From Octopus bimaculoides (taxonomy: Eukaryota): DNA of 64,000 nucleotides. The stretch is from the NCBI RefSeq assembly GCF_001194135.2, contig NC_068997.1, forward strand, positions 55,458,530 to 55,522,529, read 5' to 3'. The position numbers and the translations under genes were made by a program. Of this stretch, positions 1-64,000 are shown one piece after another (the stretch's first letter is position 1; every line of letters starts with the position of its first letter). The notes beneath the pieces were generated by a model, which saw nothing but the letters and a program-made list of their open reading frames with translations, did not search any database and had not been told where the DNA came from.

Positions 1-48
<48 letters not shown>
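1..48. repeat. (TA)n microsatellite at the window start
   Basis: Direct reading of alternating TA. Confidence 0.95.
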
Positions 49-747
49 GCATATTGTTCTGCTTAGTTGCGATACAAATAACCAGTTGTTGGAATTTTAT
101 ATATTTTACAGTAAAGCAGGTCAGTACAGAGTGTAATATCGATTCATAAATGAATGACTAAAGAATGGGAGTCATGTGATCACTTTCATTAGCTTTCAGC
201 TGTTTCTGCTACAAGTAAGAGCATACCCATTGCTCTGTGCTGATGTGATATCTTCTAGACACCTCAGAATCATTTCAATGAAGAGTTTTCTTTTTATTGC
301 AGAAAGCATTTACAAATATACATCTAAGTAGATCACAATGCACATATACACACATGGCTACTGATATCTCTACAGCTGTGCCATTACTTGAAACTTAACT
401 TTATTAAACTCTTTCCATTTCACCTTTTTGAGACCTATGGAAATAAGCCAAAATTGTGTATAAAGTATTTTAATTTAAGATCTGGCAGAGAGTTTCTAAC
501 AAGAGGTTAGAGATTGCATGACATCTAATCTATGTTATGAATATATTTTTTCAGGGTACCCCTGATACAACACTGCTTATATGTGGACATGCTTATAAAA
601 TCAAAAGCCACTACTACACATACAACTTTTGAATATATTTTGTTCACACTCAAAATTATCAAAGCATGGACTATAGTATCCATGTCTACAGTTAGCTACA
701 AGGAAACTGAATCCTTCATAAATTCCATGCTTCCCAAAATTCACCAA

Positions 748-958
748 CACAATTTCAAATTTTAAGGGATTGTATTTTTAATTTTTCTTCTTTCTTTACA
801 ATCCTGGAATCAAATGGAATTTGATGGATCGATTAATAAGCAACTTTGCTTTTCCTTCTCTATCATTGTTATGCCTGGTTCATTATTTTCCAATTCCTTA
901 TTCACTTAAATAGGAAAATCCCATAAAATCTTGCACTTCACCGATTCAAGCTATCTTT
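748..958 (-). mobile_element. Inverted internal fragment of an R4/Dong-like non-LTR retrotransposon (restriction-like endonuclease region), degenerate
   Basis: Minus strand translates, with stops and frameshifts, to LESVKCKILWDFPI*VNKELENNEPGITMIEKEKQSCLLIDPS..PFDSRIV..KYNPLKFEI. This matches the KILWDF..N.PDI..ID...PFD..KY..LK.EI pattern of the RLE domain of R4/Dong-clade ORFs. Confidence 0.8.
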
Positions 959-960
959 CC

Positions 961-1140
961 ATCCAGAAAACAGTGTTATTAGGGACAGCTAGGATACTTG
1001 GGAGTGTTCTTGTCATATGAGGTTACTTGCTGTAACCCAATAGGTGGATTCTTGGTATCTAAGGCTACTTGTAGCCCGATGTTAGGATTCTTTTCTTTTC
1101 CAGCAGTCTAATCTGTTGAGTGTATATGAATAATAATAAT
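961..1140 (+). mobile_element. 3' end of an R4/Dong-like LINE (ORF C-terminus, 3' UTR, (AAT)n tail)
   Basis: 961-1020 reads IQKTVLLGTARILGSVLVI*, the conserved QK..LLGTARIL..VL terminus of RLE-type elements. About 110 nt of UTR and an (AAT)n run from about 1130 follow. Confidence 0.85.
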
Positions 1141-1176
1141 AATAATTATTATTATTATAATAATAACAACAACAAC

Positions 1177-1531
1177 GCAGTGAGCTGGTAGAATCGTTAG
1201 CACACTGGCTAAATGCTTAGTGGCATTTTGTTTGTCTTTATGTTCTGGGTTCAAATATTGCCTCAGTCGATTTTACCTTCCATCCTTTCAGTGATGATAA
1301 AATAAGTACCAGTTAAGCACTGGGTTCGATGTAATCAATTTGCCCTTTCTAACCAAATCTCATTCCTTGTGCCTGCAGAAGAAAGGATTATTATTATTAT
1401 TGTCAGTAAGGCAGAATCGTTATCATGGTGAGCAAAATGCTTAGTGGCAATTTATTCATCGGCATGTTCTGGGTTCAAGTCCCACTGAGGTCGACATTGT
1501 CTTTCATCCTTCTGGGGTAGACAAAATAAGT
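1177..1531 (+). mobile_element. Two tandem tRNA-derived SINEs (family A)
   Basis: Heads gagctggtagaatcgttagc and ggcagaatcgttatc with A box and B box (ggttcaa), shared core tttcatcctt..gataaaataagtacc, and an (ATT)n tail after aaagg. The second copy is 3'-truncated. Confidence 0.85.
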
Positions 1532-1775
1532 GGAGTGAATGATGTCACCACAGAGTACCATAAGTACAAGTTCTGCAAAGTCAGACATGTCACAAGGTTC
1601 ACAGACAGCAGGCAGATCCCTGCTGAATGGTATCCGAAAGATCAGAAAAGCAAACTTTCTGATCTTTTCCATGGTGGTGGGAAAATGATTTAATCCAGCA
1701 ATTTGGATCAGGATGAAAAAGAATGGTGTGTTCAAGGAAAAATTGGAAGTGTATAGTAACCAGTGGTTACTGATG
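1531..1775 (+). mobile_element. RTE-clade LINE 3' ORF fragment
   Basis: Translates GVNDVTTEYHKYKFCKVRHVTRFTDSRQIPAEWYPKDQK, similar to the RTE C-terminal WAGHVAR.TD.RWT....EWYP...KR motif. Confidence 0.65.
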
Positions 1776-4535
1776 GTCTGGTTGATACTGTGATAACAAA
1801 ATCTGTTCTTTAATTTCAAAAAATACATTTTTATCATAAATAAAAAGACTATTTAGCTTGTCATGGAATCAGTATCATGGAAAATAACAACACCATTCCA
1901 TGTTATTTAATTCTATGGAATTTAAGTCAATCTATATTCATCACAGGGTGGATAATTTTAGACTCTGCCACTTTAGCTCAACAGGGGTATAATACTATTG
2001 TGAGGTAGTCGTGAACAATTGCTATTTGGGGAACATAACACTATTGTAATTTCATGAAACTTGGAGAAGGCTTTGTCCCGTTATTAACATTGATCAACTA
2101 GTGTGTTTTTTACTTGTGTAATTATTTGAAATAGATGAAATAAAGGATATATTCAATTGGAATACAATCACAATTTCTGTGTGTTCATGAAGTATTGTTG
2201 TATTTTATTGCTGGGATCATTGATTTCCTGTTTCTGTTTCAAAATGAACTTCTAAGTTTAAAAATCATATTTTAGCCAAAAATATACTCTAAAGAGACCC
2301 AAAACAAAATACAATAAATTAAAAAGAATAAGTTGAATTATTAGATGGGTAATTTAGATTGAAGTAATTTAGCGGAATACTACAAATGAAAATAAAAACG
2401 TTATGTAAAATTTTACGAGAATGTTTCTATATGAATGCATATTATAAATGCATAATATATTTGACATTCAATAATAGAAGTACAACTTGAATGAATATGA
2501 CATTTTGACATGTATCTTTAGTTTATTAATCCCTAAAATCTAAACTTTATATGCGTATTTTATTGGGAATCGGCCTCATAATACTCTGTAGGACTGCAAG
2601 AATTTGGTTATTGAAGATCCATTATCTGTTCTTTCATCTACTCTCTGTATGTGTGTCTGTCTGTCTGTTTGTGTTTATGTGCGTGTGTAAGTGTGAGTAT
2701 GTATGTATGTGTATCTATATACATGTGTATATGTGCATATGAATGTATGTATGTATGCATGCATGCATGCTGTAATTGAAGCACTATTCAGTAACACATC
2801 AGAAAGAGGAATATTGCAATTTATTAAATATGAATGAGATGAGAAAGTGATTATATAAGAAACCATGTTTATATTTATCAATGTTAACTTTTATCTTACC
2901 CAGCTTAACAAAAATATGACAAACTATTTTTTCTAAATAGTTATTTCTTCTAAAATCTTATATTTTAACTCTCTTAAATAGTTATACAGTAATTCCCAAG
3001 TTATATATATATATAAGTACATTTTTAACATACTTCGGAAGATTTGAATGTGAATATATGAATCACTATTGTATTTTATTTTCTCCAATCAGCTTTTGTG
3101 TTGACAACATACATATTCAGTGACATCGAGAGACTCTGGCACACTAGTGTTTCAGCGTTATTGTATCTCTTCAACCAAAGCTACCCCCACAAGTTTTCTG
3201 AATCTAAATAAAGCTGGTCAATATTGTACATAGAAGTCAGCAAACAAATTATTTTGATCCTCACTCTCTTATATGCTCATAATGATTTAATACCTCTTCT
3301 TGAGTTTATACCCAAATATCTTATATAAAGATTTACCATGTTGCACTTAAATAATTTACATTTGGTCTCTAATTTACGCAACCAGTTTAAACCAGTCAAT
3401 GGTATTTATTTGAAGTTATCAGTTACACTTTTCTCCACATTGTCATATTATTTGTTTTGTCTCTAGGGTAAACAAATAATTCTTAGTCACATTTACTACA
3501 TAATTCCAGTAGTTATACTTTAACCTTCAAACCGAAATTTCATTCAGCTTGCATTAACATGCAATTACACCCTTTTCTTATTAAAGTATTCCTAAGAGCT
3601 AAATCCTTTGGTTTTCTGATAAAGTAAATTATAACTATGAACGAAAACATATTTTATGAAATCTATCGTTGACAAGAGAATTGCTCAAAGAGACACTTTA
3701 ATGTTAATAGAATCTGAAGGAATAATCTATAAGATTAAAATGTATAATTATAAACAGAATAATTTAATATAATTGTAGATACGATATTAGCTTTAATAAG
3801 ACCACAAAAGACAGCTCTATTATTGCAACTGAAAAGAGCAAGACATTCCTCCAATCAAACTGTTCTTTGTAATTTAAAAGATAATAATGAAGATAACATA
3901 ATTGAAATTGTGATCATTACAGAAATAAAAACCTAAATGGTAAAAGGGCTAAATTTTAATATTCAAAATCTTATTCATTTTCAGCCTAGAGATGAAAATG
4001 GAGCTGGAAAAGTGATATGCATGCAAGGCTGTTCATGAAAAGAGTTCTAGTTCAGATCCTGTTACTGACTCTGGTCTTTTATATTTTATGGTCCAATCTG
4101 TAACTGTCATTTAAGTTGTAGAAGTGCTAACATGATACTTTCAGGCATTTCAAATGTCAAAAACTCATCAACGAATTAATATTTCTTGTATATTATTTTC
4201 ATATTTTCCTTATATTTTCTGCTTATTATACTCAAGTATTATCCAAGATATATCTTGTCTTAGTTGAAACATTAAAGATATCACTCTATCGTAAATCTAT
4301 TTTATTTGTTTCAATGATATTATTTGTTAATCATATTACTAATGTAAATGTTCGAGAGGTTTTTCTCACTGAGTCAGAACATTTCTAAATATCAGTTTAC
4401 TTGTTGGCATATGTGATTAATTATACATACCTTCCTCAGTTACAAACACTGCAAAGTTTATGATTCCTATATTAGATGAGCTAGTATCATGGTTTCATTA
4501 AAAAAGTATTTATATTCGCACATGTGGTAATATAT

Positions 4536-4568
<33 letters not shown>

Positions 4569-4775
4569 GTTTGACAATTATACAAAGATTTCAGACCAGA
4601 TAGGTTTATGTGCTGTCAGTGACTCATCAATGGTTGAGTCCTAGAATCAGACCCTGACAAGAAATTGACAGGATTCAAACAATCAGTCTCAAAGCCTTTC
4701 TATGATTCATCTGTCAGTAACTGTTCACCTTTACATCCAACATTATCTTCTTTGTCACTTGATTAAAATAATCAT

Positions 4776-5065
4776 GGGGAAATTTCGAACCTGGGTTCTC
4801 ATTCCTAAGGTATTTTTCGATATTATTACTATTATTATTATTCAGGTCGAACTTGGTATCTTGGGGTTAGTAGCCTGTGCTCTTACCACTATGCCATATG
4901 CCCATAGACAATTATGGAGTGAATTTTAAGGGCTTATAAATCTAATATCTTCCTGTATCTCCTTAATACTTGTTTGTTGCGTTAACAACAGACAAGATGA
5001 GGACAAATATCCGTCAAATGTAAATAATGCACATAATTCCTCTTCTCTCAAATACAGAATTGCAC
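4776..5065. mobile_element. Fragments of the composite tRNA-head/Penelope-like element (family D): head and middle on minus (4776-4903), tail on plus (about 4975-5065)
   Basis: Both pieces align by eye to the longer copy at 22383-22690 (ggggaaatttcgaacctgggttctcattcctaagg; caagatgaggacaaatatccgtcaaatgtaaataatg). Confidence 0.8.
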
Positions 5066-5536
5066 TTATGTATGTATATATGTACCCACACATATACATT
5101 CACATACATACATAGACACACATACATACATGCATACGTATACATATATGGGAAAAGTTTTAAGATCCACACAACTTATATCATACAGAAAGATATCACA
5201 CATGCATACAAACACACGTATTGAAAGAGATATGAACTTATATTTTATATAATTTAACTTTTGAAGTTCACTTGTTGGGTAGCATGGCCATAATTTCCAA
5301 TCTTTGTTCTGCTACCCACAAGAAAGGGCAATTAGTGTATTTACTCCTCATTAGCTTATACATTCTTCATTAGTTTAAATGTCTATATTAGTTTATATAA
5401 CCTTTATTAATTTATATACACTTTATCAATATATACCCATTGCCCAATTATGAATGTACTTGGAAAGGAGGTGCCAAATTTGCCACAACTGTTGTGAATA
5501 TATTTGGCAGACTGAAACTCTATCATCATCATCATC

Positions 5537-5574
<38 letters not shown>

Positions 5575-6109
5575 CACACACACACACACACACACATGCA
5601 TATGTATGCTTATTCATGTGAGCGTGTCATCTGTGATGTATGTGTCAATCTGCAGAATACGTCACTCAATTTGTTGGTCTTTATATTTCAAGTTCTATCT
5701 CCAAATATAAATACACCCAACTAAGAAAGAAGTAGTTATAGAAATAGAAAGAGGAGGCATGGAGGAGGAAATAGAGAAGTAGTAAAGATAGAGAAGGTGT
5801 GGTAACAATGATAGACAGTGAAAAAGCAGAGTCAGGATAATTCCATATAAGGCAATGTAAGATTTTTAATGTGACCAAGCAACCAACATTGAGTATTATT
5901 ATTATTGATAGATCATAAATATTTGAAATGTCAATCAGTTTTATTCACACAGATTTGATTTATGGTAATTTAAGTTTTTGAAAATAAGTAGTTTTAACCT
6001 ATTTAAAGTATGGAAATGTATAAAAATGTATAAAATTATGGGTAAGTCCTGAGAAAATACATACTAGATTTCAGCTTTCAATGTATTTCATTTATGACAA
6101 ATGTCGCTG

Positions 6110-6330
6110 TTATCATCATCATCATTTAACGTCTCTCTTCTTCCATGGTGCTATGAGATGGATAGTTTAATAGGACCTGACAAGTCAGAGGACTCCAATA
6201 TCCCAGCATTTGCTTTGGCAAGATTTCCATAGTGGGATGCCCTTCCTAATGCCAATCGCTTCACTGTGTGAGGGCTGGGTGCTATTTTCACTGACTCCAG
6301 CACTAGTGGGGTCACCATGTCACATGTAAA
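6110..6330 (-). mobile_element. Short repeat sharing the RTE-type 3' end with (GAT)n tail (family C)
   Basis: (ATC)n run followed by ttaacgtc..ccatg..ggatgcccttcctaatgccaa, the same motif seen at the 3' end of the RTE copy at 41490-42700. Confidence 0.7.
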
Positions 6331-9300
6331 ACTAAAATGTACCTCCCTTGGCAGAGAGGTTATTGCTGAGAGAATTGAAGCTTTATACCTGATGTTGAGA
6401 GGTTAAGATATGATGGAAGAATAGAAACTTTCTAATGAATTAAAAATAAAATCAATTATAGGATCATTTTCTTTTAATGAAGAAAGGGTGGTGCTCCAAA
6501 CCCTTTTGGGGTGGAAGAAGGAAAGATGTTATCTTGAGAGTGGAAACCTGGCCTCAAACACCTGCAACAAAAAGTAGATTCAACTAAAGATAGACAAGAT
6601 CCATGTGGTTAGTGTTAAACCAGACGGTGAACTACATCTATCATCATGCTTGACTTTCATGATGAAAAGTAAGCATCAATAAGATATCAACACTATTGAT
6701 CTTTTTACTACAATATCTGGAACATGTTTCCAACAGCAAAGTCAACTATGGGAATGCAGAATAAAGTGTTCTACTCTGAAGTAATGGAATGTTTACCAAT
6801 CTGCAAGCGCTCAAAAAAAAAATCTGTTTTTACAAGAAAAATGGTAAAAACAAATTTTAGAGAACTGCTCAAAGAGTTAAAGAGAAATAAAAGCTAAGTT
6901 ATAATGTATTTGTGTTCTTCGTAGTTGTGCCAAAACACATTACAAATACACAGATGAAAGCGAACAATAATCATGAAAATGGTGAAGTTTGTACATAAGT
7001 AAATGAGAAGCTGGTCTAGAGGTGTGTCTGTGAACATACACCTAGAGACATATGTGCGTATATAATCACCCACACACGTTTGTATGTGCTTGTCTGTGAG
7101 CACTTTTATGAATCAGTCTGTGAGGAGATGAGATGCATTTAACCATATACATAAAACATTATGCTTAACATTTTTAATATATTTCATTAGAAATAGATGT
7201 CTGCAAGCTGTTATTAATCTCTTTGCATAAATCATACATTTATTTTTGGTATGTTTACTTGAAGCTTTCACTAAAAAAATTCAATCAATAATTTTCTTTT
7301 AAACTTTAAAACTATAAAAATGCAGAGAAAATAGGTTGAATTCTAAAATTGCAGGGAAAAAGTTCAAGATCACAAGAACTTAGTACATTCTATAATCTAT
7401 AAACAATGAATCTTAAAATATAATTTGTAAATTTATTTCAAATTGATCAAATTGAAAACTTCCTTAATTGAAGAATGTTTGTAAATATTTTTAATAAACA
7501 GATTAAATTCATTTGAAATTTTCAGTAAAGACACTTAAGATTTATTTACTTGTTTAATTCCATCAAGCTAACAATATGGCTAACCTGACACTAGTAAAAA
7601 GTCAATGCCAAAGAATACTAACAGAATAATGTTGTTTAGTTCTGATTTTATTTTACATATGTTCTTTTTCATCTACTTCAGTAATATCGGTAAAATATTA
7701 CCTGGAAGAAATCTGATGAGAAGAATCAAATTCTGCCAGTTATTGGTGGATTATTATATCAGTACCAGTTCTCCTCTTATTTCACTTGGCAAAGTCTGTT
7801 TTGGTTTGGTGAAGGAAGCAGTGAGGGTAGATGTAGTTAAAAGATTGAAAGATAAGGGCTTTCCTTTCTGGTCAAACTCTCATCAATTTTTAGAGAAAAA
7901 GTTGAAGTAGGAGGGGAGGGGGTGCTGCTCATTTGTGTGCTATAAGAGAGGTGGGGGAGAATGGTGAATTTGATAAGGTTAAATGAGCTTCTTCTGATAA
8001 GATTACAATACTCATGGGACAAGAAAATAAAAGGTGCCGGGTCATTCTTAATGAGTTTGATATGTCAGAGCAATGTGGGATTTTGTACCATGTTCCCCCA
8101 CCAGATTTTACTGTTAACAAGGCCTTCATTAGTTGGTATTATTTTATGGTCACCTATTGTTATTTTTATGTTGTTTTCATTTCCAATTGCTCTAACTCCA
8201 CCCCACTGTTCAAAAAGATCAACATTTAAAGCTTAGAATTTCTTACAATGAAATAGGATTTGAATCAGTGCTGATTTTTGTTGAAGACTAACTTTCTTCA
8301 AGACAAGTACATCACATAATTATCTTTATCAAATATATATAATTGCATTGTCTCTGTTTGTTTTATATATAAACTCACACAACTTGTGTTTGCCATACTT
8401 TATAATCCATTTCTAGGAATGAAATAGAATAAAATTGTTAAAGAAATAAATGAACTTAACCAGTTAGGAAAAAGGTCAGGATTCTAGACAGAAAAATACA
8501 AGAGAAAGTGTGTCCTTTATTTGTTTACAAGAGATATTTAACTCATGGGTTTTGTTCTATTTGTATTTTATTGAGCTCTTGTAGTTCATAAAAGAAATGT
8601 TTGTCTTCTCTTGCACTTGTATTATATTTCTGGTGATACCAACATTTGTGCAAATCTGATTTTGTTACAAATATTCCCACAGAAATTTTCTATAGAATCT
8701 GTAAAGCCTTTGTCATTCAAAAGCTCCCAAGCGAATCCCAGCATTTCCTTAAGATTTTGCATATCTTGGAATTCAATCAGATTTGCATTCAAAATGCTTT
8801 AAAATTATTTTGTGTAATTTTCCAAGGAAACATTGAAAATTGAGATTTTTTTTTACTAAAATATTGAGACAGTAATAATAAGACAAAATGTTCATGTTTG
8901 CTAACTAGGACTAAACAACAGCACACCACTGCCACCACCATCATCATCATAAGAATATTCTGATAATTTCTATGGATTCTATTAACTAAAACCATTATGT
9001 AAATAGCAGTAAAAGTGAGGATTTAATTTCTCTCATGCTCAAAAGTTGACATATTGATCTCAAGCTTGTATCTGGTGGATCACTGAAAGGTATGAATAGA
9101 TTTTCTATTTAATTGTGTCATCTTAACAATAGTTCTAACTTCCTGTGTATAAAGTAGCAAACCAGGTCCCCAAGAACTGTCATCAGCTGTCTACTTGACA
9201 CACCTGCAAAGTCTTTTTAATGATTTATTTTTTTACTGTTTTATTTTTTTTATTGGCTTTAGAAGTAGGGACTGTGCTCAAAAGCTTTTCAGCCTCTAAG

Positions 9301-9337
9301 ACTAGTTGAGATCAAAGCAGTCGCACCTCTTCTAGAA

Positions 9338-9640
9338 CAGCGGTTCCCAACCATGATCCGCATGGATCCACAGAAGTTTTAAGGGGTCTACGAGTAAAAA
9401 ATTGTAATTTGTGGGTCAATATATAAATTTTGTTTACTAGGAGAGGTAATTGTATTTATTGAAGTTTTCAAGGTGTGTATTTGGAATTTATGTTATGAAT
9501 AGAATTCTTTTCATTGTTAGTTTTTACTAACCTACAAATAAATATTTTATTTCAAAAATGTACATGTGCATATATTGGGTCCACAGATGATAAGAGAACT
9601 CTCAGAGGGTCCACAACCAAAATATGGTAGGGAACCCCTG
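9338..9640. mobile_element. hAT (Charlie-like) MITE
   Basis: TIRs cagcggttcccaacc and ggtagggaacccctg. The 8-bp flanks ttctagaa and acctagaa resemble the NTCTAGAN target preference of hAT-Charlie elements. No ORF. Confidence 0.75.
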
Positions 9641-10079
9641 ACCTAGAATAACTTACAAGTTGATAACTAAGAAAACATAACGATTACAATGGGATGCTGT
9701 TTTGGGGAGAAAGGAATAAACCTGGTAGTGTAGGGCCTTAACAGAGGACGCAATGTCAGTAGTAAGAGGAAGAGATGCATGTGTTGCATAGCCTGGGAGA
9801 ATGTGGTACTTAACCAGCTTTCTATTGTAGTGATAGTAAAAGAGGGAAAAGTGGAGTCACAGTGTATTTGGGAAGAGGCTGAAGTATGTTGGGGAGTGGA
9901 TCTATGCTGACCATTCAGTTGGTTTTCTTTCTGATGTGGTCTTGGTTGTTTGGTTATGTGACCCCAGCACCATCCTAGATGAGAGAGCAGTGTTCTATCA
10001 TTGGTTTCACTTGACCTTTGAAACATCTCAGCAGTTGGAGGGAGTTGAATCATTTCCTGATTATGAAGAGGAAGATATG

Positions 10080-10261
10080 GGGGAAAGGAGATAGTCGAAA
10101 TGCATCGACCGCAGTGTTTCACTGGTACTTAATTTATTGACCCTGAAAGGATGAAAGGAAAAGTTGGCTTTGGCAGAATTTGAACTCAGAACATAGCAAT
10201 GGCTGAAATGCCACGAAGCATTTCATCCAGCATGGTAATGATTCTGCTGGCTTTCCCCCTT
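10080..10261 (-). mobile_element. SINE family A
   Basis: Reverse-complement core actggtacttaatttattgacc..aggatgaaagg and head, abutting an (AAT)n run. Confidence 0.8.
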
Positions 10262-10931
10262 AATAATAATAATAATAATAATAATAATATACAGGAATAT
10301 AGAAGATAAAGAAGCGATCAATAGAGAATTTTGATAATTCAAGTAAAATTTTAAAATTATATTAATTAATTTGATTGATTCAGACCTAATTATACTTTTT
10401 AACATGATAGATTCATTTGTATATAATCCACACAAGAGATTTGTAAGGGCAACATGAATATAAAGATGCCTTATCAACCACGTCAGAGACTTTTAAGTTG
10501 TGAAAAGGTTAATCTTTGACTGAGATCCTACTGGTTTGATTGTAACAGAAATACACACCCCTACTTTGAAATGAAACATGCCATTTATTTTATATTTTAT
10601 ATTCACTTTAACAAGTGTAAAATATAAAGACAATGAATATTTAGATAAATGATAGAATAATTTCACTTGAGATAGAAGTTTTGTTCTGTTGTTGTCTCTG
10701 CATCAACTGCACAAATCGAAAAACCAGTAAAATGTAAAGCACTAAAGAAATCATTACCAAATTTTGAAAGACTGAAAACAATATGCGAGAATATAGAACT
10801 GTTTATAAAAGAAGAGAGCAAAAAGAAAGGTACTTTGAGTATATTTATATATGTAGAAAGTGTGTGTGTATGTATGTCACATACAACACAAAAGAAAACT
10901 GTAATAAAATGTAAAAATATATGTAACTATA

Positions 10932-10968
<37 letters not shown>

Positions 10969-12879
10969 GCATGCACAAATATATGTATGTACGTATGTAG
11001 TAAAAATATGTAACTTTATTGTGAAATAGATGATGTATTGATAAAAACAGTACTTCACAAATGAAGACACACAAAAACAGAATAGATCTCATTAGAAGCT
11101 CCTTCACTTGAATTATAAAATTATTTTGAAAAGCAGCATAAAATAATAGAATAAAATAGACTGATAGTTGCATTCCTTTTATCTCATCAATATATATTGT
11201 AATGCTTCATTTTGTGTATTTTTGCCATGAGTTGCTTTTTTTTATGAAAAAAGAATTTAAAAAAACAACATATTTTCTCTATACTTAATCATTAAATAAT
11301 GATACTAGTTACTTGTAAATGATATTCAATTATTTTTTTTGTTTGTTCTCTTTGGAAGCAATACCTATAGTCATAAATACCAAGAGGGAAAAAAAACACA
11401 GATGACTCTACTAATATATAACTTTGAATATACACGCACATTCAAACTCATTTTAAAATATGTGTTTCTTCTTTTGTGATTTCACTTTGTAGTGATGTGT
11501 AAGCATTTGTATGTAGTTTGCATAGGTGTGTTTGCTAGCTGTTGTATTTGTATCAGTTGATCTATACATACAAATGAATTTACGTTCATCTTATTTGTAG
11601 TAGTAAACAATTGGATAGACCAGAAAATCAAACAACAAACAAATAAACAAACCCAAGTTACTTTTGTAATCTTCAAAGATAAGCAGCTTACAGAAAGTTT
11701 GTTAGTTAATGAGTTTCAATGTTAATACTAAACTTATTGCACAAACGGTTAACAAATACTTTACAAGGTAAACTTATCTGAAGTTTCTTGCACAAAGACA
11801 ATGTTTAAGATCAAGTGATTTTACCTCTGCAGGAAATTCTACAGCAATCTTCTTGTAAGAATCAAAGACATTTATATGTATGCAAAGTACAGAAGTAGAA
11901 GTCCCATATATTTTACTGAAAGACAAAAGTTTAAAGAATATAAACATTTTCTATAGCATTCTAAGATTGACTGGAGAAGAGATTGGTACCAAATAGACTA
12001 GCTAAAGAATGTCTCAGATTTTCTTTTGAAGACCAACATCTCGGCCGTCTTTAACAAAGTTCTGGGTCATATTGGTAGGTGCTAACTGGGTGGATTGCCA
12101 CAGGTGGGCCCACGATCACCTTCGACCAAAAGGCTTTACAGATACAAAAAATCTTCCTGTTTTGTTTGCTTTTCAGCTCCAGAGTTTCAAGGGTCCTATT
12201 AGTCAAACTGCGTCCTTTTAAAGAGGGTCAGGTGTAGTTTAAGGGGGATTCGACTGCCATATCGAGTAGGTCAAGCAATTATGGAAAGGCTTCCATGTTG
12301 GCTCAAATTGACCATGTTATACATATCAAAGGACTGGACCTTACTTTGGACAATCTCTAGGTCTTATGGCTTTCAGAATTTATTTCCCAAAATCAGTAAT
12401 TCTTATATTTAAATCTAACAAATCTTGAAAATGACACCAGTTTTACAGATCCTGTCACCCATTATTATTAACTCGCAAAATTGTCAGCAACAAAACACAT
12501 CAACAGATTTGTAAAATAAGTAATTGATGTTGAAAATCTTGTGATAATGTCAGCATTGATGAATATAAAATGTCTAAAAGTATTGAATCACTGGGACAAG
12601 AAGTTAGAATCATGTCTGTCACTGTAAATACTTTTAATCACAAGAAAGGATATGTTCTTCAAATAAAAATGTCAGTAATACATTTATTTCATTCTCAACA
12701 AAACAACACTGCATCTACAGCTTCTCTGTTCTCTCCAACTTAGAGTAAAACCTCCAATGAATGTTGTGCTGATAATGGCAGTTTTTGTGGTTGTTTAGCA
12801 CTAGGTTAGCTTTTATCAAATAAATCTCTAGTCAAAAGTGTTCTGTCCATGGACGACATCCCACTGATTTTCAAACATA

Positions 12880-13270
12880 GGTGCAGGCGTGGTTGTGTGG
12901 TAAGGAGCTTGCTTACCAACCATATGGTTCCGGGTTCAGTCCCACTGCATGGCACTTTGGGCAAGTGTGTTCTACTATAGCCTTGGGCCTTGTGGGTGGA
13001 TTTGGTTGACGGAAACTGAAAGAAGCCTGTCATATATATAAGTATATATGTATATATGTTTGTGTGTCTGTGTTTGTTCACCCACCATCGTTTGACAACC
13101 GATGCTGGTGTGTTTATGTCCCTGTAACTTAGGGGTTCGGCAAAAAGAGACTAATATAATAAGTACTAGACTTACAAAGAATAAGTCCAGGGGTCGATTT
13201 GTTTGATTAAAAGTGGTGCTCCAGCATGGCCGCAGTCAAATGACTGAAACAAGTAAAAGAATGAAAGAGT
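12880..13270 (+). mobile_element. Near full-length tRNA-derived SINE family B
   Basis: Head ggtgcaggcgtggttgtgtggtaag..ggttccgggttcagtccc, core ggatttggttgacggaaactgaaagaagcc, internal TA/TG run, tail ggtgctccagcatggccgcagtcaaatgactgaaacaagtaaaag. Confidence 0.85.
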
Positions 13271-13922
13271 ACAGTGAATGTATGCGAGGAATATGGATGA
13301 AGCAAGGAGTAAATGAAAGCTGTAATAACCCTCCACAAATACAGTGATAGATGGGTTGGTAAACCCTTGAAAATATCAGTCTAACAGGTTATACTGCAGC
13401 TGCATTGTGAAGTCTACAACAAACTAACAACAACAGTGAAAGATATATATATATACACATAATTATTGATCATCTGGTTTCCAGCTGATCAGTTGCAGTT
13501 TGTTATCAAAATAAACTCCTTCCTGGGACTTAAAACAGCAGCTTATCTGCCCAGAAATGTTTACAAAGAATAATAATAAATGAAGAGAGCAAACAAGAAG
13601 CATCACTATCAAGCGATAGATTTACAGTGGTTAATAGCAATGAGAAATATTTTCACTGGGCCTCCCAAATGGACCAAAAGTTGCTGTTTGTTTACTGTTT
13701 CTATCTTTGAATAAATAGCAGCATCATGAAGCAAGAGATAATATTAACCAGGGAGTATATATTTTGGCACACCCAAACAGAAGGAACAGGAATGTAATTC
13801 AATTTTATACTCAAACTTTCTAATCCAAAACTCCATAATATTTTGTGACTAATATCATAAGTTTTAAACATTTAATATAGAAGTAGCTGTTCAGGATTCT
13901 TAAAAAAAATATTCAACATAGA

Positions 13923-14014
13923 GGCACAAGAGTGGCTGTGTGGTAAGTAGCTTGCTTACCAACCACATAGTTCTGGGTTCAGTCCCACAGCATGGAACCT
14001 TGGGCCAGTGTCTT

Positions 14015-14018
<4 letters not shown>
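13923..14018 (+). mobile_element. SINE family B head
   Basis: gagtggctgtgtggtaagtagcttgcttaccaaccaca..gggttcagtccc, close to the 12880 copy, running into (TA)n. Confidence 0.8.
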
Positions 14019-14051
<33 letters not shown>

Positions 14052-14109
14052 TTAATAAAATAGATGGAATAAAAGATTTTATTTAGTATGAACACCTAGT
14101 GATAATAAA

Positions 14110-14600
14110 ATGATAATACCGACAACCAGAATACTGAACAGAAACAATCCCTCCAGCGCTCGATGTACACAAACCACCAAAATCAAACCGTTATGCTCAT
14201 GCAGAGATAGATCCAATTGCCCTTTGGATAACCAATGTATGACTAAAAATGTTGTATACAAGTGCACTATAAACACTCAAAGAGTCCTCTACGTATATAT
14301 TGGGGCATCAACTGATTTTTTCAAAAATCGATACCGCAGCCACATCCCCAGCTTTAAAATATCCTTAAATGACATGTAACATCACTGGCCATTTTATCTG
14401 GTGGCTTAAGGAAGTGAAGACAAAATACAATCTTACATGGTCCATACTTAGACACATGAATCCCTACAACACTATATCCCGCAAATGCCAATTATGCTCC
14501 AAGGAATCACTCTTGATAATGTTGACAAGGGAGCGCATTATAAATAAATTCACTGAACAATTACTCAAATGCCTACATGCAGCCCAACACACATTTACAT
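14110..14600 (+). mobile_element. Penelope-like element (probably Neptune-type) C-terminal GIY-YIG endonuclease fragment, frameshifted near 14370
   Basis: ORFs 14110-14379 and 14369 onward give CSCRDRSNCPLDNQCMTKNVVYKC...YVYIGASTDFFKNRYRSH...FIWWLKE...WSIL...Y....[12 protein letters not shown]...[12 protein letters not shown]. This is a Cys-rich linker followed by GIY-YIG motifs typical of PLEs. Confidence 0.85.
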
Positions 14601-14604
14601 ACTA

Positions 14605-14968
14605 CAATCCAGATCATATATATATACATATATATACATATATATATACATATATATATATAGACATATATATATATACATATATATATACATATATACA
14701 TACATACATATATATATACATATATACATACATATATACATATATACATACCTACATATATATATACATATATACATACATACATATATACATATATACA
14801 TACATACATATATATATACATATATACATACATACATATATACATATATACATACATACATATATACATATNNNNNNNNNNNNNNNNNNNNNNNNNNNNN
14901 NNNNNNNNNNNNNNNNNNNNNNNNNNNNNNNNNNNNNNNNNNNNNNATATATATATATATATATATAA
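14605..14968. repeat. Compound (TA)n/(TATACA)n microsatellite spanning an N gap (14872-14946)
   Basis: Direct reading. Confidence 0.95.
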
Positions 14969-15135
14969 TTGTATCTGTGTTTGTACCCCACCCTACACCA
15001 TTTCTTGACAACCGATGTTGGTGGAATAAGTTCTAGGTTTACAAAGAACAAGTGTCCTGGAGTCAATTTGTTTGACTAAAGGCGGTGCTCCAGCATGGCT
15101 GCAGTCAAATGACTGAAACAACTAAAAGAATTGAA
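14968..15135 (+). mobile_element. SINE family B tail
   Basis: tgacaaccgatg..ataagt..tacaaagaac..gactaaaggcggtgctccagcatggctgcagtcaaatgactgaaacaa. Confidence 0.8.
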
Positions 15136-15837
15136 TTTGTCTATGACCAAGAAGTTCCCACTGGGAACCTATTTTTATTTGTGTTAAATACAATGTGGTT
15201 CACAGGGGCACAAGTAAATGTAGGTGATACACTTTCTAACCTTTTCAAACATGAAAATCAATGTATTTTTAGCAGTTTTTTTAACTAGAATTTACCATTA
15301 ATAACTGAGTAGTGTATAACCAAGTGATTCACTATTCAATCAGAATTCTAGAACTCTCTCTTATATACAGTTCTGATGCAATGGTGGAAATATGGAAAAT
15401 TCAACACTGGAATCTATTGATTATTCATACCATGTACATACGGCTATACTACTAACATATGTGTGTATAACTTTATACATACATGTATATACATGCAAGT
15501 ATGTGTGAATGTATCTATATAAATGCTACACATACATATATACATACACTTATACAACACCCTCTGCACACACACACATGCATGTGTACATTACATATAC
15601 ACTTATATACATACTGTATCTAAAGCAGGTGGTCTTTCAAATTCTGAGTCAAACTATCTTTTTTCTCTTTCAAATTATGTTTTAAAGTTATTTTACTGCT
15701 TCGAGAAAGATTTCTCATAGCAAATTTCTATACCCAGAACTTTTGAAGAAAAATTTATTTTGCAAATATATGCAAGTTCAGAATCATTCCTTTTGCGTGA
15801 ATTTGTGAAGTGTTCAAAGAAATAGAGTACAAACGTG

Positions 15838-15962
15838 GCTGACTTCTGTAACAAGTGCATCTGGCTTCTACAAATACAACTAACTTTTGAGGTAAGTGCA
15901 GCTAACTTCTGCAATGAATGCAAATGGCTCCTACCAAGTGCAGCTGGATTCTACTACAATAA
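15838..15962. repeat. Degenerate 19-22 nt minisatellite, about 6 units
   Basis: Units gctgacttctgtaacaagtgca / tctggcttctacaaataca / actaacttttgaggtaagtgca / gctaacttctgcaatgaatgca / aatggctcctaccaagtgca / gctggattctactacaata. Confidence 0.6.
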
Positions 15963-16091
15963 CTGCGTTTAAAAACTAATCTGTAATCATAATTTTGAAA
16001 ACAGTTAAAAGAAAGGAAAGATGTAACATTTCTGTTGTTGTATCAATGTAAGTTTTACATTCTTGCTGTCATGTTACGAAACCTGATAATC

Positions 16092-16177
16092 TTTTCTACT
16101 CTAGGCACAAGGCCTGGAATTTTGGGGGAGTGGGCCAGTCGATTAGACTGACCCCAGTATGCAACTGGTACTTAATT
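16092..16177 (-). mobile_element. SINE family A 3' fragment
   Basis: tctactctaggcacaaggcctggaattttggggg..gaccccagtatgcaactggtacttaatt. Confidence 0.7.
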
Positions 16178-18025
16178 CCTTCTCCAGTAGGAACTCAAAC
16201 ACCTCCTCCTTAACGACTTTTCAGTGCAATCATTTTAATCTAAATTTACTTCTTTTTAATTTAATGATGTTCTTTTTTTAATTCGTGTCATATTTATTTC
16301 TACAGCTGATAAACTAGTAATCTATGCTATTACCATTATGGTATTTTTCAATCAAGTTCTTCACTATATGCACCATTACTTCACAAATGTTTTTTTTTTC
16401 CTGTTGTGTAATCATTTTTATACCATCCTTGTACAATTCACTCAATACAATTTTTGTATTTCTCTGAACAAATTTCCTAAATATTTCAAAGTTTGTCTTT
16501 GCTTTTTGGCTCTACCTCTCTCTTCATTCTTTATCATCATTCTAGTTTCCCTTCTCATTTGATTATGCATCAGGCATTAGATATTTCTCTCTGTCATCTC
16601 TCATCATAGTCTCTAAGCATTCCCATAATCTTTCTTTCCTTTTTGTCAACAACCATAGTTTTCTGGTCATTGGTATTTCAGGATTAATTCTACATCTCAT
16701 TTTATCACTTTCCTGAAATTCTCAACAAGGAATATATTCATTTATTACCTTTGGAATTTACCCATAAAACCTGTCTCATATTTCGTCCACGTAATTTACT
16801 CCCTAAATGCACTCACCAATTTATCTCCAGTTTCAGTTTCAGAACTGCATTGTCGGCTTTCTCATTGAAGAAAACCATTCTTTTAACTCCTCTATCTGCT
16901 AGTTTTGCATCACATTTGAAATGATTGCCATCATGGTAACTTTAGCCTAATGGACTCATTATACATACATCATCCAACAATCCCTTCATCTTCACAAATT
17001 ACTAAATCAAGAACGTTTCCCTTTTCATTACTCCTGAATCTTGTTATGTCACGAATATGCTGTGTTAAATAACAATCTCTCTCTCTCTCTCCATATATTC
17101 ATATTCTAGAGTACCTTCTCCTGAAGCCACTGATTTCCAATCAAATTACAATTCCCCCATCACTAATTTACTCTTGGTTCTATACTCATTAATCTCCTGC
17201 AATAACTTCAAAACCCTATGTTGTTGTCATTGTTTTTGTTAGGAATTCTATCAATGGACACCATTAACACGTCATTATTTCTGATTTTTTCCTCTTTCTA
17301 CTCGTGCACTTGCAGAGATATTTCTCAAATTCTACCTTGCATAGCATAAAATAACATGCCTCTGTATTCTTTATTATTTGTTGTATGTTTTTTTTATGAT
17401 AATTCTTATCTTTCTACATCAGATTTCAAAAATAGTTGCCCAAATCTAAAAAACAATTGGTTTAAGTTTTGGAATTCCAGTCCCATCCAGTAACTGTTTA
17501 ATTTCCTCAGGCTTATCACATCTGCATTATTGAACATTATCTAAAATTGTTGGCTTCATCAATGTTTTTCTTTTCCCATTTATTTTTTATTTCCTTCTTG
17601 AATGTTGAACCCATCTTTTTCAACCTCTTCATTCATCTCTGCTGACTCTTCCTTCATTATTATTCTACCACATTTACATGGAATGGTTCAGTATTCACTT
17701 CAGATCTCTCTTCACATTCAGTACATCACATTCTCAAGGATTTTCCTTGACCATGTAAAAAAATCCCAGAATCCTTTTCACCTTCATTTCTAGCTTTAGC
17801 CTTCTCTCTGTTTCTTTTTTCTCCTTTATCTCTCCTTTGTCATGTGACATCCCAGTATTTCTGTACACTCTCACCTTTGCTTCCTTCATATTCTACACAT
17901 TTCTTATGATTCTTACCTTCAATTCATCATCCACTGTCCTATTCACACTTACATTACTCGCTGAACAATTTCCATTTTCTCAGAATATTCTTTTCTTTTC
18001 CTTATTTTTCCTGTTAGGTCTCTAA
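16178..18025 (-). mobile_element. Old, heavily degraded CR1/L2-type LINE (AP endonuclease and linker region)
   Basis: Minus-strand remnants resemble LVMG(DF)N near 17150-17170, LDLVIC..D..I.SPLG.S(D)H near 16930-17020, ..INEYIP near 16730 and EEVFEFL near 16200. Many stops and indels. Confidence 0.6.
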
Positions 18026-18186
18026 GTTCAAATCTGCTTTAATCTCCTCATGGAACTATTTTGCTTTTCTGATTTAACAGGCTCTGGATTTACTGATTTA
18101 TTTATTAACTTATTATTAACTACATATTCCTCCCGATATCTTAAATCGTAAAACATATTCATTGTTTATACTGGCCAGGTCTCATT

Positions 18187-18411
18187 TGACTCTTTAGCAG
18201 AATACTCAGTCAAATGTAAAACTCATTCATTCACATTGTTTTGAAATAATTATGCATTATTTTATAGCTTTGAGATTTCAATGAAGTGATTCTTTATGTT
18301 TTGAATGATATTGTCATATAGGTGTGAGAGGTCTGATCTTGCCAATTTGTACATAAAAAAAGGAGAACATTTTGGGCCAGATTCGACTGGTCTAAATGCT
18401 AAAGGGGTTAA
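18187..18411. mobile_element. piggyBac-type (TTAA) MITE, diverged copy
   Basis: Ends (tgac)tctttagc and gctaaaggggttaa; the interior aligns by eye with the 38658-38888 copy. Confidence 0.7.
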
Positions 18412-18423
18412 CCACACAAGTGG

Positions 18424-18761
18424 AGAACTGGTACTTAATTTATCGACCCAGAAAGGATGAAAGGCAAAGCTGACCTTGACAGAATTTGAACTCAGATCGT
18501 AGCGATGGGCGAAATACTGCTAAGCATTTCACCAAGTGTGCTAACGAGTCTGTCAGCTCAACACCTTTTGGCTGTATAAAAAAAACAACCCCAGACCCTC
18601 GGCTGGTTGATTGCAATGACCCCAGTACAAGACTGGTACCTATTTTTTCAACCCTGAAAAGATGAAAGACTAAGTCAGAATTTGATCTCTGTACGTAATG
18701 ATGAGTGAAGTGCTGTTGAGCATTCTACCAATGTGTCAATGGCTTTGCCAGCACACCACTT
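18424..18761 (-). mobile_element. Two SINE family A copies in the same orientation (18424-18566, 18605-18761)
   Basis: Core ctggtac..aggatgaaag..agaatttga and degenerate heads. Confidence 0.75.
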
Positions 18762-19352
18762 CAGTCACTGATTACATATTAATTTTTTTATTATGATTGA
18801 TATAGAATCATAAACATTATTAACACTTATAAATAATTAAATATGTTTTCAACATTCTTCTAATCAATGTATTTTTGCTGCTCTCCCAAGAAAAGGTGTT
18901 ATGTTGTAGAATAAATATGTGTTTGTAGTTCTTCAGATTCTCTGCATTAAGGACAGACTGAGTTCTAAAGAAAACATATTTAATGCATCTGAAATTCTAG
19001 GCTTCCAATTTACTGAGAACTTCTTTTTCTCTTAGATGTTTATGCAGTACTTCTTATGCTGTTTATTAGTGATACTTTAACGTGGTAAGATATCTGTTTC
19101 ATTTTAAATATATCATTTTCTAGTAAAAGACAGGAAAAAACCCAAACAAATTATCACAATATTCTTAGAAATTAATAATTTAAATAGGAATTTTAGTTTT
19201 ATAAAGAAGTGAAGAACACCAGAAAATTTGATAATATAAAATGCAACTAGGATTGGTATGTTTACTAACAACCATCTGAAAATGTCTCTTTCTCTCTCTC
19301 ATATACACTCATACAAGCACATACACATGAAAACACATAATAACATGTAAGT

Positions 19353-19407
<55 letters not shown>
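19353..19407. repeat. (CA)n microsatellite
   Basis: Direct reading. Confidence 0.95.
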
Positions 19408-19408
<1 letters not shown>

Positions 19409-19824
19409 CTAAATCTCTGTTGAGAGGTTAATATATCCTATTCTTTACGTAACTTCTATTGTATCATTTCTCTTTCTAGAGATAAAAGCAGGTAAATAAA
19501 TCTCTACCATTCCTATATCAAAGAATTTTCCTGATACCATAAACTGGGACCAGATGGACATTTAGAAATTCATTAAAGTATGAACATGCTTAAAGTATAT
19601 TTATTCCCCTGGGTATTTTGTTCCTGGAAGGAAGCAGTTTTATTGCCAGTCAGTCTTAATAAAATGAAGAAAGCCTACTTAAGGTTTAAATTAGTGTGAA
19701 ACTTGAAACTGACATAAAAGTAGCAATGTATTCTCGAGAAAAATGGTTGAAAGAACTGAGAATGAAACAAAGTTTGATAAAAGCTTTGGAAGTAACACCT
19801 TAACAAATGAAGATTATACTGTAC

Positions 19825-20240
19825 TGAATGATAATAATAATAATCCTTTCTACTGGAGGCACAAGGCCTCAAATTTGGAAGAAAGGATTAAGTTGATTAC
19901 ATCAACCCCAGTGCGTAACTGGTACTTATTTAATCGACCCCAAAAGGATGAAAGCAAAGTCAACTTCAATGGAATTTGAACTCAGAACATAGCGAAGGCT
20001 GGAATGCCACTAAGCATTTCGTCCAGCATGCTAACGATTCTGCCAGCTCACCGCCTTTAAAAAAAATATATTATAATAATAATAATAATCCTTTCTACTG
20101 CAGGCACAAGGCCAGAAATTTAGGGCAGGGGCAAGTCAATTACAGTGAAGTCAGTACTCAACTGGTACTTATTTTACCGGCCCCCCTAAAAGGATGAAAA
20201 GTGCTGACAACCTTGACAGTGTTTGAACTCAGAATGTAAA
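19825..20240 (-). mobile_element. Two tandem SINE family A copies separated by (AAT)n
   Basis: 19843-20057 is full length (cctttctact..cacaaggcc to gattctgccagctcaccgcctt); 20088-20240 is head-truncated. Each is preceded by (AAT)n. Confidence 0.85.
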
Positions 20241-20614
20241 GAATGAAAAACAAAATTATTTTTACATAAAACATAAAATCAGTTTTTGAGTTGTGTTGTC
20301 CAGAAGCTATTTTAAAGGGGCAAACAAGAACGTCAGAAGTTTAATATTTCACAGTACAGAATTATTATGTTTACTGAGAATGACCTGAAGTTGCCCCTGA
20401 TCCAGAATAAATCTTTGAATATTAATAACTGAATATTATATTTTATCCATATTCTTTTCATTGCAATTTTAGCTGCTGTTGCTACTATTTTGGTGTATTA
20501 GAAATTAAAAACTGGCAGGTCACAAAAATTTAAACTAACAGGATTTTCTGAAAAAGAAATAAAATATGAATTACTTCTAAAAAAAAAATGAAGGTTATGT
20601 TCTGTATTATTAAC

Positions 20615-20689
<75 letters not shown>

Positions 20690-20725
20690 GCACACACACA
20701 CATACACAAATACACACACATACAG
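20615..20725. repeat. Compound (TG)n(TA)n(CA)n microsatellite
   Basis: Direct reading. Confidence 0.95.
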
Positions 20726-21605
20726 ATATTTGTATGAATGCACTTTGATATTAGAAATGGAAGATAGGATATTGGTTTGTTTGTGCAGCTCCCAAAGGGC
20801 ATGAGGTAATAAACATGAAGTGAAATGGTTGTCACAAACATATTATAATGAAGCAGCGAATGGAGAGATTATTTGGAACTATGTTCCTGTCAACAGTGTT
20901 TGTCTCTGTTACCAGATACTGACAAAGAAATATATTCATCTGTTTATTTTTATCCCATTGAATACAGCCTGGGTGTGTTATCTCTGAAGCTACAAATATC
21001 CATCCATCCATCCAGCCAGCCATCTACAAATAGATGTATGTGTGTGTGGAGAGAGAGAGAGAGAGAGATAGGTAGATAGCCAGATGTGTATGTATGTATT
21101 ACCATTATCATCTCCATTTTGTGCCTGCCTTCCATGTGTTAGGTGAGACTGATGCCCCGAAAATCATCATTGTTTAACATCTGCTCTCCATGATGTCCGC
21201 TCTCCATGTGACTGTTCTTTTCAAACCATTGCAGTCATAGTCTCCTGGTGCTGTATGGACATTTAATGTGGTTTTAGAGTCAAAGTTTTGACTGCTATTT
21301 CAAGCATAGTGGTATCTCTTAGATACCCTAAATAATAATTTTTATAATAATTATTACCTCTGAGGTTTTTATTCCCATGCTGGCCACCTGATAAGATCGG
21401 TATTTTTAAATAACGATCTTATCCTTATTTATATACACAAATATATATACATATATATATATACACACATACAAACATAAACGTACATATATAGGCATAC
21501 ACACACACACACATGTATAGTGTATACACAATTGTGTAATCCTGGCTTGCTGTAAATCATTGTAACAACATATATATTTTGACTTTTGATGTAATTATGC
21601 GTGTA

Positions 21606-21643
<38 letters not shown>

Positions 21644-22271
21644 CGAAAGAAAAGGGAATGGTGGAATAGACAAACAAACAGAGAGATAGAGGAGTAGTAA
21701 AAGAACTGGAGAGAATGAGAGAAATTTTTTCCATCCTAAATTAGTATTTGTTGGTTAAATGTACATTTTGATGCCATTAAGATTTACTACTGTTTACCTT
21801 AACTTTCAAACAAACATGTTATTTCCTATACTTTTATTCTTACCATTTCCAAGAAAATATTTAAAAAATATAAAACAGAAAACAACTTTGTAAAAAAAAA
21901 AAAAAAATTCTGGAAGTGTGAAGGTATAAACATGGCATTGCTTGATAAATAAACAAAATAATGGTAATGTAGAATTTAATGCGAGTAATTCTGAACTTTG
22001 TTCATTTTTAATAGCAACTGTCCATATACCTAACTTGTAGTAAATTACTTTTATTTTCTGTATTTGAAGCAGAATTATTTCATGACTTTTTCATAATAAA
22101 GACAGAACAACTTATACATGAATTTAATATATGTGATTTATCAATACTGAGACATTATTGGTCCATGGAACACGATTGTTTATTATCAGTTTCAGCTAAT
22201 CCATCTCAATGTAGAAATGTCAATAGCTTTGTCTTCTATTAATAAAGGTAGCATATGAACATATGTGTGTG

Positions 22272-22318
<47 letters not shown>

Positions 22319-22382
22319 ATATAATGTAACAACATATATAGATATATATATATATGCATACACACACATACATATATATGTA

Positions 22383-22690
22383 TTGCAGTTCCATATTTAA
22401 GAGATGAGGAATTATGTACATTATTTACATTTGATGGATATTTGTCCTCATCTTGGTTGTTGTTAACAACGTTTCAGCTGATATACCCTCCAGCCTTCAT
22501 CAGGTGTCTTGGGGAAATTTCGAACCTGGGTTCTCATTCCTAAGGTATTTTTCAATGTTATTGTTATTATTATTATTATTATTATTATTGTTATTATTAT
22601 TCAGGTCACTACCTGGAATCAAACTCGGAATCTTGGGGTTAGTAGCTCGTGCTCTTAACCACTATGCCATATGCCTGAGGGCATATGTAT
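22383..22690 (-). mobile_element. Composite element (family D): tRNA-derived head, (AAT)n, then a Penelope-like terminal repeat containing a hammerhead motif
   Basis: Minus strand: ggcatatggcatagtggttaagagc (A box)..gagtttgattcc (B box)..(aat)n..ccccaagacacCTGATGAaggctggagggtatatcagctGAAAcgtt..tail ending in a TA/TG microsatellite. A short inverted copy of the head start (ggcatatg) follows at 22680. Confidence 0.75.
22461..22510 (-). ncRNA. Minimal type I hammerhead ribozyme motif (probably decayed in this copy)
   Basis: CUGAUGA at 22503-22497, one extra A, stem II ggctg/cagct with 10-nt loop, GAAA at 22475-22472, palindromic ACGU helix III, GUU triplet, predicted cleavage at 22468/22467. 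Helix I (aagacac) pairs only 2 bp here. Confidence 0.6.
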
Positions 22691-23238
22691 TACTTTAATA
22701 CTAAATTATGATGAACACATAAAACAGTGTGAATCAAAACAATTTGAATGTAAATATGCTAATTTTGATTCAGAGATATGAGGTTAGTTTTCACTGAAGA
22801 AATATAATGATTTTGAAACATTGGTGTCTCAGAGTAATCCTTACATCACTAAACCGAGGTGATGTCAGCACACATCTTTTGAAGGGCGGAGTTGCTGTCC
22901 CAACATGAAATTCACCAGTGATTAACAATCGTATTTAAATCTGCTGGAAAGTGTTAAGGATGAATATATTATTGTCATTAATTGAATACTTACCTCTTCA
23001 TGAATATAATTATTATAAATGGTGTTAATATTTGGGGTTGGCATTAAGATAGCTTAATATGATTATTTTAATATTTCAGACTTTTACTTCATCCTTAGGG
23101 ATGGGAAAATTGTTCAATATTTATATGTTCACCATATTTTGATCAGTTTGATTTCTCATCAGTTTGTCATGTTCCTGAATGTGTACATAGACTCAGACTA
23201 GACTTAAATTAGGATCCTTTATTCAGGAACTAATTAAA

Positions 23239-23276
<38 letters not shown>

Positions 23277-26200
23277 TTCTTATTTTTGTTTTAGGTCACT
23301 GACATATAAATGATCTTGTGGGGTTTCAAACCAGATCTGTTTAAACATCTAGGAGCAAAACAATTGACGATGACTGGAGATCAAATAAATTAAAATACAT
23401 TATAGAGGTAAAAATTGGTAAATATTTTATCTCTAACAATGAGGTTAGTAGTCTGAAAAATCATAACCTTATTAACCACAAATCATTTCAAATATTTAGA
23501 TATCTAATTATGTAGCTTGTTTGATGCCAAATTTACCATCATTTCAGCTTGCTTGTAATTGATGACATTTTCTGTAACCATTCCTATAGGTGCCATAAAA
23601 CATACCATTTAATGAAATATTCACATGTTATGTCAGCACCTACTTCAAGTTACTATAACTGCTTCTGTAACTAAGAACACTATTGTAAACAATTATTTGA
23701 AGCTGTGAATACTATTTTTTTTAGAATAACAAAAAAAAAAGAAAAAGAAAAAGAAGATAATTGCCTTTGTAAGACACCACTTCACCTATGATAACTTCTT
23801 TCACAATGTTCTAGAAATTACTAAAATACACAGACTGTAAAAATACCACTATCAGTAAATTGTTGGTTACATTGGTTTTTGATATAAATGATGCTGGAAA
23901 TTTACATTATAATTCAATAATAGGTCATTTTAATGGAGTTTAAGAAATTTGTTTAAAAGCACAAACTTCATGTTCTTCTAACAAGTTTTCCTAAATCTCT
24001 TAGAGAGTAATGATGACAAGTGAAAAGTTAAGATTAATTATTCTGATAAAAACGATACTACATACACATATTTATCAGTGTAGATATGCAGTAGTTAACT
24101 GCCTTGTCAGTACATAGATTAGTGTTATGTTTGTGGCTATAAGGGCCTTTGGGTCTTATTTCTAGCAATGTAAGTGCTACCATGCACCCTCAGTCTTCTA
24201 CAATGTGCCTTGTGTCTCCAAGCAATCGTACAGGCTAGGATTGTTTTTGAGAATGTGTCTGTTGATGGCTGGTATTTGAATTCTTTAAGAAAGCTCTGAA
24301 GGAATTAAGAAAAGGTCACAACATTTAGTGTCAGAATAACAAGGAAAAGATTTAGCTACAACAAGCTGCCATAAAATCAGAAGACAGAATCAAAATAAAC
24401 AAATGCATATATTTGCTTGCCAAGAATTTAAAAGTGATTACAGATTCCCTGATTAAAAAGTATTAGTGTAATGTCTAGTATGTGTCATGGGGTTTCTTGT
24501 ACAACAGTAATTATATCAAGGCATCAACAAAGGAAATAACAGTTCAATTCTCACTAGATACTTTTTTTTTATCCTTTATTTTCTTAGACATGCACACCCA
24601 CTCATGCACACACACACACATTCATGCATACAAAAGAAGAAAAAACAGAGTTTAGAAAATATGAACAAACATGATATGATGGTGCCGGTGGTGGATCTCC
24701 ATCATTCTACTATGAAGATTCAGTTGTTTGCTCCACTGACTTAGCTTCTGAATTAATATGCAGCTGACTGAGTATTTCACAGACGAATGTATTTTGACAT
24801 AATTCTCAGACAGAAGCAAAGTGACACACTTGTGATTATCTCATAATTTCAAATCTTCTATCATTCAAGTTCCTAAAAATTGGTGTGTAGCCCCACTTTG
24901 CATATTTTATAAAGGGCTAACAGAGTTTTGTTGATTACAATCATAGCTGCATGGGATTGAAAGCATAGCAGAATGCTGAAGAAGTGGCTCTGGGTTCGAT
25001 GCTAACGCATTGAACTTTTGATAAGTGTCTCCTATCTTAGCTTTTAGGAATTTGGATGTGAGAAGCTGTGTGGAAGTCTGATGTGTGTGCGTGTGTGTGT
25101 TAGCGAGAGAGAGATAAGAAAGTGAGGGGGAGAGTGGACAGCTTTCGATATTAGTAAAAGATGTAAACACTGGGGAGAGAAATAACACTGATGATTATAA
25201 GCGAAGTCCGTTGTGATATTTATCTGGTCCAAACTTCACAGACAATCTTTTCATGCTCTTACTATCATAAATGTTGTGAACCAGTGAGTGAGCAACCAGC
25301 AACTCATAACCTACAACACTAATGTTCTAAAATTAGAACTCAGCATGAAAGAGCCATGAAGTGCTATGATGTGCTGATGAGGTCAAGACAAGGCAGAAAC
25401 ATGCCTAGGTTATTTCCCATACTTGCCATTGATTGAAAATAATACTAGCCATTAAATAATACTGATTTTTTCCTCATCATATTTATTTCCATTCAGCTTT
25501 CTTCATAATCCATACATTAAAACATGCAAACACTAACTTACCAAATGTAAGATTGTTTTAAGGAAAATCCTGTCAAAACTGAATGACTATCTTTATCTCA
25601 GGATGTGTGTGTGTGTGTGTTGTTGTTGTTGTTATTGCAAAAGACTGAGCATTGTTAGATAAAAACTGATAAATAATCTGTATTGAAACAATTATATCAC
25701 TAAATAAACCACCAACAAACTGTTCACATTTTCCATTAAACAATAAAATGTGAAGTAAAAAAATAAAGACATTTGTTATTCCATGAGAGATGATGAATGA
25801 TAACATGGAAGTTTTAACGAGACCAACTCATTAGAAAAAATCCATAAATTTTGACAACTATAGATATCAAAATGTGATTTTGTTGTTATATTTTAGAAAA
25901 GTTGAATTCATAGTCAAGATATAGTATTTGGAACAAAGAAATTAATGAGAGATAACATGATATTGATTATCTAATGCCTAAGATAATGTATAAATTATTG
26001 GTAAAATGACTGACAGACAAAGTCCATATGAATAAAATCGGGAAAGGAATCTTGTAGACATTTTTTATCACTTTTATTAAAACATCTAGAATTGCTGTTG
26101 TTATTGTTTAAAAATGTTATAGCCATCACTATTATTGTTACTGTTGTTTCCCTAGCTATGGTTGGAAAGGAATAACTCACTTTTGCTTTGTAATTGTATA

Positions 26201-27032
26201 TTTATGATGCCTTCAGATATTTTTTAGCTTGACAGACGTTTTAAAACAACCAGCATCCAATGTTGCTCACAGAATAAAAGAGAGGAAACTGCAAGGCAGT
26301 ATTGATCAACAGCCTAATGATAGGTCTAATTTGAACAATGTTGTTCTTGTTTTTTATCCCCTTCTTTTATACACCTTAGAAAATCTTATCAAATTAACTC
26401 AAAGAATTATTTATAACACTCCTATTGATAAAATGGGAAATGAAAACAAAAATGTAAAAAGGAATAAATAAACATGTAGACAAGTTGGTAAAAATAAAAT
26501 CAACATGAAAAATCATAATAAAAAAAATCTGTCTAAAGGCATTCTAAGTGTTTTAAAAATAGGTTTGGTGAACATAAGGAAAAGTTGAAAGTGAAATCTT
26601 TTCAATGTGACAGCAGCCAAATTTAGGACATTGCATGGTAGATAACAGGAATAAATGTTTATGGGTGTTGGTTGGTTGAAAAATATTTATTTCCTCCATT
26701 TAGAAATTCTCTTTGAATTTGATTGTCTGTTTTCTAAAAGAAATTCTGAAAATAATCTACCACTGATGACATTGTCAATGCAAGTAGCTAGGAGGAAGGA
26801 AAGCTGTATTCTTAGAAATATGGCATTCACAACTTCCAGTTTGGTTCTTACAAGAATAATAAGAACTAAAGTTAAATTTGTCAAACCTGATGGAAAGGAT
26901 CAGCAAGTGACATCCACTGGAACTTAGAAAATAGTTTGTAAGTTCTAGTTTGGAAAAACAAAAAACATGTTTACTAGCAGAAAGAATTAAATTTAAATGC
27001 CAACAATTTAATATCAAATTTCAGTAAGTGTA

Positions 27033-27155
27033 ATGCACACACACACACACACACACACACGAGTGTATATATCTCTCTTTCTTTTTCTCTTCACACACAC
27101 ACACACGAGTGTATATATCTCTCTTTCTTTTTCTCTTCACACACACACACACGTA
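27033..27155. repeat. Tandem duplication of a unit of about 46 nt containing (CA)n and CT runs
   Basis: (ca)n-cgagtgtatatatctctctttctttttctctt occurs twice, followed by a partial third unit. Confidence 0.9.
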
Positions 27156-27164
27156 TATATATAC

Positions 27165-27625
27165 GAGGCATAAGCATAGCTGTCTAGTTAACAAACTTGC
27201 TGTCAAACCCTATGGTTTTAAGTTTAGTCTTATTGCATGGCACTTTGGCAACGAAGTGTCTCCTACTACAGCATTGAACTTTGCCTTTCATCCTTTTAGG
27301 GTTGATTAAATAAGTACTAGTTATGCACTGGGGTTGATGGAATCAACTTAATTCCTTTGTCTGTCTTTGTTTGTCCCCTCTACGTTTAGCCCCCCCCCCC
27401 CATCTACCACTGTGGGCAATAAAGAAATAAAAATTGTTAAAACACCAGGAAAATGCTTACTGGCATTTCATGTCTTTATGTTCTGAGTTCAAATTCAACT
27501 GAAGCCAATTTTGCTTTCCATCCTTTTGGGGTTGATTAAATAAGTACTAGTTATGCACTGGGGTCAATGTAATTGACTTACCCCCTAACATGAAATTGCT
27601 GGCCTTGTGACAAAAATTTGAAGCC
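27165..27625 (+). mobile_element. Chimeric SINE (family B head joined to family A core and tail, 27165-27430) followed by another family A copy (27436-27625)
   Basis: B-like head to ctactacagc, then aactttgcctttcatcctttt..aaataagtactagttatgcactggggt; the same core is repeated at 27505-27580. Confidence 0.7.
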
Positions 27626-28099
27626 AATAACAGCAAACTGCCTTCTTTAGGATGCAAACATACACTGTTACAACCCTGAACATAAGAAATCACAGTTCAT
27701 TTCAATATTCTTTGTTTATTATTGAAACTGAATTCATAATTTTATGCTGATTGGTAATTAAATAGAAATAAATCTCTCAGACATCAGATATATCGTTTTT
27801 ATTCATATCAATAACTTTTGTGTCAGTTAATAGTGATGGTACAAGCCAAAAGGGTACATTATGTAATCATATGGCCTGTTAGAGGCAGGGTCCAAATTTC
27901 CAAAACTTACATCTACTATCTAAAAAAATATGATACTTATATCTTCCATTGTAATTCTAGGCTAAGCTTGCTAATATAGGCAGGATGGTCATGGTTGGAA
28001 CTTCTTTGATTATAGGTCTAAACATTGAACACCATGACTTAAATATAAGATTTATAGATATTTAAGAAAGCTTCATATTATTCCAAACATTACTTACAT

Positions 28100-28200
28100 T
28101 AAGACACACAAACACATACACACACACACATGCATCAACACACAGAAACACATACACACACACACATGCATCAACACACAGAAACACAGACACACACACC
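28100..28200. repeat. Tandem repeat of about 36 nt, CA-rich, about 2.5 units
   Basis: aaacacatacacacacacacatgcatcaacacacag occurs twice. Confidence 0.85.
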
Positions 28201-28816
28201 GGAACAAACTGACAAAATCCTTTGCTTTAAACAGTAGCAAACATATTTCTTTCTAAACCAATCCTTAACTCTGATACCTGAGTTATATTAACAGTCCTGA
28301 GGCAAAAAGTATTTATTTATTTTTAGTATAGTTAATGTTGATGTGTTGCCGACACTTAAGACACTTAAGATATATTGCTTGAAGGGAACTTGTCTCTCAG
28401 TTCCAAAATATTTTATTAAATTCTATCAAGAAGCACATAACTTTTATAATCACATCACATCTCCATCATCATCATCATCATCATAAAAAGAAGACGAAAC
28501 ATGTAAATATTGATACAAATCATGTGTGTATTTGATATTGTTAAGACTTGTAGAGACTGTAAGTTTGGTAGCTACAGATGGTTGTGTATTTAAGTTTATA
28601 TGAAAGCTGAACATAATTTCCTTGTATTAAACAACCTCAATATTCAGATTAAATGTATAATATAAAGAAACTAGATTTCTGAGAGACATTTCCGTTTTAC
28701 TTATTGAGTTCACTTCCCATTCAACTCATTATGGCCAACTCTGATTCTCAGTTAATCGAGGCAGTTTTCTTGTATTCTTGAACTAAATAATTTTATACCT
28801 CTTTACCTTATTAAAG

Positions 28817-28945
28817 CCTTATATTTTTGAACAAGGGAATCTAGTACCTCCACTCAGCTCAAAACAATAACCCGGAAATCGCGATACACAGATATTGTTT
28901 TGAGCTGAGTTGGGGTGCTAGATTCCCTTGTTCAAAAATATAAGG
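28817..28945. repeat. Foldback inverted repeat: 53-bp arms, 23-nt spacer, 3 mismatches
   Basis: Left arm 28817-28869 ccttatatttttgaacaagggaatctagtacctccactcagctcaaaacaata; right arm 28893-28945 is its reverse complement except at 3 positions. Confidence 0.95.
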
Positions 28946-31900
28946 ACACAGATCATGTCGTATAACCGGCTGGAGATGATGTCTCCTGGGGCTAAATTAC
29001 AGCAACATTCATCCTAAACCAGCACTCCCATATTATGCTGGCAAACAATCTTTACTACAATCTAAAATTTGTTTTACTAGTTATTCAGAGGAAGAATGAG
29101 GTCATGTCTGAAGATGATGACAGGAAAAAAAGAAGAATGAATCAGAACTCAAGGTATTCTGGAATCTTGAAACTTGGTCAGAAGGTTTGCAGCCAAGCAG
29201 ACTTTATAAAAGATACATGGGTGGAGGGGTTAAGACAAGAGACATAAAGTATATCAGAAACTGTTGTGATAATTTCAGTTCCTTAAAAAATATACTGAGG
29301 AATAGTCTTTATCATTTAAAAGTAACGTAAGCATCTTTAAATCAAATTGAATTCGCCATGTTTTGAATTCTTAAGGCATCTAAGTTTGGTATTCTCTATA
29401 GCAGTTATTCACTGAATCTGTAGGATTCCAAAGTACATGGCATTTTAACATATATATAGATGTCTCATCTGATTTATACTCCACAGAAAATACACTTGTT
29501 AAAAGATATCAGTTCATCTGCTGTATTGCTAAAACATGTTCTTTGTTTATAATTTCTCTCAACCTTCTATAGAATTGCATTGTTCTTGTGTTCATGCAGT
29601 TAAACAGTTTTTGTTAATAGATGCAATTGTCTTTACAAAGCCACTCCATCTCTGACGGAACCAGGTTATATTTCTCAAGAAGCTCACAGAGGCCTTAACC
29701 ACTTCATGTCTTAATTACTTGACTCAGCATTTGTACAGAATAAATTGGGGGAAAATTACAAATGCAGAACATTTAAAAATAAATTCTATTGTTTTCTTAG
29801 CTAAATAACGAATTCAAGAATGTTTATCTGAATTTTGTAACATTGAAATCATTCTAAATTATTGCTCAGAATTGAAATAAACTTCCTAACAAAATACAAT
29901 AATCCACATTCTCCTCTGAGAATATAGATTACAGTATTTCCTCAAAGCCAGAGAGACTGTGCACTCAGCACTTGTGAATTCTATTTCACAACTGGCCCCT
30001 ATTCATGTCAGACATGCAGCTTTAGTAAATTTAATATTAAATCTGGTTAGATCCTCATTAACTTGGGAATATCGTTATAGATCTCTTCTAACATGATAAT
30101 TCTATCAAGGTTTATTTTTGTGAGTCTGTAGAGAGATCCGTGATATTTTTGGTTTTCTCTATGTAGAACTGAAGTTAATGTTTTGAATATAAAATGCTAC
30201 CAAATGAGTCAGTCTGGATTCTTGTAATCAGTCTTATATAATTTTTTCTAGAACTACAAATCTTAAACCTCACTCCACCCACCAGCAATATTTAGAGCTT
30301 ATCTCTTCTGTTAGTCTTTTTGCTATTGTCCATGTCTTACTACAAGGCAACAGAACTGTTTCATGGGAATGTATATTTAGATTGCTGAATATCAACAGAA
30401 AGTCTGGTAAAGCTTAAACATTCATATTTCTAGACAGAAAAATCAGTGATCATATGTATCAATTTTTGCTGAACATGATGCTAGTAAATATATAAGTATT
30501 CTGTTGCCAGTGGTGCCTGTGTGAGTAAAGATTAAAGACACATAACTTTAGGCTTCAAATTGCCAAGATGTTCTTTACTGTGTCTTTAAATTTCATGAAT
30601 TAGGGCCATACTAAAGAAGCGATTCTGTTTAGTTTTTCAAGTTGCTTCCAGTTATCCTTTGTAAAAGCCATCATACAACTCTCACTTCTATGCCATCAAG
30701 TACATCATTTAGATTTTTTTTCAATATTTGGCTATTGATTCAGTAGATGGCTTTAGCTTAGATGCCGTTCATTGAATTTGAAGTTACAACAATAAGGTTT
30801 TAAAGCAAATTTTAACTACATTACTAAACCTCCATCTATCTATCTATCTAAATGCGTGTGTATGGTGTTTATCATTTGCATATTTGTGTAAGATGTACAA
30901 AATGGTATAAAATTTTAACCAAGAAAACCATGTGATACTTATTCCTTCCAACTTGGACAGATGCTCCCTTATCACTCTCACCATCATATCTACAGTGAAG
31001 CTATGATTGGCTTGTTGGAAATTATAATCAACAATGCTATTTACAAAGTGATATATCAAAATAGAATAAATAATAATTTAAGAAAACTACTTTAAATACG
31101 TAAAAAAGATAAAATATAACTGTTTTAGAAGATGCAAATTAATGCCAATATTTTTGTAAAATAAGTTCGAAATAATTAAATCATTAAAAATTTTAAACTC
31201 ATCCCCACCCCACCTAATGTACTAAGAGCGAGCAATTTCAGTAAATATATTGATGAATAATTTTCACTGAAAAGATCTATAAATTAATATAATTTCAAAG
31301 AAAACTGATAAAGACTATGTTTTTTTAATCTTATTGTAATGTAATTTAGAAGAAAATAAAAAACTGAAAATTAGTAACCAAAGCACAAGATAGAAATTCC
31401 TCTCTCTATGTCATTTTTTTCTTCTTTCATTCCACAGACAGAGAAGTGAAATGTTAGTGGCAATCTAAAAATATTCATTGCTACATAATATGACTGCACA
31501 GAGGTAAAACATTATAGCACTAAACCTATCTCGTACAATTGTGTTTGAAAATAAAAATGACCTGCTTACAAATTTTATATTAATGGAGAATGCTCTGAAA
31601 CAGCTCTGAAATTATAGCAAGAGTAGTTTATTTCATTAATATTAGCACAATTTATTCCACAACAACTATCTACCATGTACCATGTGCTAGCTATTAGTAA
31701 TTATGTATCTAATTGGCTTAAGTTGCCTATCAGAACAACCATAAGAGTGGAGATAGGGATAGCCCAGGAGGCCTGGAGCCAGCATAATTGGGAAACTTCA
31801 GAGATGATAATGGAAACCAACACAGAAACATGATCACTGATGAAGTCAAGATGACTCAATTGAAGCTGACTGCTATCAATTAACACACACACACACACAC

Positions 31901-31979
31901 ACACACATTCGAAACTATGGTGAAGGTCTCTACTGAATGTATGCATACACATGCAAATGCATATGCATGCATAGTGTGT

Positions 31980-32134
31980 GTTTATATATATATATATATA
32001 TAGATACATATATATATATATATATATACGTGTGTGTGTATAAATGTGTATATATATATATATATATATGTATGTATATATATATATATATGAGTGTGTA
32101 TATATATATGTATGTATATGTGCATGTGAGTGTG

Positions 32135-32177
<43 letters not shown>

Positions 32178-32187
32178 NNNNNNNNNN

Positions 32188-32229
<42 letters not shown>

Positions 32230-32230
32230 T
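31980..32230. repeat. Long (TA)n/(TG)n compound microsatellite with N gap (32178-32187)
   Basis: Direct reading. Confidence 0.95.
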
Positions 32231-34199
32231 TTCAAATGTACACAATGTATGTATATATGTTTGAAGTACAAAGTAAAGAAGGAGCTCATTTATTCAGAAG
32301 AAGCTAATTCATTCTGTCACTACTCACAGTTTCATTGTACATGTAGCTAAGAAGTGCCTACTCAATTAAAAGAGACCGGAAATTCTTAGTTATGTTGGTA
32401 AATACATTCTTCATGCTACAACATGCTTTTAATGCAATTGTTTCTCTTTCTCAACCCAGCCATGCCAGCGACTTGCATAGAATTATGATGGGAAGTTTTA
32501 ATTTGAATATGGAGGCTTTAATACACGTTTTTGTGTCGCAGAACCAGAAGCAGTCTCAGATAGGTAGAGATCAAAAGAGATGAGTTCATGTTAACATATC
32601 TAATGCATGTAACATTAAAAAGTTACCTTACAATAAGAAATTGTCTTTTACAAAAAAAATATTCTGTCACTAAAATATGAAATAAAACACAAGCATTTTA
32701 CTGTCAGTGGTTCTTTTCATTCCTGAAATACCAATTTCACTTTTTAGTCAACTAATCCTGAGATAAGTTACACTCTATTAGAAAAGAATTTCAATATCAT
32801 ATTTCATTTTTTTTCTCCCTAAACTGAGAAAGTTTATTATAATAATTTAAATCCTCAATCAATTACAGACTCTGTAGGGTACCCCATTAACAGATGTCGC
32901 ATGTCCTCACATCTTTCTAACAATACATGAGAAGAAATGAACCTACTAAAATATTTCATGTTCATGTATATTAATTTTTAGCTGGAAATAGAGTTTCACA
33001 GCAGGTTTATTTTCCATGTCGAAGAATGTTGCCATGCCATGTAATATTCCAGCACTTATATTACAAGTTAATCATCAAAACTTCCAACAGACAACTCATA
33101 AAATTCTATTTTCATCTTCTTTGAATCCATTAAAAGTTATTTTGAATCCCTTCAATGATAATGCCTTCAAAAATTTACAAATTATAATATAAATAATAAA
33201 AATGATTATCTGTATAACAACTTTTATTGACAGAAGACTAAATTAATTATTTCTCAGAAATATTTGAGCAAATCTTTAGAAAGATTAACAAATAGTAACA
33301 AGACTATTGACATTTGAAATTGCAAAATATATATGGGGGTAAATGGAAACTTCAATCTTGCTTCTTCCTTATCAAGATGGATGTAAAAGCCAGTTTTTCT
33401 TTCCTCAAAGATTATTGGTATTTATTTTATACAGAGAATTTGCTTTTATACATTATCTTCGTTTAGTATCAAATGTCATCATGCTTCACTATTAGAACTG
33501 TCAAAATCTTCAGAAAGTTACATTTATATTTAATACTGTTATAAGTTGAATGCATTTCCTTAATTCCATTATATTGTTCCAGTCAACAACGAAACTCTCA
33601 GTCACACAAGTCACTCTCGGATTTCAGTATTATTTCTCTTTCTGCAACAGTGTTCTCTTCATAGCATCTCAGCAACACACTGTCATCTTTCCTACCCATT
33701 GTTGTCATCATCGTTATCATCATCATCATCATCATCATCATCTCACTGCTTCTCTACCACCGAAACCCCTCTATCGTGCCTCCCAACATCCTCACTCCTC
33801 CCATAATATGCAAAGTCCCTTTCCCTACAGCCTCTTCACATCCTTGTTGTCCTAATCTCTTTCTCTAACTCACACCCCATTCCTCACACATCTTTGAATT
33901 ATATTCACCTTTATATCATGAGGTAATGCTGCATCCTTCCTACACTCCTCCCCCTATGCACAATCCTTCTACTCTGCCCCTTTTTCTGTTTCTCCACTAA
34001 CCCCTGATCCTATAAATCCTCCTTTCCCCCATCCATAATGCTCCTCCATATGTTATAGACACAGTTACTCACTCCACTTCCTCCCTCTCACAACAATAAA
34101 CCTGTGTCTTGCACATTACTTCCCCCTTTCATCACCTAAAACCATTACCCTCTTCTTTCAAGTGTGGCAATTATTTTAGACTTACCAGGTGCAAATGAC

Positions 34200-34385
34200 C
34201 TTACAAATGCTGGCGATGCATAAGAAAGCACCCAGTACACTCTGTCAAGTGGTTGTCTCTATGAAGGGAATCTAGCCATAGTAGGTATGTCGTAACTGAG
34301 CTAGCAGAACATGACACACCAAATCCTATCGAATTGTGCAAATAATGAAAAGTAGATGTATGATGATGGTGGTGATGATGATGAC
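34200..34385 (+). mobile_element. Family C (RTE-tail) short repeat, diverged
   Basis: aaagcacccagtacactctgtcaagtggttg..gaagggaatctagc..ending in (GAT)n. Confidence 0.55.
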
Positions 34386-34551
34386 ATTTTTTTGTTCTGT
34401 TGATACCATTTGTTCCATATATGTCCTTCCATAGATTTCTTTCTTAGAGTTGTTCTATAATTTATTTTTCTGTCACATTTAATTCATACAAAACCTCACA
34501 GCAACACGTTATAACTAACCTCTGGTACACACGCACTCACACACATACAGG

Positions 34552-34955
34552 CACAAACATGGCTGTGTTGTCAAGAGATTTACTTGACAACCATGTGGGT
34601 TTTGAGTTCAGTTCTGCTGCACAACACCTTGAGCAAGAATCATCTATTATAGTCCCATGCCAACCAATATTTGTGAGGAAATTTGGTGGAGGTGAAACTG
34701 CGTGAAAACTTGGTGTATATGTGTATGTTTGTGTATGAGTGAGTGTGTGGTGTGCCTGTCTTTCTGCTTGTCCAGCTCCACCTCCTGGCAACTGGTATTG
34801 GTTTGTTTACATCCCTGCAGCTTTGAGGTGCAGCAAAGAAACTGATAGAATGTGTACCAGATTTTTAAAATCTCAATAGGGAGGTTGATTTGTTTGACTA
34901 ACCCTTCGAGGTGGTGACCTGACAGGACTAGAGTCCAATGATTGAAATGAGTAAG
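34552..34955 (+). mobile_element. Diverged SINE family B
   Basis: Head atggctgtgttgtcaag..gagttcagtt, core atttggtggaggtgaaactg, tail gatagaatgtgtaccag..gttgatttgtttgacta..ccaatgattgaaa. Confidence 0.65.
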
Positions 34956-35000
<45 letters not shown>

Positions 35001-37984
35001 TTATTCACAGTACACACAAATGCATGCATACTGATACACACACACATTGATTCGAATGCATAGGAAAGCTGGAGATAATGAAATGAGATAAGGGAGTTAG
35101 TTAATAATGGAGACTATTTTTTCGTAAGGACATGAAGAAAAGTTTAACAGAAACTACAGCATCAAGTGAGNNNNNNNNNNGGGGGGGGGGGAAGTGAAAC
35201 TGAAAGAGATGAGGCAGATATGAAAGGGGAAATGAAAATGTAAGGGAGGCTAGTGTCAAAATGGAAAAAGATGATAAAATGTAGTAATTAAAATGAGAGA
35301 AGAAGAGGGTTATATGAAACAGATAGAAAGATGGGGTGGTGATGTGAGTTGAAGCTGATGAGAATTAAGGCAAGTAATGAATAGGAGGGAAAAAAAAGCA
35401 AATGTGAGTTAAAGGAAATATATAAAAACATGGAGAGGAAATAAAATATGTGTGTGAGAGAAATATTAACAGGAGATAATGAAAATAAATAGAGAAAAGC
35501 AATGAAAAAAAGATGAATAAAAGCCTCTGAAATAAAATAAAATAAGACAGAGATGTGAGAAGGAAAAGATAGTTCACTTTTTTTTAAATTTGTAACAAAG
35601 TTCTTTTTAAAAGTGAATATTGATTTCAAGCTGTAAAGCTACTCTAGATGTGGATTTTATTCCTGTTTTTCTAATGAGACAAATATATTTATAAAATATC
35701 ATTGATCTGTTTTTAGAGAACAAGCTGTAATATAATCTAAATTTCAGTTTTGATTTCTCTCTCAGTGAATATCATAAATTATAGTGCTCTGCAAATATCA
35801 GATTTTACTCAACAGTTTAATCTTGTCTGGGGTGGATGAGAGAAGGGAGGAAAGGCTGGAGAGATAGTGACAAGGAGACAGACAATCAAACAAATGGTTG
35901 CAAAGAAACTGAACTTCACAAAACCTACTATAAATATTAATTTTGTAGTGATCTTAGTTTTACCAAAAGTATATCATGATCTCAAGTAAATCAGAGAGCA
36001 ACCAGCTGCTATTTATTCCTGTCAAAAATTTCACACTGGTCTTCCCAGAGATGGATGATACGAGTTATGCTTTGTAAAAGTTTCTTTAATCAATAAAACT
36101 TTTCAGTAAAAATTGGTCGACTGCCAAATACAAACTCAGAAACTCTTTTGTTTTTCCATAAATGTATGAGAATGGATCAAGGGAGAGGGTAGAAGCGAAG
36201 GTAGAATAATGGGGGGAGAAGGAAGTAAGAAAATTTGAAATTTCCTGTACAGAACAAAATATATTGAATGCTGCTGTTAAGCAGATTAATGCTAACACCT
36301 TTGATAATTTTGATTTTGAGATTTATCTTTTGGAACGTTTTTTTCTTTTTTCACAGAAAATAATTCTGTAATATAATTACAAATGTCTGATGATAGGATG
36401 AGAGGAACAGAAGACAAATAACAGCATGATATCCAGTAAAGTGCAAAATGAAAAAAAAAAAATTAAAAATCAAATCAAGAAATTTTAAAAATATAAATTT
36501 GTTGATCATCTCGTATATATATAAAAAAAAAATTGGCATGTATGCAGAACAACAATCAGTAAAAGAAATTGAGATAAATACAGGATAGTCTGAAGTATTA
36601 CAACATTTCTTTGGAGTTGCACATCAACACTGTAATTACAATAGTTGGCAACGAAAATTTTTAGCAATTTAATTAGGAGCAAATGTAATAATTCTTTGAT
36701 ATAATATTTAAATAAATACATTACAGATCTGTTTTGTTTCTGCATTTATTAGACATGTCACATTAAATTTGAAAATTTCATTTATTTAAATGTGTCAATA
36801 AAAATTAAAATCAAATGCTGTTATTTTTTGAAATTATTTTTCTTTCTTTTAAAATGTTGTTAAGTTACTTTAAACCAATTAGTTCAGCCCATCTGAAGTG
36901 TTACTAATCCTGTTTTATATATTTTCCTTTTGGAAACAACATTTTGTCTTCAAATTACAATAATTTATGACTACAATCAACAGAAGAATGTTTGAAAGGT
37001 AAAAATAAAAGAGAAAAAAATGGAATCACTTATATTTCATTTTTCATTCTATAATCTCAAATGGGTATTGAACCCACAAAGAATTTGAGCAATTGACAAA
37101 CCATTAATAAATTAAACATTTTTTAGCACTTTTTAACTTTGCTTCTAAATGCAGTTTATATATATAACAAAAAATTATTATTAAAAGGCTGTTGTAAAAA
37201 CAAATCAAAAATCTAACCATTTTAGATATGCAGAATGCAAACTATTCTGAATAAATGGTAAAATATTTTGCTAACTAGGGCTCAGTTTTTCTCTCAAATG
37301 AAGAAAACCTTTTTTTCCAAATAGAAAACAAAGTTAGTTAATATTCTTAATTTAAAAAAAAAAATCAATTTATATAGTGCGTTGTTTTTTCCTTGTTGTA
37401 TATTTAAAGATTGTTATAAACACATTAATGTATGGGAAAGAAAAATAAGTAAAAATAAATAAATTCAGCTTTTTGAAGATTCAACAATTAAAATTATACT
37501 TCAATAACTCTATGAGTCATTTAGGTGGATGGTACGCTGGTTTCCTCAAATATATAAACAAACATCACTCATTTTCATTAACTCAATCATCCTGAGGTTG
37601 CTCTCAGCCACATAACACAAACTTCCATAATCTCGAAACTTCCATCAAAATTCTATGTTAATTTATGCACCAAACACCAGCATTATAAATATTTTACTGG
37701 ATTCTTTATTTCCTAAATATGTTTAAAGAAGGACAGTGAACTTCAACACAAATATGATAGCAAAACAGTTAAGTAATAGTAAGTAGAAATGATTGACAGC
37801 CAAAAGATTTTATAAACATGTGTAAATTGTTTTGGCAGTAGATGTGTGTGTGTGTGCAGATTTGTTAGAATAACTTCAAGAAATAAAACTCAAAACATGA
37901 ACTTATAATATATAAGGAAAATTAAAGAATAGTAATAATGAAAAAGTATATATATATATATATATATATATATACCCATGTTAC

Positions 37985-38072
37985 TTGCAGTTTTATTCAG
38001 AATTGATTTTTAATGTAATCTGTTATTCCACTTACCTGTAGGAAAGAAAGAAAAGGAAGAAGCATTAGTTAC
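37985..38072 (-). other. Candidate recursive splice site (zero-length exon / ratchet point) with downstream cryptic RS-exon
   Basis: Minus strand: gTAACTAATg cttcttccttttctttctttcct aCAG|GTAAGT. Branch A at about -30, 23 uninterrupted pyrimidines, no intervening AG, and a consensus donor reconstituted at the junction 38036/38035. Confidence 0.6.
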
Positions 38073-38657
38073 AGCAAATGTTATATTTAAGTTATACAAA
38101 AATGAGATAACTTATTAATTGAACATCTTGTATGAGGAAATCTGTTTCCAACAAATATTAATCTTACGTTCTTAAGGTGCTTGGAGACAATTTCAAAGGA
38201 AATGTATTCCAGCCAACTTAGAAATAGTTAACAATTGACAGTAAAGAATTTTATGTTAATACATTATGTAAGAAGGAGAGAAAGAGAGGGAGAGAAAGAG
38301 CAGAGGAGAGAAAGCTATTAATGCAATTCATAAAGATTATACCATACCAGATAATACTAAAAAATATTATCAAAAAGGAAATTCAATTAACAGTTAAAAT
38401 TAATTTTTCAAAATTTATACAACCAACAAGCCTCTACTTTTATAAAATGGCATTCTTTCATTTTGAAAAACATTCTTCACACATGCAACCACAAAATCTA
38501 ATAAAGTCTGAACCTTCAGATGTTAGAATTCAATTCTTGCTGTTTTCTTTATATCATCTCAGTTGCAGCAGCAGATCTACAACCAAAGGCACTTTATCCA
38601 TGACCATCCTGTTTTAAAAGCCTATTTCATTTAACCCCTTGATACAAACTTTCAGCT

Positions 38658-38888
38658 TTAACCCCTTAGCATTCAGATTATTCTGTCAAATGTTGTGCTA
38701 ATTAATTCAAATTGTTTTGAATTAATCAGGCATCATCTCGTAGCTTCAAGAATGTTATGATGTGATTGTTTATTTTTAGAAGTGCATTGTAGTGAAGGTG
38801 TGAGAGACTGGATCTGACTGGTTTGAACAAAAAAAAACAGGTAGAATATTTAGGCAGGACATGGTCAGTTTGAATGTTAAAGGGTTAA
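38658..38888. mobile_element. piggyBac-type MITE flanked by TTAA
   Basis: TTAA(38658-38661)-ccccttagcattca...tgaatgttaaaggg-TTAA(38885-38888); second copy at 18187-18411. Confidence 0.8.
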
Positions 38889-40701
38889 AGAGATCTAAAT
38901 TCTAACCTCTCACCAAAACCACATGTTAATTTAAGTTACAAACAGTTAATAATAAAGTTATTTTATTAAGTTATTCACTATTTTCAAAATTAATTGAGAT
39001 AAAGCCATGAATATGTCCTTCCTTTTTTAAGATTGCAGAGGGAGATTTGATTGCTATTTTTTGGCAGGTCAATCAGGTATATATATATGAACTCTTTCAT
39101 TGATGTGTGCAATTCTTTTGTATTCAAAATGGCTATATATTTCACGATTTGGATAATTAAATCCTCTATGCTGGCAATATAAATAAAGTGCATACATTTA
39201 TGAAGTTGCAAAGAAAACGTACAATAGTTTCATATTGAAGATATCAAATATATTTTCATGACTTCACAGGAAATAAAAGAACCACCGTTTCCTTTAAGTA
39301 TGGAGCTCATAAGAATGACTTTAAAATAGTGGGTCAGCATGCAATAATTTATGATTTCATTAATTAAGTAAATTCATATTAAATAGCTTTTATAAGATTA
39401 CATACAAATTGTACTAATTGTTTCACTTACTCCATTAACCTAATTACTATTTAAAATTGAGAAGTTTTTTTAGCCTTATTACACACTAAATAGATAGAGG
39501 TAAATAGAACTCTAAATGAGATATATATTTTATATAAATCAGTGTTTCACAGTTATAAGTGTGTGTGTGCATAATTACTAGAATGTCAATAAAATAGGAA
39601 TCCTAAATAAATATATAGAGTATCATGTGCACACATTTAATATCACTATGAAAGTAGTTCCATAAGGGCGTCTTTGGCAGCATGGACAAGGACAGAAGTA
39701 ACTTGTTACTGCTTCTTAACACTTCATCAAGACTGTCTTTCTTTCCAAAAATGGGTCAAGCACAGCTCATTCGCATGATACTACATGGTAGGTGACACAT
39801 TAAGAAATACTTTAGTAGTTACAGAACATGGTTTGAATAACTCCATATATTTGTTTTCCGCACATACTTTCATACATTTCTGCCACTTATTTGAGCCAGT
39901 TTGTCCATGTCAGGTTCTGTCAAATGTCTTCAACAATGACCATTGAAACTGCTTGTAAACAGGCCTTCAAAAGTGATATATCTGTGTGATTCAAAATTAG
40001 TGACTTCTAAACATTTTAAATCTTTAAATATTAAATGAAAATATTAAAAGCATGTTCTCTTTTCTAAAAAAATGGGATTTGATGATATTTGAAATTAAAA
40101 TTTTATGATTAAGAATATATTTTACATATATTATTTAACATTTGAAGTGTTTTATAATTCCTAAATTTGTAATTTTAGGAAAGTACTTCCTGCAATATTT
40201 TTTTGCACACTGATGATCATAGCTCTGAATATTTATAAACTAATGATGAATATATATACATATATAAATTAAAAAAGGTCAGCTATTCTAACATGACACT
40301 GCCTATACCGAGAAGTAGCTGCATAAAGAAAAACCTCAGCTACACATAAGTGAAGAATATTGCTTTGCCAGGGTTTCACATGTATTTTCAAAACTTATCT
40401 GACAGGGCATCAGAGAAGATAAACTTCCACAACAGTTAAGATAAAAACCTGTTTCCAGAAATTCCAACATCTTATAGCTTAACTGACTGACATCAGTCTA
40501 GCTCCCCTTGCTTTAAACTACCATCAGTTAAAACTCCCTAAGAAAACAGTAGAACCTTAATTATCTCTCATGACTTACTCATGACCACCAAAGATAATAT
40601 TCTTCATGATTATATATANNNNNNNNNNNNNNNNNNNNNNNNNNNNNNNNNNNNNNNNNNNNNNNNNNNNNNNNNNNNNNNNNNNNNNNNNNNNNNNNNN
40701 N

Positions 40702-40738
<37 letters not shown>

Positions 40739-41174
40739 ATATACTGATGTCATGGATATAAAGATATCAAGTGTAATTAATGTGCTGAACATGGCACATT
40801 AATTTTACAAGATATCTGCAATGTTTAACATTCTAATTCTGTGGCTACAGTGCTAACAAATAAGACAGTGCACACCTACATAAGCACATGTATGTGTGTG
40901 AGTCCATGTGTATGTGTGTGTGTATACACATGCATATGTACATGTATATCTGTATGATGGCGTGGGCGTCTGGACTTCTGTATGTATGTGTGTTTGTGTG
41001 TGTGTGAAAACAAGTGTGTGGAAGCAGATTCAAGCAGTGCTGCAGTAATACATTATTCATAAATATTGTTGGAGAAAATATGGATTACTAATTGATGTCG
41101 TTAAATTGTGTGGGTGTGTATATGTGTAACTGAGTACATACCTATACACAAACGTATATTTATGCTTCAAGTGA

Positions 41175-41210
<36 letters not shown>

Positions 41211-41425
41211 ACCAACAAGCATACATATGCACTCACACACACACACACAAGAATGTAAAAATTGCAAAGCTGATACAAGTACATGTTATACAAGCTGTAA
41301 ACAAAATCTACTATAGAACTCAATACTTGGTGTGGGGAAGGAAAATATGTTTATTATTTCAAAATTAAACATTTGTTCAATAATCAAAGAATAGTTGCAA
41401 TCAGCCTTTCTTCTATAGCCTCAGG

Positions 41426-41487
41426 TTGACCAAAGCCTTCTAAGTGGATTTGGTAGATAAAAACTGAAAGAAGCCTGTTGTGTATAT
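41426..41487 (+). mobile_element. SINE family B core fragment
   Basis: gaccaaagccttctaagtggatttggtagataaaaactgaaagaagcctgt. Confidence 0.65.
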
Positions 41488-41489
41488 AT

Positions 41490-42700
41490 CATCATCATCC
41501 TCAGTTTCATTGTCATCATTATCATCATCATCATCATCAAGTGTTCATTTCCCATGCTGGCGCACATTGGGCAGTTTGACAGTAACTCATATACTGGATA
41601 GCTGCACCAGACTCCAGTCTGGTTTGGCTTGGTTTCTAAGGTTGGATGACCCTTCCTAAATCCAGTCACACCACAGAGTATATCAAGGGTCTTCTACATA
41701 TCACTGACACTGGTCATGACTAATTTCAATTAGCTCCATGTGTCTTCTCAAGCACTGCAAATCACCAATTATCTAAGTCACTTGCCATTGCCTCCATGGG
41801 ACTCAAACATTTGAAGATCATATTTCACCACCTCATTTCACATTTTCTTGAGTCAACCTCTATCACAGGTTCCCTCCCCAAATAGAAATCAGTACTTCTT
41901 TCCGCTGTTGTCCTCATCCAAACACATCCCATGGCCATACCAGTGCAGTCTTCTCTCTTGCACACTACATCTGATGCCCCTTACACTCACTTTTTCTCTT
42001 AAGACACTTACGCTCTGTCATACTTGCACACTGACATTGTGCATCCAGTGGAACATACTAGTTGCATTACTTTCAAACCCCTGCATGGCCCTTTACAGTT
42101 ATAGCCTATGTTTCACTGCCATGTACCATGGCTGTTCGCATGCAGGTATCATACAATCTGCCTTTCCCTCTGAGGGAGAGAAACCCTTTGTTATCAACAA
42201 AAGTAGTAACAGTGTGAACTTCACCCAGCCTGTTCTTATTCTAGCAGCTATGCTTTCAGAGCATCCACCTCCACTGCTGACTTGGTTACTGAGGTAACAG
42301 AAACTATCAACTACTTCTACGTATCGCCCTGGGCATTAGACAAAGTCTATTCTTTTGTACACCCTTAGTGTTTATTGTACCTGTACACCTGCTACACACA
42401 AAGACTACTTTCTCTGTAAACCTTTCCCTGATACTACTGCACCTCTAATGTGTCCATAGCTTGCTCTGGGTACATCTTATGGAGTTTCTACCAACATCTT
42501 TTCTACATAATGAGCAGGGCTATTGCCCTGATGGAATTTGTGATTTGTCTGTTTTGCTACTAACTAAGACTTTGGTCTTTGTTAATTTAACTCTTTGATT
42601 CTAGACCTTGCTTCTACACCTGAAACTTCTTCTCTAGTTCTGGTAATGATTCAGCTATAAGAACATGGTCAACAGCCCTTCTTAAATTTCTCTGTTATGG
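41490..42700 (-). mobile_element. 5'-truncated RTE-clade LINE (RT C-terminal half, 3' UTR, (GAT)n tail), degenerate
   Basis: Minus-strand remnants: LIAESLPELEKKFQV*KQGLESK..TKTKVLVS downstream of a decayed YADD; (Y)LSNQVSSGGGCSESIAARIRTGWVKF; SLRGKGRLYDTCMRTAMVHGSET*. These match RTE FKYLG..I..RI..AW..F and K.RLY....LYGSE.W motifs. Confidence 0.85.
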
Positions 42701-42769
42701 CATCTCATATCGACACTGTCAGCACAGAATGGTGACATTTGTTTATGTCTCTTTCAAACAAGTTCCATA

Positions 42770-42885
42770 AGTGTTGGCAACAGGAAGAACATCAAACCAT
42801 AGAATACTGTCTCAGGAATTATCGTCTAAGCCAAGTAAACTTGGAAATGCAGATATAGAAATTGTTATAATGATGATGATGATAA
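42770..42885 (+). mobile_element. Family C-like 3' fragment with (GAT)n tail
   Basis: tgttggcaacaggaagaacatcaaaccatagaa..ending in atgatgatgatgat. Confidence 0.5.
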
Positions 42886-43114
42886 CAATGGTGATATATA
42901 ACCAGTATCGGTTTTATGTCTGTTTTTAACAAGCAAGCATGGGTTGGAAAATATGTGTGAATGTATATATTTATACTAAAAAGTGATTATGTATGTATCT
43001 GTATATGATGAGCATGTATACATATATAATTAATCTCACAGCACCCTTAGTAAATAAATGCCTTGATTAGCTGAATTAAGATGAATCTTGTGAGGTTCAT
43101 ATGTATCTTATTAC

Positions 43115-43149
<35 letters not shown>

Positions 43150-46077
43150 CTATATGTTTGCATTAACAGATTATCGATTGCTAATTTTAGTATATTGCAT
43201 ATTAATTAATGATTTATAATCCAAGAATATAATGCATAGATTGTTGATTATATGTTTCAACTGCAAGGCACCAATTATTTATACAAACTGAATATGAAAA
43301 ATGAAGAATAGTATTATCTGTTATTCAGAAATCTTCATGACTTGTCTCAGATCAAATTTGTACAGTAATTATAAATAAAGTAATCTTAATACAAAAATTA
43401 TATATATGTATTCCATGACTTAAATATCTCGAGAGCTTTTGGGAAACCAAATAATGACAAAAGCTTTAAAAAAGAATACAAAAGAAGTATATTTCCTTTA
43501 AACACTATGATGGAATGCTTCCGAATTATTTCTCTATCCTCATGTTTTTGCTAACATAAGAGGATTGGTTGAAAGAAGATATTAACAGAAGTATTGCAAA
43601 GAATATACAACAGTCCCTCACTTCCTCTCTTGAAGAGCTGTTTCAACAGGGTTCCATCCACATCTATGGATTTAGCAGAACCACTTGAAATCCTAAGAAA
43701 TTGCTTCACTAACATTATAAACTTTAAAAACAGATTCTTTCATATGCTTGAATCTGCTTCTTAAGGTTTAAAACATCTCATCAATTACAAAAGAATTTGA
43801 AGGTGACTTTCTAGGAAAGGAATAAATGAGAAATACTATGAGAAAACAAAAAGAGAAAAACACAATTATAATTAAATTGAAATTAACTTTGAACAGGAGG
43901 CTAATCAATGTTAATAAAGAATCTCAATTTTTCCAAATAATTTTACCTAATGCAAAAATAAAAGGAAATTAAAAGATATTTTGAGGAAGAATCTAGACTC
44001 TGGGAAAAAAAAAGAAAAACAAAAACAAACAAACAGAACTGCCAAAGTCATAATGCTGAAGAATATTCCTACCCTGATAAGGCATGTGTGTGTTTACTTC
44101 TATTTTATCAGAAGCTGTGGCCATGCTGGGGCACCTCAACTGGAATGATTGTTAGTTTATTTCATTTCATTTCATTTCCATGTACTTCTTGCTTTTAGTC
44201 TTTCACTGTATATACCCCCCCCCCACNNNNNNNNNNCCCCCCCCCCACACACACACACATATACATATGCCTTTTTCAGTAGGAATTGAAGAAAAGAATG
44301 GAATCTTTGAAGATGATCAATCCAAAAAGTGGTGACGTTTGATAAGGTTATTTTACTGACTGACAGGGATCCATACCCCAACATGCTACAGTCTTTTCTT
44401 CATATGTGCAATTTTCCTTCTTTGGCATTTCTTTTGCTATATCAATCACTTCTGCTCCTCTGAACAAGTTCTCTGCATACTTTCTTCATCAATCTCTTTT
44501 CCTCCCAACATGCTTCTAAGACCCAATACAAAACCCTTTGCACAAACCTATCCTTTCCAGAGCTGCGATTTTTCTGGACTTCTCTCCACACCCAATCTTT
44601 TTCGACAGATACCAACCTACAAGATGCCCATTAGCTTTATTCGTGGGATTCAGAAGGAACAGGCTGAATAGTGTGCAGAGCCTTGTAGGGGAGAGAAGGG
44701 AATGAAGTTCCATGATAGCCAACACCTGTAGGCATAGCACTATCCTTATTCCTTCTTGGACTAATTAAAAAAATCCTACACACAAACACACATACTCTCT
44801 CTATTTCTCTCACACACACAAATATTCATCCACTATCTTACGCACACAAAGAAGAACTGAATGATAAATAGTGAAGAGAAAGACAGACATTGAATCTTTA
44901 AAATTATTCAGCATCATAAACTAAAAAGAAAAAGATAATTGAATGCCAGATTGTAATAAATTACAAACAGTATAATTTTTCAATGTAAATCTTTTTATTA
45001 ATATAAGATTACTATGTGTCTTTCAATGGCAAGATGTTTATAGATTAGTGGCAGAGAGCACTTCCTTTTATGAAATTCTATCACTAGACATCTGGTCTCT
45101 ATAGTAAATCCCTTTATAATGAAGCAAATATAGAATTCTTCAACAATACTTAAATAAATTACTTTTATAACTTTAATATTACACACATACATGTACACCC
45201 ACACACAGAGTATATCTTCTAATGGAAATTATTGATAGAATATTATCAAGAAAGTATTCTTTGTTTAAATACGTTTATCTATCTACATTTTATATATAAG
45301 TCTTCAATAACAAAATAGTTTATGATATCTTAAGAAATACTTATAAGGTTAAATTGCTGGGCTACAAAGTCACATGGTCAAGCTGTTCATACCATGCTCC
45401 AGACATTAAGTTCAGATCCTTCTGCCAGCAGCACCTTATCTTGGATTGTGGTTCAGAGGGTACACCATAGAACATAATGTCTCTGGGATCCTTTTGGTTT
45501 TAGTTCAGAAACTCTTTGGTTCTACCAAAAATAAAACAATGGCTATGATGATATTCTATATCTTTATTTCTCAATACAACTCAGTGAGGTAGGTACCTAA
45601 TCTGTCTTTTATTGAGACAAATAATGGAATTGCTAGTGGACCATTATTGCAGCAGAATGGTTTATACTTTGGTATTACACAGCCTCTTTAACAGAAATAT
45701 TTAGTTCTCAATGAGAGGGAACTGCTAAATAGCTGCTCACTTTGCTAGAAATTGCAGCTGAATCTCTCATGATTGACAGAAGAACTCTGATTGTTCCTAT
45801 TTGATACATGAAGACATTGGTAACGATAAATTGTTTCTACTTCAGGCATGGGGTCTTTGGAAGAAATTAGTCAATTCCATGAACCCCAGCGCCTGATAGA
45901 AATTTATTCATCCAGGAGGATGGAAGAATAACACCCTGGGACATATCGCCACAGGAATATTATGGAAAATTGGCATGTATTCCTGTCAAAAAAGCTTGTA
46001 GGAAATAAATGTCTTCTAATATCTGTATTGATTCCTGCATTACAGTAAAAGAAATGGAGATGGGAAAAACAAGCAAT

Positions 46078-46080
46078 TCC

Positions 46081-46127
<47 letters not shown>

Positions 46128-46490
46128 CCTTTCTACTAAAGGTACAAGGCCTGAAATTTTGGGGGAGGGGACTAGTCAATTACATCGACCCCAGTATTTC
46201 ACTGGTACTTAATTTATTGACCCCAAAAGAGTGAAAGGCAAAGTCAACCTCAGCAGAATTTGAACTCAGAACATAAGGATGGACAAAATGCTGCTAATGA
46301 TTCTGCTAGCTTACCACCTTAATGATAATAATAATAATAATTACAATAATTATGATAAAGGTTTCAAATTTTGGCACAAGGCCAGCAATTTTGGGAGTTG
46401 GGGTAAGTTGATTACATTGACCTCAGTGTTTAGCTGGTACTTATTTTATCAACCCTGAAAGGTATGAAAGGCACAGTTGACCTCAGCAGA

Positions 46491-46537
<47 letters not shown>

Positions 46538-46550
46538 TAATGATAATTAT
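46078..46550 (-). mobile_element. Two tandem SINE family A copies embedded in three (AAT)n arrays
   Basis: (AAT)n 46078-46126, SINE 46126-46321, (AAT)-rich spacer, SINE 46360-46490, (AAT)n 46492-46550. Confidence 0.85.
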
Positions 46551-47954
46551 TATTATTTTGATTGTTTTTTTTGTTTTGTTTTTTGCTACAAGGGCAGTTT
46601 AGGGGAGGTGGAGATTACATTCAGAAAGCTGGTTTCATACCACCTCCATCCCACCTAATTCTGTCAGCTATTCTCTTTCTATCACCTGTATTATTTTGCC
46701 TCATCCTTTAGACCCAGTACAAATTACTACACCCAATCCTTCCTCTAAAGACCATCACCTCTGGAGTTGTCTCCCACTCGTGATTTTTGATTACAACGTG
46801 CAAGAACACCGGCCATATCAAGCTCACCTGTCTGAAAGGAATTCCAAAGAATATGCCCACAACCCATTCCTCCCTATTAAACTATTCAAAAATAAATAAT
46901 TATATTGCTGTTATTTGTTTTATTGATCACTGGTGGATGAAATTAAAGTCAATCCTGGCAGAAAATGGGGGGAAAAAAATCTGTAAATGAATGAAAGAAG
47001 ATAACACTGCAAAGGATTTCTTGTCGAGTGCTATTATTTCGACCAACTCTCAATTTTAGATTATGGTCATAATATTGACATAAAGGAAAATAATAAAATT
47101 ACTACTGCAGCAGCTACTAATGATAATAATCATCATGATAATGTCGATGATGACGACAATGATGATTATCACTATAACGAAGATGATAGCAATTATTTTA
47201 TGAGTAAAATATTACCATACAGTTGCTTCTGATTAAAATGTTGATAATGGTGATAATGAAATTGTCTTTCCTATCGCTGACTGTAATTACAATGACAATA
47301 AACTAATCAGTAGAATATGATATGGATTTGGACAAGATCGGTTTCCAACACGAGCAAATTTCAAATCAATAATATAAAACAGCACATTATTGGCTGGAAT
47401 TAATTAATTGCAGTTTTAACTGTTGCTTGTTAATAAGCTAGCTGGTTTTTAATATGCTGCAGTCCATTGCTCATAAGACTCCGATAACTTCAAATATCAT
47501 GCATAATTCACAATTGGGAAAAATGGAGAAAATATCTTTTTAAAGCGATATTTTTTTTTAATTACTCCAGCTTTTTGGTTTTTGTTTGATAATTTCCCTT
47601 TGTTTACCTATAGATTTTTCTTCCAGTAACATGGACAGGAAACTAAACTTTAATGAATTGTTTACTATGCTTAACTTTTTTTCTGTTAATTAAAGAAACT
47701 CATTAAGACACATACACAAATCATTTAAATAATTTTAAAAATGACAATATTACTGATAATAATGATAATAATTTTGATTTATACATTAGGTGCAAAACCA
47801 ATTATTTATTGAGGAAGGATGTAATTAAGATCCAATCAATTGCCATATATTTTTGATACTTATTTTCACTCAAAGATAATGAGAGAAGCTGGCTTGGGTA
47901 GAAATTTGAAGTCAGAACTTTGAAGGATAAAACTAAAAGCTACACTGAATTTAA

Positions 47955-48140
47955 TCATTATCATCATCTAATTACAATCTTCCATGTTGATATCAGTTGA
48001 ACAGGATCTGACAGGTCAGAGGACTGTGACATGCTCCAGTGTCAACCTTGGCATGGGTTTGATGGCCGGATGCCCTTTCTAATGTCAACCACTTTACATT
48101 ATTGAGTACTACATGGTTCTTTTTATTGCCCTGGCATTAG
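47955..48140 (-). mobile_element. Family C (RTE-tail) short repeat
   Basis: atcattatcatcatc..ttccatg..ggccggatgccctttctaatgtcaaccactttaca. Confidence 0.6.
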
Positions 48141-48369
48141 TGAAGTCAGCTTGTAATATAAAAGAGCCCCACCACCACCACCTCCTCAGCAAAATGGGCA
48201 TAATTAGACTGGAGCTGGAAAGAGTGATAAAGACAGGGCGATGTGGTATCTCAGTGTATACCAAAGGTACAGAAAGGTGAGTAGAAGAAAGTGCAGAGAC
48301 AGAAGTCTTCCAAGGGGACGTAATATAATAAAAGAAGAATTAGAAATTCTGAGTTTTACTGTTTGGAAC

Positions 48370-48800
48370 TAATACCCAGTCACAAAGAATTACAAAAATA
48401 TAATAATGAAGGAGAGATGCTAACATCCTGTACAAACTGTGCAACCAGGACAGTGATGTTAGTGACCACATCATTTCCAGCTGTACAACCCTTGCCTTGC
48501 CTGAGTATATTCACAGATGGAATTGAAGCAGTGTCCACAAGACACAAGGTCGACACTTTGATATGATAAGGTAAGAAGTGGAAGAGGGAAAAACTGTCAA
48601 AATACAAAGATCTTACAAACTCTAGAAACAGTATCAATAATATTTGGAATACTAGAAATGATAAAAAAGAAAGATGACATAGAAAGCAAAAACATATCAG
48701 GGACTACAATGTTACATAGAGTCCAAAAAATAGCGCATGTCCACCAGCCAACAGAACAAGACAGCACTTACGCTTAAATAATCATCACCCAATAGAATAA
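48370..48800 (+). mobile_element. Degraded R4/Dong-like LINE fragment (CCHC knuckle and post-endonuclease region)
   Basis: LYKLCNQDSDVSDHIISSCTTLALPEYIHRWN resembles CRLC...ET.DHI.SGC..LA..EY..RHN. Further downstream IIFGILEMIKK...ISG..MLHRVQKIA resembles IIIGALG.IKK...IPG...L...QKIA. Confidence 0.7.
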
Positions 48801-49825
48801 CACAGCAAATACTCTTACATAATCGATGCAATCCCATCAATTCAAATCGTACACAGCTGCCATCCATTTATATAAAGCACACAACACCAATCACACAGCA
48901 TACACTTTTGTGTTCCTCTTCAAGTGGTACTGGAAGGAGGTGATGAGGAGCTGTTCAAATCTTTCAGCTGCATCCATCATATTACTTTCTTCCCTTTAGT
49001 CAACTGACAAGGAAAGATAATCCTGTTCTTCCATGTCAAAGGGAGGTGATGGTAGGTTGACCTGTGCGATAGACATAGCTGTACACGACAACAGCTGTTT
49101 GACATAAACAAATTCAGTAATATGCAGACATTGAAGCAATGAGTGCTGGGTGCTTTATCACAGAGAACATATCACATATTAGTTCAGTTGTTGGTACTTA
49201 GAACATTGCCATGCTTGTAGAGATTAACCTGAACAGGCAATATCATCCCCCACTTACCTCCACTTCTCTGTAGCACTGTCATGAGCTGTAAGGGAGTAAA
49301 GAGTGTGTGTGTGTGTGTGTGTACATGAGAACCTGTGCATGTGTGTGTGTGTACGAGAATGCATGTATTTGCTATATAAAAGTAGTAAGCAGAGAGATTG
49401 AGAGAATGTTAGAGTTCTTAAGCTAAGGTAAAGTTAAATGAAAATAAAAAAATCCAACAGGATGAAATAGTGTGGAGGGGAGATTAGGGAGGGACAATAG
49501 GAAAGATATGAAATAGGAGAGATATAGAAGAAAGAGAGAGAGGGAGTTGAAAAGATATCAGAGAGAGAGGTGGGAAGAGAGAGAAGAGACTCATCAAATA
49601 CAGATATACAAAGAGCAAGTGAAAATCACAAAGAAAGAAACCATGATAAAGGAATGGTTTCGCAAATGTGATAAAAGAAGGGACAGAATAATGGCTAAGT
49701 CTCATTTTTGAGTCAGATTCTAATGGTAAACTCAATGTGTTCTTAATTATGAAAATAATAGAAAAAAAAACCACTAATTCAAGAAGATTTCAGGGTCAGA
49801 GGACTGTTTCTCAAATCTTTACAGA

Positions 49826-49867
49826 ATAATAATAATAATAGTAATGATGATAATAATAATAATAATA

Positions 49868-49904
<37 letters not shown>

Positions 49905-50000
49905 TTATTATTATTATTATTCAATAGTCTTATTTTGATCAGGTGCTTTCATTGCACTACCAAGTGCAGTTCTCTGTGCCTTGGGTGTGTGCTGTGGCTT
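49826..50000 (-). mobile_element. (AAT)n/(ATT)n array plus probable 3' UTR of an R4-like LINE
   Basis: The microsatellite at 49826-49920 is seen directly. The adjacent minus-strand cacagcacacacccaaggcacagagaactgcacttggtagtgcaatgaaagcac..ttgaataataat resembles an octopus LINE 3' end that I recall from memory only. Confidence 0.45.
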
Positions 50001-52149
50001 GTGATCTATGTTTAAACCCTTCAGACAAGATTCTGAATATCAACTCAGTAATTGTTGCTCTAACATTTTAATCTTGGTCTGATTTTCTAAATGTGACTCG
50101 TTTGCTTACCTGCCACAGGGTTCCTGGTTCAGTCCCACTGTAGAGCACCTCGAGCAACTATGTGTCTATAGTAGATAGGGTTATTAGATCACTGATTAGT
50201 TCGTAGCCAATTTAAACAACCTTAAAAGCAAAGTGCAATTGGAAGGAAAGAGTGGCACATTTCAAATAAGGAGATTACATCATAAGTAAATAAGTTTACA
50301 TCACAAATGCATTTTAAGAAATGAAGTTTTTAAAATGATTTCTAATAAAACTTCATTTCTATTCAGCTATTCAAATATTAACACTCCATGACATCTAAAT
50401 GTTGCTTATTAGTGAGGAGGTTGAAAATTTAATTCTAGGTTAAACTTTGAATTTAATTATGAATTTTGATGTAGTTTGTCATGTGATGAATGCACCTTTC
50501 AATTTTTTTAATGTCCTTGTTTTAGCGAGTTGTAGGAAATAATGTATGAAGGATTTTAAAACATCCTTAGGGTTTATTATCTGACAAAATTATCAACACC
50601 TAAAACGCAGGTTTTAAAACATCATGTCTTTACAACTAGGAATTTAATAATCAATTCTCTGCTGTTTAAAAGTGAAAAAAAAAAAAAAAAGGACGAAATC
50701 CTTTTCGTATTTATTGTTGTTTTGTTTTTCCATTCCCTTTATTGCTTTCATTTATTGATTTATATTATGTAAATTTACACATAAATGGGAAAATTCTGAA
50801 GTTGATATTACAAACAACATAAAAACTCTATAGTGAAGAATTTGATTAGAAAAAAAAAACTTATCCTATGACAGATTCAATGTTTTTTTTTTAAATCTTT
50901 ATATTTCATTCTAGAAACTTCCTCTCTTATTTTTATGTCGAACAACTAATGTGGACCATTTTCAGTTCCATTTGCCTGTTTTGTTTTTTCTCTCTCATTA
51001 CCTATTAGATAAGAAATATGGGTTCCATATCATATTTAATAACAGCTTTTGACATTTTACAATATTCAAATTAATATACCCACATCTATACTGTTCAACA
51101 ATTTAAAGAGCAAGATAATTGCCAATTGGTGGAACAAAATATTTATACTGATTGAAAATGTCAGGAAAATCTCCCATTATTCTATGCAATCACTTTTTGT
51201 TGGAATCTACTCCTGCTAATACTGACATTAAAATGACAACTAGATACTATCATAAACATAGAGAAGCACTGATTTTATATTCTTATGTACCGATTTTATA
51301 TCTATGCCAAGAAATTTTCAGAATATCCAGATATCTCTGGAATTATGTTCGACACTATTAAGATACTACATTTATTTTCGAATATAACAATAGAAATACT
51401 GAAATATGTGTTTATACATCTTTTATATATCTGCTGATATTCTCAATGTCATTAAAATAGGTTCTCTTTTATTTTTAAGCTACCAGAAACAAGAAGTCTT
51501 TACTACAGAAGATCACAATGCCTGTGAACTTGGTACTATTACAATATATATGTTATATATTTCTAAGAAGATACATTAAACCAAAGATAAAATGTTTTTC
51601 CATTCTCATTTGTTTTTTCTTTTCAACACCTGTTGTTCCATGCAAGCATGGCTTTGAGAGAAAGAAAGTGAGGCATGATTTTTTTATGGCTGGATGCACA
51701 TGCCGCATGGTAACAGCAGATGAGGGGGTATATCTCATGGAAATAGGGACTGACTAGGACTCAGCTTCATGGGTCACGTGGGGGAACCTAGGAATATATT
51801 GACAAATGGTGAATGCAACAATGCATTGCAACAGCAAATGCCCTGACATTAGACCTGACCTGATACATTTTATATTATCAGCTCTGCTTTGTTTTTAAAT
51901 GAACATTTTTCTTTTATTTGAGAGGAATTCGAAAGTGCTGAGCTAGTGGACAATTTGTTGATAGGAAATATCAACAAAAGTCACTATCAACAAAGGTCAA
52001 TGACAAATGGTGACATCACCATAGACTAACTCAGTGCAGTTTTTGGACACATTTACACACACAAATACATGATTACATGTGTATGACAAGCTTCATACAG
52101 TTTCCATTTACCAAATTATCTCACAAGACATTAGTTTGCTTGAGGTTGT

Positions 52150-52251
52150 AGGAAAAAACATTTGCTCAAAGTCCCATGCACTAGAACTGAGCCCAAAGTC
52201 ACATGGATCAGAAGTGAACTTCTTTACCAGACAGTCACATCTCTGTGCCTG
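52150..52251 (-). mobile_element. SINE family B head, diverged
   Basis: Reverse complement gives aggcacagagatgtgactgtctggtaaagaag..gggctcagttc..catgggactttgagcaaatg. Confidence 0.55.
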
Positions 52252-54023
52252 TATTAGAATATTTTCTACAAAATTCTTCTCCATAATTCAAATGTGACTG
52301 CAAAGCCAATCAAGTAAATTGCTTTTACATTTTTTTATTTAATAAAATATAAAATGAGGTAAATAAAAATTGAAAAAAAAAAGACACAATGGTTAAACTG
52401 TTGATTTGTGGAATCGTTAAACTAATGAGTATTAAACCAATAAAATTAGAAGTCAATTCCATTTCTAAATTCTGTTTGTCTTGTGTCTAATCTCGCTTCC
52501 CAAGGGAATATCGAATTCTTTTGCATCTCTTTGGCTGCCATCTTTCTTGTTATTGTCTGCTATTATCAACAACATTGATATACATTCTATATATAAGACA
52601 GGGTAGAAACTGTATTACCTGCTGGCTGAGGAAAGGAACTGGCTTAAGGAAGAGGACTACAGCAGTGTTATGTCAATTAGTTCTCATATTGACTTATGGG
52701 GTGGATATTAATCAGGGACAAAATGATTCAAACATACAGTTTAGGGGTTTAAAAAAAAATGTAAATTGATTGAAAGTTATGATAGTGATACTTCAATTCC
52801 AAAGTATGAATGGATAAAATCCCTTAATTTTATTTACAGAATTCCCTCATTAGGCCACATCCACAAGTATCTAGTTGTAAGGAATCTGCTAGTGATATCA
52901 TTGGAATAGTGTACCACAGAAATAACAGCTGCGATACACTGCACCAATGTACTGCACCCAGCAATGAACATCATTGAGAATGCCATTCAGTGGCTTACAT
53001 TTGATGCATGACAGTCAACACAGCTACATGTGAGTAATACAATAATCCTACATGACTACTGAGCTGAAAGAACAGACAGGAAGTTACCGTGTTTTTCCAG
53101 CTGATTTCCATTCTCTACATTGGCTGTGTTACTTAAATTGTTTGCATGAAATCATCGGATTTTGCAATCATCGGATTTTGCAATCATCACTTCTGGTCAA
53201 TTTACTTTGATTTTTTTTTTAAACCCTTAAACTACACAGAAAGCCGTTTATCTATGATGCTAATGTTTTATTTTATTAATAAAAGTTTTCAAAACTAAAA
53301 TTATATTTGCAACTGTTGTCCCAACCTTCAGTGGAAAATTACGAGTAGATTACCTCCTGGGGTACCATGTTCCAAAAAGTAGTTTGAAAGTCAGATGAAA
53401 AAAATATGTTAATTTTAAACAGTTACTGCAAACTTAGCAAAACAGCTATTATCATTATTATTATTATTATTATTATTATTGGTGTTGTTGTTAATTCTTA
53501 CATTATCAGTTGAATTAATGGCTCTTCCTTGAGGTATGAGTGTATCATGTTCTGACCTCTAACCTCGGCATCCTACCTACTGACAGCTACTGAATGCAGA
53601 ACTAGATAACCAAAGGCAATGAATACCTTGTATTTTATTTTCTGTCATCTCACTGATTAACCCTCAGTTCTCTCCTCTCTCCTATTTTAAATGATATTTT
53701 ATTAAAGACTCTGCTGCTTATAACCACAATATATTAGTTGAATAAGTTCCTTTAAGTGTTCTACTTTAATATATTTATTCTCCATTTTGCACACTATCAT
53801 TCACAGTATTGCAACAATAACAGAGATGATATTTATTGCAACTGAAGGACACCCTTTACAAACTGGTGTCCATTCGTCCACTCAATCATAAACACATTTC
53901 TTTTAATTTTCAGCTAAGGTCCACAATAATGTTATGATTATGTTAAACCACAGACTACAGAAGCCATCAATCATTGCCATACTTATTATATATTACAGAG
54001 TAAAACTATTTGCAAATAAATAG

Positions 54024-54165
54024 GCACAGGTGTGGCCACATCGTTATGAAATTTGCTTTCCAAATACATGGTCTTAGGTTCAGTTCCATTCTGCAGCACC
54101 TTAAGCTTTTGTGAGCGAATATGGCTGATAGAAACCAAGAGAAGCCTGTTTGTGTTTGTATGTGG
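54024..54165 (+). mobile_element. SINE family B head and core, internally deleted
   Basis: gcacaggtgtggcc..aggttcagttcca..agcacctt..ttgtgagcgaatatggctgatagaaaccaagagaagcctgt. Confidence 0.55.
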
Positions 54166-54222
54166 GTGCATACACACACACACATATAGATAGATAAATA
54201 AATATACCTATATATATATCTA

Positions 54223-54625
54223 ACATCATCATCATTTAGCTTCTATTTTCCATGCTGGCATGGGTTGGATGGTGTCACTCAGCTGGCATGCTGCAAGGCT
54301 GCACCAGACTCCAGTTCTGATTTAGCAGGGTTTTCTACAGCTGGATGCCCTTCCTAATGCCAACCACTCTGAGAGTGTAATGGGTGCCTTTATTTGCCAC
54401 CGGCATGGGTGCCATTTGCATGACACCTGTATCTGCCATGACTGCAATTTTGCTTGGCTTCATGGGTCTTCTTCTCAAGTACGATATAATGCCAAAGGTC
54501 TTGGCCATTGCTTCCATGAGGCCCAACACTCGAAAGGACCTCAGCCACTTTGCCTCCATGCAAAATGAACTCAAGCACCTCACCTCTGTGAGGCCCATTC
54601 AAAAGGAACTCAGCCACTTCGCATG
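54223..54625 (-). mobile_element. Family C (RTE-tail) repeat with an internal degenerate tandem repeat
   Basis: catcatcatcatttagc..ccatgctggcatgggttgga..ctacagctggatgcccttcctaatgccaaccact; internal repeats of gaactcagccactt/aggccca at 54520-54620. The ORFs called here are not credible proteins. Confidence 0.75.
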
Positions 54626-54807
54626 TGTAGGGAGATATGGTTATGTATGTACACATACTTGTGTGCTCCGGTATTTTCCTTTCCATTCGTGTTCCATGAA
54701 AGCTGGATGCCATGAACAGTTTTATTGTTATCCTTTCTCCTGTCATCAAGTTGTCCTCTCATTTCCTACTCTTGACGATGTATGGAATAAAAGATCCCTT
54801 ACTTAAA

Positions 54808-54905
54808 AAAACTGGAAAGAAGTCGGTGACAGGAAAGGCATTCAGCTGTAAAACAATGCCACAATAATATATTCGTCTAACTCATGCTAACATGGAAAAA
54901 TGGAC
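54808..54905 (+). mobile_element. Family C 3' fragment
   Basis: ggtgacaggaaaggcattcagctgtaaaac..catgctaacatggaaaaatggacat. Confidence 0.6.
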
Positions 54906-57900
54906 ATAAAAACAAATACAACAGACATATAAACTGATCTTTCCATTTTATATGTGATGTCATCATCTTGTGGTTACTATGGCAATTCATCTCTATGCTT
55001 TGTCGAATGAAAGTACCAGAGATATTATTATTGGTGAAATAACAACCAGCATTCCACTTGCCTCCATCCCCACCTTGCTTATTCTATCAACCAGTGCCAA
55101 TTCCAACACTATAAACACCACAAACACTATTTGTTTTTCTTGTTAAAACTTAGAGTGTGGCTTTTAAACTCATATTTCTATCATCGACTCATTCAATCCT
55201 CGCTGTGCTCTTTCTCTATTTGTTAGTTATCTCTAATGCCAGCCAAATGCCATCATTAGCAGTTATTGGCAGGTTTAGGTCATTTCTCTGGCACTTATCA
55301 GATACATTCTCACTGATGTGATAGTTTCTAAAACAAACACAAACACACACAGCTACACACACACACACATGCATGCACTGTAGGCACCTTTAGTAATGAC
55401 CTGAGAAGCCATTAGCACCTGATGGAAAGCCGTTAGGTTAGAATCAGCTCAAATGAGGAAAAATAGAGCTGAATAACAGATTAATAGCTTACTTACGTGC
55501 TAATCTTTAATTGAGGCTTTTCTAAGACATAGAATAGTACACAAATGAAAGCTTATTATTACCAGAAACTACCATTATAGCAGTGCCAATTGAAAGATTT
55601 TTCCCCTTTCTGCTAACTGTTCCTGTCAGCTCACTGGTTACCATCGCGGTTTATAATAGTCAAAAATTTACTTTAGTTTTCAGATAAATACAAACAATAG
55701 ACAGAATTTTTAAGTTACATATTGAATGGAAAGAGCTATACATAAAAAAAAAATATCACCGAGCATGTGAAAAAAAAAAACAAAAAGAAACATTTCAACC
55801 ATTTCAGTAGAGAAAAATGTATCAAAAACGTCTCTTTTATAGTAGATAAGTGATGGAAATATAGTTGCTAGAGTACCATACATAAATTTCCAATAAATTA
55901 TATTTGAAATATAGTTTCAGTTTTAAAAATGTATCATAGGCTCCTTTGATCTACTGAGTGCTAATTAGTTGATTGGGACCACATAAGGGGATGACCATTA
56001 AAATACAATCTATATTTTAGCATCTTTGAGAAAATGTGTATATGAGAGAGAGAGAGAGAGAGACTCACACACAGTGCACCTAAACATAAGTTTTCAGTCT
56101 ATATGTATGGGAAAGCATTTGAGAATGTATAGAAATGAAACAAGGGACTTTGAGGATGGAGAAGAGTGATACTGGTAACAATGAACTCCCAAGTTTAGTG
56201 ACCTTTCAAGCTAGAGAGCCTACTTTCCATTTATGATGAAACATCCCTCATATCAAAATAGCGAAACTGGTCACCTCACTCATGGGAAATTTAAATCAAA
56301 TTTTTCCAATTAATTACAAAAACTAGCAATATTTCAAATATTAACTTCAATTTCTGCTGATCACAAAAGCAGAACAATGCAAACACAATATGATTATGAA
56401 GCAACTCTCATGTTGTAATTGATGTTAAAGATCGCTGCCTCTTTCTCTCCCTCTCTTGTTGTCTTTGGTTGTTCTATTGTGCAATATCAGAATTCAATGC
56501 ATATTTCTATTCATAACAACATTTTAAGCCATTTTATTTCTTGTGCTGTTACTTTCTGTATCTCTGGCACTATACACAAACTGATAAGTTATCATAAAAG
56601 GCCATATGTGTATTTGAAAAGATGGGAAAATGCATGATTATACATACACAGACACACATAAATACATACATCATATTACTTTGTCTAAATATATATCTTA
56701 TTGAAAGCAGGAGTGAAGTGAAAGATGATCAGGGCTAGATTTGAATCCAGAATGTATAGAAATGTAATCGAATACAATAGGAACATATATTTCAGAGTAT
56801 AATGGCCATTGATAGGCGGACAATAAGGAGAATGATTGTTTTTGTGGGTCAATTAAAAGAGAAAAACTTGAGAGCATAAAAATATAAAGATGTATGGTAA
56901 ATATTTATGGAAGCAAAAGTCCTCATAACAAAATAAGCTTCTCACACCCAAAGATGTAGCAAAAGGGAAACAAGATGGAGCGATACCTCCTGAGGTGTGG
57001 AAGGGTGCCAATAGAGTCTTTGTTCATCAGTGCTGTGAACCATTGTTAGGCTACTACTCAAACCTTATCATTAAATAGGGTTGGAGTCATATGTCAGTCA
57101 AGCAAACTGAGGTAAACAGAATTACAATACATTGCAAGACTTGAACTTTTAACCACGTGGTCAATAGCTCATCCTCTTAACTTGATAAGCCTTGTGACTG
57201 TTAGTTTTACAACTTAGATGATGTAATACTTAATATTATTGAGAACTGTTCACTTAAGCATTAGTAAACCAATAATTGGTGATTGATAAAAGTTATATTG
57301 AAACAGGAACAATTTCCTTGCCTTTTCTTACAAATAGTTCGAAATTGATGGTTTAACTCACAAGTAGTTGAAGAATATTATGAAAAAAAAAATGACATTA
57401 AGAAAAGAACTGGTATATTTTTCAATGAAAAAGTTACAAAAATCTCTCTGATAAGAGAGTATCATTAATTTAATTTGAACAGCAAAGAGAAAATGTCAGC
57501 ATTTCTTGGCTATAATAAATCAATGAGTTGTTGACAGACATTTGACAAAATTATAGTGAGAAGAAACAAGTTTCTTCTTTTGCTAAGCAGTCAGATTGAA
57601 ATAAGTTCCAAGAATGGTATTTAAGTTGGAAGTCATGAACTGTATGTTTCTCTTGAGATATAGTAGGGATGAAAGAGAAATACTTACTTAGTGACATAGA
57701 CAAGCAATCATATATACAACAAACAAATTATACACATGTATGTCTGTATGTCCTGTGTATACAAGTTATAGATACATTTCACAAATTATAAAATAGTAAA
57801 AGAAGTAAAATAACATGAGTATCGTTATAGGCCTGTATTTCTTCTTCTATTACTATCATCAGTCTGTGAACTGCTGCCATGGTTAGATGGAACCCTGCCC

Positions 57901-58034
57901 CAAGACTAATTGAACTCAGCTACTTATTTTATTGAGATCTACTTATTGAACCACTAAGTCATGGAACTTGAAGGGACACAATATAGACACAGTACTGGCT
58001 TTTAGATTGGCATAATCCTTAACATAAATATGGA

Positions 58035-58054
58035 CACACACACACACACACATA

Positions 58055-58109
<55 letters not shown>

Positions 58110-58136
58110 GTGCACACACACACACACACACACACA
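58035..58136. repeat. (CA)n(CT)n(CA)n compound microsatellite
   Basis: Direct reading. Confidence 0.95.
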
Positions 58137-58300
58137 GAGTGGGCTTCTTTCAGTTTTTCTTCACCAAATACATTAACAAGGCTTTGGTCAATTCAGGGCT
58201 TATGGTAGAAGATATTTGCCTAAAGTGCCATGCAGTGCAATTGAACCTGAAAGCACATGAGTGGAATGAAAACTTCTTAAGCACACACCATACCTGCATC
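58137..58300 (-). mobile_element. SINE family B head and core
   Basis: ggcttctttcagttttt..caaggctttggtc..gtagaagatatttgcctaaagtgccatgcagtg..gaacctga, the reverse complement of the 12880 copy. Confidence 0.7.
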
Positions 58301-61300
58301 AGTGTGTGTGTGTGTTGTCAAGAAATGTTTCTCTTAGTTTCACTGCTTCTCTCAAAACTGAGTGAAGTAATAATCACATCTTGGTCACAGGCTGGGTTAA
58401 TATTATTTACTTTCTATGAAAACAAGTAATACCATGACACACACACACACACATATATATACTAGCTAACCTTATCCAGAAAAAGATACACAACTGAAAA
58501 ATAGAGGGAGAAAGATGACAAGAAAGAGGGGGAGAGAAATATTACCAACAGCCAATAACTTTATTTAAGTATGAAATACAAAATGTCACTCACTAATATA
58601 AGCTAAAGAAATCAGATGTATATCCCTATAAATTCTTGTAGAAAAACTATGGAACCAAAGATGAACCATGAATGTTATTAATGATTAGAATAAAACCTTG
58701 ATATCTTGAATAAACTCAATATTTATTTATTGTTCGTTATTTCATCCTGTTTAGGATTTGGATCCATTTATCCATTAAAAGGATTTAAATGTATTACTCC
58801 AAGGCTAACATCCCAACATTTTACTAGGAGACACAAAATAATAACTTAATGATAAACCAACTGAAAGCGGAAATGCTTAACTATATTTGATGATGTTTTT
58901 CAACACCAAATATTGGCAGAGAAACAGTGAAGGCTAAACTGGAATGGTGTATTGAAACAGATAAATACTTCAGCCTGTCCTTTATGATTAGTATCTGAAG
59001 CAGAATGTATAGTTATTATACGATAATACTGAGAATTCTTTGAAAAAGATGTATTAGAATAGATAATGATATTTTGTATTCTTGTGACTAGGTTTTGCAC
59101 TCTTTCAGTTTAGCTACAAAACTTTGCTATAAGATTTATACTCAAACACATGGAAACATTGATGCAGTTTGGAAAACTAATCGAATAGTTCACGCATCAG
59201 TATAATAACAACAGCATGCATAAAAAGAAAACATATTTGTTGGCAATAAATCTATAACTACTGTACGGCCTAGAATAGAATCTGTCTGTCAGACATAGAG
59301 GAAGGATTGTATAGTCATATTTATTCAGAGAAGAAAATAATGGATAGAGTGACAAAGACTTCTCTGTTCTAGAATTGAAGAAGCTATAGTTCTTTAAATA
59401 GATATTCTTTGAAAGTTTGTAACAATTCACAAAATAATGCAAATATCCAATCAGGAAGAAAATATGCTTATTTCAAAATGCATTCCATCATTTTACAAAT
59501 TAAATAATCCAGAAAATGATAAACTTGTGCTGTAAAGTAAAACAGATGAGAAAGGGAAATAAAATACTGGAGCCAAAACTCTATTTTATCTGAACCGGGT
59601 TTTGTTTCTTTGTTAGAGAATAGATATAATTCAGAACAACACCTTTGTCTTCTATTTGCTTTATTTCAGCAACAGCGAGTTTTCTTTATCAAAAAACCCC
59701 AATATGTTTAACTAAATCTATGACTGGTTGAATCAGGGAAAATAAATATAGATTTCATTTGGAGTTTACATCTGTTTTTCAGAAGTATTTATTGATTGGT
59801 TTTTGCACATATGTACATTTACATGAATATTTCTAGTGAAAAAAGAAACCATCTGATGTAAACAAATATCCTCTCCTGTATTTGTTGTCCTAGAAAATGC
59901 TTTTGAAATGGTTCTATCATTGATCTGTAGTATAGCAGGCATTAAAAATGATGGGCAAATAACTAGAGAGAACTAGTCAGGTCATGTATGGCACTTGTAT
60001 AGTGTAGAACCAAGGTCTGTGATAAACTTATTGAAGAATTTCTAGTCCACTCTGCAAGTTTTAATCCTTAATCTTCTAGCATTCCTCCAAATACAAAGGA
60101 ATTCATGACTGATTCTCAAACAGTGATTCTGCATGCCACCAGACTGAATCATGCTAAAGAATTTGTTGAACGTCTACTTTAGAACTTAAATGACATAATA
60201 CTTCCAGTAACTTTGAGAACAAAGCTTTAGACTTCTCTCTTTCTTAATGATATATTCAGTAATGGAAGTAAAAAAAAAAATCATTTGATATCAATGAAAA
60301 AACAATTAGAAGTGTTAAGAGAAACTTGAGGAAACTCCCTCTGTTGGAGGGAAATGGAATCTCTCTCCAAGCAAATAACTGACCTAAAAAGGCATGTGTC
60401 AACATTGTGATGTTGTAGTAAATAAAAAAAAAAATGGTTTGAAGATGCAAGAAAAAAAAATAACAGAAGAGAAACGAGTTGAGTAAGATCCAATAGACAT
60501 ACAATGTTCAGTTGTGAAGGAAACGGAATGCAGACTGAAGCAAATGACAGAGTATCAAAACTGAAAACGATCAGAAAAACTTGTTCTTACACTATTCTAC
60601 ATAGAATGAATCCGTCTCATCGCCCTTAATTGTAACTTCAATATCAGTCAAGTGAAATTATCAGATTTCTTTAATGTTTCATGTAAAACTAATCCTTGCT
60701 GTTATACAAATCTATGACATGGAATAAATTGCCAAGTTGAGATTCATTTATTATTCCAATCCACTCTTAAAGAGTTTGGAAAACTGTGTTAAGTACAAAG
60801 ATATCTAAAAAGTACTTGAAAAAAAAAAGTTCCATATTTATGGGATTATATTTTGGTAATTGTAGATGTTAGTAACTTATTTGTAGAATTATACTTCTAA
60901 TCTGGATTATCTTCTGGTATTAAAATAGGACATCAAAGAGAAACATTGAAGAAACTGATTTTTGGTTGAAGACATTTACAGTAATTTTCTTTGATGCTGT
61001 GAGAAAATGGAAGAGATGTCTCATTATTTTGCTGGATATCAGTACTAAATGTCTTAAGTGAGCGGGTGAATTAAAGGCTGCATATTTCAGATAAGGAATT
61101 CGCTGTGGTAGAAATATTTCCTGTATACTATCATCCTTCAGTTGTAGAGAGCAAAGTGGTTAAGTGGGTGAGGGAGAAAGAGAAGCTTAAAACGGATCAA
61201 ATCTATAGCAGCAGAAGGGGTTCAGAAAAACCTGCCCCTCTGCACAGGTTAACAATTATGGTGGAGGGGGAAAAAAAATGATCGTTCTGTGTTATGAATA

Positions 61301-61948
61301 AATTCAAGCAAAAGTTTGTAAATTACGAATGTTGCCTGAGGCCTTTAAGTGTGCATCCCCAAACAAGTATTGTGTGGAATTTATACAAGACACTTAACTC
61401 TACTTACACTATAGAGATAATGTGGTGCCAATAATATTGCTACACTCTCTTCTTGATCGTATCGGCATAGATAAGACACAAGTTTTGGCATATGTACAAA
61501 AGCCAACAATAAAATACAGTTTTACTTGTGGTTCTATGTATGGGCTTATTTTCAAATCAATTTATAAGATTTTGAGAATTTCACAAAGATACTGGAACAA
61601 CAAAATTGAAATTATATCAGTTATATCTATGCTTGGAAAGTATACCAAGTTATATACACCAATGCTTTCTTAGAATTTGTTCCATATAAACCTTCTCAAT
61701 GATTTCCTTACAAAGAACAATAGCAGCATCGGATATGAAAAAAGTTAGGCAAAAAAATATTTTAGATTTGAATAAAACAAAAGCTTGCCAAAACAACTTC
61801 AAGAAGATTGTGGTTTTAAAAAATTCATAGATGTACAGAAACCTACAAAAATGACTGAGGTTAATATGATTAAAATTATGTAGGCTTTTTTCCTACTTAT
61901 ATTGAAAAAAAATATGGTTGTGCAACAGGTGTTTTTTTAATTCATTTT

Positions 61949-61995
<47 letters not shown>

Positions 61996-62821
61996 GGAGA
62001 TATAGGAATCAAAACAAAATAGTACTACTAATCCTATCAAAAATAAAAGATTATTATTAATCCAAAGAATGTTAAACTATATTTATCACTATGTTCTGTC
62101 GACTGACATATTTATTGCTACAGAAAAATGTTTCCTTATCTGCTACTTGTTTGAAAAGAATTATGCAACATAAATACACTTTGTTTTAAAACTTCAAATG
62201 TTCCTTTTGCTTTGAATTCTATTTCAATTCCTGTTTACTTATGTTTATCTTTCTCTTTAGTTTAAAAAGCAAAAAAAAAAACAATGGAAATTACACTTAG
62301 ATCAAACATTTTATTTCTAAGATTTTAAATGTTTCTCACTGGGAAACTTCATTGGAACTGGGGAAGTGGGGGGGGTGGGAATACAAACATCTGTTGTTGC
62401 AGCAGAATCATTCTACCATGCAGATGGGTAAAAAAACATTTAACTCTTGCTAAACACATCCAGCTTGGGAGACATTATTATCATTGATTACACTTATATT
62501 TCATTTTGTTTCCCTATAAAACTGTTTTATACATCATCATTTGACGTCTGCTTTCCATGCTGGCATGGGTTGGACCAGAAAATCTAAACTTTGATTTAAT
62601 TCCATCTTTCACAATATCCTGTCTTAAACATAATTCCACCACCTTCAACAAACATTTAATGGGTTTTTTTTTTCTTTTCTTTTGAAAGAAGATTATATTT
62701 GACTAATCACTCATTTTGGTAGAGTCAGTGCTCAAGGCTCAAAACCAATTCTGTTCCAAATTCACCAACCTAAATCCTATAGGAACTGTTTACTTTTAGT
62801 TGTTGTTGTTGTTATAATTCT

Positions 62822-63295
62822 TCTTCTTCTTATTATTATTATTATTGAGTTGGCAAGCTGGCAGAATCGGTAGCACAAAATGCTTAGCAACATTTCATCC
62901 ATCTTTATGTTCTTAGTTCAAATTCCACCATAGTTGACTTTGCCTTTCATCCTTTTGGGGTTAATGAAATAAGTACCAGTTATACACTGGGGCTGATATA
63001 ATCGATAGCTCCTTCCCCAAAATTCCAGGCTTTGTGCCCATAGTAGATAGGATTATCATTATTATTATTATTATTAATATTATTGTAAGGTGGTGAGCAG
63101 GCAGAATTGTTAGTAGATAGGACGAAATGCTCAGAGGCATTTTGTCTGTATTTACATTCTGAGTTCAAAGGTTGATTTTTGCCTTTCATCATTTTGGGGT
63201 TAATAATACAAATACCAGTTGAACACAGGGATGGATAACTCGACTTACCTATTCCCACCAAATTACTGACCTTGTCCCAAAATATGAAACCATTA
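62822..63295 (+). mobile_element. Two tandem SINE family A copies in (ATT)n arrays
   Basis: (ATT)n, SINE 62847-63057 (gctggcagaatcggtagc..ggattatc), (ATT)n, SINE 63086-63292. Confidence 0.85.
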
Positions 63296-64000
63296 TCTTT
63301 AATTATTCTGATGAAATTAAAAACATCAGGCTATAGGTTGACAACAAAAACAGCAATATTTTGAACTTTCCATTCAACACTAGATAATTACTTTTACTGC
63401 CAAACAAGGGGAAAACTACAGGAAATCCTAACAGTAAACCAGTGCCATTTGAATGATAAATAATATGCTTCTAAGTTTTTGTTTTTGCCCAGCATATGTT
63501 GTTTTTCCATAAGTTCCATAAGACTGTATGATTTTAATTTTAAAGAGAAAATTGAAATAATTATTAATTACTCAAAACCTAATTCCAAAATTTCTAAATG
63601 TGAAATGCAACAAAAGCAAAGAAACTTTACATTAAGAAGTGAAATGTACAATTCCCTGTAAGTCAGACTGTCTCATGGTCCCAGCAGACAAAATTGAAAA
63701 GGCATTGCCCATGATGATGGTGAGGAAGATGCACTGAAACAACCACTCTGCCTCACATGGCTTGCACTTACAGACACCTATCTCCACCCCATAGTAGTGA
63801 TCAGGGTTAGGGTGTGGGAGCCAAGAACACTGGAGTTCTCCACTGCCACTGGCTCAACCACAAACCTGTTGGAGAGCAACTGATGCCTTGTCAGTTTGCT
63901 TTTCTAGTCAAACAATTAAGAAATGTTATATAATTGTTATTTGTGAGATTTTGCTGTCATCTCTAGCATTTTCTGCTAACAGTGCAGGCTCTGAATTCTA

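What the first reader, a model, noticed from the sequence alone, without database searches (positions are those of the whole stretch)
37985..38072. Textbook recursive splice site (ratchet point) with a poison cryptic exon, suggesting recursive splicing in a cephalopod
Seen on minus: branch motif TAACTAAT (38071-38064, branch A about -30), 23 consecutive pyrimidines (38062-38040), no competing AG, then ACAG immediately followed by GTAAGT. A second donor (caa|GTAACA at 37984) would define a 51-nt exon with stop codons in all three frames (TGA at codon 13, TAA at once, TAA at codon 8). The site lies in unique, non-microsatellite sequence, and I see no coding exon nearby. Known: Drosophila ratchet points and vertebrate RS sites have this AG|GT design in very long introns, often of neuronal genes, and RS-exons commonly carry premature stops. 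Inference: the window is inside a giant intron of a minus-strand gene that is spliced in steps. I am not aware of recursive splicing being characterised in molluscs.
Basis: partly seen in the sequence, partly recalled or inferred. Interest (0 to 1): 0.85.

Follow-up and report, generated by a model that had tools for sequence, protein, structure and literature searches.

The report
Unverified recursive-splice-site motif in noncoding DNA
The window really does hold a near-perfect back-to-back splice acceptor and donor, the design of a recursive splice site, but no available tool could show that it is transcribed, spliced or conserved, and a genome this size should hold hundreds of such motifs by chance, so it is a candidate and not a discovery.

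Summary
The sequence observation is correct to the base on the minus strand. It reads TAACTAAT (38071-38064), then 23 pyrimidines (38062-40), then ACAG|GTAAGT (junction 38036|38035). A second GT at 37984 gives a 51-nt segment with stops in all three frames.

Among the 341 AGGT sites in the window this one is a clear outlier (20/20 pyrimidines, 6/6 donor). An empirical null gives about 0.007 such sites per 64 kb. That scales to about 100-700 in a 2.7-Gb genome.

The "poison RS-exon" part is not above chance:
- The second donor GTAACA scores 2.8 bits, in the top 17% of all GTs.
- An equal or better donor 30-80 nt away occurs at 32% of random positions.
- Stops in all three frames occur in 25% of random 51-mers.

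The gene context could not be established:
- About 12,000 aa of ORFs gave no protein hit.
- Pfam, Rfam and the tRNA scan found nothing.
- There is no strand asymmetry and no related DNA in any collection I could search.

So a minus-strand giant intron, junction use and conservation all remain untested. I found no paper on recursive splicing in molluscs.

My verdict is that this is most likely (about 0.6) an unselected composite motif built on a short CT-rich low-complexity tract. A real recursive site keeps about 0.3. Interest is low to moderate. If real, it would be a new member of a known kind.

The parts
38064..38071 (-). Branch-point-like TAACTAAT (CTAAT core, candidate branch A at 38065, 29 nt upstream of the AG)
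   Evidence: A CTRAY motif falls in the -18..-42 window at 8% of random positions here, and YTNAY at 43%. Fly ratchet-point branch points peak at -30.
38040..38062 (-). 23-nt uninterrupted polypyrimidine tract, (CTTT)n-like low complexity
   Evidence: The part 38043-38061 scores as a weak tandem repeat. The minus strand has 9 pyrimidine runs of at least 20 nt and the plus strand has 5.
38036..38039 (-). ACAG acceptor, with no AG between the branch motif and this AG
   Evidence: It is the only acceptor-like site in the window with 20/20 Y in positions -5..-24. Position -6 is C, not the T seen in 99.5% of fly ratchet points.
38030..38035 (-). GTAAGT donor directly abutting the AG; CAG|GTAAGT is the full U1-complementary 9-mer
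   Evidence: 13.0 bits. Only 2 of 6745 GTs in the window score as high.
37985..38035 (-). Hypothetical 51-nt cryptic RS-exon (27% G+C, contains AATAAA at 37997-37992)
   Evidence: One search shows stops in all three frames. That is true of 25% of random 51-mers from this window, so it is not informative.
37979..37984 (-). Proposed second donor caa|GTAACA (weak); an alternative tgg|GTATAT lies at 37975
   Evidence: 2.8 bits (top 17% of all GTs) and 1.5 bits. An equal or better donor 30-80 nt downstream occurs at 32% of random positions.

Best explanation
The feature is a real sequence motif but most likely an unselected one. A short CT-rich low-complexity tract happens to end in CAG and to be followed by GTAAGT, inside a 64-kb stretch of repeat-rich DNA in which no coding sequence could be detected.

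It has no demonstrated function. Whether it lies in an intron, and on which strand that intron is read, is unknown.

Mechanistically (inference only): if the minus strand were transcribed as part of a long intron, U2AF/U2 and U1 would probably recognise so strong a site. Splicing to it would then be undone by re-splicing from the regenerated GTAAGT. Even a chance site in a sense intron could therefore behave as a neutral recursive site. Nothing here shows that this happens.
For: - Chance rate. The empirical estimate is 0.007 per window, so about 100-700 equally good sites are expected in a genome of 2-3 Gb.
- Published background. Ratchet-point-like motifs occur at about 0.07-0.12 per 100 kb on the antisense strands of large introns in 13 animals, and in human and fly intergenic DNA.
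- Vertebrate-sized genomes. Such motifs are barely enriched on the sense strand (ratio 0.9-1.5). Only 19 recursive sites were found in mouse brain.
- The tract itself is low complexity. CT-rich tracts are common locally and across the window.
- The accessory 'RS-exon' features are at chance level.
- No sign of a gene on either strand: about 12,000 aa of ORFs gave no homolog; there were no Pfam, Rfam or tRNA hits; AT skew is 0.016 +/- 0.011 and GC skew is -0.008 +/- 0.018; AWTAAA counts are 189 against 190.
- There is no second ratchet-like site on the minus strand in 64 kb.
Against: - The site is the extreme outlier of 341 AGGT sites.
- Adding the CTAAT branch motif at -29 lowers the chance expectation about 12-fold.
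- All five invertebrates tested by Shepard et al. (four insects and a sea urchin) show 4- to more than 20-fold sense-strand enrichment of such motifs in large introns. If cephalopods follow that pattern, a site this good would more likely be real than not.
- A 64-kb exon-free window is what a giant intron would look like.
- The null results on gene context are absences of evidence. Short exons and untranslated exons were not searchable.
Confidence: 0.6

Rival explanations
1. It is a genuine recursive splice site (ratchet point) in a long intron of a minus-strand gene. The upstream exon is first spliced to the AG at 38036. The regenerated 5' splice site (exon end + GTAAGT) is then used to remove the rest of the intron. 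A short cryptic exon may be defined transiently and always skipped.
For: - Full match to the AG|GTAAGT design, with a 23-nt pyrimidine tract, no competing AG and a CTAAT about -29.
- Fly ratchet points have branch points peaking at -30 and cryptic exons of about 50 nt with a weaker donor.
- The mouse RS sites are likewise enriched for AGGTAAGT and a pyrimidine tract.
- Ratchet motifs are enriched 4-22x on the sense strand of large introns in insects and a sea urchin.
- The window is exon-free over 64 kb. Fly recursive introns are 11-133 kb long.
Against: - There is no evidence of minus-strand transcription, of an intron, of junctions or of conservation.
- About 100-700 chance sites are expected per genome.
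- The downstream donor needed to define the cryptic exon is poor: 2.8 bits, with C at +5.
- Position -6 is C, whereas 196/197 fly sites have TT at -5/-6.
- Recursive sites are rare in vertebrate-sized genomes.
Confidence: 0.3
2. It is the boundary of an ordinary unannotated exon. This could be the acceptor of an expressed short exon that begins GTAAGT (a cassette, poison or terminal exon using the AATAAA at 37997-37992). It could also be the donor of an untranslated exon that ends ...CCTACAG.
For: - In mouse, 46 of 84 junction-supported intronic AGGT candidates proved to be unannotated exons, against 19 recursive sites.
- CAG|GTAAGT is by itself a perfect donor.
- An AATAAA lies 38 nt into the segment.
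Against: - There is no open frame and no protein homolog on either side.
- The segment is 27% G+C and is followed by a (TA)14 array.
- Downstream donors are weak.
- An exon ending in 23 pyrimidines would be unusual.
Confidence: 0.07
3. The motif is carried by a transposable element or is part of a U1 snRNA-like sequence on the plus strand (ACTTACCTG).
For: - The plus strand reads ACTTACCTG, identical to the 5' end of U1 snRNA (from my own knowledge).
- The window is rich in SINE-like repeats, and a MITE-like element lies 600 nt away.
Against: - No Rfam family reaches its threshold anywhere in the window.
- The match to U1 stops after the 9 nt that any perfect donor complements.
- No other copy of 37600-38500 exists in the window.
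Confidence: 0.03

Closest known systems
Drosophila intronic ratchet points (zero-nucleotide-exon recursive splicing: Hatton 1998, Burnette 2005, Duff 2015, Joseph 2018, Pai 2018)
   Same: - Juxtaposed acceptor and donor around AG|GT, a prominent pyrimidine tract and a GTAAGT donor.
- Branch point about 30 nt upstream.
- A GT about 50 nt downstream that is weaker than the ratchet donor.
- Out-of-frame, stop-rich cryptic segment.
   Different: - Position -6 is C, whereas 99.5% of fly sites have TT at -5/-6.
- The downstream donor is much poorer than a usable fly RS-exon donor.
- The defining evidence (junction reads, saw-tooth, lariats, conservation, position in a sense intron longer than 10 kb) is absent here.
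Vertebrate RS-sites with RS-exons (Sibley 2015, Kelly 2015, Blazquez 2018; mouse brain survey PMC8797253)
   Same: - AGGTAAGT core complementary to U1, and a strong pyrimidine tract.
- The idea of a stop-containing RS-exon whose inclusion would trigger decay.
   Different: - Vertebrate sites are conserved, and sit in introns longer than 51 kb of genes longer than about 300 kb, mostly first introns. None of this could be checked here.
- They are rare: 19-20 in mouse brain.
Background ratchet-point-like motifs on antisense strands and in intergenic DNA (Shepard, McCreary and Fedorov 2009)
   Same: A composite acceptor/donor consensus match in noncoding DNA with no evidence of use. It occurs at a measurable chance rate in every genome examined.
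   Different: This match is much stronger than the 80% score threshold used there.
Poison exons (NMD-coupled cassette exons)
   Same: A short segment with stops in every frame, flanked by AG and GT.
   Different: - Poison exons are usually conserved and have competent donors.
- Here the stops and the donor are at chance level.
- No host reading frame is known.

Membership tests
Recursive splice site / ratchet point | [quoted passage not shown] | tested here: met
   23 Y + ACAG|GTAAGT. It is the top site of 341 AGGT sites, and the donor scores 13.0 bits.
Recursive splice site / ratchet point | Branch point 21-36 nt upstream with an AG-free interval | tested here: inconclusive
   A CTAAT motif with its A at -29 and no intervening AG is present. 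A motif is not a mapped branch point, and CTRAY occurs there by chance at 8% of positions.
Recursive splice site / ratchet point | Lies in a long intron (more than 10 kb in flies, more than 50 kb in mouse) on the sense strand of a transcribed gene | tested here: inconclusive
   No exon or homolog was found in 64 kb. No RNA genes were found. There is no strand asymmetry. This fits a giant intron and intergenic DNA equally well, and the strand is unknown.
Recursive splice site / ratchet point | Splice-junction reads from the upstream exon to the site, saw-tooth coverage, and lariats to and from the site | not testable with these tools
   No RNA-seq data are accessible.
Recursive splice site / ratchet point | Conservation of the AG|GT core above the flanking intron in related species | not testable with these tools
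   No cephalopod genomes are in the DNA collections. An exact 21-mer scan of the metagenome contigs found nothing.
Recursive splice site / ratchet point (Drosophila type) | TT at positions -5 and -6 (196/197 fly sites) | tested here: not met
   Here -5 is T and -6 is C. This is a fly-specific preference, and its relevance to molluscs is unknown.
Recursive splice site with cryptic RS-exon | A competent downstream donor about 30-80 nt away that defines the cryptic exon and is weaker than the ratchet donor | tested here: inconclusive
   GTAACA at +51 (2.8 bits) and GTATAT at +60 (1.5 bits) are indeed weaker than the ratchet donor. But 32% of random positions do as well.
Poison exon | An exon included in some transcripts that introduces a premature stop in a known reading frame; usually conserved | tested here: inconclusive
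   Stops in all three frames are present, but 25% of random 51-mers have them too. The host frame, inclusion and conservation are unknown.
Protein-coding exon | An open frame with homologs | tested here: not met

The most novel reading that the evidence does not exclude
The site is a constitutively used ratchet point in a giant intron of an octopod (probably neuronal) gene. That would be the first documented case of recursive splicing in a mollusc or lophotrochozoan. It would imply that stepwise intron removal at AG|GTAAGT sites is ancestral to bilaterians and is retained in a large, repeat-rich invertebrate genome.
Probability: 0.25. Interest if true: 0.5.

Novelty: not a real feature. Interest (0 to 1): 0.3.

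Why it matters
If the site were shown to be used, it would extend recursive splicing from insects and vertebrates to molluscs. It would also give an entry point for asking how cephalopods process their very long neuronal introns.

That extension would be welcome but not very surprising. Ratchet-type motifs are already known to be enriched in the large introns of insects and a sea urchin (Shepard et al. 2009), and the spliceosome is conserved.

As it stands the finding is one motif match. Its value is as a concrete, cheap test locus, and as a prompt for a genome-wide comparison of sense and antisense strands in cephalopods. I chose 'not a real feature' because a functional element is unproven and chance is the most likely origin. 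The sequence motif itself is real, and if functional it would be a new member of a known kind.

Tried and rejected
1. **Fetching the orthologous or identical locus through proteins.** An exact look-up of the nearest ORF (38321-38617) found nothing on record. A concatenated query of all ORFs of at least 35 aa within +/-2.3 kb found no hit.
2. **Exon hunt over the whole window.** I ran two concatenated queries of about 4,900 aa each. They covered ORFs of at least 40-45 aa that passed a low-complexity filter, down to 35% G+C. Neither gave a hit.
3. **Pfam.** The ten most protein-like ORFs gave no family. These included an RT-tail-like and a Cys-rich GIY-YIG-like reading that I had recognised by eye.
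4. **RNA genes.** Rfam and the tRNA scan, run to find an intronic RNA gene that would give the strand, found none.
5. **Strand asymmetry as a proxy for transcription direction.** Skews, poly(A) signals and donor-like hexamers showed no significant difference. SINE-like repeats occur in both orientations.
6. **Repeat-borne motif.** Rejected, because there is no other copy in the window.
7. **U1 snRNA gene on the plus strand.** Rejected.
8. **Metagenome scan for the site.** No match.
9. **Literature.** I found no paper on recursive splicing in cephalopods or molluscs. The single co-occurrence is in a reference list. Sibley 2015 is not held in the library.

Full report
**Observation.** I read 37800-38300 on the minus strand.
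- ...gctgTAACTAATgc, with TAACTAAT at 38071-38064.
- An uninterrupted run of 23 pyrimidines (38062-38040).
- ACAG (38039-38036), immediately followed by GTAAGT (38035-38030).
- Further on, caa|GTAACA with the G at 37984.

The coordinates and the sequence claims are therefore confirmed.

**How unusual is it?**
- AGGTAAGT occurs five times in the window against about two expected.
- The pattern Y8NYAGGTRAGT occurs once against 0.01 in dinucleotide-preserving shuffles.
- Of the six AGGTRAGT sites on both strands, only this one has a pyrimidine tract.
- Of all 341 AGGT sites it is alone with 20/20 pyrimidines and a 6/6 donor. The runner-up has 16/20 and 4/6.
- CAG|GTAAGT scores 13.0 bits with a generic metazoan donor matrix, equalled by only 2 of 6745 GTs.

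Shuffles erase the CT-rich low-complexity tracts that this genome is full of, so I also made an empirical estimate. The window holds 10 other acceptor-like sites with at least 18/20 pyrimidines, a YAG and no AG. GTRAGT follows an AG in 5 of 7199 other cases. The product is 0.007 per 64 kb (95% CI 0.002-0.016). That is roughly 290 (95-680) sites in a 2.7-Gb genome, counting both strands. The motif is rare for a single window but expected in the hundreds per genome.

**The accessory features.**
- The branch-like CTAAT is a genuine plus. CTRAY falls in the right interval at only 8% of random positions, although the looser YTNAY does so at 43%.
- The 'poison cryptic exon' is not a plus. GTAACA scores 2.8 bits, in the top 17% of all GTs. 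The alternative GTATAT at +60 scores 1.5 bits.
- A donor at least as good as GTAACA, 30-80 nt downstream, is found at 32% of random positions. Stops in all three frames are found in 25% of random 51-mers of this A+T-rich window.
- The tract itself (38043-38061) scores as a weak two-copy tandem repeat.
- A second CT-rich array lies 240 nt upstream at 38274-38314, and a (TA)14 array begins 10 nt after the second donor.
- 'Unique' is right: there is no other copy in the window. 'Non-microsatellite' is only partly right.

**Surroundings and gene context.** The window is 28-38% G+C throughout. It is rich in microsatellites and in SINE-like dispersed repeats in both orientations, and it has five assembly gaps.

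I looked for any exon that would give a gene and a strand:
- An exact look-up of the nearest ORF found nothing.
- Three searches of the 5.8-billion-protein collection used concatenated ORFs. One took every ORF of at least 35 aa within +/-2.3 kb of the site. Two took ORFs of at least 40-45 aa from the whole window that passed a low-complexity filter, down to 35% G+C. Together they covered about 12,000 aa and returned no hit. An annotated exon identical to the query would have scored far above threshold.
- Pfam found nothing in the ten most protein-like ORFs.
- Rfam and the tRNA scan found nothing.

Strand-asymmetry proxies are flat. AT skew is 0.016 +/- 0.011 and GC skew is -0.008 +/- 0.018 over 16 bins. 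AWTAAA counts are 189 against 190, and GTRAGT counts are 25 against 32. The window is therefore noncoding as far as can be seen, which fits a giant intron and intergenic DNA equally well. Nothing indicates that the minus strand is the sense strand.

No cephalopod DNA or RNA is reachable with the tools, and an exact scan of the metagenome contigs for the core 21-mer found nothing. That the organism is a cephalopod is itself untested. The SINE-like repeats resemble, from my memory only, those abundant in octopus genomes.

**Comparison with what is known.** Fly ratchet points are juxtaposed acceptor and donor sites with a prominent pyrimidine tract. Their branch points peak at -30. They sit in introns of 11-133 kb, are strongly conserved, and 196 of 197 have TT at -5/-6. 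They depend on a short (about 50 nt), poorly conserved, usually out-of-frame cryptic exon. Its donor is weaker than the ratchet donor but is fully usable when the ratchet donor is mutated.

The candidate matches the core, the branch distance and the geometry. It has C at -6 and only a poor downstream donor.

Base rates differ greatly between lineages. Shepard et al. counted ratchet-type motifs at about 0.07-0.12 per 100 kb on antisense strands in 13 animals. Sense-strand enrichment in large introns was 4- to more than 20-fold in four insects and a sea urchin, but only 0.9-1.5-fold in eight vertebrates. In mouse brain only 19 recursive sites were found, and 46 of 84 junction-supported AGGT candidates were simply unannotated exons. 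A lungfish study likewise found no increased reliance on recursive splicing in a giant genome, and it lists flies, mice and humans as the species where the process is established. Large animal genomes are about half intron and half intergenic. No mollusc has been examined in any paper I could find.

**Weighing.** The posterior that this site is real is T/(T+N). N is the number of chance sites of this quality, roughly 300, or roughly 25 if the CTAAT is also required. T is the number of true sites of this quality in the genome.

If cephalopods resemble insects or the sea urchin (T in the high hundreds or more), the site is more likely real than not. If they resemble mouse (T in the tens), it is very likely chance. 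I give the two regimes about equal weight, discount for the poor cryptic-exon donor, and allow for the post hoc choice of supporting features.

That leaves:
- about 0.6 for an unselected motif;
- about 0.3 for a used recursive site, which includes a chance-born site that happens to lie in a sense intron and is used neutrally;
- under 0.1 for an ordinary unannotated exon boundary;
- a few percent for a repeat-borne or U1-related origin, which the data argue against.

These numbers are inference, not measurement.

**Verdict.** The interpretation cannot be decided with the evidence available, and its 'poison exon' component is not supported beyond chance. If real, the site would be a new member of a known kind in a new phylum, which is useful but not very surprising. 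The decisive work is simple: place the locus on the annotation, look for exon-to-38035 junctions, a saw-tooth and lariats in total RNA-seq, check conservation in other octopods, and measure sense/antisense enrichment of the motif genome-wide.

Noticed in passing
window 38656-38890: A MITE-like element of about 235 bp, bounded by 20-nt terminal inverted repeats (CTTTAACCCCTTAGCATTCA / TGAATGTTAAAGGGTTAAAG, 90% complementary). Only these two arms occur in the window. The TTAA-CCC ends recall piggyBac-type termini (from memory, untested). It lies 600-850 nt upstream of the candidate site on the minus strand.
   Followed up: partly
window ~1.2k, 10.1k, 12.9k, 13.9k, 15.0k, 16.1k, 18.4k, 19.9-20.2k, 27.2-27.6k, 34.6k, 41.4k, 46.1-46.5k, 50.1k, 54.0k, 58.2k, 62.9-63.3k: Two or three families of SINE-like dispersed repeats, 65-90% identical, in both orientations. 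No tRNA-like head was detected by ARAGORN or Rfam. They resemble, from memory only, abundant octopus SINEs. None lies within 3 kb of the site.
   Followed up: partly
window 42102-42335 (-) and ~14100-14570 (+): ORF fragments that by eye look like the C-terminal part of a LINE reverse transcriptase and like a Cys-rich/GIY-YIG-type transposon protein. Neither gave a Pfam or protein-database hit, so this stays an unverified impression.
   Followed up: partly
window 38274-38314 and 37947-37974: A CT-rich tandem array (AGGAGAGAAAGAGAG x2.7 on the plus strand) lies 240 nt upstream of the site. A perfect (TA)14 array lies 10 nt after the proposed second donor. The site therefore sits between low-complexity tracts.
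   Followed up: yes
window 14872-14946, 32178-32187, 35171-35180, 40619-40701, 44227-44236: Runs of N (10-83 nt) inside or next to microsatellites. They are assembly gaps, which indicates a draft short-read assembly. The sequence around 38035 is gap-free.
   Followed up: no
window 43999, 43835, 46954, 58493, 62357, 35826, 7939 (minus); 18018, 24588, 31438 (plus): Other strong acceptor-like sites (at least 18/20 pyrimidines + YAG). There are 8 on the minus strand, including the candidate at 38035, and 3 on the plus strand. None apart from the candidate is followed by a donor or by an open frame with homologs. The minus-strand excess parallels its slightly higher T content and is not significant.
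   Followed up: partly
window 15890 (+), 22995, 49259, 63250 (-), 48275 (+): Five further AGGTRAGT octamers without any pyrimidine tract (7-11 of 20). They look like ordinary pseudo-donors.
   Followed up: yes
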